DNA of 64,000 nt. It comes from a virus (taxonomy: Duplodnaviria; Caudoviricetes). The notes beneath the pieces were generated by a model that was not told the origin of the DNA, searched no databases, and worked only from the letters and a program-made list of their open reading frames with translations. Each line of letters opens with the position of its first letter. Position 1 is the stretch's first letter. Shown in pieces: positions 1-64,000 of the stretch. Location: the IMG/VR virus record IMGVR_UViG_2588253903_000005, positions 1 through 64,000 of that record. One strand, written 5' to 3'. Both the position numbers and the translations under genes were made by a program.

Positions 1-339
1 ATGAAAGACAACGCATTCCAGCGGCGGCGTGATATCGAGCGTATGCTGCTGTCGGGGAAAAAGCTGACCACATCGGAAATGATGAAGATGTACGGTGTCG
101 GCAGGAAAGCCATACGCCGGGATTTTGACATCATAGGCGAAGAACTTCCCGTTATCGCAAGACAGGGATATGATGGCGGCTATCTCCTTGCGGACGGTGT
201 GGGGCAGCACCAGAACACGCTCACGCAGGAACAGTTGGAATGCTTGGAAAAAATGGCTGTGACCTGTGGTTCAGAGGACAGGAAAATTGTTCTGTCAATC
301 ATACATGAATTTGGACCGTACTGCGGAAGTTTTACATAG
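1..339 (+). CDS. HTH domain protein (DeoR/HTH_11-like)
   Basis: N-terminal HTH (LTTSEMMKMYGVGRKAIRRDF, GYDGGY); paralogous to the next ORF. Confidence 0.65.
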   Translation: MKDNAFQRRRDIERMLLSGKKLTTSEMMKMYGVGRKAIRRDFDIIGEELPVIARQGYDGGYLLADGVGQHQNTLTQEQLECLEKMAVTCGSEDRKIVLSIIHEFGPYCGSFT

Positions 340-359
340 AAAATGACGGGAGGCGTGGC

Positions 360-689
360 ATGGACACTGCACACCGGAGAATGGAAATCATCAGCATTTT
401 ATCTGCCAAAGGGCACATGACAATGAGGGAGCTTGCATGGGAACTGGATGTTTCAAGGCGCACGATAATGAATGACATCATCGCATTGTCTTTTGATTAC
501 CCTGTTTACACAAAACCGGGCGAGGGCGGCGGGGTTTTTATCACGGAAAATTACAAGCCCTATGCCAATACCCTCACGCAGACGGAGTTTGAAACGCTTT
601 GCAGGCTGTACGGAAAATCAGAGGGAAAAGAGAAAGAAATACTGTTCCGTATCATTCACAAATACGGTGCGGACAAGCTGAAAATATAG
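360..689 (+). CDS. HTH domain protein (DeoR/HTH_11-like)
   Basis: RRMEIISIL...MRELAWELDVSRRTIMNDI...GEGGG; RBS GGAGG upstream. Confidence 0.7.
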   Translation: MDTAHRRMEIISILSAKGHMTMRELAWELDVSRRTIMNDIIALSFDYPVYTKPGEGGGVFITENYKPYANTLTQTEFETLCRLYGKSEGKEKEILFRIIHKYGADKLKI

Positions 690-867
690 GATAGACATAT
701 CAAAACTGAATACATAATCCCACACATGATTCTGCAATTCTTCCCGATTGTTTGCAGAAAAGTTTTTAAGGGATTCTGAATATTTATTATCATACACAGC
801 GCAAGGGCAGTCACAGACTTATGGGAAAAGTCTGGGCTGTCCTTTTTGTGCGTTTAAGGAGGCATTT

Positions 868-1639
868 ATGGCAAAGAGGTATTACTGGCTGAAACTGAAA
901 GCAGACTGGTTTTCAGACAAGCGCATCAAGAAATTACGCTCCATAGCGGGCGGCGACACGCACACGATTATTTATCTAAAAATGATGCTGCTGTCGCTGA
1001 AGGACGAGGGGAAACTTTACTTCGAGGGCGTGGAGGACAGCTTCGCTTCGGAGATTGCCCTTGCGCTTGATGAGGACGCGGAGAACGTAAAGCTGACGCT
1101 TGCATTTTTACAGCGACATGGGCTGATAGAAATCGGTGACGATGATGAGTACCAGCTTACGGAAGTGCCGACAATCATCGGCTCGGAAACAGCGTCAACC
1201 ATACGTTCAAGGGAGTGCAGGGAACGGAAAAAACAGCTTGCGCTTGGGCAGGAAGCGTTGCAATGCAACACAAATGAAACAGGCTGCAACAATCTGAAAC
1301 AGATTTGCCGCGTAGAGAGAGAGTTAGAGATAGAGAGAGAAAGATATAGAGAAAGAGGGAGAGAAAGACACGCCCGCCCCCGCCGCTTATGGAAAATTCT
1401 GTAATGTTTTTCTTGCTGATGCGGAGCTTGATGCCTTGAAAACAGAACTGCCCGGCAAATGGGAATATTACATTGACCGCTTATCCGTACATATTGCGTC
1501 AAGCGGGAGGAAATACAATAGCCATGCCGCCACGATTTACAAATGGGCGCAGGAGGACGCCGAAAAGACAGCAATCGCAGGAAATGCACTGAAAAAGGGA
1601 ATCCCCGATTATTCATACAGTGAGGAGGACAGCTTATGA
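868..1639 (+). pseudogene. Phage replisome organizer N-terminal domain protein, frameshifted
   Basis: KRYYWLKLKADWF...IYLKMMLLSL motif; frame stops at 1404 but another frame reads EKDIEKEGEKDTPAPAAYGKFCNVFL...KTELPGKWEYY to 1639; shift lies in the GA tract at ~1332-1341. Confidence 0.75.
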
Positions 1640-2487
1640 GTGGTAATTTAATGGATACGGTCTTGCAGATGGTAAACACGGATGCGGAGCCGGAGGATTA
1701 CAAAGGGGAGGACGGTTTACTGTATTGTGGGAAATGCCACAAGCCTAAAGAGGCATATTTCCCACAAGGCAAGGCTCTGTTCGGGCGTGACCGACACCCG
1801 TCTGAATGTGACTGCCGCAGAGCAGAACGTGAAAAGCGTGAGAAAAAAGATGCGGATGAAAAACACAATGCCGAAGTGGAGCGTCTGAAACGGGAAGGCT
1901 TTTCCAATCCAGCGATGCGGAACTGGACTTTTGAAAACGACAACGGGAAATGCACGCAGATAGAAAAAGCACATTCTTATGTGGAGTTATGGGAGCAGAT
2001 GAAAGCGGAGAATCACGGGCTGGTCTTGTGGGGGAATGTCGGATCGGGGAAAAGCTATTTTACAGGCTGCATCGCAAATGCCCTCATGGAGAGGGAAATA
2101 CCTGTCTGCATCACAAACTTTGCAACGATACTGGACAACCTTTTCTATGGGGCGGAAAACAGGAATGAGTACATCGTAAGGCTTTGTTCCTATCCCCTGC
2201 TCATTCTTGATGATTTCGGCATGGAGAGGGGTACGGAATACGGGCTTGAGCAGGTCTATAACGTGATAGACAGCAGGTATATCAGCAAAAAGCCGCTGAT
2301 TGCAACGACAAATCTCACGCCGGAGCAGCTAAAGAACCCGGAGGACGTTCCCCACGCACGCATTTATGGCAGGCTTCTTGAAATGTGTGTGCCTGTCCGC
2401 TTTACGGGTGGCGATTTCCGTAAAGTGGCAGCGCAGCAGAAAATGAAACGGTTAAAGGAACTTATGGAAGGAGGCGAAAGCCAATGA
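1636..2487 (+). CDS. DnaC/IstB-like AAA+ helicase loader
   Basis: CxxC zinc motif, Walker A GNVGSGKS, Walker B LLILDDFG, TTNL motif. Confidence 0.9.
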   Translation: MSGNLMDTVLQMVNTDAEPEDYKGEDGLLYCGKCHKPKEAYFPQGKALFGRDRHPSECDCRRAEREKREKKDADEKHNAEVERLKREGFSNPAMRNWTFENDNGKCTQIEKAHSYVELWEQMKAENHGLVLWGNVGSGKSYFTGCIANALMEREIPVCITNFATILDNLFYGAENRNEYIVRLCSYPLLILDDFGMERGTEYGLEQVYNVIDSRYISKKPLIATTNLTPEQLKNPEDVPHARIYGRLLEMCVPVRFTGGDFRKVAAQQKMKRLKELMEGGESQ

Positions 2488-2678
2488 AAGAAGTTCCGAT
2501 TTGGGAAAAGAGCAATTTAAGCCTTGAAGAAGCGGCGGCTTATTCAGGAATTGGTGTTAATAAGTTACGTGAGATTACCAATGAGAAAAACTGTCGGTTT
2601 GTTTTGTGGGTTGGCAATAAGCGGTTAATCAAACGCCGCCTGTTCGATCAGTATATCGAGCAGGAGTATTCTATCTGA
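2484..2678 (+). CDS. xis: Excisionase, Tn916 Xis-like
   Basis: PIWEK.NLSLEEAAAYSGIG.NKLR resembles Tn916 Xis; directly upstream of int. Confidence 0.85.
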   Translation: MKEVPIWEKSNLSLEEAAAYSGIGVNKLREITNEKNCRFVLWVGNKRLIKRRLFDQYIEQEYSI

Positions 2679-2791
2679 CATGGATAGTATTCTTTTAATT
2701 TTTGTGAATCTTGTGGTGTAAAATCGGCTTTGATATGGTACAATGAATGAGTCATATCAAGGCTCTTTCCACTACGGAAAGGAGTTTGAAA

Positions 2792-3991
2792 ATGTCTGAG
2801 AAACGGAAAGACAATAAAGGACGAATCTTAAAGACAGGGGAGAGCCAGAGAAAAGACCTGATTTATCAGTACCGCTACACGGATATCCGCGGAAAGCGGC
2901 AGACCATTTATTCCTCTGATTTGAAGGAACTGCGGGAAAAGGAGAAGATGATCCAGAAGCAACTTGATGAAGGGATTGACTATGCTGCTGGAGAAGTTAC
3001 CGTTATTTCCCTCTTGGAACGCTATATCAGTTTGAAGCAGGGTGTACGCTACAATACCAAAGTTGGATACAATTTTGTGCTGAATCTGATTAAGAAAGAA
3101 GATTTCGGTTACCGTCAGATAAGAGATATTAAGGTATCGGATGCACAACAGTGGATTATGAAGCTGCATAATGACGGTAAAGGGTACAGCACTATCACAA
3201 GTGTCAGAGGCGTTGTAAAGCCTGCTTTTCAAATGGCATACAATGAGGATATAATCCGCAGGAATCCTTTTGATTTCAAGCTGGTTGATGTTGTTCCCAA
3301 CGATTCACAAAAACGGATTGCCATGACTGAAGAACAGCAGGAACTTTGGATGAGATTTATTCGGGAGGATAAAACTTACTGCAAGTATTATGATGAGTTT
3401 GTTGTCCTGCTGGGAACAGGAATGCGTGTCAGCGAGTTTTGTGGCTTGACAAAAAGTGATCTTGACTTTGAAAGCCGGAAAATCCGTGTAGATCATCAGC
3501 TTGTCCGGGAACGGGGCGGAAAGTATTATGTTGAGAAAACCAAAACCGAATGCGGATGCCGCTTTATCCCTATGACAGAGGAAGTCTATCGGAGTCTGAA
3601 AAAAATCCTTATCCGCCGCAAGAGCTTGAAGACAGAAATGATTGTTGACGGGTACAGCAACTTTCTTCTGTTGGACAAGGATGATAAACCGAAAGTAGCG
3701 TTGCATATCGAAAATGAGATGCGGTGGGCAATGAAGAAATACAAGAAGCTGCATCCGGATAAACCATTGCCACACATCACTCCTCATGTGTTCCGTCATA
3801 CGTTCTGTACCAACATGGCAAACGCAGGCATGGAAATTAAGACCTTACAGTATGTAATGGGACATTCCGATGTAGGTGTTACGCTGAATGTGTATACTCA
3901 TGCCAGCTATGATCGGGCAGCGGAGCAGATGGCGAAAATTTTAGACTTCAAAGAAACTGATATGCAAGGGAAACAGAGAAAATCAGGTTGA
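2792..3991 (+). CDS. int: Tyrosine integrase, Tn916 family
   Basis: MSEKRKDNKGRILKTGESQRKD arm-binding domain; GMRVSE, HVFRHTF, MGHSD, VY catalytic motifs. Confidence 0.95.
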   Translation: MSEKRKDNKGRILKTGESQRKDLIYQYRYTDIRGKRQTIYSSDLKELREKEKMIQKQLDEGIDYAAGEVTVISLLERYISLKQGVRYNTKVGYNFVLNLIKKEDFGYRQIRDIKVSDAQQWIMKLHNDGKGYSTITSVRGVVKPAFQMAYNEDIIRRNPFDFKLVDVVPNDSQKRIAMTEEQQELWMRFIREDKTYCKYYDEFVVLLGTGMRVSEFCGLTKSDLDFESRKIRVDHQLVRERGGKYYVEKTKTECGCRFIPMTEEVYRSLKKILIRRKSLKTEMIVDGYSNFLLLDKDDKPKVALHIENEMRWAMKKYKKLHPDKPLPHITPHVFRHTFCTNMANAGMEIKTLQYVMGHSDVGVTLNVYTHASYDRAAEQMAKILDFKETDMQGKQRKSG

Positions 3992-4005
3992 GCAATGCAC
4001 CAATC

Positions 4006-4027
4006 TACTACACCAATTACTACACCA
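4006..4027. repeat. Direct repeats TACTACACCA x2, putative integrase arm-binding sites
   Basis: Copies at 4006-4015 and 4018-4027, just after int. Confidence 0.6.
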
Positions 4028-4154
4028 TTTGCCCGTAAATTTGCGTAGATTTATAACGGATTACACAGATTAAGGGTAAAAAACAAAAAATGAAAAAAGC
4101 GCCGGAAAGCTTGAAATATCAAGGTTTGAAGGCTTATGAAGGGATAGAAAAGAT

Positions 4155-4190
4155 ATGATTAAAATATTATTTGTCTGCCACGGCAACATC
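4155..4190 (+). other. att core: 5' fragment of an LMW protein-tyrosine-phosphatase gene
   Basis: ATG...ATC encodes MIKILFVCHGNI, the LMW-PTP P-loop start, broken before the expected CRS; stop at 4203-4205. Confidence 0.8.
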
Positions 4191-4247
4191 TTAACTTTTG
4201 GATGAAATCATTGATTTTACGGCATTTTTGATCGTTATAAACTTGAA

Positions 4248-4268
4248 TTTACTTCAAGTTTACTTCAA
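4248..4268. repeat. Direct repeats TTTACTTCAA x2, putative prophage arm-type sites
   Basis: Copies at 4248-4257 and 4259-4268, 58 bp inside the att core. Confidence 0.55.
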
Positions 4269-4351
4269 TTTTTTACAAATGATTTTGAATAGAGTGTTGC
4301 AAGCGGTTCTTTTAAAAATATGAATACGTGTCCATTACGCACCCATTATCG

Positions 4352-4383
4352 AGCCTATAACCGACTGTTATAGGTCTTTTTTT
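4352..4383 (+). terminator. Intrinsic terminator
   Basis: AGCCTATAAC/GTTATAGGTC hairpin followed by a T run. Confidence 0.65.
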
Positions 4384-4414
4384 ATTTTATAATAAATTCA
4401 TAGGAGGTATTTCT

Positions 4415-4621
4415 ATGAATTTAAGTTTTTTATCAAAAGAGCAGTCGGAAGAATACAAGCGAAAGATGAATTTGACGGAAGATGAAGAACAGATTTTTGA
4501 TATGCTGACAAAGAATTATTCTGTTGTCAAGATTGCTGGCGTTATGCAAATGTCAACTCGGACAGTTGATAGGCGCATTAAAAATATAAAAATAAAGATG
4601 GATATGGTTTCAACTTTATAA
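4415..4621 (+). CDS. Small LuxR/sigma-region-4-like HTH protein
   Basis: LTEDEEQIFDML...IAGVMQMSTRTVDRRIKNIK; strong RBS. Confidence 0.7.
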   Translation: MNLSFLSKEQSEEYKRKMNLTEDEEQIFDMLTKNYSVVKIAGVMQMSTRTVDRRIKNIKIKMDMVSTL

Positions 4622-4633
4622 TAAAAGAGCGGC

Positions 4634-4861
4634 TCACTGCCGCCCCTCTGGATCCTTCATTTTCTTAAATTTTGCAACACATTTTTTACAGAAATATTCT
4701 GGATGTGTATCAATGTCCTTTTCTCCGTAATCCGTAGTTTGAAAATTCCTAGGAACCATCCAATATCTAGGGGAACATAATGCATATCCGTTGTGGTAGC
4801 AATGTATCTTTGCGTTTCCATGTATTCTATACCCTGTTCCATTCAAAACATCATCTGTCAC
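4634..4861 (-). CDS. Hypothetical protein
   Basis: 75 aa ORF, CxxC near C-terminus, RBS AAGGAG. Confidence 0.55.
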   Translation of the reverse strand: MTDDVLNGTGYRIHGNAKIHCYHNGYALCSPRYWMVPRNFQTTDYGEKDIDTHPEYFCKKCVAKFKKMKDPEGRQ

Positions 4862-4904
4862 TGGAAGTTGCCATTCAATAATCTATTTGCTCATATCGCT
4901 CCTT

Positions 4905-5102
4905 TCACTTCCGACCCTTGTCGTGGGAGATATATTCCTCAATCGCTCTTATAATATAGGCATTTAGACTCATATCTTCCATTTCTGCCAAAGCCCTATA
5001 TCTTTCTTTATCTCCTTTTTGCATGGTCAATAGAAACTGGTCATAATTCTTTTTGTTCCATTTATTCTTTGCCTTAGTTGCCGGAGCTCCTTTATTTTCC
5101 AT
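4905..5102 (-). CDS. Ribbon-helix-helix (Arc-like) regulator
   Basis: KKNYDQFLLTMQKGDKE...SLNAYIIRAIEE. Confidence 0.7.
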   Translation of the reverse strand: MENKGAPATKAKNKWNKKNYDQFLLTMQKGDKERYRALAEMEDMSLNAYIIRAIEEYISHDKGRK

Positions 5103-5140
5103 ACCGCACCGCCTTTCTTTTTAATGGTAACATAATAGAT

Positions 5141-5242
5141 ATACTTATACAAGTATAAGTTTTACACAAAACATAGTTATATAAGTATGGTAATTTTTGT
5201 GAAGTATTCCGTCTTGCGGATATACTTATATAAGTATATAAT
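5141..5242. promoter_or_regulatory. Divergent control region with three palindromic operators and a sigmaA-type promoter
   Basis: ATA(C/G)TT-N4-AAGTAT at 5141, 5173 and 5222; TTGCGG(5214)-17-TATAAT(5237). Confidence 0.65.
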
Positions 5243-5274
5243 TAGACTTATCAAGGGAACGGAGGATATGGGAT

Positions 5275-5463
5275 ATGACAAGAACGGCATTAGCAAGAAA
5301 CAGCGCAACAAGAAATCTTAAGATTTTCCGCTCAAATGAATATAGAACACAGTCTGAATTTGCGCAGGATTTAAGAGGAAACGGATTTCGAGTTTTGAAA
5401 ATCTGGAACGGAAATAAGACAGATTCAGAAGTTGGCAGATGGGAGCTCTTGAACAGGAAATAA
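5275..5463 (+). CDS. Hypothetical protein
   Basis: RBS GGAGG; 62 aa. Confidence 0.6.
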   Translation: MTRTALARNSATRNLKIFRSNEYRTQSEFAQDLRGNGFRVLKIWNGNKTDSEVGRWELLNRK

Positions 5464-5511
5464 TCACACCACCCACCCGGCGGGGTTGCGCCGGGAGAAA
5501 GAAGGGAAGAT

Positions 5512-5691
5512 ATGAAAAAATTAGTAAATGCTTTAAGCAGACTTACTGAAAGAGACGTAAAATGCGTATTTGCATATGATTTGAAAGTGGGTGGATATAT
5601 TGATTATACCTATTATGATTCATGCGACAACATTGTAAGCGGAACATATCTCATAAATAATCCTGTTTCACTTGCAATTTTAACCGAGTAA
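5512..5691 (+). CDS. Hypothetical protein (59 aa, absent from ORF track)
   Basis: ATG at 5512 after GAAGGGAAG, open to TAA at 5691. Confidence 0.55.
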   Translation: MKKLVNALSRLTERDVKCVFAYDLKVGGYIDYTYYDSCDNIVSGTYLINNPVSLAILTE

Positions 5692-5752
5692 TTTCAGCGA
5701 TTCAAAAATATCCCGTCCCTGCCGGGTAATGCAGGGAGAAAGTGAGAAGGAT

Positions 5753-5953
5753 ATGACAATTAAATCATTTGAGAAAAAGGGTTTTATCATAAATAAACCG
5801 TTTGAGGTAAACGGAAAGAAATTTGAGGTTTCCCCCACTATGCACGGTTTTCACTATCGCTTATATTGTAACGGAGAATGTATCTTTACAAGAGCAAATC
5901 TTGACACTTGTTATAGCAAAATCATAGAATTAGTAGAACAGGCGGCAGGATAA
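5753..5953 (+). CDS. Hypothetical protein
   Basis: RBS AAGGA; start MTIKSF. Confidence 0.6.
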   Translation: MTIKSFEKKGFIINKPFEVNGKKFEVSPTMHGFHYRLYCNGECIFTRANLDTCYSKIIELVEQAAG

Positions 5954-6065
5954 CACCTACCACCCTTTTTCAGAAAAAATAATATATGTCGTAGATAAGT
6001 CGTAAACATGGCGTTTTCGGCTTATTTTTTTATGCGAAAATTTAAGCATAAGGAGGCAACAGCCT

Positions 6066-6254
6066 ATGTTTAACGATTTGATTTTAGAGAAAGTCTTCGC
6101 ACATGAGGAAATGCAGAAAATTCCTATCGGTTGCCAGAGTACAGCTGTCCATGTGTTTGAAGAAATCTTAGAAGATATATTGGAGGAAAACCCTTATGGC
6201 TCAATATCCGACCTATTCATTTCAACAACCGCAGATGAATCCATATCAGAATAG
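6066..6254 (+). CDS. Small acidic hypothetical protein
   Basis: RBS AAGGAGG; overlaps next gene. Confidence 0.55.
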   Translation: MFNDLILEKVFAHEEMQKIPIGCQSTAVHVFEEILEDILEENPYGSISDLFISTTADESISE

Positions 6255-6711
6255 CTATCAGCCTATACAAAATCCTTATATGGCGCAGATGAACCAGTAC
6301 CAACAGGGGGCACAGATGTTCCCGGTGCAGTCTCAAAACTCGAATATGGTTCAGCAACCGCCTGGGCTTATAGGGAAAATGGTAAATGACGTGTCCACGG
6401 TTTCCCCAAATGATGTTCCTATGGATGGCAACATCGCCATTTTCCCGAAGAATGATATGTCTGAAATCTACTGCAAACAGTGGAAACAGGACGGAACCAT
6501 TCAGACGGTCGTGTATAAGCCGATTTTAGACCAAAACCAGTCAGAGGGTACAAATATACCGCAGATGGATTTTAATGCCTTAAACGAGGATGTAAGGGCA
6601 CTTAGAGAGGATATAAAAGGCGTTCGGGATATGATTGAGAAATCTATGGCAGTTTCGGCGGCCAAAACATCCCAAAGAGGGAAGAAAGCAGAGGTAAATG
6701 CTGATGAATAG
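6196..6711 (+). CDS. Gln/Asn/Pro-rich N-terminal protein with a folded C-terminal domain
   Basis: QQPQMNPYQNSYQPIQNPYMAQMNQYQQ low complexity; RBS GGAGG. Confidence 0.75.
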   Translation: MAQYPTYSFQQPQMNPYQNSYQPIQNPYMAQMNQYQQGAQMFPVQSQNSNMVQQPPGLIGKMVNDVSTVSPNDVPMDGNIAIFPKNDMSEIYCKQWKQDGTIQTVVYKPILDQNQSEGTNIPQMDFNALNEDVRALREDIKGVRDMIEKSMAVSAAKTSQRGKKAEVNADE

Positions 6712-6982
6712 ACAGGCGCAGATACAGCAGATGATGGGGAACCCGCAGTTTCAACAGCAGTATCAACAGAGATTAAGAGGGATGAACCCGTCGCAGATTC
6801 TAGACCAAGTAGCAAGCAATCCGCAGATGATGGATAATCCAATCGTACAGAATGTGATGAAAATGCGGAAAGCAAACGATACAGAAGGCTTGACAGGTCT
6901 TGCAGAAAACATATTTGGAGAAAAAGGACAGAACTATTCTGACTTTGAGAAGAACGCAAAGCAGTTTTTGGGGTTTAATTAA
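6698..6982 (+). CDS. Gln/Met-rich small protein
   Basis: QQMMGNPQFQQQYQQ; overlaps previous stop. Confidence 0.7.
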   Translation: MLMNRQAQIQQMMGNPQFQQQYQQRLRGMNPSQILDQVASNPQMMDNPIVQNVMKMRKANDTEGLTGLAENIFGEKGQNYSDFEKNAKQFLGFN

Positions 6983-7134
6983 CCGGACCAGAAAACGGTC
7001 ATTTTTGACGGTCAATCCATGAAAAACCTTGATTTTATGCGGGTTTTTGACCGGACCATAACTTTGAACATATTGGGTTGTGCGCACAGAAAACCTAGGT
7101 TTCCCCTTTATGGAAAATAAAGGAGGAAAATAAT

Positions 7135-8061
7135 ATGTTTAACAGTGGAAATTCTACGCCTTTCACCATGCCAGTGACTCCTGCTTATGGAAATGGCGGC
7201 GGCATGGGCGGCTGGGGAAATGATTGGATTGCACTCGCAATCTTAGCCCTTATCTTCGGCGATGGCTGGGGAATGGGTGGCATGGGCGGTATGGGAATGT
7301 TCTGGCCGTTTATGATGATGAATGGAGGCTTCGGTGGATTTGGCGGCAATGGCTGTGGTTGCGGAAATGGCAATTCCAACGCAATTCAGGCTGATATTCA
7401 GCGTGGATTTGATACCCAGTCCATTATCGGAAAGTTAGACGGCATCAACAACGGCTTATGTGACGGCTTCTATGCAGTCAACACGTCCATTCTGAACGCA
7501 CAAAGTGGCATCCAGAACAGTTTGTGTCAGGGCTTTAACGGCTTGAATACAAACATCATGCAGGGCAACTTTGGCTTACAGCAGGCTATCAACAACGCTT
7601 CTGTTGCTAATATGCAGGGACAGAACGCTTTGCAGAGCCAGTTAGCAAGCTGCTGCTGCGAAACGCAGAGAGCCATTGACGGTGTAAACTACAATATGGC
7701 TACGAATACCTGCTCTATTACCAATCAGATGAACAACAACACGAGAGACATTATCGAAAGCAACAACGCAGGTACAAGGGCAATCCTTGACTATCTGTGT
7801 CAGGATAAGATTTCTACGCTCCAAAGCGAGAATCAGGCTCTTAGGCTTGCGGCAAGTCAGGCGAACCAGAACAACGTTCTTATGGCGGCTATGGATTCCA
7901 ACAAAGCAGAAATCCTTAGAAAGACTGGGGCAGAATGTCCGACCGCAGCTTATATCGTTCAGCCTCCGCAGCCTGTCACATTCCCGACAAACTGCTGCGG
8001 CGGTGTAAATTACGCTGGATATGGCAATAACGGATGTGGCTGCAACAGCGGCTGCTGCTAA
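7135..8061 (+). CDS. Gly/Asn/Gln/Cys-rich protein with hydrophobic N-terminal segment and coiled coil
   Basis: WIALAILALIFG segment, GGM repeats, SCCCE motif, GCGCNSGCC end; 16 Cys; strong RBS. Confidence 0.85.
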   Translation: MFNSGNSTPFTMPVTPAYGNGGGMGGWGNDWIALAILALIFGDGWGMGGMGGMGMFWPFMMMNGGFGGFGGNGCGCGNGNSNAIQADIQRGFDTQSIIGKLDGINNGLCDGFYAVNTSILNAQSGIQNSLCQGFNGLNTNIMQGNFGLQQAINNASVANMQGQNALQSQLASCCCETQRAIDGVNYNMATNTCSITNQMNNNTRDIIESNNAGTRAILDYLCQDKISTLQSENQALRLAASQANQNNVLMAAMDSNKAEILRKTGAECPTAAYIVQPPQPVTFPTNCCGGVNYAGYGNNGCGCNSGCC

Positions 8062-8153
8062 TGGCTGCGAAAGAAACTGATACTCTTGCCATTCTTGACG
8101 AGATTATCAGAAATCAGGAAGAAATACTAAGAAAACTCGCCAACATAAGTTAG
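8061..8153 (+). CDS. 30-aa amphipathic peptide
   Basis: TAATG stop/start coupling; MAAKETDTLAILDEIIRNQEEILRKLANIS. Confidence 0.45.
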   Translation: MAAKETDTLAILDEIIRNQEEILRKLANIS

Positions 8154-8265
8154 GCTGATTATTCCCCGCAACAAAGGCGGGTTGATTATAAGCGGAGGGG
8201 CGAGATGTAACAGTCTTGCCCTTTTGCGTTGCAAGTAAATGAATTTGAAATGGAGGTTAAACATT

Positions 8266-8673
8266 ATGGGAAGATGTAAAAATACCTGCCGTCTTTGCCC
8301 GAATCTGATTATATCGACAGCAGTAACCTTTACAGCCGGTACAGGTCTTGTGATTACAATTCCGGCAGGAAGTTACAACAATAACTGTAAATACTGCATT
8401 GTCGTGGGGCAGAACATTCCGGCAGAAACAACAATAACAGCACCAGTGTTTATTCAGATTGGAACAGGAGCAGTATTGTACCAGTTGACACAGCCTTGCT
8501 GTGAGCAGGTTACGGCTTGCGGAATTAAGACACGTACAAAGTATTGTACGAGGGTACACACAAGCGGCGATGCTGGCACATTTAGGCTTTTAGAAAGAGT
8601 TTGCTGTGTTACGGATAACTTGAAGGCATTAAACGGTGATGGTACGCCTGTTACGCCGACACCGGGAGCATAG
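8266..8673 (+). CDS. Cys-rich, probably beta-rich protein
   Basis: 11 Cys in 135 aa; RBS GGAGG. Confidence 0.8.
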   Translation: MGRCKNTCRLCPNLIISTAVTFTAGTGLVITIPAGSYNNNCKYCIVVGQNIPAETTITAPVFIQIGTGAVLYQLTQPCCEQVTACGIKTRTKYCTRVHTSGDAGTFRLLERVCCVTDNLKALNGDGTPVTPTPGA

Positions 8674-8688
8674 AGAGGAGGTAAAAGT

Positions 8689-9594
8689 ATGCATATTAAA
8701 AGAATCCATGAGATGGTCGAGGAATTAACAGAATGTACACTTTCTGCTATTAAAGCAAATGAAAGCCGTGTGGGTGATTTTGCGATTCCTGATGTGATTG
8801 ATATGATAAAAGACTTGTGTTGCGCAGAAAAGGACGCAAGAGAAGCTAAGGAAAAGGAAAAAGAAGAGGAAGATGAAAAGAAAGAAAACGAATACTTTCT
8901 GAAAATGCTGAAAGAGGAATACGGGGACGAAGAAGGAGAAAAAAGATTTTACAGCAGACAGCCGAGGAGCCGTACATCTGGTCGGTTTATGAGCCGCGGC
9001 GACGGTCGAAGAAGCAACAGCGGCAGGCGTGGGTACGAGGAAATGATGCCTATGGATTACCGTATGGACATTGAGGGCTACAAGATGTACCCGGCCGAAT
9101 ATTGGCGTGATGTTGATCGTGCATCAGGGCGCATGTATTTTAGCGGTGGCGGCTCTAGTGGCTCATCGGTCAATAGCGGTGGCACAAGCGGTCAGTCTGG
9201 AAGTTCTGGCATGAGTGGCGGAAATTCTGGCGGCAACTCTGGCGGTTCTTCCCGTGGTTACAGTGAGGGTTACTCTGACGGGCAGTCACACGGATATGAA
9301 GAAGGAAACCGAAGGGGATACAGCGAAGGATATGAGCAAGGCAACCGTGACGGCAGAAGTCAGGGCGGCAATTCCCGTTATGACAGAGCAAAACGAGGAT
9401 ATGAGGAATCAAAAGAAAAACATAAGGGGAATACGCCACAAGATAATTCGGAAAACATGAAAAACCTTGAAGAATTATTAAATTCGACAGGGGATGTTAT
9501 TGTCAAGGATTACGCTCCTAAAATGTCTCAATCCGAAAAGGCTATGGCGGCGCAGAAATTTGATACATGGTCTAAGATGTTGAAACAACAGTAA
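8689..9594 (+). CDS. Low-complexity protein with charged tract, Gly/Ser linker and GYxEG repeats
   Basis: GYSEGYSDGQSHGYEEGNRRGYSEGYEQG; RBS GGAGG. Confidence 0.85.
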   Translation: MHIKRIHEMVEELTECTLSAIKANESRVGDFAIPDVIDMIKDLCCAEKDAREAKEKEKEEEDEKKENEYFLKMLKEEYGDEEGEKRFYSRQPRSRTSGRFMSRGDGRRSNSGRRGYEEMMPMDYRMDIEGYKMYPAEYWRDVDRASGRMYFSGGGSSGSSVNSGGTSGQSGSSGMSGGNSGGNSGGSSRGYSEGYSDGQSHGYEEGNRRGYSEGYEQGNRDGRSQGGNSRYDRAKRGYEESKEKHKGNTPQDNSENMKNLEELLNSTGDVIVKDYAPKMSQSEKAMAAQKFDTWSKMLKQQ

Positions 9595-9615
9595 CTTGCG
9601 ATAATAAAACGGATT

Positions 9616-9637
9616 AGGGGCAGAAATGCCCCCTTTT
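9616..9637 (+). terminator. Intrinsic terminator
   Basis: AGGGGC-AGAAAT-GCCCCT plus TTT. Confidence 0.7.
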
Positions 9638-9683
9638 CCTGAATGTTCCTTGACAACCGAATATGGCTGATAGTTCGTGAGAT

Positions 9684-9833
9684 TTATTTGCTCTTTTGAG
9701 AAAGGTATTCCCTTAACAGTCTTTCTATCAATGCAGATAGGTTTGTCCGTTCGTCAATCGCCTGTTTTCTGGACGAAATGAGAACTTCTGGATTGAGCGA
9801 TATTGTGACTTTTTCTTTCTTGACCTTTTCCAT
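9684..9833 (-). CDS. RHH/CopG-like regulator (49 aa, absent from ORF track)
   Basis: MEKVKKEKVTISLNPEV...NLSALIERLLREYL; RBS AGGAGG. Confidence 0.65.
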   Translation of the reverse strand: MEKVKKEKVTISLNPEVLISSRKQAIDERTNLSALIERLLREYLSQKSK

Positions 9834-9850
9834 AAATACACCTCCTGTTT

Positions 9851-9918
9851 ATACCACTATACCACAATTAGCACTTGACTGCAAGCAGAAAATGTGGTAG
9901 TATATATGTAAAGTGGTA
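9851..9918. promoter_or_regulatory. Divergent promoter with TACCAC/GTGGTA operator half-sites
   Basis: TTGACT(9875)-17-TAGTAT with TG extension; four half-sites. Confidence 0.6.
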
Positions 9919-9921
9919 TAA

Positions 9922-10629
9922 ATGAAAGGAGATTTTGATATGTTTGAATGGAAAGTTGAAGAAATGGTGCTGATGAATAACCATGCAGATGTGTATGGCG
10001 GTAGATACAAAACTACTGTATACGCTTGTGAAAATTCCGCATCAAGGGAAGATAAGATTGCTTTTGTTGACAGCATGACAGATGGAAAATTGAGTTATCT
10101 TCTTTCTTTGATTGAAAAATTCAATGCAGACAAAGGTAGTCTTCCAAAGAAAGATAGTATGTTCGGAGAACCGGAAGTAAAAACCACATCTTTGAAAGCA
10201 TGGATAAAGCGGAATGACACGAATTATTCGCAAAAATTGATTGATGATTGGTTTAAGTATGGAAAATACAATCTTTTAGGTTGCGAGAGAAATATTCAGT
10301 CAAATACCAAAGGAACTTATGATTACTATGACGATTTGGTTGATGAAGTATTCCGCAGGCAGCTTATAGAGTGCGAAAGAGAAGAACATAAATATTTCCA
10401 CGACCATGACGAATATAGCATTTTGAAAAAGAAATTTGAAGAAAAGCAGAATCAATATCACACAACATTTGGGGCGGAAATTTGGATAGGTAGCGGCGGC
10501 GTACAAGTTGGAGATTCTGAAAAAAGAAGGAAACTGACTATTGACGAACTGAAAGAGCTTCTTTCCAAGTACGAACAGATTGACGCTCTTGTGGAAAAAC
10601 TCACAAAAGAAACCCACATTGTGTATTGA
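9922..10629 (+). CDS. Hypothetical protein
   Basis: 235 aa ORF; probable start at MFEWK after AAAGGAG. Confidence 0.75.
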   Translation: MKGDFDMFEWKVEEMVLMNNHADVYGGRYKTTVYACENSASREDKIAFVDSMTDGKLSYLLSLIEKFNADKGSLPKKDSMFGEPEVKTTSLKAWIKRNDTNYSQKLIDDWFKYGKYNLLGCERNIQSNTKGTYDYYDDLVDEVFRRQLIECEREEHKYFHDHDEYSILKKKFEEKQNQYHTTFGAEIWIGSGGVQVGDSEKRRKLTIDELKELLSKYEQIDALVEKLTKETHIVY

Positions 10630-10639
10630 GGTATTCCGC

Positions 10640-10816
10640 ATGACAATATGGAGAATCCGAGCATTGACCGGCTTATCGCAAGTGAAATTCTGCGAAAAAT
10701 ACCACATTCCGCTAAACACATTCGCAAGGTGGGAGCAGGGCAAGCGTGAGCCGCCGGATTATTTGGTGGAACTGTTGGAATTTAAGGTTAGAAAAGACAT
10801 GGAGGAAAGCCAATGA
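10640..10816 (+). CDS. XRE-family HTH protein
   Basis: IRALTGLSQVKFCEKYHIPLNTFARWEQGKREPP. Confidence 0.8.
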   Translation: MTIWRIRALTGLSQVKFCEKYHIPLNTFARWEQGKREPPDYLVELLEFKVRKDMEESQ

Positions 10817-11001
10817 AGAAAAAAGAGGATATATTAAAAGATTTGTATGCAACACTGGCAGAATTACAGGGGACTAACTGGACAGAAGAAAACAAAGGTC
10901 TTATGGAGTACCTGAAAATAAAATTATCTGTACTCTACGATATTTTAGGAGAAGAAGTTCCGGAGGAATATTGGGAACAGATAGAAGAATGGGCTGTATG
11001 A
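10813..11001 (+). CDS. Hypothetical protein
   Basis: RBS GGAGG; coupled to HTH gene. Confidence 0.6.
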   Translation: MKKKEDILKDLYATLAELQGTNWTEENKGLMEYLKIKLSVLYDILGEEVPEEYWEQIEEWAV

Positions 11002-11098
11002 ATTTAAAAATATGGAGGATTTGAAGAATGATAAATCTTAGAAACTATCAGCTAAACGGTTGGTAGTTTCTTTTATTTAACGGAAAGTTGGTGAGGGT

Positions 11099-11419
11099 AT
11101 GTTTGAAATTAATGGTGTTCGGTGGGATATTGTCTTTGTACCTCCAAATAGCCAAAATTTAAGACGTTCGGACGGGTCAATCACATTTGGGGTAACAGAT
11201 TGGAATGATAAGTGCGTGTACTTGTCACGAGCCATTCATGGGGCGTTTTTGGAGCGTGTATTGTGCCATGAGCTGACACATTGCGTCTGCTTTGCGTGGA
11301 ATATATCAATACCAATCGAAACCGAAGAATGGCTTTGTAATTTTATGGCAGACCACGGGAAAGAAGTGATTTACATTCTGGACGATTTACTTAGGGGAAT
11401 GGTAAGGAGGATAGCATGA
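11099..11419 (+). CDS. Small HExxH zinc metallopeptidase-like protein
   Basis: LCHELTHC...EEWLC zincin motif. Confidence 0.7.
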   Translation: MFEINGVRWDIVFVPPNSQNLRRSDGSITFGVTDWNDKCVYLSRAIHGAFLERVLCHELTHCVCFAWNISIPIETEEWLCNFMADHGKEVIYILDDLLRGMVRRIA

Positions 11420-11565
11420 GCATTGAATACATATTGGAATGTGTGAAAAAGACTAATCCAACCATGACAAGGGATAAGCTGATCGAGGAATTATTGAAGT
11501 GCCAATATTCTGCGATTGCGCTTTATATGGTGTGTGAGAGCGATAAGAAGTCTGCTTGCAAATAG
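11416..11565 (+). CDS. Small hypothetical protein (49 aa)
   Basis: ATGA overlap with the peptidase stop; RBS AAGGAGG. Confidence 0.5.
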   Translation: MSIEYILECVKKTNPTMTRDKLIEELLKCQYSAIALYMVCESDKKSACK

Positions 11566-11731
11566 TGGGCGGGCTTTTTATTATGCCCATACGCTTTCAT
11601 ATATGCCCTAAATTCGCATTGAAATTGATTTGACGATAATTTATAGGTTGAGAAGGCAAAACGCCTTAAATCGCAAAATACGAGGTCAGAGAGTGTTTCG
11701 GCACTCTTTTTTATTTTTTTGAAATTAGGGG

Positions 11732-11769
11732 TTGACATTAGCTAGCTAACATGATATATTTTAGCTAGC
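11732..11769 (+). promoter_or_regulatory. sigmaA promoter with TAGCTAGC operators
   Basis: TTGACA(11732)-17-TATATT(11755); TAGCTAGC at 11739 and 11762. Confidence 0.7.
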
Positions 11770-11789
11770 AACACAAAGGAGGTGTTGAG

Positions 11790-11966
11790 TTGGTTGCGAA
11801 AAGAAACACTTCCGATTACTTCAAAGAACGCCGAAAAACAATAGGTCAATTCAGTGTATCTGTAAAAAGAGAAAAGTTAGAATTACTGGATAAAGCACTG
11901 AAAAAGCAAGGGAAAACTAAGACCGCATGGCTTAACGAAAAGATTGATGAAGAAATCGGAAAGTAA
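11790..11966 (+). CDS. RHH-like regulator (TTG start, absent from ORF track)
   Basis: YFKERRKTIGQFSVSVKREKLELLDKAL...KTAWLNEKID; RBS AAGGAGG. Confidence 0.6.
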   Translation: MVAKRNTSDYFKERRKTIGQFSVSVKREKLELLDKALKKQGKTKTAWLNEKIDEEIGK

Positions 11967-12070
11967 TAAAAGCGGTAGCTGTGCCGACTGGTCATCTAAT
12001 CAGTTACCGCAATATCAAAACAAAATACATAAATATTACGCACTGTGTATATTTTTTTGGAAATTAGGAG

Positions 12071-12727
12071 GTGATTTCACTGGAAAACAAACTTTCAGTA
12101 AAGACGGTTGACTTCATGGGCGACGGATTGTTAGCGGCGCAGGACAGCAAGGGCGTTATATGGACTGGCATAAATTCATTCTGTCAAGGAATTGGATTGA
12201 ATAAGAATGAACGAGATAGACAAGTAAAGAATGTACAGTCTGATGAAGTGCTGAAAATGGGGTGCGTCAAATTTGACGCAGGGGTATTTGACCCCAACAA
12301 TGAAACTCTTGCACTGCAACTTGACTATGTTCCTCTTTGGCTTGCTAAAATCTCCATCACGCCAAACATGAAAGAGAACAATCCAGAATTAGTTGACAAA
12401 CTAGTGAAATATCAGTTAAAAGCCAAAGACGTATTGGCACAGGCTTTCTTACCACAAACAAAACCAATCAGAAGAAATTCCAAGCGGATAGGCAAAAAGA
12501 AAACAAAAATCACGCTTTACCGAGGGGAAAACTCGTATATTTTAATGATTGGAGATGATGTGTACGATTTGGAAGAAGATGAATATACAGAAATTGATTC
12601 ACTTATTCCAGAACTCGTGTTTATGAATGTGTCGCAAATAGCAAGTGTGGTAAAGGCACATCTTTCCATACACGAAAATAAAATCCAAAAATTAGAACGA
12701 GAGCAGACCATTGAATGTGATGAATAA
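12071..12727 (+). CDS. Antirepressor with P22 Ant N-terminal-like domain
   Basis: VDFMGDGLLAAQD...FCQGIGL...LWLAKISI...LVKYQLKAKDVLAQAF. Confidence 0.75.
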   Translation: MISLENKLSVKTVDFMGDGLLAAQDSKGVIWTGINSFCQGIGLNKNERDRQVKNVQSDEVLKMGCVKFDAGVFDPNNETLALQLDYVPLWLAKISITPNMKENNPELVDKLVKYQLKAKDVLAQAFLPQTKPIRRNSKRIGKKKTKITLYRGENSYILMIGDDVYDLEEDEYTEIDSLIPELVFMNVSQIASVVKAHLSIHENKIQKLEREQTIECDE

Positions 12728-12863
12728 CAAAAATAGAGCAATCGCTAGATTTGACGGTCAGACGATTGCCCTAACAATTAACCTAAGCCAACTTAGGTAC
12801 ACAAATATTATAGCACTGTGTACCTTTGTTTGGCAACCAAAAATCAAATGGAGGTATATTTTT

Positions 12864-13091
12864 ATGACATTTTTCAGAAAGAAAAAGGAACTCAAAGACA
12901 AGTTACAGAGTATTGACAAGGAATTTAAGAGCAGGACAGCCGAGGTATCAGACGATATTTGGGATTTAGGGGATTTCCTCATGCTTCTCAATATTGCGGA
13001 ATATTCCAAACCGTTAGGAAAATCAAAGGCTATTGTTTACGCCCTTAAAATCGGGTATCTGGCAGGAAGGGGCGGTGTCAATCATGAGTAA
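12864..13091 (+). CDS. Hypothetical protein
   Basis: RBS GGAGG; ALKIGYLAG motif. Confidence 0.55.
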   Translation: MTFFRKKKELKDKLQSIDKEFKSRTAEVSDDIWDLGDFLMLLNIAEYSKPLGKSKAIVYALKIGYLAGRGGVNHE

Positions 13092-13332
13092 TGATGGGAA
13101 AAGGGTAATGGAAAGCATTGTTAAGAGAATGTCTGATATCGAGAATGAAAATGTCATTAAAAGCATTGGTCTAATCATTGGGGATTGTGCGGTTGATGAT
13201 AATGGAAACGAAAGGGCAGACTGGATATTTCACATTATTTATCAGCTTGTAACAAATGCAGGAATGAACGAACTGAAAGCAATCTACTCTTTTTCGAGAG
13301 GACTTTGCAAAGCCGAGGAGGTATCGGCATGA
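13084..13332 (+). CDS. Hypothetical protein
   Basis: Coupled ORF in operon. Confidence 0.5.
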   Translation: MSNDGKRVMESIVKRMSDIENENVIKSIGLIIGDCAVDDNGNERADWIFHIIYQLVTNAGMNELKAIYSFSRGLCKAEEVSA

Positions 13333-13487
13333 GCGAGGAAGCAAAACAAGCCAACGAGCAGTACCGCAAGGAAATCCGCAGGATGATTGACAAGACGGAG
13401 GACACCCATGCTTTATGCTGTACCTACACCACGATATTGACGCACTTAAAAATTCTTGCAGAGAAAGGCGGTGTTTCTGATGAATGA
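13329..13487 (+). CDS. Small hypothetical protein
   Basis: RBS GAGGAGG; coupled ORF. Confidence 0.5.
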   Translation: MSEEAKQANEQYRKEIRRMIDKTEDTHALCCTYTTILTHLKILAEKGGVSDE

Positions 13488-14310
13488 CGTTCAAACCGCA
13501 ACCATGCAGACACCGATTGAAATTGCGTTAGGCATTGACGAAAACGGTATGGCAACAGCTAAGAAACTGTATGAGTTTCTTGAACTTAATCCTAAAAACT
13601 ATTCTCATTGGTGCAAAAGAAACATAACAGAGAATGAATTTGCAGAAGAAAATGTTGATTATTGGGCATTCGTCTTAAATGACGAATGGGGCGGACAGGC
13701 TACAACAGATTATAAATTAACTGCCCACTTTGCAAAGAAATTATCATGCAAAGGCAACGGAGAACGTGCGGAGCAGGCAAGGGAATATTTTTCCACTCTT
13801 GATGATAAAGTCAAAGAGATTGCCATAAACCGCAGTCAGCTTTCCCGAAGCACACAAGCATTGTTCGGTATCATTGAAAGCATGGCAAAGCAGGAGCTAG
13901 AACAGAAACGCCAAGCGGAGCAATTAAACCGTATTGAGCAAAAGCAGGAGGTCATATCTGATACCTTTACCCACACTTCGGATAATGAAGATTTCAAAGC
14001 GTGGGTAAACCGCTGTATTGCCAAGATTGCCGAAAGTCCGAATTATGCGAACGGTTCTGGCAGGTCGGAAAGGTATCAGAATGTCCGTACCGAGAGTTAC
14101 GACAGATTAAGGAAGAAATGGAACTGTAACCTCAATGATAGGGTTGCAAGGGCTAAAGGTCGGGCATTGGAAAACAAACCCAACATTACCAAAAAGGAAC
14201 TCGATTCCATCAACAAGTTATCTGTGATTTCAGAAGATAAGAGCCTTAAACCTGTCTATGAAACAGTCATCAAGGAAATGATGATTTGCTATTGCGTAAA
14301 CATTTCTTGA
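13480..14310 (+). CDS. AntA/AntB-type antirepressor
   Basis: TPIEIALGIDENGMATAKKLYEFLEL...YSHW...EENVDY...DYKLTAHFAKKL. Confidence 0.8.
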   Translation: MNDVQTATMQTPIEIALGIDENGMATAKKLYEFLELNPKNYSHWCKRNITENEFAEENVDYWAFVLNDEWGGQATTDYKLTAHFAKKLSCKGNGERAEQAREYFSTLDDKVKEIAINRSQLSRSTQALFGIIESMAKQELEQKRQAEQLNRIEQKQEVISDTFTHTSDNEDFKAWVNRCIAKIAESPNYANGSGRSERYQNVRTESYDRLRKKWNCNLNDRVARAKGRALENKPNITKKELDSINKLSVISEDKSLKPVYETVIKEMMICYCVNIS

Positions 14311-14336
14311 CGCATTTCTAACTCTCTACATCATTT

Positions 14337-14366
14337 AGGGCGGTAGTGGTCGGCTACTGCCCTTTA
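14337..14366. terminator. Terminator between convergent operons
   Basis: AGGGCGGTAG-TGGTCGG-CTACTGCCCT plus TT. Confidence 0.7.
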
Positions 14367-14388
14367 TTCTGTTTTCAAGGTACGGAAT

Positions 14389-14434
14389 TTGCGTTAGTCG
14401 GATTTGCACCAACTACAAGGCGACTAACACGCAA
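14389..14434 (-). ncRNA. T-loop-containing structured element
   Basis: AGUUGG-UGCAAAU-CCGACU arm plus UUGCG/CGCAA basal stem. Confidence 0.45.
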
Positions 14435-14522
14435 GTTTTAGTGGTAGCCTGCGGTTGCAGGCTTAATCTTCTTCCATTCCCTTCCCTTCAATGCGGCTTC
14501 TGTAACTGTCCAATCGAACCTA

Positions 14523-14648
14523 TCAGAAACCTTTTTTCAGCAATGCTTCTTTGTAGGTTTCCAAAGAATCTGTCATATGGATGTCGCAAAGTTCGATTGT
14601 TTCGTTAAGTTCCACAAAAATTTTTCCTTCTGACTTGTATAATTTCAA
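14523..14648 (-). CDS. Small ORF (41 aa, TTG start), possibly truncated
   Basis: RBS GGAGG; stops just after an A6 run. Confidence 0.35.
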   Translation of the reverse strand: MKLYKSEGKIFVELNETIELCDIHMTDSLETYKEALLKKGF

Positions 14649-14720
14649 AATATCGCCTCCATTTCAAAAATTATAATTCCGTTTCTGGCGCGCGTCAAGG
14701 CGGAAAGGGCGTGTTGACTT

Positions 14721-14999
14721 TTAAATCAGCCCATACTGCTCACAGATATATTCGAGCCATGATGTGTATTCCCTTATCCATTTTTGGGTGGTATTTTTTA
14801 CCATTTTCCCCTTGCTGTTCATCTTTTTAAGTGACACTTCGGAAAATTTAGTCCTCTTTTCGTCTAATTTTTCTATCCTTGCAGATACTCTTACATGGTC
14901 GTTTACCGCCGTATAAATTCCGTTGTTTTTATCTAAATGCAAAATCAACCTCTTTCCGTCATAAACATTTACATTGTTTCCGTTTCTTTTTATTTCCAT
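14721..14999 (-). CDS. Hypothetical protein (early leftward operon)
   Basis: RBS AAAGGA; 92 aa. Confidence 0.7.
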   Translation of the reverse strand: MEIKRNGNNVNVYDGKRLILHLDKNNGIYTAVNDHVRVSARIEKLDEKRTKFSEVSLKKMNSKGKMVKNTTQKWIREYTSWLEYICEQYGLI

Positions 15000-15044
15000 A
15001 TCCTTTTCTTTCTCCCCTTATCCCTGGGGGCTGGGAATTTTGAG

Positions 15045-15100
15045 AACTCCCGCCGGGACTTGCACCCGGCTGACCGCTTGACGGTGGTAGTTATGCGGGT
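15045..15100 (-). ncRNA. Three-way-junction element with UGCAAGU T-loop
   Basis: ACCG-UCAAG-CGGU and GCCGGG-UGCAAGU-CCCGGC arms closed by AACUACC/GGGAGUU. Confidence 0.55.
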
Positions 15101-15318
15101 TAAATGTTAAACATAACGATTTTTCCGTTATCATCGTAGATGTTTCCGCAAGTTCCCATGATAAAATATTTTCTGCCGTTTTCGATTCCCCTAACAGCGA
15201 AATGATACCCTTTTTCTTTTGCTTCTTTTTCGGACAATTCAGAAAAGGTTGTGTTCTCTCCCAATCCGTCATTGATAAAAAATCTTGTGATTTCCTCTGC
15301 ATTGTTAAATTTAGCCAT
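15100..15318 (-). CDS. Hypothetical protein (early leftward operon)
   Basis: Real start MAKFN after AAGGAGG. Confidence 0.7.
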   Translation of the reverse strand: MAKFNNAEEITRFFINDGLGENTTFSELSEKEAKEKGYHFAVRGIENGRKYFIMGTCGNIYDDNGKIVMFNI

Positions 15319-15350
15319 TTTTATATCCTCCTTAAATTTTATTGATAAAT

Positions 15351-15390
15351 GGCAGTCAAGGGGCTTGCACCATTGCGCCGCTGGTCTGCC
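15351..15390 (-). ncRNA. T-loop-containing structured element
   Basis: GGCAG/CUGCC basal stem; CAAUGG-UGCAAGC-CCCUUG arm. Confidence 0.45.
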
Positions 15391-15403
15391 TACCACGCAA
15401 ATT

Positions 15404-15583
15404 TTAACTGCGGGAAAATATTTCGAGAGCAACGGGATCAGCGAAAACATAATCCCCGATCATGCGCCCGTCCTTCCAAATGTTACCCCGGTACTCCCCA
15501 TCGTTGGGATAAAAAGAAATGTCGATTTTGTCGGCATCCTCTTTTTTATCCCCATACCACATATCAATCATAATCTTTGCCAT
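15404..15583 (-). CDS. Hypothetical protein (early leftward operon)
   Basis: Start MAKIM after AAGGAGG, immediately 3' of the twister ribozyme. Confidence 0.7.
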   Translation of the reverse strand: MAKIMIDMWYGDKKEDADKIDISFYPNDGEYRGNIWKDGRMIGDYVFADPVALEIFSRS

Positions 15584-15605
15584 CCTCTTTTCCTCCTTGT
15601 ACTTT

Positions 15606-15654
15606 CTGTCCTCTGCATCTTCCAGGCTTGGAACCGGCTGTGGCTGCATTACAT
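15606..15654 (-). ncRNA. Twister self-cleaving ribozyme (type P1)
   Basis: AUG-U^AA-UGCA-GC-CACA-GC-CGG-UUCC-AAGC-CUGG-AAGA-UGCA-GA-GGA-CAG; P2, P4, T1 (UCC/GGA) and T2 (GC/GC) all pair; P1 only 2 bp. Confidence 0.88.
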
Positions 15655-15671
15655 GGGCGGAACGTGTCCGC

Positions 15672-15959
15672 CTATGCCAAAATCGCCTTTACTGAAGTGT
15701 AAACATAATACCTGTTATGGCTGTGTGTGAGCCAATTTCCATTATTTACGATTGTATTATAGCTGTTTGGGTATTTCAGCTTAAAAACTGTTAAATAATC
15801 GTTCATTTCCTCGTCCGTTGCCTCAAGGCACTTTATAGCGCCCTCGATAATAGCCTTGTTGTCGTTCCAACCGATTTTCCCGCTAAATGTTTCGATTTTG
15901 CACATTTTCTTTTCTGCAAGCAGTTCCTCTAATTTCTTCATCAAATCTTTCTTTGTCAT
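15672..15959 (-). CDS. Hypothetical protein (early leftward operon)
   Basis: Start MTKKD after AGGTGGAAAG. Confidence 0.7.
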   Translation of the reverse strand: MTKKDLMKKLEELLAEKKMCKIETFSGKIGWNDNKAIIEGAIKCLEATDEEMNDYLTVFKLKYPNSYNTIVNNGNWLTHSHNRYYVYTSVKAILA

Positions 15960-16004
15960 ACTTTCCACCTTTTGAACTTTCTTTTTTGTTTCCCTTTCGG
16001 GCAG

Positions 16005-16044
16005 AGCCTGCGGCGGAATCGAACCGCCGTACACCGTTCAGGCT
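16005..16044 (-). ncRNA. T-loop-containing structured element
   Basis: AGCCUG/CAGGCU basal stem; CGGCGG-UUCGAUU-CCGCCG canonical T-arm. Confidence 0.55.
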
Positions 16045-16220
16045 GCTCTTGTTAAATCGCAATGTTCAAACGCCTTGCGACCGAACGTGTGGATTTTATC
16101 AGAAATTTTGTTGCTCCCAAGTAAAACTCTGTATGTCACAATATTTTCGTTTGCTGATAAAATTTCAAAACAAACATTGTTTACATTGCCCTTAAAAATC
16201 ATTCCTTTTTCAATTGTCAT
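16038..16220 (-). CDS. Hypothetical protein (early leftward operon)
   Basis: Start MTIEK after GGAGG, immediately 3' of the pistol ribozyme. Confidence 0.65.
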   Translation of the reverse strand: MTIEKGMIFKGNVNNVCFEILSANENIVTYRVLLGSNKISDKIHTFGRKAFEHCDLTRAA

Positions 16221-16245
16221 AATATTTTCCTCCATTTTTATTTGT

Positions 16246-16311
16246 TCCAACCCCGGCATTTCTGCCGGACGCTCCCAACTTAATGGACTTTTTAGAGCCG
16301 TTGGGACGGCT
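16246..16311 (-). ncRNA. Pistol self-cleaving ribozyme
   Basis: AGCCG-UCCCAA-CGGCU-CUAAAAAG-UCCA-UUAA-GUUGGG-AGCG-UCCGGC-AGAAAU-GCCGGG-G^U-UGGA; P1, pseudoknot, P2, P3 and the GU site are all in canonical order. Confidence 0.92.
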
Positions 16312-16515
16312 TTATATCGCGTCTTGCGCATAAACACCTTCCCAAAGCATTCTAAGATATTCACTTCCATTCCTCTCTTCTATCTTTTTCCGTTCCTGCT
16401 TCCCCCAATACTCAACAGTCGCAAATTTTTCTGTCCTTTTTACGATTTTTACGGTATCTCTGACCTCCCCGCTCAGTTTTGCCTGGTACTCTTTTCCTGC
16501 TTCGAATTTTATCAT
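16312..16515 (-). CDS. Hypothetical protein (first gene of leftward operon)
   Basis: Start MIKFE after AGGAGG. Confidence 0.7.
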   Translation of the reverse strand: MIKFEAGKEYQAKLSGEVRDTVKIVKRTEKFATVEYWGKQERKKIEERNGSEYLRMLWEGVYAQDAI

Positions 16516-16563
16516 ATCCGCGCCCTCCTGTTTGGTTTGTTGTTTGCTTGTTTCTATGCTCTT

Positions 16564-16592
16564 ATTATATATCATGTTATATATAATGTCAA
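16564..16592 (-). promoter_or_regulatory. Consensus sigmaA promoter of leftward operon
   Basis: TTGACA-17-TATAAT on the minus strand. Confidence 0.85.
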
Positions 16593-16674
16593 TAGGGAGT
16601 TTGAAAATATTTATATAATTTTTTATATGATGATTTATATATACATTTATATATGAAAACGCCCAAACGAAAAC

Positions 16675-16703
16675 TTGACAAGATATATAAAATGTTATAT
16701 ATT
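16675..16703 (+). promoter_or_regulatory. Divergent sigmaA promoter
   Basis: TTGACA-17-TATATT; ATATATAA boxes repeated across 16570-16700. Confidence 0.7.
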
Positions 16704-16736
16704 AAAAGAAATAAATCAGAAATGGAGGTTCTAAAA

Positions 16737-16949
16737 ATGGGAAAGACGCCAGAATACACAAAGAAGGCTGTGAATAACTATCGTGATAAGTTTGATTTTA
16801 TACAAGTCAGATTTCCAAAAGGAACAAGGGAAAGATTAGCAGACAAAGGAAATATAAATGATTATATATGCGGTCTTGTGCTGGATGATTTAGGGGAAGA
16901 AGCAGCCGAAAAAGAACAGAAAAAAACTAGCGCAGAATGTCCGTTTTAA
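16737..16949 (+). CDS. RHH (Arc-like) regulator
   Basis: AVNNYRDKFDFIQVRFPKGTRE...NINDYICGLV. Confidence 0.7.
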   Translation: MGKTPEYTKKAVNNYRDKFDFIQVRFPKGTRERLADKGNINDYICGLVLDDLGEEAAEKEQKKTSAECPF

Positions 16950-17300
16950 TTGCAAAAAGTTCTAATTCCCTATTGACAATTTATATAACATGATTTGAAG
17001 CTGTTAGACACCATAGCAAGAGCAAAGGGAGTTGAATAAACCAACTCCCCACACAACAGAACGGGCGGCGTAAAAACCGCCCCAACTGTAAAGCAGATTA
17101 TAGCACATAAGCCGCATGGATTTCAAGGGCGGTTTTTTGATGCAATAATATATCAACAAGAATTAAATACATATTGAATTACAGTAATGCAATATGATTG
17201 ATATAGGTATATAAATACATTAACTAAATAAGTATTGCAATCTGCAACGCAATATTATATAATTTCAGTACATCAATATGCAATAAGGAGGCGTTATATT

Positions 17301-17813
17301 ATGGCAAAAACAGACCAAGAATTATTGGAATCATATAAAGCGAGGATAAAACGGCAAAACAACAGGATAAAAAAGAATTACGACAAGGTAACAGCGGCAC
17401 TTCCAAAGGGCACCGTAGACCGAATCAGGGCATTAGGATTGACGGTAAACGGCGCAATTAACGAAAGCCTTATAGCGTTTTTGGAATGTCTGGAAGAACA
17501 AGACAAAACAGAATCTTCCCAGACCATCCACAACGTCCATGCAAGTTCAAAAACAGAAAAGCCGGAGAAACACACGCCGACACCGACAAAAGCCGAAATT
17601 GGGGCAAATACAACGCCATACCAGGGCGGAAAGGCAGAAGAATCGGGTTCCAACGAGAATAATCCTGTAAAAGCCGGATTTGACGGGCTGAAAGCCTGTG
17701 AATGGAACACGGAAGATCATAGCGGAGTTGTGCCGCATCCGCCAATGGGAACCCCAAATAATGCGATATGGGATTCCAGTATGGGCGAATGGTATGAGCC
17801 GCTGCCCTTTTAA
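17301..17813 (+). CDS. RHH-like N-terminal domain with disordered tail
   Basis: KKNYDKVTAALPKGTVDRIRALGLTVNGAI; RBS AAGGAGG. Confidence 0.65.
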   Translation: MAKTDQELLESYKARIKRQNNRIKKNYDKVTAALPKGTVDRIRALGLTVNGAINESLIAFLECLEEQDKTESSQTIHNVHASSKTEKPEKHTPTPTKAEIGANTTPYQGGKAEESGSNENNPVKAGFDGLKACEWNTEDHSGVVPHPPMGTPNNAIWDSSMGEWYEPLPF

Positions 17814-17869
17814 GGGATCCTGGAACCATAGTTAGCCGCCAGAAATGGCGGTTTTCTTATTCCTAAATT

Positions 17870-18300
17870 TATTCTTGACAAATTCCAGAAGTTGTGTTAT
17901 TTTATATAATCTTTATATCAACTAGATAAATATTATTTAATCTATATTAAGATATATACTGTATATATTATTATTAATCTCTATAAAGTAAAACATAACA
18001 TAGTGTACATTATAAACCATAGAGTATATTATACCAGTAATATATAACGTATATATAGCCATAGTGTATAGTATTAGCCAATACAGTATATATAGCCATA
18101 TATCACAGAGTATATTAATCCAATACAGTAAATCTTTAACCAATACAGTATAACATACACATATGCTGTAGTATATTAAATTATTATAATGCGCGCGGAT
18201 ATATATTATATACAGCTTATAGAATATATGTTCTGTAAATCCATAGTTGACAGATAAATAAATTTATGCTATGGTTTTAATAATTTAACAGTTTTACACA
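17870..18300. repeat. Very AT-rich non-coding region with short repeats
   Basis: CCAATACAGTA x3 (18078, 18120, 18140); TATATAGCCATA x2 (18052, 18089). Confidence 0.7.
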
Positions 18301-18315
18301 ACATTAACTTTTTTA

Positions 18316-18377
18316 GATGGAATTGTAGAGGGAAACTTGAAACCCGGAGGTCATGACGCTACCATGGCTTTCGGGTT
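18316..18377 (+). ncRNA. Structured leader element, copy 1
   Basis: 23 nt identical to 57843, then AACCCGGAG...TTCGGGTT stem with GACGCTA loop and U tract; promoter TTGACA at 18249. Confidence 0.65.
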
Positions 18378-18411
18378 ATTTTTATTTTTAGGCAGATTGG
18401 AGGTGTAGGGC

Positions 18412-19008
18412 GTGGAGCGGACGGACGAATACATACAGACTATCGCGAGTGTGGAGGATATGCCAGCAGTAGCTAAAGACATAGTATCTATGTACTGCAA
18501 AGAGAATGGTATTGACGAGAAAGATATATTCCCGTCTGTCTGGAATGATATTATAGATGAGCTGTATATTAAATTATTTAAACCCTGTAATAGATTATTA
18601 AAGACTGATAGTAATAAATATAACGAGTATGATAAAGAAAAGGTATTATATATATATAATAATATATACAGGAGATTGTGTAATAATCATTGCCAGGAGG
18701 TTTGTCAGAAGGGATTTATAGACATGATTGGGATAGATAAGCAGACGCTGTATAATTGGGCAAGCTCTGCAAGTTTCGACTTGCAAGAAAAAATCATGGA
18801 GGATAACGAGCAGTCTCTATTCGCCTTGATGAAAGACAGGCGAATGAACCCCATGAAGATGCTGCCCAAACTCAACCGCTATCATGGCTGGAACATGCCT
18901 GGAGCAAGAGGGGAGACGGACAAGAAAAAGGTTCTGACCGCTACGGAACTGCCAAAACTGGGCGGCGGTGAGGCTAAAGGGATAGATGTTGTGGTGGACG
19001 GGGAGTGA
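18412..19008 (+). CDS. Putative terminase small subunit / DNA-packaging protein
   Basis: Central HTH (IGIDKQTLYNW) and C-terminal KLNRYHGW motif reminiscent of gp3-like TerS; GTG start. Confidence 0.5.
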   Translation: MERTDEYIQTIASVEDMPAVAKDIVSMYCKENGIDEKDIFPSVWNDIIDELYIKLFKPCNRLLKTDSNKYNEYDKEKVLYIYNNIYRRLCNNHCQEVCQKGFIDMIGIDKQTLYNWASSASFDLQEKIMEDNEQSLFALMKDRRMNPMKMLPKLNRYHGWNMPGARGETDKKKVLTATELPKLGGGEAKGIDVVVDGE

Positions 19009-19430
19009 TACACAATATGTGGTGATTATGCGCTAATGAGGATATGATTAAATTTAAAATCATACGCATAAAGCTTTAAAGTAAAAATGCACAAAGGATT
19101 TTTAGGGGTAGATGCCTGATAAAAGGCGGCGTGGGGGTTTGTATGGAACGCCGCCGACCGCCTACTAAGCACTGTAAACTCCCGAAAAATCAAAAAGACC
19201 GCCCACTAAGGGCAGCCCTAAAAATTATTTTTTAAATAAAAAAAAGGGGTTACAAATATTATTATAAACCCATGCCGAACATTGATAATTACATACCTGT
19301 GTACTTGGATACAAGACGCAGGGAGGCGGCGACCCTAGGCATACTCTGGAATCGTAGCGGTTCGCCAGGTTGCAAATTGGTATGAGTTCTCGTAAGACCA
19401 ATCCCGTTTTTGGGGCAGGGAAAGGGGCGT

Positions 19431-19673
19431 CTACTCTGCGCCGCCCCTTTTAACAGCATCCCCCATCGTGAAAGTAAGTTTTGTATCTGTCTTGTACTCA
19501 ATCGTGAGATTGCATCCCATGAAGTCCAGAACAGAGATTAAGTCTTGAACAGACCAGCTATCCCTTTTGAACTTGGTATTGAGATTTTGTGGTCTCATTC
19601 CTAAATATTCAGCAAGCTCAACAGCTTTTATATTTTTTTCTTTCATGATTTGCTTTATTTTATCACTAATCAT
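19431..19673 (-). CDS. XRE-family HTH regulator
   Basis: IKQIMKEKNIKAVELAEYLGMRPQNLNTK; divergent from an antirepressor. Confidence 0.8.
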   Translation of the reverse strand: MISDKIKQIMKEKNIKAVELAEYLGMRPQNLNTKFKRDSWSVQDLISVLDFMGCNLTIEYKTDTKLTFTMGDAVKRGGAE

Positions 19674-19743
19674 GCGAATACCTCCTTTTTGGGTATTATA
19701 ATTCAAAATTCATTAAAAAGTCAATAAAAATAATTCAAAACGG

Positions 19744-19772
19744 TTGACTTATAATTGAAAATGAGTTATAAT
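19744..19772 (+). promoter_or_regulatory. sigmaA promoter
   Basis: TTGACT-17-TATAAT. Confidence 0.75.
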
Positions 19773-19805
19773 AAAACAAAAAATAATTCATGTGGAGGTA
19801 AAATC

Positions 19806-20654
19806 ATGAACGAAGTAAAAATGTTTGAAAACGAAGAAATCGGAATATTTGTAAGGACAGTACTGAATGATGACGGCAGTATTTCTGTCAACGCAGAAGA
19901 TACAGCCATTGGCCTTGGATGGGTTGACACATCACAAAGAGCCGCAGATGGCTCTCCGCTGGTTAAGGTCAGATGGGCGAGAATGAATGGATATTGTGAA
20001 GAATTTGGATTCACCAACAAACTGGGGAAAGATGATTACATCCCAGAAAGCCTGTTTTACATGCTTGCTATGAAAGCCAGTAATGCAAAGGCGGTTAGGT
20101 TTCAACAGTGGATTGCAATGAAAGTTGTACCATCTATTCGCAAGAACGGTTCGTACTCCTTGCAACAGAGGATTCCAGATTCATACACAATCGAAAATCC
20201 GGTTGAACGTGCTAAACGTTGGATTGAAGAGCAGGAGGAACACAATGAGCAGATTGCCGAGAAGGACAAGGTGATTGCTGAAAAAGACGAGAAGATAGCG
20301 GAGTTAGAACCGGACGCTGATTGTTTTAGAAAATTGTGCGACACACGTTCTCTGATATGCTTCCGTGATGCAGCTAACCTTCTGGGGATGAGCCAGACGC
20401 AGTTCACGGGTTATCTGGTGAGAGAGAAATATATTTACAAGAAGGGAAAAGAGGATTACAGACCGACCGAGCCGTATCGGAAAAGTGATTTGTTCAGAAC
20501 AAAATCTTATGTCAATCGCAACAGTGGATATTCTGGAATACAGACATGCCTGACGCCAAAAGGGTTACAGTATTTCAAACTGGCATTTGAAGCGCAAGGC
20601 ATCTTCCCAGACGCACTTCCAAAACACGGCGGCAGGAACACAAAGAAAAAGTAA
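19806..20654 (+). CDS. Antirepressor (BRO-like N-terminus, KilAC/ANT C-terminus)
   Basis: FENEEIG...YIPESLFYMLAMKA...FQQWI; LTPKG C-terminal motif. Confidence 0.8.
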   Translation: MNEVKMFENEEIGIFVRTVLNDDGSISVNAEDTAIGLGWVDTSQRAADGSPLVKVRWARMNGYCEEFGFTNKLGKDDYIPESLFYMLAMKASNAKAVRFQQWIAMKVVPSIRKNGSYSLQQRIPDSYTIENPVERAKRWIEEQEEHNEQIAEKDKVIAEKDEKIAELEPDADCFRKLCDTRSLICFRDAANLLGMSQTQFTGYLVREKYIYKKGKEDYRPTEPYRKSDLFRTKSYVNRNSGYSGIQTCLTPKGLQYFKLAFEAQGIFPDALPKHGGRNTKKK

Positions 20655-20680
20655 GATGCAAAAGACGGAGGAATTTGAAC

Positions 20681-21475
20681 ATGGCTACATACGCATATTA
20701 CAGAGTGTCAACAAGAACACAGGTAGAGAAGAACAGTACGGACATGCAGAAGAACGTCGTAAAGGAATATTGCGAAGAAAACGGTCTGGTGCTTGACGGA
20801 ACATTTGAAGATGACGGAATATCCGGCGCAATGGACGATATGGAGGATAGCATAGCGAGAAATGGTCTGATAGAACTTTTCTCAACCACACAAGAGGGTG
20901 ACACAATCATTGTGCAGAACACATCAAGGTTGTGGCGTTCTGATACGGCAAAGGTCATTATCCGTAGGGAAATTAAAAAGTGTGGGGCAAACTTAGTAAG
21001 TGTTGAACAGCCTAATTATGACATTTACAAGAAAGACCCTAACGACTTTCTAATAAACGGTCTTTTGGAGCTGCTTGACGAATACGACAAAATCTCAATC
21101 GCTGTCAAACTGGCAAAAGGCAGAAAGGCAAGAGCAAAGACAGGAAACAAACCTTGCGGTAATGCTCCGATAGGCTACCGCTGGAACGGAAACAAGATCG
21201 AAATTGACTATAACAATCACTTGATTGTACAGGATATATTCAATATGTGTTTAGAACGCAAAGGGAATTTAAGTCAGATTATGCGTGACTGTGCAGAAAA
21301 GGGATATAAGACCACTAGAGGAAAAGATTTCAGCGTACAGGCTATCAAGAATATTCTGACGAATGATTTTTATGTTGGTGTTGTAACCCATGCAGGAAAT
21401 AAGATAGCAGGAGAACATCAACCGATTATTGAAAAGCCGGTATTTGAAAAAGTCATTGAGATTTTGAGAGGGTAG
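20681..21475 (+). CDS. Serine recombinase (resolvase plus recombinase domain)
   Basis: YAYYRVST, DDGISG, QNTSRLWRS, PIGY, ILTNDFYVG. Confidence 0.9.
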   Translation: MATYAYYRVSTRTQVEKNSTDMQKNVVKEYCEENGLVLDGTFEDDGISGAMDDMEDSIARNGLIELFSTTQEGDTIIVQNTSRLWRSDTAKVIIRREIKKCGANLVSVEQPNYDIYKKDPNDFLINGLLELLDEYDKISIAVKLAKGRKARAKTGNKPCGNAPIGYRWNGNKIEIDYNNHLIVQDIFNMCLERKGNLSQIMRDCAEKGYKTTRGKDFSVQAIKNILTNDFYVGVVTHAGNKIAGEHQPIIEKPVFEKVIEILRG

Positions 21476-21484
21476 GTATACGGT

Positions 21485-21841
21485 ATGGTTTATGGGTATG
21501 TGAATAGGCGCAAAGGCGAAACAAAAGATTATTTACATGGCAGAGAATTTGACGAAATATTTTATCAAGACGGAGCAGAATACGATTTGTCTTTTCTGAA
21601 ACAAGGAGACACAATAATACTTTGCAAGCTAAAAAGTATAAGCGATAATTTGAAAGATATTCTCGTATTTGCTCAATACGCATTTGACAACGAGATAGAA
21701 GTCCGCTGTATGGATAAAAACGATGACAAATATATTGATTTCATAGATACAAGTACAGCAATGGGGAAATTGATAATAGGTCTATGGGCAGGAATAAATA
21801 GGCTAGACGATGAATACTACAGAAATTCAGAAAATAATTAA
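21485..21841 (+). CDS. Resolvase N-terminal-like protein lacking the catalytic serine
   Basis: YGYVNRR in place of YxRVS; retains LKQGDTIILCKL and IDTSTAMGKLI. Confidence 0.6.
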   Translation: MVYGYVNRRKGETKDYLHGREFDEIFYQDGAEYDLSFLKQGDTIILCKLKSISDNLKDILVFAQYAFDNEIEVRCMDKNDDKYIDFIDTSTAMGKLIIGLWAGINRLDDEYYRNSENN

Positions 21842-21993
21842 ATTTCTACAAAAGATAAAATCTCAACCCACTCCCGATTAAATCAATCAAAATGCCAAAG
21901 ATACCAACAACAAAATCAAATATAAGGCGGTGCATACACTTGTTCTGGAAAAAGAAAGAAATTCAGAAAAACGAAAAAGAGAATGAAACCGAA

Positions 21994-22335
21994 ATGAAGA
22001 AAGATTATCTCTATTGCGAAATTCCGATTTTGAAAAGAAAAACAAGACATGCAAAAACCATCATAGAAAATAAGCTGTATGATACCGAAAAAGCAGAAAT
22101 TATTTCCTCAACGGCAGATTGCAGGATTTTGTTTGTGACGAAAAAGGGAAATTATTTTTCTTGCAAAACAACAGATTATGATTATATGGAGAACGAAGAA
22201 AATAAAACATATCACATTTTTGAAACTGTATACCATGACATACGACCGGAACTATTAGAATACGCAATGTCCAATATTGGAAAATATGAACCAGAGAAAT
22301 ACATTGAACTATATGGCGAAGTCGAAGAAGCGTAA
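21994..22335 (+). CDS. Hypothetical protein, paralog of 25066-25431
   Basis: Shared KLYDTEKAE...KKGNYFSC...GExEEA. Confidence 0.7.
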   Translation: MKKDYLYCEIPILKRKTRHAKTIIENKLYDTEKAEIISSTADCRILFVTKKGNYFSCKTTDYDYMENEENKTYHIFETVYHDIRPELLEYAMSNIGKYEPEKYIELYGEVEEA

Positions 22336-22377
22336 AGGCGTTGATTAAGATACCAGTCCGCAAATCAAAGAGGGGAT

Positions 22378-22764
22378 ATAAGGAGGGAAATTAATGGTAA
22401 AATCATATCTGACGATTCATACAAAACACATGCATTTATTGATGATGTAGAAATAAGCGATAAAGCAACCAGTGTTCATTTTGAACAAAACGCTGGTGAA
22501 GTACCGATTTTCACATTTGAAACGGTAAATCTGCCAAACATAGAAATCGAAAATGCAAATATTCGTTTCAGATTCACGACGGAAACAATAGAGGATTCTA
22601 TGAAGGTTATTCGTCATAGTTTATTGACAGACAAAGTTTTATATGACGCCCTTGTTGCAAGCATAGAAAGTGCAATTTACGAAAATGGCGTGGTGCGTGA
22701 CATATCAGACCAACACGAACTTGCTTTGGAGATTGCGGATAGGATTATTGAGAGGGAAGAATGA
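22378..22764 (+). CDS. Hypothetical protein with probable ATA start (absent from ORF track)
   Basis: 128-codon open frame after GAGGGG; fills the gap between neighbours. Confidence 0.55.
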   Translation: MRREINGKIISDDSYKTHAFIDDVEISDKATSVHFEQNAGEVPIFTFETVNLPNIEIENANIRFRFTTETIEDSMKVIRHSLLTDKVLYDALVASIESAIYENGVVRDISDQHELALEIADRIIEREE

Positions 22765-22765
22765 A

Positions 22766-22930
22766 ATGAAAGTAAGAGTAACAATTATGACAGAGAACGA
22801 TAAGCCCATTTCTGTTTTGGGTGAAAATCCAGAAGAAAAAATAAAGATAGGATGGGAACTTGTGCTTGCTTTATTAAATGCTCAAAGCGAAGATAGGGCA
22901 ACGCTTGAAAGAGTAGAAATTGTTGAATAA
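22766..22930 (+). CDS. Small hypothetical protein
   Basis: Coupled ORF. Confidence 0.5.
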   Translation: MKVRVTIMTENDKPISVLGENPEEKIKIGWELVLALLNAQSEDRATLERVEIVE

Positions 22931-22935
22931 ATTTT

Positions 22936-23007
22936 AGGGATATCGCCAAACGGTAAGGCACAGGACTTTGACTGCTGTATTTCCGGGTTCGAATCCCGGT
23001 AGCCCAG
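22936..23007 (+). tRNA. tRNA-Gln(UUG), with stem mismatches
   Basis: CT-TTG-AC loop, GGTTCGAATCC T-arm; mismatches in acceptor and anticodon stems; no encoded CCA. Confidence 0.75.
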
Positions 23008-23055
23008 TTCAGCCGAAAGGCTATATAAAAATTAAAGTTTAGGAGGGATTTGTCT

Positions 23056-23697
23056 ATGACGACTGAAACCATGACCGTGCATAAGGCTCTGGCAGAATTA
23101 AAGCTGCTTGACATCCGGATTGAGAAAGCAATCGCAGAAGGTGTTTACTGCGTTGCGAACAAACATTCAAACGATAAGATAGGCGGCGTTCCGCTTGATG
23201 ATTACATTAAAATCATGCAGGGCGGATATGACAAGGCAACTGACTTTATCAACCGTCAAACGGCAATAAAACGAGCAGTCACACTTTCCAATGCTGTAAC
23301 CAAAGTCGAAATTTCTGGCGTGGAATATACAAGAGCAGAAGCCATTTGGATGAAAAATCACGGAATGGAATTTTGCAAAACACTTATGAATGCTATGCGG
23401 AGACAATATGATAAGGCTCAAATGCAAATCAATCTGGAAAACGGAAAAGACCTTGAACAGAGGGCAGAGCAGTATGTAACCGCAATCTACGGGCAGAAAG
23501 AAGGAAAGACAAATACTGCTGACATCGAAAAGGTCAAGGCAGACTTTTTAAAATCCAACCAGTACGAACTGGTTGACCCGCTCCACGTCCTTGACAAGAT
23601 TGAAGATTTGGAGAAGAAAATCAATGATTTCATGGCAGAAGTTGACAGCTCATTATCGGTCAGCAACGCCTTAACCGAAATCACGATTGAATATTAA
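23056..23697 (+). CDS. Coiled-coil protein, probable partner of the downstream ncRNA
   Basis: TVHKALAELKLLDIRI; SNA(V/L)T motif twice; VDPL; from memory loosely like DIP1984/DUF6847 proteins (unverified). Confidence 0.85.
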   Translation: MTTETMTVHKALAELKLLDIRIEKAIAEGVYCVANKHSNDKIGGVPLDDYIKIMQGGYDKATDFINRQTAIKRAVTLSNAVTKVEISGVEYTRAEAIWMKNHGMEFCKTLMNAMRRQYDKAQMQINLENGKDLEQRAEQYVTAIYGQKEGKTNTADIEKVKADFLKSNQYELVDPLHVLDKIEDLEKKINDFMAEVDSSLSVSNALTEITIEY

Positions 23698-23715
23698 AAA
23701 TTAAATGAATTTTAT

Positions 23716-24107
23716 CCACTGTTTACCGAAAACCCCAAACTACAATTCATACGTCTTTTGCAGATACAGACATATGTAAAACAATAAAGAAATCTGCAAA
23801 CTTCAATGGACGAAGATAATATGAATTGGTCTTGAAAACCAAATTTGCATAAACAATGTGTCGGCGGTTCGATTCCGTCCAAGTCTTCGGACTTGTAGCT
23901 CAGTCGGGAGAGCGATTGTAAAAACAAAACGCACTGTAAAGATTAAAGAGTAAAGCTCAAATCTTAAAGCTGAAAGGTCAAAGTTTATTTTCTTCAAAGT
24001 TGAAAGAGCAAAGGTAAAAGACAAAAGTTTTACAAAATCCTTGGGAAATGTTTATTCGGGCTAATTGTAATTGCTGATGGGTTTAACACAAGGCTGGTAA
24101 ATGGTGG
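23716..24107 (+). ncRNA. ~390-nt structured ncRNA with permuted tRNA module, anticodon-arm mimic and heptamer array
   Basis: 13-bp 5'/3' helix (23716-23728 with 24095-24107), nested AAACCC/GGGTTT and TACAATT/AATTGTA helices; no coding ORF on +. Confidence 0.85.
23937..24029 (+). repeat. 12 tandem heptamers, consensus NAAAGNN (7 + 5, split by a 9-nt U-rich linker)
   Basis: TAAAGAT TAAAGAG TAAAGCT CAAATCT TAAAGCT GAAAGGT CAAAGTT [TATTTTCTT] CAAAGTT GAAAGAG CAAAGGT AAAAGAC AAAAGTT. Confidence 0.9.
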
Positions 24108-24157
24108 GTTATATGAATTATCGGCGGCAGCTTGTTGGTCTCGTTGCCGCCGGTTTT

Positions 24158-24249
24158 GCAGATATAACCCTAACTGGTAAGGGAACGGTTTGCTAAACCG
24201 TCAGTAACCGTCAAATGACGGCGCGTAGGTTCAAGTCCTACTATCTGCG
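24158..24249 (+). tRNA. tRNA-Ser(GCU)
   Basis: GCAGATA/TATCTGC acceptor, ACGGT-TTGCTAA-ACCGT, long variable arm, T-arm. Confidence 0.92.
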
Positions 24250-24319
24250 TTATGGGGATGGTAAAGTCTATGGGTTGATTCCAAAAATAAACAAACTTTA
24301 CAAAAAGCATTCCCATTAT

Positions 24320-24411
24320 GCCGACGTACCCAAACGGTTATAAGGGCGCAGTCTTGAAAACTGATGTGCCATGGAGAACATGGTCTGTGGGTTCAAATCC
24401 TACCGTCGGCG
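24320..24411 (+). tRNA. tRNA-Ser(UGA)
   Basis: GCCGACG/CGTCGGC acceptor, CTTGAAA loop, long variable arm, GGTTCAAATCC. Confidence 0.92.
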
Positions 24412-24756
24412 TTTAGTGTCGAACATTCGTACCATTTGGCACTCCTTTCACCCCGTAGCGGAATGCTGTTAAGAGCCTTCGCAAGGCTTGCGGGGATTCG
24501 TCAAGGAAAAGACATTAAAACCCGCTTGCCAGAGCGTATAAGTGGCGATACTAAAGCCCGGCTACTGCTTGAGGGCAATATAAAAAAGAGCAGCGTGTAG
24601 ATTGGCGGTAAGACGATGCGAATCTCAAATAACCGCATTCTGGATGATGCCCACGTCATTGTATAATTGGTGATGCATACTAGTTTGGACAGAATCCGAT
24701 TGTCAGTAAAGACATGCAAAATCCTATGCAGTCCTCATAGACATAAATTGGACGGT

Positions 24757-24938
24757 GTTGCGTGGCGGAATAGATAAACGCTAAAGTGTAGCTCTTATAG
24801 ATTGGTTGGCATTACAAGGTGTAGCCGTAAAAGAACAATTACTGTATAACAAGTCATCTCCGAGCAGAGGGCGAATGAGCCACGGAAAGGCAGAAATGCA
24901 AACTCCAATCATGTGTGGTGCAAATCCACACCGCAACA
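24757..24938 (+). ncRNA. tRNA-like RNA with ~130-nt insert in the anticodon arm
   Basis: GTTGCG/CGCAAC acceptor, TGGCGGAATAGATAAACGC D-arm, TGTGG-TGCAAAT-CCACA T-arm, GATTGG/CCAATC closing the insert. Confidence 0.7.
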
Positions 24939-25065
24939 TTTAGTTAGGCCATTCCTAGCTAGACAGGAGTAAATCGGTCACTGCCCTGTCGAATCAAAAA
25001 TAACGCTGGCAGGAACATTCTTTCTGCCAGATAAACCGCAAAATGAAGTCAGGAGGGATTTTGTC

Positions 25066-25431
25066 ATGCACTCTCTTTTAAGAAAAACAAAATCTGGGAG
25101 CAACGGACTTGTATATCCTTTTCGTCAAGAGAGAAAGGTTTTACATGAAAAATCTATTATAAACGGCAAATTATATGACACAGAAAAAGCCGAGTTTTTA
25201 TGCCCATTTAAAGACGGAAGGATTCTACTAAAGACAAAGAAAGGGAATTACTTTTCTTGCGTGCAAGATATAAGGTCGGTCAACAAAGAAAAAATGGATG
25301 AAATCATTGAAGCTGTAACAATATCACATTACGACTTGCGGGAAGAAACCAAAGAAGAAGTAAAGGGGTATATGGGTATTCACGAATTGGATTTGTATAT
25401 AAAGATGTTTGGAGAGGCCGAGGAGGCGTAA
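25066..25431 (+). CDS. Hypothetical protein, paralog of 21994-22335
   Basis: KLYDTEKAE...KKGNYFSC. Confidence 0.65.
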   Translation: MHSLLRKTKSGSNGLVYPFRQERKVLHEKSIINGKLYDTEKAEFLCPFKDGRILLKTKKGNYFSCVQDIRSVNKEKMDEIIEAVTISHYDLREETKEEVKGYMGIHELDLYIKMFGEAEEA

Positions 25432-25701
25432 CGATCTAAAATCAATTTTAAGCGATTTTAACCCAACGCCTTAAATTTCCTCAATGAAACATAAAAGAGG
25501 GCGATTTGAGGCAAATAGGAGCGTTAGAGAGGTATTTCTGCTAAAAGCATACACCGTTGTTCAAGTCAACGGGGCAGATTTGGCGGTAACTTCGGAAATC
25601 GCTACATAAAATCCAACATGAGCGGACAAAAGTGAGAACAAAAACGCTTGAGGTATAAAAGTGAGTATTGCGTATTCTCACAAAGCAGTATTCGCTTTTA
25701 A

Positions 25702-25773
25702 GGCGATATAGCAAAACGGTTAAGGCGGCAGTCTGCAAAACTGCTATTATCAGTTCGATTCTGATTATCGCCT
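25702..25773 (+). tRNA. tRNA-Cys(GCA)
   Basis: GGCGATA/TATCGCC acceptor, GCAGT-CTGCAAA-ACTGC, T-arm; one D-stem mismatch. Confidence 0.9.
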
Positions 25774-25775
25774 TT

Positions 25776-25848
25776 AACAACGGGATAGCCCGACGGGGCG
25801 AAAAGCAAAACCGTGATTGCCTGTCCGTTGTTTCAACTAATATCACGG
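25776..25848 (+). ncRNA. Candidate pseudoknotted RNA
   Basis: Long stem 25776-25788/25821-25832; loop CCGTGAT complementary to ATCACGG at 25842. Confidence 0.45.
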
Positions 25849-25867
25849 GATTATCAACATGTAGGTA

Positions 25868-26470
25868 ATGAAAATGGATAAATTGTATCAATCATACGTT
25901 TTGACAGACGATAAAGAACCGTTTAGGTTTGAATTGAAAGAAATTACAGTGAAATCAATTTCTGAAAATGGGACAATAGAAACAAAATATCCATGTTTTT
26001 ATGGTGTAATGAAATGTACAAACCACATAAATGGTTCGGGAGAAATTAAAACAGATAAGGAATATTCTTCTGGACATAGCTATGCATATTATTCGATAAG
26101 CTATGAAAAATGTATGGAGTATCTTGCGAATAAAAGACAGGAACTATTTCAAAAATATCAAAAAATGTCGGAAGAAGTAAGCACATTTTATAAAAAGATA
26201 ATGGAAAGTGAAATAAAGAATCACGTAAATAACGCGACTGTTAAAAAATACTCTTTGTGGATGGAGGGATATTCTGCAACCGGACAAAGTTCAACAGCGG
26301 AATTTTTAGGAGTATTTGACGGAGTTTCGTTTAATGACGCTTGCGATAATTGGTCTAAAACTATTAAACAACCAGAATATTATAAGCCCGGAACCGATGA
26401 ACACAGACCGAGTTATTGGGCGTGTAAAATTTTTGACAATGAAATAGACGCAAGAAAATCATTTGGTTAA
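25868..26470 (+). CDS. Hypothetical protein
   Basis: 200 aa ORF. Confidence 0.7.
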   Translation: MKMDKLYQSYVLTDDKEPFRFELKEITVKSISENGTIETKYPCFYGVMKCTNHINGSGEIKTDKEYSSGHSYAYYSISYEKCMEYLANKRQELFQKYQKMSEEVSTFYKKIMESEIKNHVNNATVKKYSLWMEGYSATGQSSTAEFLGVFDGVSFNDACDNWSKTIKQPEYYKPGTDEHRPSYWACKIFDNEIDARKSFG

Positions 26471-26487
26471 TTTAATCTTGGTAAATT

Positions 26488-26538
26488 CAATAGGCTAGGG
26501 TAGCTCCCAAAAAGCGTCCTCCAACGCCTGCCTATTGT
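26488..26538 (+). promoter_or_regulatory. Three-way-junction leader upstream of the replication initiator
   Basis: CAATAGGC/GCCTATTG, GGG-TAGCT-CCC and GCGT-CCTCCA-ACGC helices. Confidence 0.45.
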
Positions 26539-26583
26539 TTTTATAAATTTGGAGGATTAGAAAAATGGATTGGAGGTCATTTT

Positions 26584-27618
26584 ATGAGTGAAACAGTAAA
26601 GAGAGAAAAGAAAGAGATAATCATATCAGAAAATAGAGATTTTAAGGGCGTTTGGACACCTCATAAACTTTATTTAGCGAGAAATTTGAGCGCAAGCAAG
26701 AAAAATTTACTTATTGAGATTCACAGCCTTACAAAGAACGGAAACAGAAAATGTTTTGCGAGCAACAAGCATTTTTCTGATTTTCTCGGTTTAAAAGAAA
26801 ATACCATAAAAAGAATGTTGTCTGATTTGGAAAAAGAAGGATACATAAAAAGAATTTATAAATATGTAGGAGACACAAAAGAATTTGAAAGCAGAATAAT
26901 TAAACTCACAAACAAATTCTATAATGAATTTATAAATGAGTATGAAGAAAGCGAAGATGATGAGGAAAATATAGGTGGTGGAGAAAAATCCACCCCCTCG
27001 TGGAATGAAATAGATGGGGTGGTGGATTTTATCCCACAGGATGGTGAAAAAGATTCCACAATAAGTAATACACCTTTTAAGAATAACAATCTAAGAGATA
27101 CAGATTTAAGTGATACAGAAAAAGGAGAAAACATTAACAAAGTTAATGGAGAGGCAAAAACATCTTCTTCTGAAAACCGAAAGAAGATGACTGCGCCTAA
27201 AACTGCCTTAGAAAAATATCTCGGCAAAAAAGCAGACGAGAGGGACATGATTGAACGATTGGCTGCAATATGCTCTGAAAATTACGACAACGATACTGCA
27301 AACGAAATTTTCATATCGTTGACGCACTACTTTGAAAGATTTAAGGAGAGATCCGGGAAGATACACCCGATTTTGAAAGACAGCACACTTTTAAGGTTTA
27401 TAGAAAAAATGGACTGTTTCTATGATGACAGATATAGTCACTTTGGCAGGCTTATAGGGCAAGATAACGCCTATATAAAAATGGTTGATATGTTTCTTGA
27501 TGGAGATTTCGGAGCGGTTAAAGGATATGAGACAAATTACCACCTTTCAGCATTTATGTCAGACGAGGTATTAAACAGAATGGCACAGAGATTATTTGAA
27601 TTGGGGGAGGTGGAATAA
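26584..27618 (+). CDS. Replication initiator with N-terminal winged HTH
   Basis: RDFKGVW...CFASNKHFSDFLGL...LEKEGYI; internal GC-rich inverted repeats. Confidence 0.75.
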   Translation: MSETVKREKKEIIISENRDFKGVWTPHKLYLARNLSASKKNLLIEIHSLTKNGNRKCFASNKHFSDFLGLKENTIKRMLSDLEKEGYIKRIYKYVGDTKEFESRIIKLTNKFYNEFINEYEESEDDEENIGGGEKSTPSWNEIDGVVDFIPQDGEKDSTISNTPFKNNNLRDTDLSDTEKGENINKVNGEAKTSSSENRKKMTAPKTALEKYLGKKADERDMIERLAAICSENYDNDTANEIFISLTHYFERFKERSGKIHPILKDSTLLRFIEKMDCFYDDRYSHFGRLIGQDNAYIKMVDMFLDGDFGAVKGYETNYHLSAFMSDEVLNRMAQRLFELGEVE

Positions 27619-27911
27619 TGGAATACTCAAACACACGTTTATGCAGCGGATATTTAAACAAACCAAAACCCTGTGAACATTTTGAAAGCTGCGACATGAA
27701 GATTGGGTTTCAGTGGGACGAGAACGGAAACGAGCATTACATAATCGGCAGGGGTTGTAATTCCATGAGCTGCAAGCGAGATAATCCAGATTACAAGCCA
27801 TTGACCAAGGAACAGTTCATAGAGATGTATAAGCAAATGCCGAACCGCACAAATATTTCTCTTTATGAGTTATTGGAGTGTGCGAGGATTGACGGAATGG
27901 TGGAGGGATAG
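27618..27911 (+). CDS. Cys-containing hypothetical protein
   Basis: TAATG coupling to the initiator. Confidence 0.6.
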   Translation: MEYSNTRLCSGYLNKPKPCEHFESCDMKIGFQWDENGNEHYIIGRGCNSMSCKRDNPDYKPLTKEQFIEMYKQMPNRTNISLYELLECARIDGMVEG

Positions 27912-27914
27912 CTT

Positions 27915-28286
27915 ATGAACCGCCAACAAAGACGCTATGCAGAGCGTAAAAACCAAAAATACAAAACCGCCACATACAACCTCACCAAGAGCCAGCTTGA
28001 TAATGCGGTTAAGGATTCCATCAATTCAGAACTGGAAAAAGCATATCAGGACGGCGTAAACGAGGGCGTAAATCAGGCAATGATTCTTCTGCTAACCTTG
28101 CCGCTTGAAGTCCTCATGGATTTTTACTGGAAGAAAAGTTATGCGAAGAAAATTCCGGAATTCACGCAACATGTTCTGGACTACTACACAGCATGGCAGA
28201 ACGGCGAACTGGACATGGACAAGCTGAAAGAGGATTTATGGGAGCGTGGAGGCGTGAGATTGGAGGAATCAGGGAATGGAGATTGA
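27915..28286 (+). CDS. Hypothetical phage protein
   Basis: MNRQQRR start; 123 aa. Confidence 0.7.
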   Translation: MNRQQRRYAERKNQKYKTATYNLTKSQLDNAVKDSINSELEKAYQDGVNEGVNQAMILLLTLPLEVLMDFYWKKSYAKKIPEFTQHVLDYYTAWQNGELDMDKLKEDLWERGGVRLEESGNGD

Positions 28287-28845
28287 TATTTTCAAACATA
28301 ATGACAACTGGCAGGATGTGAAAGATTCTGCAATGAATACAATAAACAAAAACACAGGGAAATATCCTGATTCAGAGTGGAAAAGAAAATTGCTTATGTC
28401 GGAACATTCGCCGATCAGAAGGATAAAATTCTACTGGAGATGGAGCGGAATTAAATCGTGGGTCAGCGTACATATGGTAAGGCACAAAATTGGCATTGAG
28501 CATTGGGTCTCAACGCAAAGACCAGACAGGACGGATAATCAGGATAAAGACAGGGATAAGTTGCCGCAAGGCGCTCCGGTAAATCATGCATGTGAAGCAA
28601 ACGCACAGGCATTGATAAACATCAGCAGAAAAAGATTGTGCGGATGCGCTGCAACGCAAACAAGGCTGGCATGGAAAGCAGTAAAAGAAAAAGTAGCAGA
28701 GACAGAGCCGGAACTTGCCAGCTGCATGGTGAGAGAGTGCATTTACCGTGGATTTTGCCCGGAAATGTTTTCGTGTGGATACTATAAAACTGATGAATAC
28801 AGAAAAGAATTGGAGGAATACAGGCATGGAATCAACGGAAACTAA
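28276..28845 (+). CDS. thyX: Flavin-dependent thymidylate synthase (ThyX-like)
   Basis: SEHSPI, HMVRHK...STQR, NAQALINISRKRLCGCA. Confidence 0.75.
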   Translation: MEIDIFKHNDNWQDVKDSAMNTINKNTGKYPDSEWKRKLLMSEHSPIRRIKFYWRWSGIKSWVSVHMVRHKIGIEHWVSTQRPDRTDNQDKDRDKLPQGAPVNHACEANAQALINISRKRLCGCAATQTRLAWKAVKEKVAETEPELASCMVRECIYRGFCPEMFSCGYYKTDEYRKELEEYRHGINGN

Positions 28846-29068
28846 AACAGATGAGATATGCCACCCGCCGCATTACTGCTTCGGAAAAAATGAGCCTGTA
28901 AAAGTGATACAGGACTGGAAACTTTCGTTCTGCCTTGGAAACGTATTGAAATATATCGCAAGAGCAGGTAGAAAAGAAGGGAACAGCAAACTGCAAGACC
29001 TGTTAAAGGCAAAGCAATATATTGAGTTTGAGATTGAGGGATTGGAAAATGAAAATAATCACGCTTGA
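28826..29068 (+). CDS. DUF3310 family protein
   Basis: HPPHY...FCLGNVLKYIARAGRK...DLLKAKQY. Confidence 0.85.
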   Translation: MESTETKTDEICHPPHYCFGKNEPVKVIQDWKLSFCLGNVLKYIARAGRKEGNSKLQDLLKAKQYIEFEIEGLENENNHA

Positions 29069-29444
29069 AACACTAAAGACCATGCCAAACGGAACGGCGT
29101 TCAGTATAATTAATGAATGGGGACTGAACGGCACAACTATTTTTATTTTGACAGGGGATGTCAAGGAACATACGTGTTTTGTCAAAGGAATAGAATTTCA
29201 CCTAAAGATAGCTGCAAACAATACGCAAGACATGTATGATATGATGGTTGACGAAGACGAAAACCTGATAACAGGAAAGAACATTCCAACTAAATACGGG
29301 AAGAAAGATAGAATGATGAGTTTTAAAGAAGATCAGTTATTTGCAGTATTCTCAAAAGCAGAGGTCAGAAAGATGATAAAATTCCTTCAATGGGCGTTGT
29401 CTGGTTTGGAAGATGATTTTGACACGGATGAGGTTTTGGAATGA
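29049..29444 (+). CDS. Hypothetical protein
   Basis: Coupled ORF with RBS. Confidence 0.65.
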   Translation: MKIITLETLKTMPNGTAFSIINEWGLNGTTIFILTGDVKEHTCFVKGIEFHLKIAANNTQDMYDMMVDEDENLITGKNIPTKYGKKDRMMSFKEDQLFAVFSKAEVRKMIKFLQWALSGLEDDFDTDEVLE

Positions 29445-29647
29445 TTTTCAGGAACAAGGATATTAAACCAGAAAAATCCGGCTATCTGATTTGTGATGAC
29501 TTGCTTGACACGGGTTTAGAGCCAATACCAAAAGAACTTCTTGAAAATATGCCAGCTCCACAAAGAGGAAATGTAATCAGCGGAACATTTGGAATGTTCA
29601 GAGCAAGTGAATTTGAAAAGAATGTGGGAGGATTGAAAAATGTGTGA
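29441..29647 (+). CDS. Hypothetical protein
   Basis: Coupled ORF. Confidence 0.55.
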   Translation: MIFRNKDIKPEKSGYLICDDLLDTGLEPIPKELLENMPAPQRGNVISGTFGMFRASEFEKNVGGLKNV

Positions 29648-29825
29648 CTTTTGCAAAGAAATCATAAAAGAAAATGATGACAGTAACAGAGAAGAACTCA
29701 TAATACAGAGAGATAACGGAAGATTTGATTTGTGCTGTCATGCGGGCGGTGGCGATTGGGGAGCAGTTGAAGATGTAGAATTTTGCCCGAAATGCGGAAG
29801 AAATTTGACGGAGGTATCAGAATGA
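29640..29825 (+). CDS. Small zinc-ribbon protein
   Basis: MCDFC...FCPKCGRNL. Confidence 0.7.
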   Translation: MCDFCKEIIKENDDSNREELIIQRDNGRFDLCCHAGGGDWGAVEDVEFCPKCGRNLTEVSE

Positions 29826-30034
29826 AACAATTCCTAAAATTCCTTACAAAGATAAAATCGTTCTGGAAATTCTACCAGAATTACGGATATGACGGAGAAG
29901 ATGTTGAATTTATCATAGACAACTATGAGAGGGTGCTTTGCAATCGAACAAAGACAATGAGCAAGCCAACGTATTACCTCGAAGATGTCTTGAGGGAACT
30001 TGACAACTGGTATGAGGACAGAATGGAGGAATAA
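29822..30034 (+). CDS. Hypothetical protein
   Basis: RBS GGAGG; coupled. Confidence 0.6.
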   Translation: MKQFLKFLTKIKSFWKFYQNYGYDGEDVEFIIDNYERVLCNRTKTMSKPTYYLEDVLRELDNWYEDRMEE

Positions 30035-30037
30035 GTT

Positions 30038-30316
30038 ATGTGGCTATTAAAATTACACTTTTCAATATCGGTATTATGTATGCTGACATTTATCGGGTTT
30101 AAGTCGCTTTATAAACAGCAGATGAAAGACAATGGATGGATTGACGACGAAAAGAAGAAAAAGAAAAGCATATTTGCGTATTTTATGTTTTTCGTGCCGA
30201 TAATGAATATTTTGTTTGTCATCATAATGTTTTTGATGATTGGCATGAAGAAAAAGGATTTTGACAAGATGTGTGATGATGCAAAGAAAGATAGGGAGGT
30301 ATCAACCCATGAATAA
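30038..30316 (+). CDS. Small membrane protein
   Basis: Two hydrophobic segments. Confidence 0.65.
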   Translation: MWLLKLHFSISVLCMLTFIGFKSLYKQQMKDNGWIDDEKKKKKSIFAYFMFFVPIMNILFVIIMFLMIGMKKKDFDKMCDDAKKDREVSTHE

Positions 30317-30449
30317 AACCGAACTTATGGAAAACTACACAGAGGAACAGCTTGCAGAGATGGTTGTTAAAAAAGGCATTGCGCTAGAACGGCTTGCAGA
30401 AACACACGCAAAAGCAGTAGGGGACGCATACAGAAAAATCAAATTTTAG
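30309..30449 (+). CDS. Small hypothetical protein, possibly truncated
   Basis: RBS GGGAGG; 46 aa. Confidence 0.4.
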   Translation: MNKTELMENYTEEQLAEMVVKKGIALERLAETHAKAVGDAYRKIKF

Positions 30450-30607
30450 AGGAAAACAACAGAAGACTGCAATCTAAACTTGATACATACAACAACTATC
30501 TTCTTCCGAGATGCACCAAAGAAGCAAAAGAAATGATAGACCATAATCATTTTACAGGGGTTATAATTGTCACACAGGAACAGTGGAATAATCGGGGAGG
30601 GAAAACT

Positions 30608-31240
30608 ATGAACATATCAGACATTCAGAAATGCCAAGAGGAATACGAAAAACTTTTGAAAGAAAGTCCTCTACATGGAACAATAGATAAAATCTGCAAA
30701 GATATTCTCGAACAGAAAAATAACGCTATGGCAATGGAGTTTACAAGGATAATCTGCGATTTGCTGAAAAGATATGGAGTGTATGTTCACTGCACGGAAA
30801 CAAAATTCGGAGAAAGGATAACAACAAATTCCATTGAAGATCAATATGGAATTGTATTTGACAGCATGGACTTTTCGCAACATGATAAGGAATTTATGGA
30901 CAAGATTAAGGAGTTGGAAAAGCAACTTGACCGTAGCCAGACCACCATAAACCAAATTGATGATATTCTGGAAAAGTTATTTGGCGTGCGGCATGATATG
31001 GTTGATAAGCCAGATGAATTTGAAAAGATTTTATCTGAAAGAGCAAAAGGGAATGTAACCGATTTCCTCCCAACAGAACCTATCAAAGTAGATGATATGC
31101 TGATAAACGCAAGCAAAAAGCGGACAAACTGCATGACGGGAAAGGAATATGATAAATACATATTTGGTAAATGGCAGTTAAGGCAGATAGCGGAACATTT
31201 ATTGGTTTATTGTAATCATAATGGGGAGGTGGAGGAATGA
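30608..31240 (+). CDS. Hypothetical coiled-coil protein
   Basis: RBS GGGAGG. Confidence 0.7.
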   Translation: MNISDIQKCQEEYEKLLKESPLHGTIDKICKDILEQKNNAMAMEFTRIICDLLKRYGVYVHCTETKFGERITTNSIEDQYGIVFDSMDFSQHDKEFMDKIKELEKQLDRSQTTINQIDDILEKLFGVRHDMVDKPDEFEKILSERAKGNVTDFLPTEPIKVDDMLINASKKRTNCMTGKEYDKYIFGKWQLRQIAEHLLVYCNHNGEVEE

Positions 31241-31488
31241 GAAGAATAAAAGAGTTTATATCGTTTTGGCTATATTATCCAAAATTATTGAGTTACTTGA
31301 AAGAAAAAGACCGCCATTCATTTGAAATTTTTAAGAAGATTGGCAGATTTCCATATGCAAAACAATACAGCAGAATAAAAATTGATTTCGAGAATTTTAA
31401 CAAAAGTGAATTACCGTGGGAAAGCGAAGATTTTTGCGAATGGAAATCTATTTATGACAAAGAGCCGATTGAAAGGTGTACAAAATGA
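31237..31488 (+). CDS. Hypothetical protein
   Basis: Coupled ORF. Confidence 0.6.
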   Translation: MRRIKEFISFWLYYPKLLSYLKEKDRHSFEIFKKIGRFPYAKQYSRIKIDFENFNKSELPWESEDFCEWKSIYDKEPIERCTK

Positions 31489-31673
31489 AAGTATTAGTCA
31501 ACAATTACCTATACGAAATGGGAAGAAAAGAATACAAGGGCGTTTTAAAAGTCGCAAGCAAACAAATCCAATGCGGAATATATGCGGTTGAAAAAGACGG
31601 ATTCTGCGAACTGAGGAAAGACACCTTTGACAGCAAAGAGGAATTAAAGAAAGCCGTTGCGGAATATGCGTAG
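31485..31673 (+). CDS. Hypothetical protein
   Basis: Coupled ORF. Confidence 0.6.
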   Translation: MKVLVNNYLYEMGRKEYKGVLKVASKQIQCGIYAVEKDGFCELRKDTFDSKEELKKAVAEYA

Positions 31674-31718
31674 AAAGGATTTAAGGCACATTATAATTCA
31701 TAAATTGGAGGATTTGAT

Positions 31719-32030
31719 ATGACAACATTTAAAACAGGAGATATGGTAATATGCAAAAAGCATAGCGTAGCGCAAAAACTTGTTTTCGATTCTAAGGGAA
31801 TGAGGATTGAAAATTATATTGATGATTATTTCTTTAATCGTGAAGCCGTTATCGAGTACACGCATAAAGAGCGCATGGACGAACGTTTTAAAAATGACTT
31901 ACACGAGGAATTTAAAGACAAAGAAGAATACGGAATTAGATTTTTAGATAGCAACGAAACTCTTGCATGGCTTAAAGCAGAAGAACTTGTCTTGAAGGTT
32001 CCAAAAGAACAGTTTATGGGCTTGGCTTAG
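31719..32030 (+). CDS. Hypothetical protein
   Basis: RBS GGAGG. Confidence 0.65.
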   Translation: MTTFKTGDMVICKKHSVAQKLVFDSKGMRIENYIDDYFFNREAVIEYTHKERMDERFKNDLHEEFKDKEEYGIRFLDSNETLAWLKAEELVLKVPKEQFMGLA

Positions 32031-32164
32031 GGAGAAAAACGAAATGGACAATAACTGCAACCTAACCACCTGCCGCTACAACCAATCCAGCACTTGCACG
32101 AATGAGGAAAAAGAAAAGAGTGCGTGGAGGTCAGTAAGAGGGTGTTGTGTTTGGAGGATAGAGA

Positions 32165-32692
32165 ATGAGAGATAAATCCCTAGAATTTGTCAAGAAAAGA
32201 ATTGAATCTGGTGTATGTAATGGCATGGAAAAAGATAAATATAATCATTTGTACGAAGTTGATTTTTTAAAAATTTCAGAACAGATAAAATTTAGCAATA
32301 CTGTTAAAGTTTCTGAAAATCTTTTGGAAGTTGAATTGCCATTTAAAGATAACAAAGGCACAACAATTTCAGTAACACGCAATACGGAAGCTGAATTTGA
32401 CTATATGACCGTTGAGAGATGCCGCTGTGATGGAACTTTTGTGTTTTTTATAGATTTATGCAAAAAAATACTTGAAAAGATATTAAAAGGAGAAACTTGT
32501 TACAGTCCAAAAATTCCAAAAGATGCAAAAGAAAAACTTTACAAATACAATATTCGGTTTGAGGTTGGAAATTTTATTTTTGCAGAAGAATATGGGGAAG
32601 ATTTTACAACAAAAGAAAAACCGTGGATGAAAAGCAGATTTACAGTTATGTTGCCAATAAAATGTGATTTTGCAGAAAAACAACTGGCGTAA
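32165..32692 (+). CDS. Hypothetical protein
   Basis: RBS GGAGG; 175 aa. Confidence 0.7.
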   Translation: MRDKSLEFVKKRIESGVCNGMEKDKYNHLYEVDFLKISEQIKFSNTVKVSENLLEVELPFKDNKGTTISVTRNTEAEFDYMTVERCRCDGTFVFFIDLCKKILEKILKGETCYSPKIPKDAKEKLYKYNIRFEVGNFIFAEEYGEDFTTKEKPWMKSRFTVMLPIKCDFAEKQLA

Positions 32693-32726
32693 AACGCAAA
32701 ATTTACCGCCTATCAGAAAGAGGGGG

Positions 32727-32921
32727 ATGAAACTTGCCGAATACATAGAAAGTATCTGTCAAGAGCATTTAAGTAAATATCAAAAAGCGTTCTTTGAAGA
32801 TGTGGAGCAAAAGTTAAAGAATGGATATGAAATATCCATGCCGCCACGAATAGGAAGGACATTGAGCATTCAGACAATATGGGCGATAGAGCAATGGAAA
32901 ATACTGGAGGTATTCAAGTGA
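32727..32921 (+). CDS. Small hypothetical protein
   Basis: RBS GAGGGG; ISMPPRIGRT echoes the terminase motif ISMPPG. Confidence 0.5.
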   Translation: MKLAEYIESICQEHLSKYQKAFFEDVEQKLKNGYEISMPPRIGRTLSIQTIWAIEQWKILEVFK

Positions 32922-33398
32922 GTTTATCAGAAGTAATTGAAGGCATAGAACGTGAAATGTTCGAGAGGGCGACAAAAGAGGAAAAACCAAAATACTGTGA
33001 TGATTGCAAAGTATATGAAGAAAGTAAAGATTGCCACGCTTGTATAAAACAAGAATTTAATGACAGGAGGCGCAAAAGTGAGTAAAGATAAAACAGAACT
33101 GAAAAATTCTGTCATTCAAAAGGCAGAAGAAATCGCAGAAGTGCTTTCAAAGAACAGTGACTGCGAACTACGAACATCTCCTAACGGCGTGGCGGTTATT
33201 AAAGTGAAAAAGGAAGTGGTTTCTAAATGATTTATGTAAAATGTCCGAATTGCGGAAAAGAACACATTTTAGACCCAGGAAACATAGAGCAACTGCTCAT
33301 TATGAAAATACTTAGATTTCGAAACTGCCATTGCGGGAAAAAGTTTTTTATAAAAGAGGAAGATGATTGCTATTTTGTGAAAATAGGAGAATGCGAAG

Positions 33399-34601
33399 AT
33401 GAGTGATTTAAAAATATTTACAGAAAACATAGAACCGCAGGCATTAAATCAGATTTACACGCTGATTAAGCAACCGGCATTTGCGGATTGCAAAGTGCGT
33501 ATCATGCCTGACGTACACGCCGGAGCTGGATGTGTTATCGGTTTTACTGCTGATTTGGGAGATAAGGTAATTCCAAACATCGTCGGAGTGGATATTGGCT
33601 GCGGCATGGAAACTGTAGAACTTGGCAACACAGACATAGACCTTGCAAAACTCGACGAGGTAATCAGAAAATATGTTCCGAATGGCAGAAATGTGCATGA
33701 AACAGAAGATAACTTTTCGGAAATCATCATCAATCAGCTTTATTGCGAAGACCGCCTAAAAAACGTGGATTGGTTGAAAAGAAGCTGCGGTACGCTTGGC
33801 GGAGGAAATCATTTTTGCGAAGTGGACATTGACGATGACGGAAATAAATACCTTGTCATTCATTCGGGAAGTCGGAACATTGGAAAGCAGGTTGCGGAAA
33901 TTTATCAGCAGATGGCGATTGACGATTTAAGCGGAGCGAACAGCCTTGAAGAAGAAACAAAGAAACTGATTGAAGATTACAAACGGACAGGCAGACACAA
34001 GGATATTCAGAGAGGGATTGCGGAGTTAAAACGGAAATTTCAGCCGAAAATTAGTGTGCCAAAAGAATTATCCTATCTGACAGGCGAACACAGGGAAATG
34101 TATCTGCACGACATGAAGTTGTGTCAGAAATTCGCAAGTGAAAATAGATACAGGATTGCAAAAGAAATATCTTATGGCATGGGCTGGGATATAGATAGAT
34201 TTTCAAATGGATTTGAAACAATCCACAACTACATTGAGCATGACACAAACATCGTCCGCAAGGGCGCAATATCGGCGAAAGAGGGCGAAACAGTCCTAAT
34301 TCCTATCAATATGCGTGACGGCTGTATTATCGGCAGGGGAAAAGGTAATGCAGACTGGAATTATTCAGCGCCGCATGGGGCAGGACGGATAATGAGCCGT
34401 AGCAAAGCAAAAGAAACGGTATCGCTGGAAGAATTTGAACAGTCCATGCAAGGAATTTATACAACATCTGTTAATCGGTCAACGATTGATGAAAGCCCTA
34501 TGGCATACAAGCCGATTGAGGAAATTGTAGCGAATATACAAGATACGGTTGAAATCATGAAGATTATCAAGCCGATTTATAATTTTAAGGCGAGTGAGTG
34601 A
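33399..34601 (+). CDS. rtcB: RNA ligase RtcB
   Basis: MPDVHAG, VGVDIGCG, GTLGGGNHF, HSGSR, HN, RKGA, HGAGR, DESPMAYK. Confidence 0.97.
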   Translation: MSDLKIFTENIEPQALNQIYTLIKQPAFADCKVRIMPDVHAGAGCVIGFTADLGDKVIPNIVGVDIGCGMETVELGNTDIDLAKLDEVIRKYVPNGRNVHETEDNFSEIIINQLYCEDRLKNVDWLKRSCGTLGGGNHFCEVDIDDDGNKYLVIHSGSRNIGKQVAEIYQQMAIDDLSGANSLEEETKKLIEDYKRTGRHKDIQRGIAELKRKFQPKISVPKELSYLTGEHREMYLHDMKLCQKFASENRYRIAKEISYGMGWDIDRFSNGFETIHNYIEHDTNIVRKGAISAKEGETVLIPINMRDGCIIGRGKGNADWNYSAPHGAGRIMSRSKAKETVSLEEFEQSMQGIYTTSVNRSTIDESPMAYKPIEEIVANIQDTVEIMKIIKPIYNFKASE

Positions 34602-34864
34602 GGTATGATGAAATGAGCGTTAAGAAATTGTTTTGTGACTTTATATACAAACACACTTCTTTTCCAAATGGATGCAAGCATGGGAATGAATTAAATTGGA
34701 TGCTTAAACATTGTTGCCCTGTTTGCATAAATGAACCTATTGAGAGTTTGAGCAACAAAGAATATCACGAAAAATATCCAGCACATAACAAGATTCGGCT
34801 TGGAGTGTTGACGTTTTATTTATGTGATTTGCATTTGGAAGAAATGAAGAAGGAATTAAAATAA
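34598..34864 (+). CDS. Hypothetical protein
   Basis: Coupled to rtcB; Cys-containing. Confidence 0.55.
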   Translation: MRYDEMSVKKLFCDFIYKHTSFPNGCKHGNELNWMLKHCCPVCINEPIESLSNKEYHEKYPAHNKIRLGVLTFYLCDLHLEEMKKELK

Positions 34865-34918
34865 CATATCTAACACCGCACATAAAGCGTTTGTGCGGAA
34901 TGAAAGGGATTTTGGAGA

Positions 34919-35371
34919 ATGGAAGATAATATCAACTGGAAAAGTTACTATCAACAAGAACCGATAGAACCTGATATATATTTCAAATTTGTTTGTTTTT
35001 ATCAAGCAATGACTGAATTATACGATAGGGAATTAACGGATGAAAGAAGTCCTTACGATAAAACAGAAGCATTTATTTCAGAAAATATAAGGGGAATCTG
35101 CGAAGCGTATTCGCAAAACTTATATGATTGCATTAGAGAATACATTTGGAGAAAAACAAAAGTTCCGTTTGATATTGAGCGGTGGAGAAAAGAAACTAGA
35201 CAAAGATATTCAGCTCAAGGATGGATAGACTTGTTTGAACATTTCAGAAAAGAAAAAGATGAAATCATTTTAGATATGATTGAAAATATATGGGAATATG
35301 GAAGAATAAGAAAAGATGATGAACAAAGGAAATATATTATTATAAAAAATCCATTTCTGGAAACAAAATAA
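34919..35371 (+). CDS. Hypothetical protein
   Basis: 150 aa ORF. Confidence 0.65.
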   Translation: MEDNINWKSYYQQEPIEPDIYFKFVCFYQAMTELYDRELTDERSPYDKTEAFISENIRGICEAYSQNLYDCIREYIWRKTKVPFDIERWRKETRQRYSAQGWIDLFEHFRKEKDEIILDMIENIWEYGRIRKDDEQRKYIIIKNPFLETK

Positions 35372-35456
35372 ATATCTAAGGCATGAGAGAAGGGTTCTCG
35401 TGTGTCAGCTAAAGCGTAGCTTACTTTTATTCGAAGGGAGGTTACGCTTTTCTTTT

Positions 35457-37181
35457 ATGGCAAGTCAAGAATTACTCAAAGAAATTTCCAATGCAGAAAA
35501 ATACATAGAAAGGCATGGAGTAGATATTGACGCTGTTAATGCGTTCCATACGTATGTCTTCTGGGCAGATGAAGAAGATAAGGACATAGAAACCGCCCTA
35601 AAAATATCACCAAGGGCAAAAGAACTGATGAACCAGTATGTCATAAACGGTGCTGGCGGCGACATATGGGAACTTGAAAAATTCTGCTTTGCCAACAAGA
35701 CAGGGCATGAAATGGTGGACAAGTGGTATGAGATATTGAAGTTGGAGGCTCCATATAAGTTTGAGAGTTATCTTTTGTATCTTGAAAAGAAAAGAGAGAT
35801 AAGCGAGCGGTTCTATTCACCGAAAAGAAAACAGTTAAATAAGCATGGGCTTATACAAGCAATGCAAGATTTGGAAGATGATAAGTACGATAGAATTTGC
35901 ATATCCATGCCGCCTGGTACGCAAAAAACTACTCTCGAAAAATTTTTCTGTTCATGGATAATTGGAAAATACCCAAAGGACTACAGCCTTTTCTTTTCTC
36001 ATAACAGCGACATAACAGAGAAATATTATAAGGGCGTACTTGACATTACAACAGACAACCTTGAATATACATGGTCTGAAATTTTTCCAGACGTGAAATT
36101 ACAAAGCACAAATGCAAAGTTGCAGGAGATAAATTTTGGAAAGTACAAGCCGTATTCAAGTATTCAGTGTTCTTCTATCGGTTCTAAAAATGCCGGAAAA
36201 GTAAGGACAAACCGTTATCTATATTGTGATGACCTAATAGGAACCATTGAGGAAGCTCTAAACCCGACTATCCTTGATAAAATTTGGAGGATATATGGCG
36301 TTGACCTAAAACAAAGAAAACTTAATCAACAAGTAAAAGAAGTAATCATTATGACACGCTGGTCTACAAAAGATGTTGTCGGACGAATTATCGAACTGTA
36401 TGGAAGTAGCGATAGAACAAAGATAATTTCCGTAGAAGACATAGATCCGATTACGGGCAAAAGCAACTTTGATTATGAGTACAACGGAATGACGGTTGAG
36501 TTTTTTAACGACCAAGCCCTTACAATGGATGATATTTCTTATAGGTGTCTGTATAAGCAACAGCCTATTGAGCGTGAAGGTTTGCTGTTTCCAGAAGGAA
36601 AGGTTATGCGATATGACGATGAAGAAATTAAAAAACTTAGAGAGAAACCGCCAGAACTTATTACAGGACAGTGCGATACCAAAGGAAAAGGAACAGATTT
36701 TTTTGTTTTACCATGCTTTGAAAAGTATGGAGATTACTATTACTGTACCGATTGCGTGTGTGATAATTCCCCAGATTATGAATTGCAGTATGAAAATTCT
36801 GCAAATCTGATTGTTGACAACGAAATGCAGGATTGTGTGTTTGAGAGCAACAATGGAGGCGACAGGGTAGCAGAAGAAGTGCAAAAACGAGTGGAAGAAA
36901 AGGGATGGATATGCAATATAACATCAGTGCCAACGGAATCAAACAAAGAGGCCAGGATTTATCAGTGCTCAAATTGGATATTGCAACACGTCAAATTTAA
37001 GGACAAGTCAATGTATGCGCCAAAAAGCCAATACGGAGTGATGATGGCGCAGTTGCTTAGTTATTCTGTATCTGGGAAAAACATAAATGATGACGTTGCC
37101 GATGTATTTGCTACATTTGCATTGAGAATAAAAAAAGGAAATGGAAGAAGGAAAACAATCATAATGCCAAGCCCAATCTAA
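35457..37181 (+). CDS. terL: Terminase large subunit
   Basis: ISMPPGTQKTT Walker A, YCDD Walker B, IMTRW coupling motif, nuclease DTKGKGTD...DDVAD. Confidence 0.93.
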   Translation: MASQELLKEISNAEKYIERHGVDIDAVNAFHTYVFWADEEDKDIETALKISPRAKELMNQYVINGAGGDIWELEKFCFANKTGHEMVDKWYEILKLEAPYKFESYLLYLEKKREISERFYSPKRKQLNKHGLIQAMQDLEDDKYDRICISMPPGTQKTTLEKFFCSWIIGKYPKDYSLFFSHNSDITEKYYKGVLDITTDNLEYTWSEIFPDVKLQSTNAKLQEINFGKYKPYSSIQCSSIGSKNAGKVRTNRYLYCDDLIGTIEEALNPTILDKIWRIYGVDLKQRKLNQQVKEVIIMTRWSTKDVVGRIIELYGSSDRTKIISVEDIDPITGKSNFDYEYNGMTVEFFNDQALTMDDISYRCLYKQQPIEREGLLFPEGKVMRYDDEEIKKLREKPPELITGQCDTKGKGTDFFVLPCFEKYGDYYYCTDCVCDNSPDYELQYENSANLIVDNEMQDCVFESNNGGDRVAEEVQKRVEEKGWICNITSVPTESNKEARIYQCSNWILQHVKFKDKSMYAPKSQYGVMMAQLLSYSVSGKNINDDVADVFATFALRIKKGNGRRKTIIMPSPI

Positions 37182-37195
37182 AGGAGGTTACATAC

Positions 37196-37630
37196 ATGGT
37201 AAGCAAGGAAATTTTGATACAGTATTCAGATTTGCAGGAAGAAATAAAGGAAGTCCGACAAAGAATAGAGCAGACGGAACGACAGATTGAACGAATTGAA
37301 AGCGAAAAGACCGTATGTGACAAGGTTAGGGGAGGAGAGGGTGGCTTGCAATCATTTAAAATTGAAGGTTTCCCATATCCAGAATACAGCCGAAAAAAAA
37401 CATTGCTATATTCAAGAAAGGCAACGTTGACAAGCCTTGAAATGGAGCTTCTTGAAACACTGAACAAAGTAGAGGAATTTATTGCAAGCATTTCTGACAG
37501 CCGTATGAGAAGGATTATCAATCTGCGGTTCATTGAAAATCTTTCATGGAATAAAGTAGCTGACCGAATTGGCGGAGGGAATACCGAGGATAGTATCAGA
37601 ATGGCTTTTAACAGATTTATGGAAAAATAA
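37196..37630 (+). CDS. Late transcriptional activator (ArpU/RinA/DUF1492-like)
   Basis: Coiled coil then RIINLRFIENLSWNKVADRIGG HTH. Confidence 0.75.
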   Translation: MVSKEILIQYSDLQEEIKEVRQRIEQTERQIERIESEKTVCDKVRGGEGGLQSFKIEGFPYPEYSRKKTLLYSRKATLTSLEMELLETLNKVEEFIASISDSRMRRIINLRFIENLSWNKVADRIGGGNTEDSIRMAFNRFMEK

Positions 37631-37632
37631 AA

Positions 37633-37672
37633 CTTGTTCGATATGTTCGGGAAAAATTTTTTATAATTATAA
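37633..37672 (+). promoter_or_regulatory. Putative late promoter
   Basis: TGTTCG direct repeats followed by TATAAT boxes just after the activator gene. Confidence 0.5.
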
Positions 37673-37787
37673 TTGAGATGAAATCTCGACAGAGTTTTTC
37701 GTTGACAAAATCCCCCGAATGAAAAGGCGTTGCCGCAACGGTAGCGTCTTTTTGCATGGGAAAAATCAGATTTAAGGAGGGGATTTC

Positions 37788-38018
37788 ATGAGCCGAACCA
37801 AAAACATAATCCCCGAATTTACAAAGGACGAGCAAGACTACATAAAGGAACACGCAAACTTTATGGAAGAAGAATTGCTTTTCTTTGAATTGCGAAATAA
37901 ACAGTATACTTATGAATACTGTGCAATGGAAATGGGCATGTGCGTGTCGGCAGTTAAGAAAGTATCAAAGAAAACTATCTCTAAGATTATGAGAGTGATA
38001 CGACATATGGATATTTGA
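37788..38018 (+). CDS. Small HTH protein related to 4415-4621
   Basis: FTKDEQDYIKEHANF...CAMEMGMCVSAVKK. Confidence 0.6.
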   Translation: MSRTKNIIPEFTKDEQDYIKEHANFMEEELLFFELRNKQYTYEYCAMEMGMCVSAVKKVSKKTISKIMRVIRHMDI

Positions 38019-38042
38019 TTTGCGGAGAAAGAGAGGGTAATT

Positions 38043-38261
38043 ATGGATTTTGTAGAAGATGTAGAAAAATCTAAGAAATTAAAAGAAATATTATTTGGAA
38101 AACCAAGTGATTGCAAACATTGTTGCGGTGTAAGTGCGGGAGCTTTCGGAGTACATTATGCTTGCATGAATGAAAATCATAAAAGATATGGAATGAATCC
38201 GCCACTATGTTTAAATTGCGATGGATATGAAAAAGAAGAACGGGAGATTACCGAGCAATAA
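38043..38261 (+). CDS. Cys-rich hypothetical protein
   Basis: CKHC and CLNC motifs. Confidence 0.55.
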   Translation: MDFVEDVEKSKKLKEILFGKPSDCKHCCGVSAGAFGVHYACMNENHKRYGMNPPLCLNCDGYEKEEREITEQ

Positions 38262-38647
38262 TCGGATGTTTCTTTTATTTTGGAGGGAATTATGAAATTT
38301 TGCGTACATGATTGGAAACGGATAGAAGAACCAAAACATTCTCATTTTAGTTATGACGGATTGGAAGTATTGACGGCTATGTGCGTGTGTAAGAAATGTG
38401 GGAAGAAAAAAGTCCGAAAATTTGCCGGAAAATATGTAGGACAGTTATTCGGTTAGGTGGTGAGACATGGCAATAAAAGTGATTGAGTACGGAAAGCGTA
38501 ATGTAAAGTGCAGTTATTGTGAAAGCAAGCTGCAATATGAAAAAGAAGATGTCAAAACCATGCAGACAGGCATGAACGAATGGCAGAGTTATATTGTATG
38601 CCCTGTTTGCGAAGAAAAGATATATGTAAATAATTAGGCGGTGTGGC

Positions 38648-38848
38648 ATGAAGAAATATAAACCAGTAAAAATATTCTGCCCACAATGCAATTCTCATGT
38701 AGGAACACATGATGGGCGGTCAACTATAGACAAAATAGTAAAATGTAAAAATTGCAATAAACTTGTAATTTACAGAACGCAAACCGGAAAAGCAGAGAAT
38801 AAGCCGGTTCCAAAAAGAAGCTGTAGTTCTGGCGTGACATTCATTTAA
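38648..38848 (+). CDS. Zinc-ribbon protein
   Basis: CPQC...CKNC upstream of portal. Confidence 0.65.
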   Translation: MKKYKPVKIFCPQCNSHVGTHDGRSTIDKIVKCKNCNKLVIYRTQTGKAENKPVPKRSCSSGVTFI

Positions 38849-38861
38849 AGGCGGTGACTAA

Positions 38862-40433
38862 ATGCAAATAGGCAGATTGGAAATCTTTACAGACGAGCCG
38901 GAAATCACAGAGAAAAATGTAATAAGGGTTTTGAGGAACGCACTGCCAAAGCATTTAATCAATGCCGCACGGTGCGATTTTTTGTTGAATTATGAAGCCG
39001 GGGAACAGCCGAATACAGCAATCAAAACAACCAGAAAAGACATTCAAAGTTTCTGCCCTGATAACTTAGCGCACAAAATCACGGAATTTAAGCTCGGATT
39101 TATCTGGGGTTTCCCAATAAGCATGGTGCAGAGAGGGGAAAAAGACAGTGGAGAAAAGAAAGACGAATCCACATCTATTGCACTGCTTAACGAGCAATAC
39201 GAAATGGCAAAGGTGAGAAAAAGGACACAGGAGCTTGCAAGGTTCATTGAGATATGTGGAACAGGGTTTAGTTACATAGATATAAACACGGAATATGAAG
39301 AAGGAGATAGCTACTTCGCATTAAACATACTAGACCCAAGAACAACATTTATTGTCAAGTCAAGATATTATCCAGACCATAGACCTTTGCTTGCAGTGTC
39401 TTACCGAGAAGATGAAATGGGAAACAAATATTTTACCTGCTTCACGAAACAGCAAAGATTTGAAATCTCCGGCGCACTGAAAATAAAAAACGGGAAAATA
39501 CAAAAAGATGATAATGGAGAGCCAATCACAAATTGGTTTGAAAGGGAGCGAAGCGGGGAAAAAAACCCGCTCGGAATGCTACCGATAATTGAGTGGATTC
39601 GTTCTTATGACAGAATGGGATGTTTTGAACACCAGATACCGGCAATGAACGACCTTAATGCTTTACGCTCGAATTTTATGAACTCGATACAGCAGAACAC
39701 AAATTCTCTCTGGCATTACAACGATGTGGACTTCCCTGTAGACGAAAACGGAAACGAAATAAACCCGAAGACAGGAGAGATTGTCAGGACGTTCACCACG
39801 CAGGACGGAAAATCCCCGACAATAAACCCTCTGACACTTGATTACAACTATGATGGGCTTTTAAATAAAATAGTTTATGACAGGTCGATCATTCTGGAAG
39901 AGTGCGACGTTCCGCAAAGAAGCGAAAATGTTTCAAATTCAACCGGAATAGCAACATCGGATGCTACAGGATGGAGCGCAGCGGAAAACGCAGCGAATAA
40001 GCAGCAAAACATTACAGAAGATTGCAAAATGGAAGAAGTGAGGGTTGTTTGCAGGGCAATGCAAATTTCTCCCTACATTCCACAGGACAGCCCGATTTTA
40101 GACATAAAATATTCGGACACAAAGCCAAACATAAAAAGGCAGAAAAATTATGAACTAACGATAAAGGCAAATTACATGGCAACGTTGCTGAATTTGGGAT
40201 TTTATGGAGAACACGTTATCAAAGGAGCAAATGCGTTTGACGACCCAGAGCAGGTATGGATTGACAGCCGGGAAATGATAGAGGCTATTCAGAAAAGTAA
40301 AATCACAAAACCAACGGCTAACGAAGGAACAGAAGAAACAAGGACAACAGACGGCGGAATAGAAGCGCAAATATCTAATTCGCCAATGCTTGACGGAATG
40401 TCAAAAGAAAACCCAGAGAAAGCGGAGGGATGA
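38862..40433 (+). CDS. Portal protein (SPP1-like)
   Basis: 523 aa; DNLAHKITEFKLGF.WG, LDPRTTF; first gene of head module. Confidence 0.85.
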   Translation: MQIGRLEIFTDEPEITEKNVIRVLRNALPKHLINAARCDFLLNYEAGEQPNTAIKTTRKDIQSFCPDNLAHKITEFKLGFIWGFPISMVQRGEKDSGEKKDESTSIALLNEQYEMAKVRKRTQELARFIEICGTGFSYIDINTEYEEGDSYFALNILDPRTTFIVKSRYYPDHRPLLAVSYREDEMGNKYFTCFTKQQRFEISGALKIKNGKIQKDDNGEPITNWFERERSGEKNPLGMLPIIEWIRSYDRMGCFEHQIPAMNDLNALRSNFMNSIQQNTNSLWHYNDVDFPVDENGNEINPKTGEIVRTFTTQDGKSPTINPLTLDYNYDGLLNKIVYDRSIILEECDVPQRSENVSNSTGIATSDATGWSAAENAANKQQNITEDCKMEEVRVVCRAMQISPYIPQDSPILDIKYSDTKPNIKRQKNYELTIKANYMATLLNLGFYGEHVIKGANAFDDPEQVWIDSREMIEAIQKSKITKPTANEGTEETRTTDGGIEAQISNSPMLDGMSKENPEKAEG

Positions 40434-40439
40434 TAAGAT

Positions 40440-41063
40440 GTGAGAGAAATTGACGAGTTAAACGACTTTTCAGAAGATGAAATATTAGACATAGATGCCT
40501 ATTTTGATGAAATGGAACTTTCAGAAGAGGGAAAGGAAGAAAGAAAGAAATTCGCAAAGGATATGAAAGAAATCATTCTTTTTCTTTTCTCTCTTTTTCT
40601 TGTGATGAAAGAAAAAAGTTATATGGATAAGCGGTTTATCGTATCGCAGATACAGTCAAGATATTCAGACTTGGTTGTTGAATATATGAAAATCGACAAA
40701 TACATTGAAGAACACATAAAGGAATTTTCAGAAGAAACAGTTGATACTACGCTAAAACACATTGACGAAGAATTTTATCTTTCGGAAGACAGAGGCGTAC
40801 TTATATCTGTCAACGAAGCAAACAGTACGCTAAATTACAAAGATTTTGCAAATGCGATAGCAGACGGAAAAACAGAAAAACAATGGATAACAGAAAAAGA
40901 CCAAAAGGTAAGGAAAACACACAAAAGGTTAGACAGTATGATAATTCCAATAGAAGATACGTTCGTTGTTGGAAATACGCTCATGCGATTCCCGCATGAC
41001 ACTTTTTATGGAATTGATTACAAGGAACTTTCGAATTGCCGCTGTACAGTGCGGTACATTTAA
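40440..41063 (+). CDS. Head morphogenesis (Mu F/gp7-like) protein
   Basis: KQWITEKDQKVRKTH...FPHD...NCRC. Confidence 0.85.
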   Translation: MREIDELNDFSEDEILDIDAYFDEMELSEEGKEERKKFAKDMKEIILFLFSLFLVMKEKSYMDKRFIVSQIQSRYSDLVVEYMKIDKYIEEHIKEFSEETVDTTLKHIDEEFYLSEDRGVLISVNEANSTLNYKDFANAIADGKTEKQWITEKDQKVRKTHKRLDSMIIPIEDTFVVGNTLMRFPHDTFYGIDYKELSNCRCTVRYI

Positions 41064-41227
41064 AACTAAATATTTTCAGCAATTAAGCACATGGAGAAAT
41101 CCGTGTGCTTTTATTTTGCGCTAGGGACAGCGCAATACAAGTTTCGCAAAACGATAGGGAAATCGAAAATCGCAAACCCAAAAATATTGTGAGGGAACAC
41201 ATTAAAACGCAGAAAGAGGTAAGAAGA

Positions 41228-41923
41228 ATGAGCAAAGAAAGCAGAAAAATCCCAATGAACCTACAGTTTTTTGCAGAGCCGGGAGAGCAAGACGGACAGC
41301 AGACACCGCCAGCAGATGACGGAAAAGAGCAAGACGGACAGCAGACACCGCCAACAGATGACGGAAAAGAGCAAGACGGCCAGCAGACACCGCCAGCAGA
41401 TGACGGAAAAGAGCCTACTGTTCAGGAACTTATGGTAGAACTCGCCAAGGTGAAAAAGGCACAGGAGCGCGCCGCAAGCGAGGCGGCAGAGTACAAGAAA
41501 AAGTACAACGCAAAGCTGTCTGAAAAAGAAAGGGTAGACGCAGAAAAGGCAGAGCGAGAAGCGGAAAGGGAAGAACAATTCCAGCAGCTTTTGAGGGAAA
41601 ACAAAATCAACAAACTGGAAAAGTATTACCTTGGCGAGCTTAAATACACGCCGGACGAAGCAAGCCAGATGGCGATCGCAGAGGTTGACGACGATTTTGA
41701 TGCAAAATTGAAAATCCAGCTTGCCGTAGACAAGAGGAAAAAGAAAGAGTATGAAGCGGAATTTATTAAATCAAGACCGCAGATGAATGCCGGAACGGGT
41801 GACGGAAAGGTTGTTACATTAGAACAGTTTACAAAGATGGGGGTAGCGGACAGGGTTAAACTCAAACGCTCCGACCCAGACGGATATGAAAGATTAAGGA
41901 AAGCAGAACAAGGAGGAAAATAA
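41228..41923 (+). CDS. Capsid scaffolding protein
   Basis: MNLQFFAE motif, coiled coil, position before capsid. Confidence 0.85.
   Translation: MSKESRKIPMNLQFFAEPGEQDGQQTPPADDGKEQDGQQTPPTDDGKEQDGQQTPPADDGKEPTVQELMVELAKVKKAQERAASEAAEYKKKYNAKLSEKERVDAEKAEREAEREEQFQQLLRENKINKLEKYYLGELKYTPDEASQMAIAEVDDDFDAKLKIQLAVDKRKKKEYEAEFIKSRPQMNAGTGDGKVVTLEQFTKMGVADRVKLKRSDPDGYERLRKAEQGGK
41285..41410 (+). repeat. Three 42-bp in-frame tandem repeats (EQDGQQTPP[A/T]DDGK)
   Basis: Direct reading of the sequence. Confidence 0.95.
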
Positions 41924-41926
41924 AGT

Positions 41927-42760
41927 ATGGCATTACCAGCAGGAGTTACAGGAATCGCAGATTTGTTCGACCCAGAGGTGGTCGGAGACCTTATTAACAA
42001 AAAGCTGATTGACGCAATTAGGTTTACGCCGCTTGCACTTGTAGATGATACGCTTGAAGGGCAGCCAGGGAGCAAGGTGAAACTTCCGTCATTTAATTAT
42101 GTAGGAAGCGCAGAGAAGGTAGCAGAAGATGAAGACCTGCCAATCAAGAAATTAACGCAGACCGAAGAAGAAGTTGAAATCATGGAGTATGGTCTTGGAA
42201 TTGAGATTACAGACAGAGGGGCTGTTATGGGATTTGGAGATCCTCTTGATGAAGCTGCAAGGCAGATTACGATTGCTGTTGCAGACGGGGTAGAGAGCAG
42301 TTTGATTGATGCAGCAAGCACAACAGCTTCTTTGGTCGGAACATCTACAGCTACAAAGGTTACAGACAGGATTGCAGAGGATTTGGAACTTTTCGGAGAG
42401 GAGATTGACGGAGAAAAAGTTCTTGTGGTTCCACCAAAAGTGCATACAGCATTAAGGAAATCATCTGACTGGATTCCAAATACGCAGATGGGTGCAGACA
42501 TCATTGTAAAGGGAACGGTTGGCATGATTTACGGCTGCCAGATTGTCACGTCCAACAGGCTGAAAACAAAGAATGAGGGATTTATCATCAAACCAGGCGC
42601 ACTGGCTATCATTTCAAAGAGAAATACGCTTGTAGAGTTTGACAGGGATATTCTTGGAAGAAAAACCCTGATTACAGGCTCCAAAATGTTTGCTCCGTAT
42701 GTTTACGACAAGAGCAAGTTAATCAAGATTAGCTTCGGTGGGGGAAACACCGGAGCATAA
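41927..42760 (+). CDS. Major capsid protein (N4-gp56-like, HK97 fold)
   Basis: LFDPEV...DDTLEGQPGSKVKLP, GTVGMIYGCQIV. Confidence 0.9.
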   Translation: MALPAGVTGIADLFDPEVVGDLINKKLIDAIRFTPLALVDDTLEGQPGSKVKLPSFNYVGSAEKVAEDEDLPIKKLTQTEEEVEIMEYGLGIEITDRGAVMGFGDPLDEAARQITIAVADGVESSLIDAASTTASLVGTSTATKVTDRIAEDLELFGEEIDGEKVLVVPPKVHTALRKSSDWIPNTQMGADIIVKGTVGMIYGCQIVTSNRLKTKNEGFIIKPGALAIISKRNTLVEFDRDILGRKTLITGSKMFAPYVYDKSKLIKISFGGGNTGA

Positions 42761-42772
42761 GGAGGAAACGTT

Positions 42773-43024
42773 ATGGGAATGATTTACCACAAAAAAAGAA
42801 TGTGGTCTAAGCTGAAAGAAAAGGAAGGGGAAACTCTTCCTTTTTCTGATTCTGATATTGAATTTGAAGAAAGGCCAGAGGAGCAGCAATATACCAAGAC
42901 CGACATTCAGCGCATGAGTAAAGATGACCTTGTTTCACTTGCGTCAGAAGTCGGAATTGAGGGAGCAGGAGAAATGAATGGAGCAGACCTTAAAAGGGAA
43001 CTGATAGAACATTTTGAACTTTAG
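42773..43024 (+). CDS. Small HeH/Rho-N-like protein
   Basis: RMSKDDLVSLASEVGIE...LKRELI. Confidence 0.7.
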   Translation: MGMIYHKKRMWSKLKEKEGETLPFSDSDIEFEERPEEQQYTKTDIQRMSKDDLVSLASEVGIEGAGEMNGADLKRELIEHFEL

Positions 43025-43027
43025 GAG

Positions 43028-43372
43028 GTGGGCGGTATGCTGACCTTAGAATATGAGCTATTGGAAGATTTGAAAGAGGAATTATCCGCAACAGACCCCA
43101 AGTTTAAGCCTGAACTTATAAAGCTAAAAATCAAAAATGCAATAAGGGAAGTGAAACGGGCAAGGAACTACCCGAAACACTATACAGAAAGCGCAATCGT
43201 GGAAGATTTGGAAAACTACTATTCCAACATCCGAAACATTGCGCTTTTTGATTACAACATGATAGGTGCAGAGGGGCAGTCGTCATCATCCGAAAATGGA
43301 ACATCGAGGAATTTCATAGACCGGGATAAGCTGTTTAGCGGCATTATACCGTTGTCAAGGACAGGGAGGTAA
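43028..43372 (+). CDS. Head-tail connector
   Basis: GAEGQSSSSENGTSRNF; position after capsid. Confidence 0.75.
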   Translation: MGGMLTLEYELLEDLKEELSATDPKFKPELIKLKIKNAIREVKRARNYPKHYTESAIVEDLENYYSNIRNIALFDYNMIGAEGQSSSSENGTSRNFIDRDKLFSGIIPLSRTGR

Positions 43373-43376
43373 TAAA

Positions 43377-44210
43377 TTGAAATATCTTGAATTTGATATA
43401 AAAAATATGGCAATCAGCCGAACAGCAGGAGATAAAACCGCGCTTATCAGCGGCGCAGTTAATTATTTTGGACTGCACTTTAATTTTGGTGATGAATTTG
43501 CAGAAATCCCAGGCACAAAATCGGTTGAGTTTTACAAAAACCGCAACAAAATCAGGGTTGACCTTGTTGACAATCAGTGCGCCGTTCCTAATGAATTGCT
43601 GACTGATAACAAAAATTTTGAAATGCGAGTTATCAGTGGAAATACAATCGGCACAACATGGACAAGCGTAGGTATCACAGAAAGTGGAATCGTCATGCCA
43701 GAAGAACCAGAAGAAGAAGCACCGTCTGGCATGGAATATGTAAAAACCGCAAGCGGCGAAAATGCCGCTCCATATCTTCGAGCGAGCACAAACGGTCTTG
43801 AATATTCTCAAAATGGTGAAGACTGGAATAGCGGCGTATCAGGCGTACCAGAAGTGCCGTCAAGACCAAAAGGTTCAGTATACCTTCGCAAAAATGGGGA
43901 CTGGGTAAATGCAGAAGAATATCTTGCGGAAAACGGCGGAGAAACAAATGTCATTAACGAAGTACAGGTTGACGGAACTGCACTGCCAGTCACGGACAAA
44001 TCAGTAAACATTGACCTGTCTGCATATGCAAAAACAGCCGACCTTGCAAGCGAATATGCCACAAAAACGGAGGTTGCGGCATTGCAGACCTTGACAGGCA
44101 CAGCGGAAACGGTAACAGATGTTGATTACAGCACAACGGATATATCTGATGTTATAACATCATACAACGCATTACTTTCTGCATTACGTGCAAGAGGGGT
44201 AATTGCATAA
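43377..44210 (+). CDS. Structural/fibre protein with BppU-like N-terminus
   Basis: GAVNYFGLHFNF N-terminus; YNALLSALRARGVIA head-fibre-like end. Confidence 0.55.
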   Translation: MKYLEFDIKNMAISRTAGDKTALISGAVNYFGLHFNFGDEFAEIPGTKSVEFYKNRNKIRVDLVDNQCAVPNELLTDNKNFEMRVISGNTIGTTWTSVGITESGIVMPEEPEEEAPSGMEYVKTASGENAAPYLRASTNGLEYSQNGEDWNSGVSGVPEVPSRPKGSVYLRKNGDWVNAEEYLAENGGETNVINEVQVDGTALPVTDKSVNIDLSAYAKTADLASEYATKTEVAALQTLTGTAETVTDVDYSTTDISDVITSYNALLSALRARGVIA

Positions 44211-44343
44211 CAAGCGATTTTGGAAGATTGCGCGTGGCTTTAACCGTGTGTATTTCCATACGGTTAGGGTTGCAGGGCATCCGCCATCAGGTGGTGGAGG
44301 GCAGGCGGATTAAAATTCTATTTGCGGAAAGGATTGAGCAAAT

Positions 44344-44682
44344 ATGACAGCAACAACAGTAAGTGTTATTGCGGCGGTTATAAGCGCATTATCGCTTTTA
44401 TCAATGATTTACTTTAACTTTAAGAGCGGAAAGCGAACAGAAACGAAAGACACAGAGGAATACACAAAAGAACGAATTGAGGAAATCAAGGAACGCACTA
44501 AAGAAAACGCAATGATAAGCGGAAAACTTGACCTCATCAATTTGAGCAATCAGGAGATTAAGGAGCAGATTTCTTCTCTTGTAAAAAAAGTTGATGCTCA
44601 CGGAGACAGGCTAACCAAGGTAGAGGAAAGCCTTGTTACAGCATGGAAGCGGATTGATGAAATTATTGAAAAGATTGAATAA
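44344..44682 (+). CDS. Membrane-anchored coiled-coil lysis-associated protein (XhlA-like)
   Basis: N-terminal TM then coiled coil; precedes holin. Confidence 0.6.
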   Translation: MTATTVSVIAAVISALSLLSMIYFNFKSGKRTETKDTEEYTKERIEEIKERTKENAMISGKLDLINLSNQEIKEQISSLVKKVDAHGDRLTKVEESLVTAWKRIDEIIEKIE

Positions 44683-44697
44683 GGAGGACGACGAATA

Positions 44698-44901
44698 ATG
44701 AGTGACAAAACAAAGAGGTGGATTAAGGCAGCAGGAATCCGGGCCGGAAAAACTGCGGCACAGGTAGCCTTGTCAATGCTGACGGTAGGGCAGGCGGTTA
44801 TGGATGTGAACTGGATAAATGTATTATCAGTATCAGCAGTGGCAGCGGTTATTTCTATCCTGACAAGCATTGCAGGGTTGCCAGAGGTTAAGGAGGACTG
44901 A
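44698..44901 (+). CDS. Holin (r1t type)
   Basis: AAGIRAGKTAAQVA...VNW...ILTSIAGLPEV. Confidence 0.9.
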   Translation: MSDKTKRWIKAAGIRAGKTAAQVALSMLTVGQAVMDVNWINVLSVSAVAAVISILTSIAGLPEVKED

Positions 44902-45100
44902 CGATGATTGAAATAATCACAAAAGGCGGAAGAATCTTTACATACGATAAAAATGAATATGAGTGTCAGTACGACAAGAAGGCTGTCTTGATATTCAAAA
45001 ACGGAGAAATTGTTGCCCTTTACAATTTAGACGTTGTGGCAACGCTTTCTGTTAAATAGGGGGCGATTTTATAAGAACCCTCCTAAAAAACAAGCAATCC

Positions 45101-45544
45101 ATGAAATACGCCCTCCAAATCGGAGAAGTGCCAATCTACAACCGTGACGAAAACGGCGAAATCATCTATGAACACTACGAGGACAGCGACGGGAACATTA
45201 TTTATTACGAAGATGAAAACGGAAATAAGATACCGTCTGAAACTGGGGAATATGAGATAGACTATAGCGAGCCCGTCTCTTTTTTATCCAGTTTAGCAAT
45301 GAGTGGCGGAGAGGCGGAGGCGCAGGAATTTGGCTTGTCGACCTCTGACTATAACGCCACTCTGCTATGCCAAAAAGGTGCTTATCCAATCGTTGAGGGT
45401 AGCCTTATTTGGACGAAAAGCGAGGTAGGGTACAAAGATATCAATAATGAGATTATCGACCCTATATCGGCAGATTATGAGATTATAAAGGTGTCTGAAA
45501 GTCTTAACTTTGTGAAGTATGTGTTAAAGGCTGTGGTTAAATAA
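45101..45544 (+). CDS. Head-closure / head-tail adaptor
   Basis: AQEFGLSTSDY...SLIW...ADYEIIKV; position. Confidence 0.65.
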   Translation: MKYALQIGEVPIYNRDENGEIIYEHYEDSDGNIIYYEDENGNKIPSETGEYEIDYSEPVSFLSSLAMSGGEAEAQEFGLSTSDYNATLLCQKGAYPIVEGSLIWTKSEVGYKDINNEIIDPISADYEIIKVSESLNFVKYVLKAVVK

Positions 45545-45573
45545 AATAGACAGGCAGAAAGGAAGATAGAAAG

Positions 45574-45888
45574 ATGATTTTACAGTATTCAAATAATGGA
45601 ACGGATTGTTACGAAGAATCGCAATCAATATGTTTTTTGCAAGTTCCGTTTACAAAAAATGATGACATTGTAAGCATAATGGAAAGAGCAGAAAAACAAG
45701 TTTCTACAGTATGGGGAAAACCTACTTTTGAGCTTAGGTCAGATAACATGTTTCCAGAAAATGCAAAGTTTGCAAAAATTGCAATACTAAGCGAAAGAAA
45801 CAGAGGAAAGTCAAGAGCGTTGATGTTTGGAGAAAAGACGGTTTTGTATTTGCTAAATGAAAACGGAAAAACTTTGAAAATGTTCTAA
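45574..45888 (+). CDS. Hypothetical protein
   Basis: 104 aa ORF. Confidence 0.55.
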   Translation: MILQYSNNGTDCYEESQSICFLQVPFTKNDDIVSIMERAEKQVSTVWGKPTFELRSDNMFPENAKFAKIAILSERNRGKSRALMFGEKTVLYLLNENGKTLKMF

Positions 45889-45889
45889 G

Positions 45890-46225
45890 GTGGTGTTTGA
45901 CATGGACAAGAAAACAGTAAATATTCTTGGAGCGGATTACACGATTGAAACAGATGAAGAAATACTAAAAGACGGCGCAGACGGTATCTGCCATCCATAC
46001 TCCAACCGAATAAGGATAAGACCAAAAGAAAATATGCTCGGTGACGGAGATACAAAAGAAGAAAAAGAGAAGTGTTATAAGGAAACGCTGTCTCACGAAT
46101 GTATTCATGCATATTTTAGGGAAAGCGGACTGTACAGCTACATGAAGGACGAGGTTCTTGTAGATTGGATTGCAACGCAATTTCCAAAAATGGAAAAGAC
46201 ATTTAGGGAATTGGATATTTTGTAG
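45890..46225 (+). CDS. Small HExxH metallopeptidase-like protein
   Basis: LSHECIHAY...DEVLVDWIA. Confidence 0.7.
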   Translation: MVFDMDKKTVNILGADYTIETDEEILKDGADGICHPYSNRIRIRPKENMLGDGDTKEEKEKCYKETLSHECIHAYFRESGLYSYMKDEVLVDWIATQFPKMEKTFRELDIL

Positions 46226-46386
46226 GAGGTAGAAAATGGAAGATTTGTTTTACAAAGACAATACAAAATTATGCGGAACACTTCAAGATGGTGTATTTTT
46301 CCCTTGCACCACTCTAATTCCAGAGTGGTTGAAGAAATCAGTAGAGAAATCTCTGAAATTTAATTTGTTAAACACAGAGATGGGTC

Positions 46387-46920
46387 ATGGCAAAGAAAAC
46401 CCTTAAAGCCGACCTGTCTATTTCGTCAATCCGTAATCTCCAAAAGGAATTGGAAAAATACCGCAACAGTCTAACCTACAAAGCCAGACTGCTTGCAGAA
46501 AAACTTAGCGAGCGCGGCGTAGAAATCGCCAGAGTGCAGATAGCCGACCTCGACGCAATCTTTACGGGCGAACTGATACAGAGCTTGCACAGCGAGTACA
46601 AGGCAAGTATGCCATACGGGGCGATATTTGCGGTAGTTACAGACTCCAAGCACTGTGCCTTTGTTGAGTTCGGCACAGGACAACGTGGCGAGGACAAACC
46701 ATACCCCTATCCTCTTCCAGAGGGTGTAAGCTGGGATTACAATGTCGGAAAGACGATAAGACAGAACGCAACCACGGGAAGATATTACTGGTTTTATCCG
46801 GGGCAGGACGGGAAATGGCATTATACAGAGGGAATGCCGTCTCGTCCTTTTATGTACCTTACAAGCATGGAACTGATAAGGGAAGTTCCGAAGATAGCTA
46901 AAGAAGTATTCGGGAAGTGA
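46387..46920 (+). CDS. Tail completion protein (HK97 gp10-like)
   Basis: FVEFGTG...GMPSRPFM. Confidence 0.8.
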   Translation: MAKKTLKADLSISSIRNLQKELEKYRNSLTYKARLLAEKLSERGVEIARVQIADLDAIFTGELIQSLHSEYKASMPYGAIFAVVTDSKHCAFVEFGTGQRGEDKPYPYPLPEGVSWDYNVGKTIRQNATTGRYYWFYPGQDGKWHYTEGMPSRPFMYLTSMELIREVPKIAKEVFGK

Positions 46921-46976
46921 GAGGGGATCCTCTCTTTTTTAATTTAACAAAATAAATCATCAGGAGGCATGAATTT

Positions 46977-47657
46977 ATGTTAGTAGAAATCATTGGAAAA
47001 AGAAACGAAGAAAGGCTTATCACTACAAGCCTTAAAATTGCTGAAAAGTTCGGTAAGGAACATGCCCATGTCCTTAGAGATATTCGGGATATGGAATGTA
47101 GCGATATGTTTAGAGAATCCAATTTTGGATTGTCCTCTTATAAGTCTGCACAAGGCAAGACATTGCCAATGTATGAAGTGACAAGGGATGGGTTCACCTT
47201 GCTGGCTATGGGATATACCGGAAAAGAAGCAATGAAGTTCAAAGAGGACTACATCAATGCGTTTAACGCAATGGAAAACGAATTAAAACGCATTTACACC
47301 GAGCGTCAACAATGGAAGATAGAGCGTGACAAAGGCGTTGTTATTCGTCACATCCTCACAGACACAATCAAGATGAAGATTGCAGACAGCCCACACAAGC
47401 GGTTCGCATATCCAAATTATACAAATCTGATTTACCGAACTTTGTTTGGAAAAACTGCAAAAGAACTTGAACAGGAATGTGGCGTAAAGGCGAGAGAAAA
47501 TTTAAGGGATTATTTTACCGGGAATGCCTTGGCACAGGTACAGAGCATGGAAATGCTGGTTTCAAGCCTTATCGGGTGTGGCTGGGGATATGAAAAAATA
47601 AAAGAATTTGTGTCTGAAAACTGCAAATATAAGATTGAGGAGGAAAATCATGGTTAA
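46977..47657 (+). CDS. Rha family regulator
   Basis: TTSLKIAEKFGKEHAHVLRDI...MYEVTRDGFTLLAMGYTGKEA. Confidence 0.9.
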   Translation: MLVEIIGKRNEERLITTSLKIAEKFGKEHAHVLRDIRDMECSDMFRESNFGLSSYKSAQGKTLPMYEVTRDGFTLLAMGYTGKEAMKFKEDYINAFNAMENELKRIYTERQQWKIERDKGVVIRHILTDTIKMKIADSPHKRFAYPNYTNLIYRTLFGKTAKELEQECGVKARENLRDYFTGNALAQVQSMEMLVSSLIGCGWGYEKIKEFVSENCKYKIEEENHG

Positions 47658-47967
47658 AACAAAAATCACTGAAACAACAGAAAAATACGACAAGGACGGA
47701 AAGCTTGTTGAAAAGGTTGCAAGAGAGGAAAATTCGGAAGATGATACAGTTTACACACCAGCCTATTTGAATCCAAACCTTAGTGGAACGTTGATTCATA
47801 CAAACCCACCTTACTACTCATATTGCGGACAAAGAGAAAATTCGGAAAGTAATTTCGGAGGAAGAATCGAGACCGGAACTGTACCATACGACAGAATCAA
47901 AACGGGAGAAATTACAGAGGGATTAGATTTTTCTGGCTTAAAAAATAAAGGAGAAACTACCATTTAA
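47650..47967 (+). CDS. Hypothetical protein
   Basis: RBS GAGGAGG; start MVKTK. Confidence 0.55.
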   Translation: MVKTKITETTEKYDKDGKLVEKVAREENSEDDTVYTPAYLNPNLSGTLIHTNPPYYSYCGQRENSESNFGGRIETGTVPYDRIKTGEITEGLDFSGLKNKGETTI

Positions 47968-47982
47968 AGGCAGGTGGTCTAA

Positions 47983-48378
47983 ATGCTTGACAGCATAGAA
48001 ACGCAAGTGTTTTCGCTGATAAAAGCGAAGTTTTCCGCAAAGATAAAAGCGAAATACAAAGACCTCAATTTTACCACAAGCGACAGGTCATCAACAAAAC
48101 CTAAATTTCCAACAGTGTACATACACATGGTTGATTCACAGGAAGCAGGTTCGGATTTGGAGGGAACATCAATACCAGGAGTTAATGCAGCGTTCCAAGT
48201 TGACGTTTCTGACAATCAAAACAACAACAGGACAGATGAAGTGGCGAGAGAGGTTTTAAGGATAATGAAAAGCATGAGATTTAAACCAATGCCTATGCCA
48301 ATGCACAATAACACTGGGGATGTATACATCACCACGGCGAGATACAAAAGAGTAATAGGTGACGGAGACATATTGTAA
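47983..48378 (+). CDS. Tail terminator-like protein
   Basis: FPTVYIH...FQVDV; precedes tail tube. Confidence 0.7.
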   Translation: MLDSIETQVFSLIKAKFSAKIKAKYKDLNFTTSDRSSTKPKFPTVYIHMVDSQEAGSDLEGTSIPGVNAAFQVDVSDNQNNNRTDEVAREVLRIMKSMRFKPMPMPMHNNTGDVYITTARYKRVIGDGDIL

Positions 48379-48438
48379 CAGAAGCAAAGAGCAGAAACGC
48401 TCTTATTTTTATGCAAATTTTTAAGGAGGAATGAAATT

Positions 48439-48936
48439 ATGGCAGATACCAGTTATCTTGCAAGAGTAATCATAAAAGAGTTTGAGGGGGACATACATAG
48501 CGCAATCGATTTTAGTGGCGAGTACAAACTATTGGTAAGGGCTAAGTCAATCCCAAGCCCTGTATCAGCCCCCAATACGGTTGAAAGCACAACGCTTGAA
48601 GATGATACGCAGACGTTTGAAATGGGAATTAAAACAGCGGATACAAGAGAAATAACAGGAAATCTTGAAAAGGAATACCTGCAAGCAATCAATAAGCTGA
48701 ATGGAAAGAAACTCTGCATTTTTCATCTATACGGGACGCAGGGGATTGGAGGAACCGCAAAATATGCCTACGTAGGGCAGGCAACGGCAACGCCAAATGA
48801 CGTTGGTGGAGTTGATGAAATCCTTGAAATGACAGTAACGGTTATTCCGAACACATCTGCCATCGAATGCACAGACGATTTTACCGTGGTTGATAACGGC
48901 GACGGAACATTCAATGTAACAAAGACGGGAGCATAA
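48439..48936 (+). CDS. Major tail tube protein
   Basis: PNTVESTTLED...GIK; position. Confidence 0.8.
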   Translation: MADTSYLARVIIKEFEGDIHSAIDFSGEYKLLVRAKSIPSPVSAPNTVESTTLEDDTQTFEMGIKTADTREITGNLEKEYLQAINKLNGKKLCIFHLYGTQGIGGTAKYAYVGQATATPNDVGGVDEILEMTVTVIPNTSAIECTDDFTVVDNGDGTFNVTKTGA

Positions 48937-48958
48937 TTCAAAGAAAGGAAAGTAAAAC

Positions 48959-49411
48959 ATGAAATTAAAAATCGGAGAAAAAGAATACAGCATCAAGTTT
49001 GCATACAAGCCAACGCTGAAAGAGCGTATCATATCAAAATTTGTAAAGTTTGCAGATTTGTCAAACGGAGACAAGGAAGCATATTTTGAGAAAGTTGAAG
49101 ATTTGCTCCTGTTTTTACCAGAAGCAGTGCTTGTCGGCTTGCAGGTACACTACCCGGAATTCAAATACAACTGCGACACAGGCGAGGGCAAGGAAGAGAA
49201 ACTTGAAAAGGCATTTGCGCTTGTTGAGGAATACATGGACAGCGAGGGAGCAGACGTTATGGCGTTCTTCAATCAGATTCAGGAGGCGTTGTTGGAAGAT
49301 TCTTTTTTGAGAAGCCTGTTCCAGAAGGAGCAGAAGAAAGAGGAACAAGTAGAAGAAACAGTTCAACCAAGACTGGAAGTAATTCAGAACGGGAAAATAG
49401 TAGAGATTTAA
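48959..49411 (+). CDS. Tail assembly chaperone
   Basis: Follows tail tube; ends with a slippery site. Confidence 0.8.
   Translation: MKLKIGEKEYSIKFAYKPTLKERIISKFVKFADLSNGDKEAYFEKVEDLLLFLPEAVLVGLQVHYPEFKYNCDTGEGKEEKLEKAFALVEEYMDSEGADVMAFFNQIQEALLEDSFLRSLFQKEQKKEEQVEETVQPRLEVIQNGKIVEI
49391..49397 (+). promoter_or_regulatory. -1 programmed frameshift site GGGAAAA
   Basis: In-frame GGG AAA A; the -1 frame is open into 49444-49767. Confidence 0.8.
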
Positions 49412-49443
49412 CATGGGAAATATACTGTGAGGAAATACGACCT

Positions 49444-49767
49444 TTGTTAATGCTTGCAACAAAAGGGTATGGTCTTTCTGTTGACTATATTGATTGGTCA
49501 AGCCCTGCCGAGATGGATCCATATCTAAAAGCGTATAAGTTAAAAAGAAATGAGAAAGACGTTCTTCAATGGCAGTTAGGTCAATATGTGGCGGCTGCTA
49601 TAAGCTGCGTATTACCAAAAGGAAAATATCTTAAAAAACCAATGTTCCAGATAGAAGAAAACATAGGAGAAATTACTGAAAGAGATATAGAAAAGGCAAT
49701 TTTAACAGAGCAACGGTATATGGCAATGTCAGCCAATAAAGGATTGCCAGAAACAATCATAGCTTAG
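49444..49767 (+). CDS. Tail chaperone C-terminal extension (gpT-like)
   Basis: -1 frame relative to the chaperone. Confidence 0.7.
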   Translation: MLMLATKGYGLSVDYIDWSSPAEMDPYLKAYKLKRNEKDVLQWQLGQYVAAAISCVLPKGKYLKKPMFQIEENIGEITERDIEKAILTEQRYMAMSANKGLPETIIA

Positions 49768-49777
49768 GAGGAATTTT

Positions 49778-50764
49778 ATGAGCAGAAATATCAACGAACT
49801 TCACCCAAGATTACAAGAAAAAGTTTCGGAGTTGCAGAAACTTTGCGAAAATAACGGTTTGATTATCGGAATCGGCGAGTGCTTAAGAACGGTAGCAGAA
49901 CAAGAAGAACTGTACGCACAGGGCAGGGATAAGCCTGGAAACATTGTCACAAATGCAAGAGGGACTTCTTATTCCAGCCAACACCAGTGGGGGATTGCGT
50001 TTGACTTTTATCGAAATGATGGAACAGGCGCATACAATGAATCTGGGAACTTCTTTGAAAGAGTCGGGAGCCTTGCGAAATCTATCGGTTTAGGATGGGG
50101 AGGCGACTGGACAAGTATCAAAGACCGTCCGCACCTGTACCTTCCTGACTGGGGAAGCACTGCAACAAAATTAAAAAATCAGTATGGAACCCCAGAAAAA
50201 TTCATGAAGACGTGGGGGGATTCAGGGAATGAAACCCATGCTCCGACCCATACTTCTGATAACAGAAGGACGTATCTGAAAAGAGGGGATAAGGGACAGA
50301 ACGTAAAAGATATGCAACTTATGTTGATTGGCTGCGGGTATTCCTGCGGAAAATCTGGCGCAGATGGAATTTTTGGTTCTGGAACCGAAAAAGCACTCCT
50401 GAAATTCCAACGCGACAATGGGCTGAAAGAAGACGGATTGTATGGAAACGCTTCTAAGGCAAAACTTGAGAAGGTATATTCCAACAGAACGCAGATTGAA
50501 AAGGCGGATTACAAAGTAGGAAGCACCTATACCTTGCAGACAGAAATGAAAGTACGTGAGTGTGCAGGGACAACATACAGGGCAAAGAAACACAGTGATC
50601 TTACAGAGGACGGAAGAAAGCACGATGCAGACAGAGACGGATGCCTTGACAAAGGTACAAAGGTAACTTGTAAAGAGGTAAAGAAAGTCGGAGATGATAC
50701 ATGGATTCGCACTCCCTCTGGATGGATTGCGGCGGTTTATGATGGAAAAGTATATGTAAAATAA
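49778..50764 (+). CDS. Endolysin: M15 (L-Ala-D-Glu) peptidase plus PG-binding and SH3-like domains
   Basis: RTVAEQEELYAQGR, SQHQWGIAFD, WGGDW...DRPH, LKRGDKG...DGIFG. Confidence 0.88.
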   Translation: MSRNINELHPRLQEKVSELQKLCENNGLIIGIGECLRTVAEQEELYAQGRDKPGNIVTNARGTSYSSQHQWGIAFDFYRNDGTGAYNESGNFFERVGSLAKSIGLGWGGDWTSIKDRPHLYLPDWGSTATKLKNQYGTPEKFMKTWGDSGNETHAPTHTSDNRRTYLKRGDKGQNVKDMQLMLIGCGYSCGKSGADGIFGSGTEKALLKFQRDNGLKEDGLYGNASKAKLEKVYSNRTQIEKADYKVGSTYTLQTEMKVRECAGTTYRAKKHSDLTEDGRKHDADRDGCLDKGTKVTCKEVKKVGDDTWIRTPSGWIAAVYDGKVYVK

Positions 50765-50767
50765 AAT

Positions 50768-50805
50768 CAAGGACAGCATGGGTTCAAATCCTGCTGTCTT
50801 TTTCT
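50768..50805 (+). terminator. Intrinsic terminator
   Basis: AAGGACAGCA...TGCTGTCTT plus T run. Confidence 0.65.
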
Positions 50806-50815
50806 TTGAAAGGAA

Positions 50816-53800
50816 GTGGCAAGAATGGCAACGATAGACAGATTGGATATACAAATAGAAGGTTCTGCACAAAAAGCAAATGTCGCAATAAATGACCTTA
50901 TAAAAAATCTCGACAGACTTGCCAATTCCTTAAAAATAGACACAAGCGGATTAGAGAAAATCGGAAAATCTTTGAATTTAAGTGGCATTGATAAGGCTGC
51001 TAAAAATATGCAATCCCAAACGCAGAAAGTATCAAAATCCCTGTCTCAAATTACGGAGCAGTACAAGGATTTGGGCAAAGGATTTGAAATAAAAGGCTCT
51101 ACGCAACAGATACAGAAGCAAATTGACAGCCTTACAAACAAACTTGCAAATGCAAAACTGGCGAAAGATGATTTTGAAGCGTCCGGGAAGGCCAATTTAG
51201 GTGGTTACGAAACAGCAGTTAAAAATGTAATAAAGTATACAAACCAGATTGAAAGCCTGAAAAAGCAACTTGAGGGATTGCAGACAGCACAGCCGAAACT
51301 TGATTTCAATGTAGCTGGCGCGGAAAGCCAAACAAAATATCTAGTTGAATACAAAAAGCAATTAATAGATTTCAAAAATGATATGAAATCCATAGGTGAT
51401 GTTTATGGCGGGTTGCAGAATGTTCCAAAAGGAGGACTAGATACTCTAATTCAAAATTTAAAGCAATCCATAGAAGAATTAAAGCAATCCTACCCGCAGG
51501 CAACGAATGTTATTTCCGCATTTGAAAAAGAGTTGCAAAAGCTACAAGGTATTTCTTCTGGACTGACAAAAGAACCAATTAGAGCCAATATTGATACAAG
51601 CTCTATTGACAAAGTAAGTGAAAAAATAGCAGAGCTAAAAAACAGGTTTGAAAAAGTTGGATCAGATTTTAAGTTTACCGGGAATTTTGAACAGTTAAAT
51701 ATTGAAATAGAAAAAGTTTATTCCAAGCTGAACGAATTAAGAACCAAAGAACAGGAAATGATTTCTGCCGGACAGGTAAATACATCTGGATTTGAACAGT
51801 TGCAGGAATCACTTGCAAGAGTTGGAAATAAGTTCGGAATAATGCAGGATTTAAGGGACAGAACAGAAGCATTTAACCAATCCTTGCAACAATTAAGAGT
51901 TCCAGAAATCCGAGAAGAAAATCTTACAAAACTTCAAAATTCCTTAAGAAAAACAGAAGCAGACACAGAAAAGCTAAGAACAAAACTTTCTAATGCAATA
52001 ACAATGGGAAGGATTGTTCCAAACATAGACGACAGCGGATTCCGAAAACTTACGGAGCAAATTGCGTTATCAGAAAAACAGGCAGAAGCATTAAGGCAGA
52101 AAATACAGGAAGTGGGAGGCGATACAAGCGGAACCGGAAGCATAATGGACAGGCTGAAATCTTCTCTGTCAAATGTTTCGAGCCAGTCAAGCAAAACATC
52201 TTCTGCGACAAACATATTATCAAAAAATATAAAAAACCTTTCCTCAACAATGAGCGGATTCAGCAAGTCAGCAGGAAAAGCGGTCACAGGGCTGAAATCA
52301 TTCGCAAGACAAGCATTGTCTGCTATGGGGATATATCTTGGGGTTTATGGGGCGGTAAGGGGGCTTAAATCATCGTTAGAAAGCTCCATGAATTACATAG
52401 AAATCCTTAATTATTTCAATGCCGCATTTGGACAGGTGGCAGAAAAGGCAGATTACAGTAAGTTTGAAGAAATGGGATATGATTCAGCAGAAGCATATTA
52501 CAATTCTTTTTCTGAAAGGGCAAAAGAATTAACAGAAAAAATGTCCGGGTTTACAATGAACGAAAGCGGGATGTTGGAATCCGGAGGAATGAAAAGCCTT
52601 GGAATTGACCCTACGAAACTTATGAACTATCAGGCGATGTTTGGGCAGATGTCTAGCTCTATGGGAGCGACAAGCGAAAATGCATTAAGGCTGTCAACAG
52701 TCCTTACGGAAATTGGGGCTGACCTGGCTTCTGTAAAGAACATGAAGTTTGAAAAAGTCTGGAACGATATGGCTTCCGGGCTTGCGGGAATGAGCCGGAC
52801 ACTGGATAAGTATGGGGCAAATATCCGAAACGTGAACTTGCAGCAGAAGTTAAACGAACTTGGAATCAGTGCAAACATATCCGCATTAAACCAGAATGAC
52901 AAGGCTCTTTTACGTACAATTATTCTTCTTGACAGTACGAGATATGCATGGGGTGATTTGGCAAAAACAATCAATCAACCTGCTAACCAGTTAAGGTTGC
53001 TCCAATCAAATTTCAGCAACCTTGGGAGGGCTATAGGAAACATATTTTTGCCAATCGTTGCAAAGGTTTTACCATACATAAATATGCTTGTGCAGGCATT
53101 GACGAGGCTTGCAGAATGGCTTGTAAAACTCCTTGGATTCGAGGGATTCGACTGGGGAGGTGGCGGGGGCGGAAACTCTACCCCGGATATACTTGGTGAC
53201 ATATACGACAATGCAGAGGATGCATCTGGCGCATTGGATAAAGTATCTGAATCCGCAAAAAAAGCGAAGGCAGGTCTTAGGGGATTTGATGAGTTAAAAA
53301 CAATCAACATGCCAGAATCCAATGAACCAGACGATGGAGCAGGGGGAGCGGGAACTGGAGGAATTGACAGCGGACTTCTGCAAGGAGCATTAGATAGCAT
53401 ACTGGACGAATATCAGGCGGCATGGGACAAGGCTTTTTCCGAAATGGAAAACAGGGCTAATACATTCGCTGATAACGTGGCGAAAGCGTTTAAAGAAAAA
53501 GGTCTCTATGGTGTTGGGGAATATTTCAGTAAAAGCATAACAAGCGCATTGGAGAGCATACCCTGGGATTCTGTATATGAGGGAGCAAGAATGTTTGGAA
53601 GCGGTTTAGCTTCCTTTTTAAATGGGTTGATTTCCCCGGATCTGTTCGGTGCACTTGGGAAAACGATTGCAGGCGCGTTGAACACAGCGTTGCATTTCCT
53701 TGATTCATTTGGGGAAACATTTGATTTTACCAATTTCGGCGTTTCCATAGGAGCCGGGATAAATTCTGCATTAGGAGGGATTGACTGGAAAACCGCGCTT

Positions 53801-56800
53801 TCAGCGGCTAAGAAATGGGGTACTGGAATTGGAAACGCTATCAATGGATTTTTCAGAAAAACGGATTTTTCCACCGTTGGAAGCACGTTGGCAAATGCCT
53901 TAAACACTGCGATACAGCTTGCACTATCATCAGGGAAAAAGATAGATTTTGAGTTAATAGGAAAGAAAATTTCAGACGGAATCAATGGATTTTTCAAGAC
54001 GTTCAGGGCTGATAAATTAGCGAAAGCCATAAATGTTTGGATGAAGGGCGCGCTGAAAACAGTTTCTACATTACTAAAGAAAACGGATTTTGATATGATT
54101 GGGAAGAAAATAGGAAAATTCCTTGCAGAACTTGATTTGACAGGAGCATTGAAAGGGCTGGCGAGCGTTGTATGGGAGGCGATAAAGGGAGCGTTTAACT
54201 TATTATCGGGAATTTTTAAATCCGCACCAATTGAAGCGTCTTTGCTTGTTGCATTTTCGTTCCTGAAATTTACAAAGGTTGGGCAGATTTTTACTTCCAA
54301 TCTTTTTTCTATTTTAAAAGGCGGGGCAACACAATCTTTAAATAAGTTTGCAAGTTTCTTCAATGGGGGATTGCTTGGAGTTATCGGAACAGCGGTAGCA
54401 GCATTTGCAGAATTTAGCGTTGTTTCTGATTCAATAGAGAATTTAACGCTCGGAACAGGAGATTTTATAGCAGAAATAGGTAAAATAGCAGGGGTTGTAG
54501 GGATTGCTTGGGCAGGAATGTCCGCTATACTTGGATTCCCAGCAGGAACCATAGCTACTGCAATTGTTGGTATAGTAGGAGCGATAAAAGGGATAAGCGA
54601 TGCATTTAAGGATATAAAAGCTGAATCCGCAATGCAATCAATAGCGAACGCATTGAAAAAACCAGGTGGAACACCGATTGAAGATTTGACAGAGTTGTAT
54701 TCGGATACAATTGGAAAAATAAAAAGCGGATTTGATGACATAAATGTAAAGTCAGAAGAACTTAAAACAACACAGACTAATGCAGAAAAAACAAGCAAAA
54801 AAATTGACCTCATAAAGTTTTCGATAGAAAACGGCTCAAAGGCTACGAAAGAAAAAACAACAGAAATAAAACAGGCGTTCGACAGTCTATTAAGCGATTC
54901 AAAAAGCATTTTTGAACAAGAATACGACGTTATCATGACGGGAATATCTGGTTCGTTGCAGCAATCGTTGACGGATGCTGGATATTCTGTTGAGCAGATT
55001 GTCGGAGTGATGGATTCGCTAAAAACGGAACATCAGAAAGAGATAGAGGAAATAGAGAAAAATAACGAGAAGTTGAAAACCAGTTTTGAAAATGGGAAAA
55101 TTTCTATCCAAGAGTATGCTGCAAAAATGCTAGAAAATTACGAAAAACTGGGCGAGATAACGGGAAAGACAGACGAGTATTCATCTGCCATTGAAAAGGT
55201 ATCAGAGGCGGCGAAAGGCGTTGACTTAAGCGGAATAGTAAACAAAGACAATACAATTAACACAGGTCTTTTAGCAGAACAGTTCAAGGGGTTAAGCACA
55301 ACCGCTACCGAGGCTAAGCAATCAATAAACGATTCATCTGCGGGGTTAACTGCGGCACTAAATGATTATGCAAAAGAAGCAGAAAGAACCAAAAATTCAG
55401 AAGCCGCAACAGCGATTAGCGATATGCTATCAGCAGAAGAAGCGAATGTGAAATCAGCAACGGAAAGTGTAAACAATCAGTTAACAGAATACGGAAACCA
55501 AGTACAATATGCAGTTTTGGAAAAAATTCCAAGCGTGGTAGACGAAGCGGTTGCAGATTATGAGAACAAAAGCCCTATATACAAATTCTTTAATTCAGAA
55601 GAAAGCCATGTGCAATCCGCATTAGAGGAATACCAAAAAAATGTAATAGACCCGTCTACGGAAGAATTAGAACGTTTATATTCGGAAGCAGGAATTGAGG
55701 GGGCTACTTTTTCCTCTAATGCTGGGAAAGAAATAATAGATGCAATGTTTGATGAAAACATAGTGTCAAGCGGGGAGCTTACCTACTATTCAAAGACATT
55801 GAAAAGCAATTATACAAAAGTAGTTAATAATGCTGTTGATGAAATAAAGAAGGATGCTAAGAAAAAATCTAAGCAAATAGGAAAAAATGTAGATGAAGGT
55901 ACGAGGGATGGAGTAAACGAAAACCTTGGACTTGCAACTGGAGCAATAGGCGGCATGGCAAACCAAATGCTTAGAAAGGCAAGGGAAACCCTTGGAGTGC
56001 ATAGCCCATCTACAAAATTTAAAGAAATCGGTGGATATGTCGTAGAAGGAATGAAGGGAGGGATTTCTGGAAAATGGGGAGAATTCAGCGAGTTTTGGGC
56101 AAAGAAGCATGATTACATTATAAATAAATTTAATGGAATAAAAGAAAAATTCGGGACAAAAGGAAAGGATATAATATCAGGAATCCGGTCTGGAATATCT
56201 GATAAATGGAACGATTTCAGTACGTTTTGGGGAGAAAAGAAAAGTAGTATCATAGATAAATTCAATGATATAAAAGAAAAATTTAATACAAAAGGTGGAA
56301 ATATAATTTCTGGCATAAGGTCTGGCATATCTGGGAAATGGGGTGAATTTAATTCTTATTGGACAGAAAGAAAAAATTCTATAGTAGAGAAGTTTAAAAA
56401 TATCAAAGAATCATTCCAGGGAAAGGGTGGCGATATTATATCTGGGCTAAAAAGCGGTATTTCCAGTAACTGGGATGGTTTTGTTGGATGGTGGGCAGAA
56501 AAAATCAAGGCAATGGTGAATGGGATACTGGATGGAATAAACTGGGTTCTTAAAAAAGTTGGCTCTAGTACACAGCTAGACCCATGGGAGCCAAAAGGAT
56601 TTGCAAAAGGAGCCAACGGACTTCCGCAAGACACCATAGGAATCGTAAACGACCAGAAAGGAAGCACATACAAAGAACTTATCGTGCCGCCACATGGAAA
56701 GCCATTCATCCCAGAGGGCAGGAATGTCATGCTTCCCATGAAAAAAGGGACAAAAATCATGCCAGCCCGCCAGACGAAGGACTTCATGGAGAAAATGAAC

Positions 56801-57766
56801 AATATGCCGCATTTTGCCGGAGGTATTGGTGATTTCTTTAAAGGTGCATGGGCAAAGATATCAGAGTTTACCGGGAATATCTGGGACTACATTTCAAACC
56901 CAGGGAAGATTTTGCAGATTGCATTTGACAAATTCACGGATTTATCCGGGATGCTTGAACCCGTGCTTTCCATAGCTACAGGGGCTGCAAAAACGCTTCT
57001 GGATGGCGCAACAGGTTTTATAAAGAAAATGTTCGACGAAAACCTTACGGTGCAGTATAACCCGTCCCAAGGAGTGGAACAGTGGCGCGGTCTTGCGACA
57101 AAGGCGTTGCAGATTACAAACCAGTTCACAGCACCAAACTTAACCGCCTTGCTAACACAAATGCAGCATGAATCCAGTGGAAATCCAAAGGCAATCAATC
57201 TATGGGATTCTAATGCAAAGAAGGGAACCCCATCCAAAGGACTTATGCAGGTCATTGACCCGACGTTCCGGGCGTATGCATTAGCACCACACAATAAAGA
57301 TATATGGGACCCGCTTTCAAACATGATTGCGGCCATCCGGTACACAGTATCGCATTATGGCAGCTTATATTCCGGATGGACTGCGAGAGGATATAAAGGT
57401 TATGCCTCTGGAATAGGAAAAATAAACCTTGCAGACCTGATACCAAAATACAGGGCAGGCGGGTTCCCGGAAGATGGATTGTTCTATGCAAACCATACAG
57501 AACTTGTTGGAAGATTCAGTAACGGACAGACAGCAGTAGCGAATAACGGGCAGATTACGCAGGGGATTGCAGAAGCAATATACCCAGCGGTATACAATGC
57601 GGTTTCTTCTGCAATGAGAAATAATGGAACATCTGGAAGTGTGGACATATCTCTACAATTAAACCTGGACGGGGATGCAGTTTATAAAAATGTTGTGAAA
57701 CGGACAAGGGAAGGGAGGGATAGGAATATAGGTGGTAGACTTGTTCTTGCGGAAGAGGTTTATTAA
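50816..57766 (+). CDS. Tape measure protein with C-terminal lytic transglycosylase (SLT) domain
   Basis: 2316 aa; Trp-periodic 40-aa repeats; QHESSGNPKAINLWDSNAKKGTPSKGLMQ. Confidence 0.93.
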   Translation: MARMATIDRLDIQIEGSAQKANVAINDLIKNLDRLANSLKIDTSGLEKIGKSLNLSGIDKAAKNMQSQTQKVSKSLSQITEQYKDLGKGFEIKGSTQQIQKQIDSLTNKLANAKLAKDDFEASGKANLGGYETAVKNVIKYTNQIESLKKQLEGLQTAQPKLDFNVAGAESQTKYLVEYKKQLIDFKNDMKSIGDVYGGLQNVPKGGLDTLIQNLKQSIEELKQSYPQATNVISAFEKELQKLQGISSGLTKEPIRANIDTSSIDKVSEKIAELKNRFEKVGSDFKFTGNFEQLNIEIEKVYSKLNELRTKEQEMISAGQVNTSGFEQLQESLARVGNKFGIMQDLRDRTEAFNQSLQQLRVPEIREENLTKLQNSLRKTEADTEKLRTKLSNAITMGRIVPNIDDSGFRKLTEQIALSEKQAEALRQKIQEVGGDTSGTGSIMDRLKSSLSNVSSQSSKTSSATNILSKNIKNLSSTMSGFSKSAGKAVTGLKSFARQALSAMGIYLGVYGAVRGLKSSLESSMNYIEILNYFNAAFGQVAEKADYSKFEEMGYDSAEAYYNSFSERAKELTEKMSGFTMNESGMLESGGMKSLGIDPTKLMNYQAMFGQMSSSMGATSENALRLSTVLTEIGADLASVKNMKFEKVWNDMASGLAGMSRTLDKYGANIRNVNLQQKLNELGISANISALNQNDKALLRTIILLDSTRYAWGDLAKTINQPANQLRLLQSNFSNLGRAIGNIFLPIVAKVLPYINMLVQALTRLAEWLVKLLGFEGFDWGGGGGGNSTPDILGDIYDNAEDASGALDKVSESAKKAKAGLRGFDELKTINMPESNEPDDGAGGAGTGGIDSGLLQGALDSILDEYQAAWDKAFSEMENRANTFADNVAKAFKEKGLYGVGEYFSKSITSALESIPWDSVYEGARMFGSGLASFLNGLISPDLFGALGKTIAGALNTALHFLDSFGETFDFTNFGVSIGAGINSALGGIDWKTALSAAKKWGTGIGNAINGFFRKTDFSTVGSTLANALNTAIQLALSSGKKIDFELIGKKISDGINGFFKTFRADKLAKAINVWMKGALKTVSTLLKKTDFDMIGKKIGKFLAELDLTGALKGLASVVWEAIKGAFNLLSGIFKSAPIEASLLVAFSFLKFTKVGQIFTSNLFSILKGGATQSLNKFASFFNGGLLGVIGTAVAAFAEFSVVSDSIENLTLGTGDFIAEIGKIAGVVGIAWAGMSAILGFPAGTIATAIVGIVGAIKGISDAFKDIKAESAMQSIANALKKPGGTPIEDLTELYSDTIGKIKSGFDDINVKSEELKTTQTNAEKTSKKIDLIKFSIENGSKATKEKTTEIKQAFDSLLSDSKSIFEQEYDVIMTGISGSLQQSLTDAGYSVEQIVGVMDSLKTEHQKEIEEIEKNNEKLKTSFENGKISIQEYAAKMLENYEKLGEITGKTDEYSSAIEKVSEAAKGVDLSGIVNKDNTINTGLLAEQFKGLSTTATEAKQSINDSSAGLTAALNDYAKEAERTKNSEAATAISDMLSAEEANVKSATESVNNQLTEYGNQVQYAVLEKIPSVVDEAVADYENKSPIYKFFNSEESHVQSALEEYQKNVIDPSTEELERLYSEAGIEGATFSSNAGKEIIDAMFDENIVSSGELTYYSKTLKSNYTKVVNNAVDEIKKDAKKKSKQIGKNVDEGTRDGVNENLGLATGAIGGMANQMLRKARETLGVHSPSTKFKEIGGYVVEGMKGGISGKWGEFSEFWAKKHDYIINKFNGIKEKFGTKGKDIISGIRSGISDKWNDFSTFWGEKKSSIIDKFNDIKEKFNTKGGNIISGIRSGISGKWGEFNSYWTERKNSIVEKFKNIKESFQGKGGDIISGLKSGISSNWDGFVGWWAEKIKAMVNGILDGINWVLKKVGSSTQLDPWEPKGFAKGANGLPQDTIGIVNDQKGSTYKELIVPPHGKPFIPEGRNVMLPMKKGTKIMPARQTKDFMEKMNNMPHFAGGIGDFFKGAWAKISEFTGNIWDYISNPGKILQIAFDKFTDLSGMLEPVLSIATGAAKTLLDGATGFIKKMFDENLTVQYNPSQGVEQWRGLATKALQITNQFTAPNLTALLTQMQHESSGNPKAINLWDSNAKKGTPSKGLMQVIDPTFRAYALAPHNKDIWDPLSNMIAAIRYTVSHYGSLYSGWTARGYKGYASGIGKINLADLIPKYRAGGFPEDGLFYANHTELVGRFSNGQTAVANNGQITQGIAEAIYPAVYNAVSSAMRNNGTSGSVDISLQLNLDGDAVYKNVVKRTREGRDRNIGGRLVLAEEVY

Positions 57767-57842
57767 ATACAGAAGAAAACAAGATTGACATTTCATGTAG
57801 ATTGTGGTAGATTGAATAAAATTTGATACGCTATTACAAACT

Positions 57843-57908
57843 GATGGAATTGTAGAGGGAAACTTGGAACCCGGAGAGTCTGGACGCTATGCCAGATTTC
57901 TTCGGGTT
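57843..57908 (+). ncRNA. Structured leader element, copy 2
   Basis: Homolog of 18316-18377; promoter TTGACA at 57785. Confidence 0.65.
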
Positions 57909-57981
57909 TGTTTATTTTCGGGAAAATACCAAAGATAAACACTGTGAAGTTGCGGGAAAACCAAATATCGGAGGTATCATT

Positions 57982-58680
57982 ATGAAACTAAGACTTGTGA
58001 AGCAGGGAGATTTCTTAGGAACAAAGTGTGATTTTTATGTGGATGAGGATAACAACATCTACATGAGCAGGACACAGATAGGGTATGCGCTGGAATATAA
58101 AGACCCGTCTAATGCGGTCAAGAATATTCACAACAAATATCAAGAAAGATTTGACAGATTTTCAGTTGAAGTATCGGGTGCTCAGTTTGTACCCCCGATA
58201 AACAAGAATAAAAATTCCCCTAAGATTTATATGTATGCGGAAAAGGGAATTTATGAGGTTTGCCGGAGGTCAAGACAGACGGTTGCGGACAAATTCTATG
58301 ACTGGGCATATGATACCATTTCAGAAATTAAGAAGAATGGATTTTATATCGCCAACGGTAAAGATGAAAAATGGATAGGAATAAGGCGGGAAACAAAGCA
58401 AGTCCGAAAGAACGAAACGGACATGATACAGAAATTTGTAGACTATGCCATATCGCAAGGAAGCCAAAACGCAAAAAGATACTACACGCATTTGACAAAC
58501 CTTGCAAATAAGCGTTGCGGCATTAAGACGGGCGAGCGTGACAAGGCAGACCAGAAAACATTGCTTCGGCTGAAATCCTTGGAAACGCTGATTGATATGA
58601 GGTTAGAAACACTTATGAATAACAATATCCCATATAAAGAGGTGTTTTCTGATGTTAAGGACATGATTGAGGGGATTTAA
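57982..58680 (+). CDS. BRO-family antirepressor-like protein
   Basis: IYMSRTQIGYALEY...YAEKGIYEVCRRSRQ...FYDW. Confidence 0.8.
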   Translation: MKLRLVKQGDFLGTKCDFYVDEDNNIYMSRTQIGYALEYKDPSNAVKNIHNKYQERFDRFSVEVSGAQFVPPINKNKNSPKIYMYAEKGIYEVCRRSRQTVADKFYDWAYDTISEIKKNGFYIANGKDEKWIGIRRETKQVRKNETDMIQKFVDYAISQGSQNAKRYYTHLTNLANKRCGIKTGERDKADQKTLLRLKSLETLIDMRLETLMNNNIPYKEVFSDVKDMIEGI

Positions 58681-58896
58681 TAGACAGGAGGATTCTTTCC
58701 ATACCTTTAATGAAAATTGGTGTATGGAATTTAGTTTATTATAAAGAAAAATACAGAAGAGCTGGCATACCTAACTATGAAGAAAAGCTTGTTAATGTTG
58801 GTTACATCTGGGGATAGGCTGACGAGCCGAAAAGTACAAGCCTTAGTACCTGCCCCGGTTTGACATAAGGCAGTTTGCGGAAAGGCGGTAAAGAGC

Positions 58897-59658
58897 ATGA
58901 ATGAGATAATCAAAATCAACAACCACGATGTAGAAGTAAAAGAGTACAAGGGTCAAAGAGTGGTAACATTCAAAGATATTGATACAGTACATGAAAGACC
59001 GGCTGGGACGGCAAAGAGGAATTTCAACGACAACAAGAAGCACTTTATTGAGGGCGAGGACTTCTTTGCAATTCCCTATTCGGAGTTCTGTACGGAATTC
59101 GTACCCAACCCACCAAAGGGCGGAAATCCGAACGTTCCAGTAAATTTAATGACGGAGCAAGGCTACCTCATGTTGGTAAAATCCCTTACAGATGATTTGG
59201 CGTGGAAGGTGCAGAGGGAGCTTGTCAATGGGTATTTTAGGGCTAAAAAGGCAAAATCAGCCATAGAGGAATTACAGGAGCTTCAAAGCAGGGCAATACT
59301 TGAAGTAAATGAAAAAGTAGGAGAAGTAGAGAACAGGATAACCAGGCTTGAAAACAACATGACAATAACCCATGAGCAGATACAGATAATCAAGAATCGG
59401 GTAAACGCAAGAATTGTAAATGATGTTCTTGGCGGTTACGAGAGTAACGCATACAACGATGTTCATTTGAGAAGCAAGGTTTACAGCCGGTTCAACAAAG
59501 ATTATTGCGATTACTTCCGCATCAATGCAAGGACAAACACATTAGCTTCAAAATTTGATGAAGCTCTGCGATATATTGATATGTGGGAGCCTGACACGAA
59601 TATGAAGTTGATGATACAGAACGCAAATGCACAAATGAAAATAGAGGATATAGCATAG
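58897..59658 (+). CDS. ORF6N/ORF6C antirepressor-like protein
   Basis: KEYKGQRVVTFKDIDTVH...TEQGYLMLVKSLTDDLAWKVQRELV; FDEALRYI..W. Confidence 0.85.
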   Translation: MNEIIKINNHDVEVKEYKGQRVVTFKDIDTVHERPAGTAKRNFNDNKKHFIEGEDFFAIPYSEFCTEFVPNPPKGGNPNVPVNLMTEQGYLMLVKSLTDDLAWKVQRELVNGYFRAKKAKSAIEELQELQSRAILEVNEKVGEVENRITRLENNMTITHEQIQIIKNRVNARIVNDVLGGYESNAYNDVHLRSKVYSRFNKDYCDYFRINARTNTLASKFDEALRYIDMWEPDTNMKLMIQNANAQMKIEDIA

Positions 59659-59693
59659 GACGGAAACAACCGTCCTATTGTTTTGCAAAAATC

Positions 59694-59746
59694 TTTAATT
59701 TTCCTCTTGACTTTTTGTCGAAACTTATCTTATTTTGTGGTATAAT
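59694..59746 (+). promoter_or_regulatory. Moron promoter, copy 1
   Basis: TTTGTCGAAACTTATC box plus extended -10 TGnTATAAT; repeated at 60185-60235. Confidence 0.6.
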
Positions 59747-59798
59747 ATGGTATTATGCGAAAGGTATTATGAAAAGGATTCTAATTTTAGAAAGGAAG

Positions 59799-60122
59799 AT
59801 GAATGTGGATAATTTCAAAATCATGTACAAAATTCTCCGAGAGTTAGAGAAAAACATGGGGAACGAAAGATTTAACATAGAAACCGTATCGGCAGAAAAG
59901 CTGAAAATATCCTTCGAGAAATGGGAACAGCTTTTAATTCTCATGCAGGACGAGGGGTATATCAAAGGCTTGGTTCTGTCAAAAGACCTTGGGCAGATGT
60001 ATAGGCACATTGCAGAGCCGATAAAGCCGCAGATTACCATTAGAGGGCTTGAATACCTTGCAGGGAACAGTTTTATGGGGAAAGCAAAGGAAGCGTTGAA
60101 GATGGCGGGAGAGATAATTTAG
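59799..60122 (+). CDS. YjcQ-family winged-helix protein
   Basis: DNFKIMYKILRELE...LMQDEGYIKG...PQITIRGLEYL. Confidence 0.8.
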   Translation: MNVDNFKIMYKILRELEKNMGNERFNIETVSAEKLKISFEKWEQLLILMQDEGYIKGLVLSKDLGQMYRHIAEPIKPQITIRGLEYLAGNSFMGKAKEALKMAGEII

Positions 60123-60184
60123 TAAAAACAAAGGCAGTTGGTCAACTTGGCGTTGCCCAATGTGGGTATCGCCTTTTAAAATAT

Positions 60185-60235
60185 TTTAATTTCCTCTTAA
60201 CTTTTGTCGAAACTTATCCCATTTTATGTTATAAT
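60185..60235 (+). promoter_or_regulatory. Moron promoter, copy 2
   Basis: Near-duplicate of 59694-59746. Confidence 0.6.
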
Positions 60236-60267
60236 TTACCAAAACACAAATGAAGGGAGAAATACTT

Positions 60268-61146
60268 ATGAGCAGGAGAGAAGGGAAAATATCAATAATT
60301 GTGGCTGTGATAGGTTTAATTGGAGTTATAGGGGCAGCAATCATCGGTGCAAAGTGGGGTAAGGAGAATGTAACAGTAATAGTTCAGTTGGACGGAAAGA
60401 ATGTGGTTCTTAATAATGAGGATGTTAAGAAAATGGCGAAAGAAAATGAGCAGTTAAATAATGAAATTTCTGAATATAAAGAAGAAATAGAAAAATTACA
60501 GGGTCAGGGCAAGGAATTAGCAACAAAATTAGGGGCTGCAAATGGAGAACTCAACGATGTTCCGTCCATTGAATATAGAAACTTTGGGCTTTCCATAGAT
60601 GGGAAAGAAATGGCTGTAAATAAAGACAAATCAGCTGTTTTGATAAATGGCAGGAAATATTATTCAAAAGATTTTGTTGATAATTTGCTGCCATCCGATA
60701 AAGCAGCGGTAGAAAAGGATGATATGCTTTATGTCGGAAAGGTGGTAAAAGAGAAATCTAATTTATTTGACAGGCAATTAATAGGAAAATCGAATGATGG
60801 TTCACAAGTAAGTATAGAAACAAATGTTAAAGATACATATGGGAATATGCATGATAAAGCAGTTGTGTTTTCTTTGTACAATAACAGCATAACGTTTAAT
60901 GCAAATAAAGAATATTCTAAATTTAAATGCATATTAAATGTTTTAGATGGGAACCCAGGAGGCGGGATTATTCAAATAGAATCGGAACAAGGAATTCTAT
61001 ATACATCAGAAGAAGTTTTAAGCACAACAGAACCAGTTTTAGTCGATATACCAATAAACTATGCTTCTTCCATAACAATAATGAAAATAGGAAATGAAAA
61101 TACGAAGAATATGGTAACAGATGCAGTTCTTTACAATGAAGAATAG
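60268..61146 (+). CDS. Membrane-anchored exported protein
   Basis: N-terminal TM, coiled coil, beta-rich C-terminal domains. Confidence 0.75.
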   Translation: MSRREGKISIIVAVIGLIGVIGAAIIGAKWGKENVTVIVQLDGKNVVLNNEDVKKMAKENEQLNNEISEYKEEIEKLQGQGKELATKLGAANGELNDVPSIEYRNFGLSIDGKEMAVNKDKSAVLINGRKYYSKDFVDNLLPSDKAAVEKDDMLYVGKVVKEKSNLFDRQLIGKSNDGSQVSIETNVKDTYGNMHDKAVVFSLYNNSITFNANKEYSKFKCILNVLDGNPGGGIIQIESEQGILYTSEEVLSTTEPVLVDIPINYASSITIMKIGNENTKNMVTDAVLYNEE

Positions 61147-61209
61147 TGGATAAGAAAATTTTTTATCAATGATTGGATTCTGCAACATTTTATTAAAAGG
61201 AGAAAACTT

Positions 61210-62013
61210 ATGGAGAAACAAACGAAAACCAAGAAACTTTTAACCCTTGCCGCAATCATTCTGTCTTTGCTGGTATTATTCCCAACCAGCGTGAATGCCG
61301 CAGGAAAAACCAAGCTGAACGCCATAAAGAAAACAGTCAATGTGGGTGATTCCTGCACTGTGAAGCTACTGAACAACAAAAAGAAAGTGAAATGGTCTGT
61401 ATCGAACAAAAACATCAAGATTGTGAGCAAAAGCAACAAGCAAGTAAAAATTAAGGGCATTAAGAAAGGAACGTCATACCTGAAAGCGAAGGTTGGGAGC
61501 AAGACTTATAAGTGCAAGGTGACGGTGAAGGAGAAAAGTAAAGGGAATGGAACCAAAAAGAATCCGTATTCTGCGTATGATACATATACAACAGATATAT
61601 TTGGAGCAAGGTATTACGGTCAAGCAAAAGTCAAGCTGATTGATTATAAAGATGGAAAAGAAGCGTTAAATTATCTTAAGAAAAATGGGCTAAAGAAAAA
61701 TCCAGGGAAATCAAAAGAATATGTATATTTAAAATTTAAAATTGATTATTTTTATGGTCGGGAAGAAATACCAGCACTTTTAACGATAGGTAGATTTTAC
61801 ACGTCAAATTCCACAAAGGAAATACCTTGGAATGAAATAAAGTGCAATGATGGAATTAAAGACTTTTACACAGAAAGTATGTTGCCGGGAAATAGTGTGA
61901 CATGCAAAATTATATTTTTAATAAATTCAAAAGAAAAGCCAGTAACTTATAAAATTGATGGTTATGACGATGACTGGAACCCAACCGAAACATGGTTTAC
62001 AACGAAGAAATAG
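61210..62013 (+). CDS. Secreted Ig-like (Big_2) domain protein
   Basis: Signal peptide ending VNA; KVKWSVSNKNI...KGTSYLKAKVG...KCKVTV. Confidence 0.8.
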   Translation: MEKQTKTKKLLTLAAIILSLLVLFPTSVNAAGKTKLNAIKKTVNVGDSCTVKLLNNKKKVKWSVSNKNIKIVSKSNKQVKIKGIKKGTSYLKAKVGSKTYKCKVTVKEKSKGNGTKKNPYSAYDTYTTDIFGARYYGQAKVKLIDYKDGKEALNYLKKNGLKKNPGKSKEYVYLKFKIDYFYGREEIPALLTIGRFYTSNSTKEIPWNEIKCNDGIKDFYTESMLPGNSVTCKIIFLINSKEKPVTYKIDGYDDDWNPTETWFTTKK

Positions 62014-62036
62014 TAGAGATAAAGGGGAAAATTCAA

Positions 62037-62825
62037 ATGAAAAAATATAAAAATGTAATTATGATTTCTATACTTTTAGCATTGCATATTTCTTTAAATG
62101 TAAAAGCAGAATGCATTCATGAATGGACGGAATGGAAAACACTTATAGAGCCTACTTGTTCCGAAGAAGGGTACCAAACAAGAGAATGTTTGAAGTGCTA
62201 TGAAAGCGATAGTAGATACATACCAGAAACTGGTATTCATACATGGACAGAATGGAAGGCAGATGATGTTTTATGCGCTGATGGAAAATACACGAGGGAA
62301 TGTAAAGAATGTTATAAAACGGAAACAAAATTTAGGAAAGGTAATGGAAACCATAGATATTCTAAATGGTATGTAATTACAGAAGCAAATTGCACAAATA
62401 ATGGAAAAAAAGAAAGAGAGTGCCTGGATTGCTTTTATTATGAATATGAAATTATTCCATCAAATTCTTCCCTGCATGAATGGTCGAGTTGGAGTTCTAT
62501 AGTTTATGCAACAGCATTAAAAACTGGAAAATCAGAACGGGAATGTTATGTATGTCACACAGTTGAAGTGAAAAAAACAAAAAAACTTAAAGCTAAAATA
62601 ACCCTTTCTTTAAAAAAGAAAATTTTGAAAGTTGGAAAGTCCTTCACGCTTGGGTTAAAGAGATATACATATGGAGATAAAATTTCTAAGTTTTTGTCTA
62701 GCAATAAAAAAGTTGCTACAGTAAATAAAAAAGGAAGGGTTACTGCAAAAAAGAAAGGGAAAGCAAAGATAACAGTTAGGATGAAAAGCGGATGTAAAGC
62801 AACGTGCAATGTAACAGTAAAATAG
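62037..62825 (+). CDS. Secreted protein with Cys/His repeats and C-terminal Big_2 domain
   Basis: HxWxEW...CxxxG...RxCxxC repeats; SSNKKVATVNKKGRVTAKKKG. Confidence 0.8.
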   Translation: MKKYKNVIMISILLALHISLNVKAECIHEWTEWKTLIEPTCSEEGYQTRECLKCYESDSRYIPETGIHTWTEWKADDVLCADGKYTRECKECYKTETKFRKGNGNHRYSKWYVITEANCTNNGKKERECLDCFYYEYEIIPSNSSLHEWSSWSSIVYATALKTGKSERECYVCHTVEVKKTKKLKAKITLSLKKKILKVGKSFTLGLKRYTYGDKISKFLSSNKKVATVNKKGRVTAKKKGKAKITVRMKSGCKATCNVTVK

Positions 62826-62950
62826 GTTTGAGGATTTAGAGCCTAAAGGCTCTATTTCTTTTTATCTTTTAATTTTGTTAGTTGAAATTAAATGAAATAT
62901 ATCTTCTTTGATGGTATAATATAGCATTATACGAAAGGGGATAAGGTGCT

Positions 62951-64000
62951 ATGGGGAAACTATCTGATTGGATAAAGAAAAACATATTAAATGAAAATCA
63001 AGCTGAAAATATAGAAAGAAATGAATATAATGCAGTTGATGAAAAGAAAAGCGAAGAAAATATTTCTGAAATAAAGGAAGAAAAACCAAAAGAGAAAATT
63101 TATATTAGCCACATGGATGCCTATTTTTGGGAGGCAGGGGAATTTGTCATTGAAAAGAATAAAGGTTCTATAGGTTTAATTCAGATGAATTTTAAAATAG
63201 GATTTAATCGCGCTTCAAAAATAATGGATGAATTATGTGAAGCTGGGGTTGTTGGAGAAGAAAATGGAATAGAACCGAGAAAAGTTTTAATGAGCAAAGA
63301 AGAATTTGAAGAATTACATAATAACGATATAGATATGATAGAGATAGGAAAAAAAGTAGACTTTGAAAAGTCAAACAGAATAGACATGTATAACAACAAA
63401 ATCGACTACATGACAGGGGAAGATTTTGAATTATATGTTGCTCAACTATTAGGGAATATAGGGTTTTACAACATACATACCACAAAAGGAAGCGGCGACC
63501 AAGGCGTTGATATTCTTGCAGAAAAAGAGGGAATGAAATATGCTTTTCAGTGCAAAAGATATGATAAACCAGTTGGTAATAATGCTGTACAGGAGGTTTT
63601 TGCAGGAAAATTCTTTTATCACTGTCATGTGGCGATAGTTGTGACAAATAACTATTTTACAAAATCAGCTAAAGATTTAGCAAATGAAAACGGGGTTGTT
63701 CTGTGGGATAGGAATTATTTGCAAAAATTTATCGGCACAACAAATGGAGTTGCCATAGAAAAATCTCCAAATTCTATCATAGAAAAATATTATTATATAA
63801 ATGGAGACTTTACAACTTTTTCTTTGAAAAAAGAAAATAAAATTGAAATTTTAGCAATTTGTAAGAATAATATAAATGCGGCCAATTTGTATCTTTCCTA
63901 TTCTGTTAAATTGAAGGAAGAATGGATTGGAAAAGTAGATTTTGCGGTTGCTGTTAATTTTGGAAATGCAGTAGCAATCTGCACAAATGAAAATGGGGAA
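62951..64000 (+). CDS. FtsK-gamma domain fused to an Mrr-like restriction endonuclease (3' partial; absent from ORF track)
   Basis: SIGLIQMNFKIGFNRASKIMDELCEAGVVG; MTGEDFE...GDQGVDILA...QCKRY...AVQEV; open to the window end. Confidence 0.85.
   Translation, partial: MGKLSDWIKKNILNENQAENIERNEYNAVDEKKSEENISEIKEEKPKEKIYISHMDAYFWEAGEFVIEKNKGSIGLIQMNFKIGFNRASKIMDELCEAGVVGEENGIEPRKVLMSKEEFEELHNNDIDMIEIGKKVDFEKSNRIDMYNNKIDYMTGEDFELYVAQLLGNIGFYNIHTTKGSGDQGVDILAEKEGMKYAFQCKRYDKPVGNNAVQEVFAGKFFYHCHVAIVVTNNYFTKSAKDLANENGVVLWDRNYLQKFIGTTNGVAIEKSPNSIIEKYYYINGDFTTFSLKKENKIEILAICKNNINAANLYLSYSVKLKEEWIGKVDFAVAVNFGNAVAICTNENGE

What the first reader, a model, noticed from the sequence alone, without database searches (positions are those of the whole stretch)
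23853..23919. Near-canonical circularly permuted tRNA with acceptor stem sealed by UUCG
The order is ACAAT (anticodon-stem 3' strand), GTGTC variable loop, GGCGG-TTCGATT-CCGTC T-arm, CAAGTC-TTCG-GACTTG acceptor, TA, GCTC-AGTCGGGA-GAGC D-arm, G, ATTGT. It cannot be aminoacylated and joins the rest of the RNA through the anticodon stem. The T-acceptor-D topology is that of bacterial YrlA Y RNAs, which are normally linked to Ro60/RtcB, but no Ro60 gene is in the window.
Basis: partly seen in the sequence, partly recalled or inferred. Interest (0 to 1): 0.85.

Follow-up and report, generated by a model that had tools for sequence, protein, structure and literature searches.

The report
Back-to-front tRNA mimic in phage RNA
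A gut phage carries a sealed, back-to-front copy of a tRNA body as an optional add-on inside a larger 394-base structured RNA, in a setting with no Ro60 protein, so it resembles the known YrlA tRNA mimics but must work with a different partner.

Summary
Window 23853-23919 (+) is a circularly permuted tRNA body: anticodon-stem 3' strand, variable loop, T arm, 6-bp acceptor hairpin capped by UUCG, D arm, anticodon-stem 5' strand. All elbow nucleotides are canonical. Sixteen phage and bacterial versions pair in 95.8% of cells with strong covariation.

It matches only the tRNA-like core of Rfam YrlA (36.3 bits, cut-off 69). The Ro60-binding helix is absent. The apparent GNCGAAG motif belongs to a small local hairpin. 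No TROVE gene was found in the phage record or in 201 sampled genomes of the probable host family (Lachnospiraceae).

The module is an accessory insert in the variable middle of a 394-nt RNA (23715-24108). That RNA is closed by a covarying 12-bp helix, and Rfam's RAGATH-27 is only its 5' quarter. It follows a phrog_1491 gene, as in phage T5.

Among about 60 relatives of this RNA, only two sub-lineages carry the module. Both belong to the one clade that encodes RtcB ligase (window 33399-34601).

Best reading: a Ro60-independent tRNA-elbow decoy or handle in phage-host conflict over tRNA damage. The function is inferred, not shown. The scan has seen permuted tRNA mimics elsewhere.

The parts
23853..23857 (+). 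Anticodon-stem 3' strand (ACAAT); pairs with 23915-23919
   Evidence: The stem covaries: ACAAT/ATTGT here against CAGAA/TTCTG in the L029 type.
23858..23862 (+). 5-nt variable loop GTGTC (G46 and C48 equivalents)
   Evidence: Identical to the variable loop of a phage tRNA-Phe.
23863..23879 (+). T arm GGCGG-TTCGATT-CCGTC
   Evidence: A compensatory C-G to U-A change is seen in L201.
23880..23895 (+). Closed acceptor hairpin, 6 bp plus a UUCG tetraloop
   Evidence: Relatives have UGCG, or 7 bp with GAGA or AAGA; all seven pairs covary across the set (hairpin pairing was a selection criterion).
23896..23914 (+). U8-A9, D arm GCTC-AGTCGGGA-GAGC, and G26
   Evidence: D stem 100% paired, nearly invariant.
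23915..23919 (+). Anticodon-stem 5' strand (ATTGT)
23826..23842 (+). Separate anticodon-arm-like hairpin TTGGT-CTTGAAA-ACCAA, 10 nt upstream of the module; optional
   Evidence: Its stem covaries with GCAGA/TCTGT in the L029 type and it is deleted in L198 and L200. The loop is the same as in the phage tRNA-Ser(UGA).
23801..23815 (+). Small hairpin CUUCA-AUGGA-CGAAG that contains the apparent GNCGAAG motif
   Evidence: RNAalifold pairs 12-26 and 16-22 covary (CG/AU and AU/GC). An equivalent hairpin is kept in module-less Dulem virus 39.
23715..24108 (+). Whole 394-nt scaffold RNA that carries the module
   Evidence: Closing helix P1 23716-27/24096-107 is 99.6% paired with 4 covarying pairs. P2 23742-48/24063-69 is 100% paired with 2 covarying pairs and crosses P3 24041-45/24088-92. 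MFE z-score is -3.98.
23715..23798 (+). RAGATH-27 (RF03100) match; the 5' quarter of the scaffold RNA
   Evidence: 92.1 bits against a cut-off of 76.1.
23934..24029 (+). About 12 heptads (NNNAAAG), conserved in all relatives, just 3' of the module
23050..23697 (+). Gene of a 215-aa helical protein (phrog_1491) that precedes the RNA
   Evidence: phrog_1491 at E 3e-50. Present in 742 phage records including T5. AlphaFold pLDDT 94.5 with no PDB fold match.
33399..34601 (+). RtcB RNA ligase gene
   Evidence: PF01139 at 203.6 bits; phrog_1075.

Best explanation
The element is a sealed, circularly permuted tRNA body (T arm, closed acceptor, D arm) that folds into the tRNA L-shape elbow. It has no anticodon loop and no free 3' end. 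It is an accessory module plugged through its anticodon stem into the variable middle of a 394-nt phage scaffold RNA. That RNA is encoded next to a phrog_1491 helical protein.

Inferred mechanism: the module presents a tRNA elbow that cannot be cleaved or charged to a tRNA-recognising factor. It could act as a decoy or competitive inhibitor of a host tRNA-targeting nuclease, or as a handle that brings a tRNA-binding enzyme such as the phage RtcB ligase to the particle. Either way it would belong to the phage's kit for conflicts over tRNA damage, together with its own tRNAs and RtcB, and it would work without Ro60.

Shown: the structure, its conservation, its optional presence, the absence of Ro60, and its restriction to the RtcB-bearing clade. 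Inferred: expression, the binding partner and the function.
For: Structure and covariation are established. The elbow nucleotides are invariant across 16 versions.

The module lies inside a scaffold RNA that is closed by covarying helices P1 and P2.

Its presence is optional. It was found in only 2 sub-lineages of 66 RAGATH-27 loci. Dulem virus 39 has a clean deletion of it.

The two sub-lineages differ in every acceptor and anticodon stem pair yet keep the pairing, which indicates selection for the fold.

No TROVE gene is in the phage records or in 201 genomes of the probable host family. No DUF2828 or Band-7 gene is in the phage.

RtcB is present in all 3 module-bearing records and in Dulem virus 39. 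It is absent from the 53 other records that carry this RNA.

Published proposals exist for the YrlA tRNA-like domain: an inhibitor of an anticodon nuclease (PMC7790460) and a binding site for an elbow-recognising effector (10.1101/312249).
Against: No transcript, binding or processing data could be obtained; both tools that could have supplied more were unavailable.

The RtcB association rests on one clade. RtcB is 79% identical between the two sub-lineages, so this is effectively a single evolutionary event.

Five other phage records with TROVE-less modules have no RtcB, including one complete 372-kb genome.

Most members of the scaffold RNA family do without the module, so it is dispensable for the scaffold's core role.
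Confidence: 0.5

Rival explanations
1. It is a structural or stability module only. A compact tRNA fold nucleates folding or protects the variable arm of the scaffold RNA from nucleases, with no specific partner.
For: The variable region holds unrelated structured inserts in other lineages. The acceptor is capped by ultra-stable UNCG or GNRA loops. Wang et al. raise nuclease protection as a possibility for YrlA (10.1101/312249).
Against: Invariance of all elbow nucleotides and of the D-stem sequence goes beyond what a generic stable hairpin needs.
Confidence: 0.17
2. It is an RNase P (and CCA-adding enzyme) processing site that splits the scaffold RNA in the acceptor loop, as in M. smegmatis YrlA.
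For: The L029 type has a 7-bp acceptor followed by A. M. smegmatis YrlA with a 7-bp stem is cut by RNase P (PMC4201824).
Against: The window type has only 6 bp sealed by UUCG or UGCG, with no leader, discriminator or CCA. Stem length and loop differ between the sub-lineages, so cleavage is not the conserved feature.
Confidence: 0.1
3. It is a decaying by-product of a tRNA-gene rearrangement: one tRNA followed by the 5' half of a second, with no function of its own.
For: In the L029 type the upstream stretch plus the shared T arm scores 35.8 bits as a tRNA. The body is closest to tRNA-Phe, with 22 of 22 identities in the variable loop and T arm. Tandem tRNAs give similar but weaker model hits.
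Against: Compensatory changes keep the permuted fold in two diverged sub-lineages, while the upstream 'first' 5' half is degenerate or deleted.
Confidence: 0.1
4. It is a true YrlA Y RNA that works with a Ro60 supplied by the host.
For: There is a YrlA core match. GACGAAG at 23809-15 fits the GNCGAAN0-1G motif (PMC4201824). RtcB is in the phage.
Against: The score is 36.3 against a cut-off of 69, and model positions 1-22 and 86-114 are unmatched. The motif is one strand of a local covarying hairpin and reads GGGTGAAG in three relatives. TROVE is absent from the phage and from 201 host-family genomes.
Confidence: 0.05

Closest known systems
YrlA (Y RNA-like A; Rfam RF02553; Chen et al. 2014, PMC4201824; Wang et al. 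2018, 10.1101/312249)
   Same: The order is the same: T arm, loop-closed acceptor stem, D arm. The same elbow nucleotides are present. The module connects to the rest of the RNA through the anticodon-stem equivalent. It occurs in phages, and RtcB is in the same genome.
   Different: There is no Ro60-binding terminal helix. No TROVE gene is in the phage or the sampled host family. The score is below the Rfam cut-off. The module is embedded as an optional insert in an unrelated 394-nt RNA with a different neighbouring protein (phrog_1491).
RAGATH-27 RNA motif (Rfam RF03100)
   Same: The host RNA's first 84 nt match it above the cut-off (92.1 bits).
   Different: The Rfam model covers only the 5' quarter. 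Its 'unpaired' 5' part forms helices P1 and P2 with a 3' domain about 370 nt away. The tRNA module lies outside the model.
GOLLD RNA with tRNAs inside its variable region (Weinberg et al. 2009; recalled from my own knowledge, not checked here)
   Same: Both are large phage-associated structured RNAs that sit beside tRNA genes and carry a tRNA-type element in a variable region.
   Different: There is no Rfam GOLLD or ROOL match. Here the element is permuted and sealed, not a normal tRNA.
Permuted tRNA genes of Cyanidioschyzon merolae and two-piece (permuted) tmRNA genes (from my own knowledge)
   Same: The 3' half is encoded upstream of the 5' half.
   Different: Those are processed into functional molecules that can be charged. 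Here the acceptor ends are joined by a 4-nt tetraloop with no discriminator or CCA, and there is no anticodon loop. ARAGORN finds no tRNA or tmRNA at this site.

Membership tests
YrlA (RF02553) | tRNA-like domain in the order T arm, closed acceptor stem, D arm, with tRNA tertiary nucleotides | tested here: met
   Model positions 23-85 align at 36.3 bits. Supported by covariation, RNAalifold and ARAGORN on the re-ordered halves.
YrlA (RF02553) | Reaches the Rfam gathering score over the full model | tested here: not met
   36.3 bits against 69, and only positions 23-85 of 114 match.
YrlA (RF02553) | Long terminal helix with the Ro60-binding GNCGAAN0-1G motif on its 5' strand | tested here: not met
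   GACGAAG (23809-15) is the 3' strand of a local 5-bp hairpin that covaries. It reads GGGTGAAG in L195, L196 and L200. No partner 3' strand was found.
YrlA (RF02553) | Encoded next to a Ro60/Rsr (TROVE) gene | tested here: not met
   No TROVE in the 75.6-kb record or in the relatives' records, which are 81% and 93% complete. None in 201 genomes of the Lachnospiraceae-labelled family. The DUF2828 search of the phage found nothing, but its control did not ring.
YrlA (RF02553) | Genomic linkage with RtcB | tested here: inconclusive
   RtcB is 9.5 kb downstream, not adjacent. Within this RNA family the module occurs only in the RtcB clade, but that is one lineage.
Functional tRNA / permuted tRNA gene | Anticodon loop, free acceptor ends with a discriminator, and processing to a molecule that can be charged | tested here: not met
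   The acceptor is closed by a 4-nt loop and no anticodon loop sits between the stem strands. ARAGORN calls nothing in native order.
RAGATH-27-containing scaffold RNA | RAGATH-27 5' domain, closing helix P1, heptad array, 3' domain, downstream of a phrog_1491 gene | tested here: met
   The same layout is seen in T5.

The most novel reading that the evidence does not exclude
The phrog_1491 protein and its 394-nt RNA form a phage ribonucleoprotein that, in the RtcB-bearing clade, has acquired a tRNA-elbow module and so acts as a Ro60-independent analogue of the Ro60-YrlA particle. It would couple a tRNA mimic to RNA repair, or block host anticodon nucleases.
Probability: 0.2. Interest if true: 0.8.

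Novelty: new variant of a known kind. Interest (0 to 1): 0.55.

Why it matters
YrlA-type tRNA mimics have been defined by their partnership with Ro60, and their effector is still unknown. Here the same sealed tRNA body is kept by selection where Ro60 is absent from both the phage and the sampled host family. It is grafted onto a different, widespread phage RNA, and it is found only in the clade that also carries RtcB.

This separates the function of the tRNA-like domain from Ro60. It also offers a natural with/without comparison for finding what the elbow binds: the window phage against Dulem virus 39. In addition, it shows that the orphan Rfam motif RAGATH-27 is a fragment of a larger modular RNA.

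Tried and rejected
1. I first read the conserved 5' part of RAGATH-27 as a promoter. The scan found none, and the segment pairs with the 3' domain as P1 and P2, so I rejected that reading.

2. I considered GACGAAG as a Ro60 motif and rejected it.

3. I considered an alternative fold in which an upstream strand pairs with the acceptor hairpin (tRNA-Sec 24.6 bits in the window; tRNA 35.8 bits in L124). The covariation favours the permuted fold, and L198 and L200 lack the upstream arm.

4. I looked for a host tRNA source of the 3' half in 61 family genomes with one mismatch allowed, and found none. The tRNA-Phe likeness rests on phage tRNAs only.

5. Model R1 run on 151 bacterial genomes mostly hit tandem tRNAs, so it gave no usable census.

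6. The fold of the phrog_1491 protein had no PDB match by sequence or by Foldseek.

7. Single-sequence MFE folding does not reproduce the cloverleaf (z about -0.8), which is usual for tRNAs.

Metagenome records could not be searched whole.

9. The Burroughs and Aravind 2016 paper is not held.

Full report
**Observation.** The sequence at 23853-23919 (+) reads exactly as described. The segments are:
- ACAAT, the anticodon-stem 3' strand
- GTGTC, the variable loop
- GGCGG-TTCGATT-CCGTC, the T arm
- CAAGTC-TTCG-GACTTG, the closed acceptor
- TA
- GCTC-AGTCGGGA-GAGC, the D arm
- G
- ATTGT, the anticodon-stem 5' strand

U8, A14, G15/C48, G18, G19, A21, G53-C61, T54-A58 and C56 are all canonical. ARAGORN finds four ordinary tRNAs in the window but nothing here. 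When I put the two halves back in tRNA order in a script, with a borrowed loop, ARAGORN called a 76-nt cloverleaf; the native order gave none. Rfam's YrlA model aligns its positions 23-85 to 23855-23917 (36.3 bits, E 2.4e-6, cut-off 69). The flanking Ro60-binding helix of the model (positions 1-22 and 86-114) finds no match.

**Conservation.** Pattern scans found relatives of two types.
- The window type comprises L195, L196, L198 and L200 from metagenomes, and L201 from a MAG labelled Lachnospiraceae.
- The L029 type comprises L029/L124/L125/L180, L194, L197 and L199.

The two types differ in nearly every acceptor and anticodon stem pair but keep the pairing:
- Acceptor: CAAGTC/GACTTG with UNCG, against TAAGTCC/GGATTTA with GAGA or AAGA.
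- Anticodon stem: ACAAT/ATTGT against CAGAA/TTCTG.

L201 has a compensatory C-G to U-A change in the T stem. I aligned 16 versions, including nine other phage modules (A3). In that alignment 95.8% of cells pair and 15 of 21 pairs change on both sides. No shuffle out of 500 reached the observed score, and slid controls fell to about 40% paired. Acceptor hairpin pairing was a selection criterion; the anticodon and T stems were not. RNAalifold on nine relatives predicted the permuted cloverleaf by itself. Conserved G-U pairs place the RNA on the + strand.

**Context.** The window is an IMG/VR provirus record (75.6 kb, 82% complete) with all genes on the + strand. The module lies in a 460-nt gene-free stretch between a 215-aa ORF (23050-23697) and tRNA-Ser. 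RAGATH-27 (RF03100) matches 23715-23798.

Alignment of relatives shows four parts in order:
- a conserved 5' domain
- a hypervariable middle
- a conserved array of about 12 NNNAAAG heptads (23934-24029)
- a conserved 3' domain

- P1 (23716-27 with 24096-107) is 99.6% paired with four covarying pairs.
- P2 (23742-48 with 24063-69) is 100% paired with two covarying pairs. It crosses P3 (24041-45 with 24088-92), which gives a pseudoknot topology.

The module therefore sits inside a 394-nt structured RNA (23715-24108; MFE z -3.98). The upstream protein is phrog_1491, mislabelled 'tail fiber'. It occurs in 742 phage records including T5. It belongs to a large family of uniform length and has a confident helical model without a PDB match. 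T5 has the same RNA layout after its homologue, but without a tRNA module.

**The module is optional.**
- Of 66 RAGATH-27 loci in IMG/VR, only the window and the L029/L180 lineage hold it.
- Dulem virus 39, the closest named relative, has a clean deletion of the module and the upstream hairpin.
- Other lineages have unrelated AT-rich inserts at the same place.

Ten nucleotides upstream of the module lies a separate hairpin (23826-23842) with the loop CUUGAAA. This is the same loop as in the phage's own tRNA-Ser(UGA). Its stem covaries between the two types, and it is deleted in L198 and L200. So the hairpin and the module are independent accessories.

**Is it YrlA?** The defining features from PMC4201824 are the tRNA-like domain, a terminal Ro60-binding helix carrying GNCGAAN0-1G, and a neighbouring Ro60 gene. 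Only the first is met.
- GACGAAG at 23809-15 fits the motif, but it is the 3' strand of a local hairpin (CUUCA-AUGGA-CGAAG).
- The base and top pairs of that hairpin covary between the types.
- An equivalent hairpin survives in module-less Dulem virus 39.
- Three relatives read GGGTGAAG.
- TROVE is absent from this record and from the L029-type records, which are 81% and 93% complete.
- TROVE is also absent from 201 genomes sampled from the family of the MAG that carries the prophage.
- No DUF2828 or Band-7 gene is in the phage. The DUF2828 control did not ring, so that result is weak.

Of ten other phage records with such modules, four do encode TROVE. One complete 372-kb phage has neither TROVE nor RtcB. 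Two Lachnospiraceae-family genomes carry true modules in other contexts (L204 and L205). TROVE-less permuted tRNA mimics are therefore recurrent.

**Link to RtcB.** The phage encodes RtcB at 33399-34601. So do the L029-type phages and Dulem virus 39. None of the 53 other records with this scaffold RNA has RtcB, including 21 that are at least 90% complete. The two module-bearing sub-lineages share a 79% identical RtcB. The co-occurrence is therefore one lineage event. It is suggestive, and it parallels the bacterial rsr-yrlA-rtcBA linkage, but it is not statistical support.

**Origin.** The body is most like tRNA-Phe. One phage tRNA-Phe matches 22 of 22 positions in the variable loop and T arm and 16 of 19 in the D arm. 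In the L029 type the upstream stretch plus the shared T arm still scores as a degenerate tRNA (35.8 bits). This fits an origin from a tRNA followed by a second 5' half, after which selection kept the permuted fold.

**Mechanism.** The following are shown:
- an L-shape-competent, sealed tRNA body
- purifying selection on the fold and the elbow
- accessory status on a scaffold RNA
- no Ro60
- restriction to the RtcB clade

The function is inferred. The module presents a tRNA elbow that cannot be cleaved at an anticodon or charged. It may sequester a host tRNA-targeting factor or recruit a tRNA-binding enzyme. Both ideas have been published for YrlA (PMC7790460; 10.1101/312249; PMC7824862).

No expression data could be obtained, and no further loci could be fetched.

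I rate this a new variant of a known kind. The scan has reported permuted tRNA mimics on other DNA.

Noticed in passing
window 23715-24108: Rfam's RAGATH-27 is only the 5' quarter of a 394-nt RNA. Its 'unstructured' 5' part forms covarying long-range helices P1 and P2 with a 3' domain, and P2 crosses P3 in a pseudoknot topology.
   Followed up: yes
window 23934-24029: About twelve NNNAAAG heptads in strict 7-nt register are conserved at the nucleotide level in all relatives and recognisable in T5. They probably form a single-stranded protein-binding strip.
   Followed up: partly
L202 (T5 AY692264.1) 1501-2142 and 2143-2510: The T5 homologue of the phrog_1491 protein lies on the strand opposite to the annotated T5p083. 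It is followed by an unannotated RNA with the same closing helix and heptads.
   Followed up: partly
L124 3742-3905 (same as L029 and L180): Two 5' halves compete for one 3' half. An upstream degenerate tRNA (35.8 bits, anticodon loop CUUGAAA, 28-nt insert) shares its T arm with the permuted module. This could be a fossil of the module's origin or an alternative fold.
   Followed up: partly
L204 1501-1569; L205 1501-1568 (minus strand): True permuted tRNA modules (66 bits with my model) occur in two genomes of the Lachnospiraceae-labelled family, in contexts unrelated to RAGATH-27. The family sample has no TROVE.
   Followed up: partly
L023 / L112 (372-kb complete phage record): A module is flanked by AGGTTTCCTACAGCA...GAAACCT stems, and a second RNA with the same stem motif lies about 150 nt downstream, like a YrlA/YrlB pair. 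Yet the complete record has neither TROVE nor RtcB.
   Followed up: partly
window 24124-24160: An 8-bp GC-rich hairpin (15-nt loop, short T run) lies between the scaffold RNA and tRNA-Ser(GCU). It is a possible terminator or processing element and was not flagged by the consensus scan.
   Followed up: no
window 16246-16311 (-); 25778-25848, 26488-26555, 58807-58871 (+): There is a pistol ribozyme match on the minus strand of an otherwise plus-strand genome, and three int-alpA RNA matches.
   Followed up: no
window 20675-21841: A serine recombinase (Resolvase plus Recombinase domains) is followed by a 118-aa partial resolvase-domain ORF.
   Followed up: no

What the first reader, a model, noticed from the sequence alone, without database searches (positions are those of the whole stretch)
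23937..24029. Twelve single-stranded NAAAGNN heptamers in strict 7-nt register
Seven units, a 9-nt U-rich hinge, then five units. The fixed AAAG core with variable flanks suggests repeated binding sites for a protein oligomer (one subunit per 7 nt, nucleocapsid/TRAP-like), not a coding or CRISPR repeat.
Basis: partly seen in the sequence, partly recalled or inferred. Interest (0 to 1): 0.75.

Follow-up and report, generated by a model that had tools for sequence, protein, structure and literature searches.

The report
Twelve-heptad strand in phage RNA
The twelve 7-base repeats are real and form the unpaired middle of a roughly 400-base structured phage RNA that always follows one small helical-protein gene, from gut phages to coliphage T5. 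It is probably the protein-binding strip of an undescribed RNA-protein particle.

Summary
Window 23937-24029 holds 7 heptamers, a 9-nt U-rich hinge and 5 heptamers. Eleven units have AAAG and unit 4 has AAAT.

The array is not a free-standing repeat. It is the unpaired core of a ~400-nt non-coding RNA (about 23714-24109). Only the first 86 nt of this RNA are catalogued, as the orphan Rfam motif RAGATH-27. Covariation supports a 15-bp end-closing helix, two further long-range helices, an H-type pseudoknot and a 3' stem. No conserved pairs fall in the array.

The RNA always lies directly behind a 213-aa helical protein gene (phrog_1491, mislabelled 'tail fiber'). This held in 91 of 91 metagenomic phage loci and in 10 of 10 cultured lineages checked, T5 among them. 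In the reverse test it held in 43 of 45 informative loci.

Period 7 and block lengths are conserved (49-51 nt, hinge, then 40-41 nt). About 12 units recur in every lineage. The family-wide core is U|YA rather than AAAG.

The partner gene's own leader carries 2-4 of the same heptads abutting its Shine-Dalgarno sequence (15 of 29 genes against 0 of 164 controls).

Best reading (inferred, about 0.5): the array is a multivalent binding strip for the co-encoded protein, with feedback at the gene's ribosome-binding site. The function is untested.

This scan noted the same family earlier on other genomes.

The parts
23026..23046 (+). Leader of the partner gene. It holds two heptads (TAAAAAT TAAAGTT) in register with the next 7 nt, TAGGAGG, which contain the Shine-Dalgarno sequence. 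The ATG is at 23056.
   Evidence: Read from the sequence. In-register heptads before the SD occur in 15 of 29 homologous genes and 0 of 164 control ORFs in the same loci (Fisher 9e-15).
23056..23697 (+). Partner protein gene. It encodes 213 aa, is helical with two short beta elements, and shows an internal duplication (LSNAxTKV / LSVSNAxTEI).
   Evidence: phrog_1491 at E 3e-50, with no Pfam hit. The AF2 model has pLDDT 83. There is no convincing PDB fold match. 1813 homologues were found, and 742 phage records hold the protein.
23714..23728 (+). 5' strand of closing helix P1 (AUCCACUGUUUACCG).
   Evidence: RNAduplex across 29 lineages gives a cognate mean of -20.4 kcal/mol, against -12.2 for non-cognate pairs and -10.9 for shuffled tails. 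The strand sequences differ completely in T5, Klebsiella and Vibrio phages.
23715..23798 (+). RAGATH-27 (RF03100) match, the only catalogued part of the RNA.
   Evidence: 92.1 bits against a gathering score of 76.1.
23730..23747 (+). 5' strands of two further long-range helices: AAACCC (23730-35) and UACAAUU (23741-47).
   Evidence: They pair with 24079-84 and 24063-69. The UACAAUU helix is fully paired in 16 of 18 lineages, with compensatory changes such as ACU/AGU, AUC/GAU and CAUAACA/UGUUAUG.
23748..23798 (+). H-type pseudoknot. S1 is 23748-56 with 23768-76. S2 is 23759-65 with 23792-98. Loop 3 is A-rich.
   Evidence: 87.5% of cells are paired. 14 of 16 pairs show changes on both sides. 0 of 500 shuffles reach the covariation score, and slid controls pair at 25-44%.
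23826..23842 (+). Anticodon-arm-like hairpin with a CUUGAAA loop, in the variable insert.
   Evidence: Read from the sequence. The loop is conserved and the stem differs in L124. It also appears as part of a weak tRNA-Sec-like match.
23853..23919 (+). Circularly permuted tRNA-like module in the variable insert. Order: T arm, acceptor hairpin capped by UUCG, D arm, closing stem ACAAU/AUUGU.
   Evidence: It matches the tRNA-like part of the YrlA model RF02553 (36.3 bits, model positions 23-85 of 114). The closing stem covaries in L124 (CAGAA/UUCUG). It is absent from the closest relative, Dulem virus 39, and present at the same site in Erwinia phage Special G.
23937..23985 (+). Heptad block I, units 1-7.
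   Evidence: This block is 49-51 nt in 27 of 27 aligned homologues.
23986..23994 (+). U-rich hinge (UAUUUUCUU).
   Evidence: It is 9-13 nt in 26 of 27 homologues. Lactococcus phage AM9 has a hairpin at this position.
23995..24029 (+). Heptad block II, units 8-12.
   Evidence: The block plus its linker is 40-41 nt in 24 of 27 homologues.
24030..24093 (+). 3' domain. It holds a conserved linker (UUACAAAAUC), the stem CCUUG (24039-43) with CAAGG (24089-93), and an inner hairpin whose loop AAUUGUA (24063-69) pairs back to the 5' region.
   Evidence: RNAalifold finds both-sided changes in 6 of 8 pairs, with stem variants CUUCG/CGAAG, CCCAG/CUGGG, CCAAG/CUUGG and CUCCG/CGGAG.
24095..24109 (+). 3' strand of closing helix P1 (UGGUAAAUGGUGGGU).
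24122..24157 (+). Hairpin (CGGCGGCA...UGCCGCCG) followed by GUUUU, a possible weak terminator just before tRNA-Ser.
   Evidence: Read from the sequence. The consensus scan does not call it. Clear intrinsic terminators follow the RNA in the Vibrio, Pseudomonas, Bacillus CM1 and Lactococcus phage versions.

Best explanation
The array is the conserved, unpaired central strip of a ~400-nt phage non-coding RNA that works together with the protein encoded directly upstream.

Shown: the RNA is closed by long-range helices between its 5' end (the 'unpaired' part of RAGATH-27) and its 3' domain. It carries an H-type pseudoknot and a variable insert, which here is a permuted tRNA mimic. It then displays about twelve 7-nt units as 7 + hinge + 5. 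The units read YAAAGNU in this window and U|YA across the whole family. The number and spacing of units are held constant by selection.

Inferred: each unit is a docking site for one protein subunit or one half of a pseudo-dimeric subunit, so the RNA assembles a defined multi-copy RNA-protein particle. The most likely binder is the co-encoded 213-aa helical protein. That gene's own leader carries 2-4 of the same heptads running into its Shine-Dalgarno sequence. This suggests the free protein represses its own translation, while the 12-unit RNA takes up the protein. That logic is known from T4 gp32 and its operator and from CsrA and CsrB.

What the particle then does is unknown. A role connected with tRNA is plausible, given the tRNA-cluster setting and the tRNA-like inserts.
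For: The array is real and non-random.

The gene, RAGATH-27, array and 3' domain occur together in 91 of 91 IMG/VR loci found through the protein alone. They also occur together in 10 of 10 cultured lineages checked: Dulem virus 39, T5, Klebsiella VIK251, Vibrio Thalassa, Bacillus CM1, Bacillus G, Pseudomonas phiPsa381, Erwinia Special G, Lactococcus AM9 and Salmonella SSE121. Most of 47 bacterial-genome loci show the array too.

Reverse test: of 51 loci fetched by an RNA pattern alone, 43 have the gene just upstream on the same strand, 6 are too short to tell, and 2 carry a transposon insertion.

RNA-level structure around the array is supported by covariation: P1, the two further long-range helices, the pseudoknot and the 3' stem.

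No conserved pairing falls inside the array.

Period 7 is kept in all 29 lineages, with a mean lag-7 autocorrelation of 0.43 against 0 in a coding control.

Block lengths are 49-51 nt, a 9-13 nt hinge and 40-41 nt, although partner proteins are only 32-66% identical.

Hairpins are tolerated only between units (L184, CM1 and AM9).

The same heptads lie in register before the SD of the partner gene in 15 of 29 lineages and in 0 of 164 control ORFs.

Precedent: the T4 gene 32 operator combines a pseudoknot with an unstructured run of UUAAA/UAAA repeats covering the RBS, bound cooperatively (PMC535899).
Against: No experiment of any kind supports binding.

The protein is mildly acidic (pI 5.0-6.5 in most members). 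It has no Pfam domain and no recognised RNA-binding fold. The best structural match is an uncharacterised protein, 3kdq, at Z 10.6 and rmsd 8 A.

In distant members (Vibrio Thalassa, Bacillus G, a GC-rich Oscillospiraceae locus) AAAG is lost and only U|YA plus the period remains. The recognition element is therefore small.

Two-unit heptad chains occur at roughly the chance rate elsewhere in the window (25 found against about 17 expected). The leader signal therefore rests on its recurrence across lineages, and these are not fully independent.

The count of 12 units in the cultured phages was made by eye, with subjective boundaries.

Adjacency of gene and RNA would also fit a purely cis role of the RNA as a 3' UTR.
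Confidence: 0.5

Rival explanations
1. The array is a sponge or landing pad for a host protein that binds single-stranded RNA. Candidates are ribosomal protein S1 or the 30S subunit, cold-shock proteins with footprints of about 7 nt, Hfq, or an RNase. The phage protein would have a different job.
For: The family spans hosts from E. coli to Bacillus and Lachnospiraceae, which fits a universal host target. The units are A/U-rich and unpaired. The phage protein is acidic and has no known RNA-binding fold. Multi-site sponge RNAs such as CsrB and CrcZ are an established kind (own knowledge).
Against: Only the partner gene carries the heptads at its ribosome-binding site, against 0 of 164 other ORFs. 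A general host-factor site or translation enhancer would not be so exclusive. The strict gene-RNA linkage is not needed for a host-factor sponge.
Confidence: 0.15
2. The array is a decoy or substrate for an endoribonuclease. That could be a host defence toxin cutting at UA/CA steps or A-rich motifs, or an anticodon nuclease. Each 7-nt unit (N-U-Y-A-A-A-G) would mimic a 7-nt anticodon loop with U33.
For: The family-wide conserved element is a pyrimidine-A step every 7 nt. The locus sits in phage tRNA clusters. It sometimes carries a tRNA mimic. This phage encodes RtcB. Phage tRNA regions are known to counter tRNA-targeting defences (own knowledge; Azam et al. 2024 is cited in PMC11879866).
Against: A decoy needs neither a fixed number of units, nor a conserved 7 + 5 split, nor unit-specific sequence conservation. 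It also does not explain the heptads on the partner gene's leader. Known anticodon nucleases recognise folded tRNA, not linear strands (own knowledge).
Confidence: 0.1
3. The array is a flexible spacer of fixed length. Selection keeps it unpaired and about 100 nt long so the flanking domains sit at the right distance. The periodic A-rich pattern would be a way of avoiding structure, not a set of binding sites.
For: Length is the most tightly conserved property. The core motif degenerates in distant members. No pairing is predicted.
Against: Avoiding structure does not need a 7-nt period, a conserved Y at position 1 and U at position 7, or units that keep their individual identity across homologues. 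Examples are unit 4 CAAAUNN and unit 7 CAAAGUU. It also does not explain the leader heptads.
Confidence: 0.1
4. The heptads make RNA-RNA contacts, either A-minor or similar tertiary contacts within the RNA or between copies. The RNA would then self-assemble into a multimer, as recently shown for the large ornate RNAs ROOL, GOLLD and OLE.
For: The RNA is large, knotted and closed by long-range helices. It occurs in phages near tRNAs, like ROOL and GOLLD (own knowledge; bioRxiv 10.1101/2024.12.08.627333 is listed). A-rich strands can dock into helix minor grooves.
Against: No receptor helices with matching periodicity were found. The array has no complementary partner in the RNA. The dedicated protein gene and the leader heptads point to protein recognition.
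Confidence: 0.07
5. The array is a DNA-level site, such as replication-origin iterons, a packaging site or a recombination site made of 7-bp repeats.
For: The locus lies in the early and replication region, 2.5 kb upstream of a replication-initiator gene. Direct repeats are typical of origins (own knowledge).
Against: The array is always on the sense strand of the upstream gene. It is embedded between RNA helices with compensatory changes and is followed by intrinsic terminators in several lineages. A 7-bp spacing does not phase with the DNA helix. The location relative to replication genes is not conserved; in T5 and the rV5-like phages it lies in tRNA clusters.
Confidence: 0.03

Closest known systems
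RAGATH-27 RNA motif (Rfam RF03100, an orphan candidate sRNA of 86 positions)
   Same: The window matches it above the curated threshold at 23715-23798 (92.1 bits). It is physically part of the RNA described here.
   Different: The Rfam model annotates one hairpin and treats the 5' 45 nt as unpaired. Here that stretch forms three long-range helices with a 3' domain about 350 nt away, and the hairpin is half of a pseudoknot. The array, the 3' domain and the partner gene are outside the model. The T5, Klebsiella, Vibrio, Bacillus CM1 and Pseudomonas phage versions match no Rfam family at all.
Bacteriophage T4 gene 32 translational operator (a pseudoknot plus an unstructured run of UUAAA/UAAA repeats, bound cooperatively by gp32)
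   Same: An H-type pseudoknot lies 5' of an unstructured A-rich strand with short repeated motifs. The same motifs lie over a ribosome-binding site. The gp32 site size is about 7 nt (site size from own knowledge; operator anatomy from PMC535899).
   Different: Here the long array is not contiguous with the pseudoknot or with any ribosome-binding site. It sits inside a closed RNA downstream of the gene. The partner protein is a helical bundle, not an OB-fold single-strand-binding protein. The number of units is fixed at about 12.
CsrA/RsmA with the CsrB/RsmZ sponge RNAs (and Hfq/Crc with CrcZ)
   Same: A protein recognises a short motif that overlaps Shine-Dalgarno regions, and a non-coding RNA with many copies of that motif takes the protein up. 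This is the logic proposed here.
   Different: Those motifs (GGA; AANAANAA) sit mostly in hairpin loops at irregular spacing, and their number varies. Here the units form a linear, strictly periodic strand of fixed number. The RNA is encoded in cis directly behind the protein gene.
TRAP-binding triplet arrays (trp leader) and HutP-binding NAG-N4 arrays (hut leader) of Bacillus
   Same: These are periodic short motifs on single-stranded RNA, each bound by one subunit of a ring-shaped oligomer. HutP sites have the same 7-nt period (NAG plus 4 spacers), and 11 of 12 units here fit NAG-N4 (own knowledge of HutP and TRAP; units).
   Different: TRAP uses (G/U)AG with 2-3 nt spacers, a period of 5-6. 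HutP uses two sets of three sites. Both act as attenuators in 5' leaders of amino-acid operons and are host proteins. Here AG is not conserved across the family, the array has 12 units, and the context is a phage non-coding RNA.
Bacterial Y RNA (YrlA, RF02553) with Ro/Rsr
   Same: It is an RNA closed by pairing of its two ends that carries a tRNA-like module. The module here matches the tRNA-like part of the YrlA model.
   Different: The Ro-binding stem of the model is not matched, and the score of 36 is below the gathering score of 69. No TROVE/Rsr gene is in this phage record. The tRNA-like module is an optional insert, absent from the closest relative. YrlA has no heptad array.

Membership tests
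RAGATH-27 (RF03100) | Match to the covariance model at or above the gathering score | tested here: met
   92.1 bits against 76.1, covering model positions 1-86, at 23715-23798. The array itself lies outside the model.
RAGATH-27 (RF03100) | The model covers the functional RNA unit | tested here: not met
   The model's 'unpaired' 5' part pairs with sequence about 350 nt downstream. The unit therefore extends to 24109.
YrlA / bacterial Y RNA (RF02553) | tRNA-like module (T arm, capped acceptor stem, D arm) | tested here: met
   Model positions 23-85 are matched at 36.3 bits, E 3e-6.
YrlA / bacterial Y RNA (RF02553) | Conserved Ro-binding stem formed by the ends, with a full-model score above gathering | tested here: not met
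   Model positions 1-22 and 86-114 are unmatched, and the score of 36.3 is below 69.
YrlA / bacterial Y RNA (RF02553) | Ro/Rsr (TROVE) gene in the same genome | tested here: not met
   PF05731 is not found in the 75.6-kb phage record. The host genome was not searched.
TRAP-binding site | Nine to eleven (G/U)AG triplets separated by 2-3 nt | tested here: not met
   The spacing here is 7 nt and the core is AAAG or U|YA.
HutP-binding site | Two sets of three NAG motifs with 4-nt spacers in the hut leader | tested here: not met
   The register fits (AAG-N4 in 11 of 12 units). However, there are 12 units in a phage RNA with no hut context, and AG is lost in distant members.
T4 gene 32-type operator | A pseudoknot immediately followed by unstructured UUAAA/UAAA repeats that include the regulated gene's ribosome-binding site | tested here: inconclusive
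   The pseudoknot, the repeats and repeats at the partner gene's ribosome-binding site are all present. They are in three separate places rather than one contiguous operator.
T4 gene 32-type operator | The binder is the phage single-strand DNA-binding protein | not tested
   The adjacent protein is a helical bundle. No search for an SSB gene or its binding was made.
Microsatellite or CRISPR-type repeat | Near-identical units whose number varies between relatives (microsatellite), or repeats of about 30 nt separated by spacers (CRISPR) | tested here: not met
   Units differ from one another and keep their individual identity. Block lengths are constant in 27 homologues.
Type III toxin-antitoxin RNA (ToxI-like) | Tandem repeats of 34-45 nt upstream of an endoribonuclease toxin gene | tested here: not met
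   The units are 7 nt and the array lies downstream of a non-nuclease-like helical protein gene.

The most novel reading that the evidence does not exclude
The gene and RNA together make a previously undescribed, widespread phage RNA-protein particle. In it, a knotted scaffold RNA displays exactly twelve heptad docking sites (7 + 5) for a new kind of helical RNA-binding protein. The particle would act on the host's or phage's tRNA or translation apparatus, for example as a tRNA-linked counter-defence or tRNA-handling machine. This would explain its home in tRNA clusters from T5 to Bacillus phage G and its recurrent tRNA-mimic inserts.
Probability: 0.3. Interest if true: 0.9.

Novelty: new variant of a known kind. 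Interest (0 to 1): 0.8.

Why it matters
The element gives a concrete, testable anatomy to an orphan Rfam motif. It also reveals an unannotated structured RNA of about 360 nt, with a dedicated partner protein, in the classical model phage T5 (NC_005859, about 43141-43505, behind gene T5.085). The same pair occurs in rV5-like, Bacillus, Lactococcus, Pseudomonas, Vibrio and jumbo Erwinia phages and in gut prophages.

A fixed number of periodic single-strand docking sites in a closed RNA is unusual among bacterial and phage RNAs. If the sites bind the co-encoded protein, this would be a new RNA-binding fold and a new self-regulating RNA-protein particle. It could be studied at once in E. coli with T5.

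The work also corrects a widespread annotation error. 'Tail fiber protein' for phrog_1491 is unsupported by the protein's location or fold.

Tried and rejected
- **Coding reading:** rejected. There is no + strand ORF of 40 aa or more over the array. TAA falls in all three frames in units 1-3. A 1-nt indel separates the window from a close relative. The minus-strand 73-aa ORF 23803-24024 is taken as spurious because it overlaps RNA helices that covary.
- **tRNA intron, group I intron or tmRNA reading of the tRNA-like piece:** rejected. ARAGORN finds neither a tRNA nor a tmRNA there, and Rfam gives only the partial YrlA match.
- **RAGATH-27 5' region as a promoter:** considered because of a TACAAT box, then rejected. 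That hexamer is one strand of a covarying long-range helix.
- **Generic AAAG-heptamer scan of viral contigs:** it mostly returned unrelated microsatellites from giant viruses and others. Only 5 of the roughly 80 loci inspected were true relatives (L004, L092, L117, L010 and L106).
- **Lys-codon / tRNA-Lys anticodon pairing idea (AAA, AAG):** dropped, because distant members lose AAAG.
- **Fold searches for the protein (PDB Foldseek, BFVD, VIA-align wide), Pfam and the ESM Atlas:** these returned only uncharacterised phage proteins and generic helical bundles.
- **Literature searches** for RAGATH-27, T5.085, phrog_1491 and heptanucleotide-repeat phage RNAs found nothing. The Weinberg 2017 main text does not mention RAGATH, and its supplements are not held.
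- **Single-sequence MFE fold:** it pairs bits of the array weakly. This was disregarded in favour of the family consensus.
- **End-duplex energies:** these were uncalibrated and are not used.

Full report
**1. The observation**

There are seven 7-nt units, a 9-nt hinge (UAUUUUCUU) and five more units. Eleven of the twelve units contain AAAG, and unit 4 has AAAT.

AAAG has a frequency of 0.0138 per nt in the window. The only period-7 AAAG chains of three or more units in the whole 64 kb are the three in this array. No other period from 3 to 13 gives more than three, and period 14 peaks on the same array. The lag-7 autocorrelation of A is 0.66, and 0 of 10,000 shuffles reach it. Tandem Repeats Finder reports both halves.

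**2. What surrounds it**

All features lie on the + strand. In order they are:
- a 213-aa ORF (23056-23697)
- a match to the orphan Rfam motif RAGATH-27 (23715-23798, 92 bits)
- a tRNA-like module that matches only the tRNA-like core of the Y-RNA-like family YrlA (23855-23917, 36 bits, below threshold)
- the array
- a further conserved stretch
- two tRNA-Ser genes.

The record is a 75.6-kb provirus. It carries integrase, anti-repressor and replication genes. Its host is a Lachnospiraceae bacterium, judged from a 96%-identical copy of the protein in a Lachnospiraceae MAG.

**3. Homologues**

The closest public phage is Dulem virus 39. It keeps RAGATH-27, the array and the downstream stretch but lacks the tRNA-like module.

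I searched IMG/VR with the upstream protein, first alone and then as a profile. This gave 88 loci whose proteins are 44-66% identical to the window's. With the window, Dulem virus 39 and three loci from an earlier scan, the set analysed was 91 loci. Every one has the same order downstream of the gene:
- RAGATH-27
- a variable insert
- CUG followed by about 7 units
- a U-rich hinge
- about 5 units
- the motif UUUAYMAAAUCC
- a stem and a conserved tail.

The protein (phrog_1491) also occurs in 742 cultured-phage records. I opened nine further lineages: T5, Klebsiella VIK251, Vibrio Thalassa, Bacillus CM1, Pseudomonas phiPsa381, Bacillus phage G, Erwinia Special G, Lactococcus AM9 and Salmonella SSE121. 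In all of them an unannotated gap of 360-550 nt follows the gene. Each gap contains the same architecture, including a run of about 12 units at 7-8 nt spacing.

The five lineages scanned (T5, VIK251, Thalassa, CM1 and phiPsa381) match no Rfam family apart from tRNA. In 47 bacterial-genome loci found through the protein, most again show the array.

The reverse test used the 3' domain as a DNA pattern and fetched 51 loci without using the protein. Of these, 43 have the gene just upstream on the same strand and 6 are cut too short to tell. The remaining 2 are identical, and in them a TnpB/IS605-type element has replaced the RNA's 5' end.

**4. It is an RNA, and the array is its unpaired core**

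Five structural elements are supported by compensatory changes.
- **Closing helix P1.** It joins the 5' end of RAGATH-27 (23714-23728) to 24095-24109. Over 29 lineages the cognate duplexes average -20.4 kcal/mol, against -12.2 for non-cognate pairs and -10.9 for shuffled tails. The strands are entirely different sequences in T5, Klebsiella and Vibrio phages.
- **Two further long-range helices.** These are UACAAUU with AAUUGUA, and AAACCC with GGGUUU. They link the 'unpaired' part of RAGATH-27 to the 3' domain.
- **An H-type pseudoknot inside RAGATH-27.** 87.5% of cells are paired, 14 of 16 pairs show changes on both sides, and 0 of 500 shuffles reach the score. Slid controls pair at 25-44%.
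- **The 3' stem CCUUG/CAAGG.** It has variants CUUCG/CGAAG, CCCAG/CUGGG, CCAAG/CUUGG and CUCCG/CGGAG.

RNAalifold places no pair in the roughly 100 array columns. Intrinsic terminators follow the RNA in several lineages. A DNA-level reading is therefore very unlikely.

**5. What is conserved in the array**

- **Period.** Period 7 is present in every lineage. The mean lag-7 autocorrelation is 0.43, against 0 in a coding control.
- **Length.** In 27 aligned homologues the first block is 49-51 nt. The hinge is 9-13 nt in 26 of them. The second block plus linker is 40-41 nt in 24. The partner proteins in these loci are only 32-66% identical to the window's.
- **Register.** Some units are 8 nt long, so the register is not strict across the family.
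- **Unit identity.** Units keep individual identities, for example unit 7 CAAAGUU. This is unlike slippage-driven repeats.
- **Insertions.** Extra hairpins occur only between units, as seen in L184, CM1 and AM9.
- **Core.** In distant or GC-rich members AAAG decays, and what remains is a U|YA step every 7 nt.

**6. Link to the protein**

The protein has no Pfam domain. It folds confidently as a helical bundle with two short beta elements and an internal duplication (pLDDT 83). It matches only uncharacterised phage proteins and no informative solved structure. It is mildly acidic. The label 'tail fiber protein' attached to it in many records has no support.

Another note of this scan gave a lead about the gene's own leader, and I tested it. 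In the window, TAAAAAT TAAAGTT is followed in register by TAGGAGG (23026-23046). Across lineages, 15 of 29 partner genes have two to four in-register heptads within 55 nt of the start codon. None of 164 other ORFs with a Shine-Dalgarno sequence in the same loci do (Fisher 9e-15).

Such two-unit chains are not rare elsewhere in the window. The signal is therefore their recurrence at this one gene in lineages whose leaders cannot be aligned.

**7. Mechanism**

What is shown: a conserved, closed, pseudoknotted RNA with a fixed-length, periodic, unpaired strip. It is obligatorily linked to one protein gene, and that gene's ribosome-binding region carries the same units.

What is inferred: the units are docking sites for that protein. 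The RNA would assemble a defined multi-copy particle, and free protein would feed back on its own translation.

The nearest precedents are these:
- the T4 gene 32 operator, a pseudoknot plus UUAAA/UAAA repeats over the ribosome-binding site, bound cooperatively (PMC535899)
- CsrA with CsrB
- the TRAP and HutP arrays.

The element fails the defining features of each of these families. It is a functional analogue at most.

The purpose of the particle is unknown. A tRNA connection is hinted at by three things: its home in tRNA clusters, the recurrent permuted tRNA-like inserts, and a phage RtcB gene.

The rivals are a host-factor sponge, a nuclease decoy or anticodon-loop mimic, a pure spacer, RNA-RNA assembly, and a DNA site. 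They are listed with their tests.

**8. Novelty and standing**

Only the first 86 nt are catalogued, as RAGATH-27 with function unknown. I found no paper on the full RNA, on T5.085 or on phrog_1491 in the library searched. That library is incomplete.

Earlier follow-ups in this same scan reached the same reading on other genomes. I re-derived the main points here independently. Their mention of cyanobacterial tRNA arrays was not checked.

Noticed in passing
window 23853-23919 and 23826-23842; L124 about 3730-3890; L216 about 1660-1725: A circularly permuted tRNA-like module (T arm, capped acceptor hairpin, D arm, closing stem) is inserted at the same place in the RNA in this window, in L124/L125 and in Erwinia jumbo phage Special G. 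It is absent from the closest relative. In the window and in L124 an anticodon-arm-like hairpin with the loop CUUGAAA precedes it. It looks like a mobile or recurrent tRNA-mimic insert.
   Followed up: partly
L246 about 6846-7440 and L263 about 6898-7492: An IS605-family TnpB-like ORF, with its downstream RNA, is inserted into the RAGATH-27 5' region. It removes the P1 5' strand and the partner gene. These are the only RNA copies found without the gene.
   Followed up: partly
NC_005859 (phage T5) 43505-44143, and many other phage records: The partner protein (T5.085, phrog_1491) is widely annotated as 'tail fiber protein'. Its early-region and tRNA-cluster location and its helical-bundle model give no support for this, so it is probably a propagated misannotation.
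   Followed up: partly
window 16246-16311 (-): There is a pistol self-cleaving ribozyme match (54.4 bits against a gathering score of 34.5) in the leftward early region.
   Followed up: no
window 25778-25848, 26488-26555, 58807-58871 (+): There are three int-alpA RNA matches (43-49 bits against a gathering score of 35.8). One directly follows tRNA-Cys and one lies just before the replication-initiator gene.
   Followed up: no
window 33399-34601 (+): An intact RtcB RNA ligase gene is present (PF01139, 159 bits), while no Ro/TROVE gene is in the record. Dulem virus 39 also has rtcB about 2 kb downstream of its copy of the RNA.
   Followed up: partly
window 41284-41414 and 56120-56374: A near-perfect 42-nt tandem repeat (3.1 copies, 96% matches) lies inside an ORF. 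A 132-nt repeat (1.9 copies) lies inside the 2316-aa ORF 50816-57766.
   Followed up: no
window 23056-23697 (protein residues about 74-86 and 199-211): The partner protein has an internal duplication. Two LS(V)SNAxT(K/E)(V/I) motifs each end a long helix and start a beta strand, so each monomer may offer two equivalent surfaces.
   Followed up: no
L282 (Candidatus Heritagella contig), downstream of the gene: In this GC-rich version of the array every unit begins UCA (UCACCGC UCAACCU UCAAGCA and so on). This shows that U-C-A at a 7-nt period survives when AAAG does not.
   Followed up: partly
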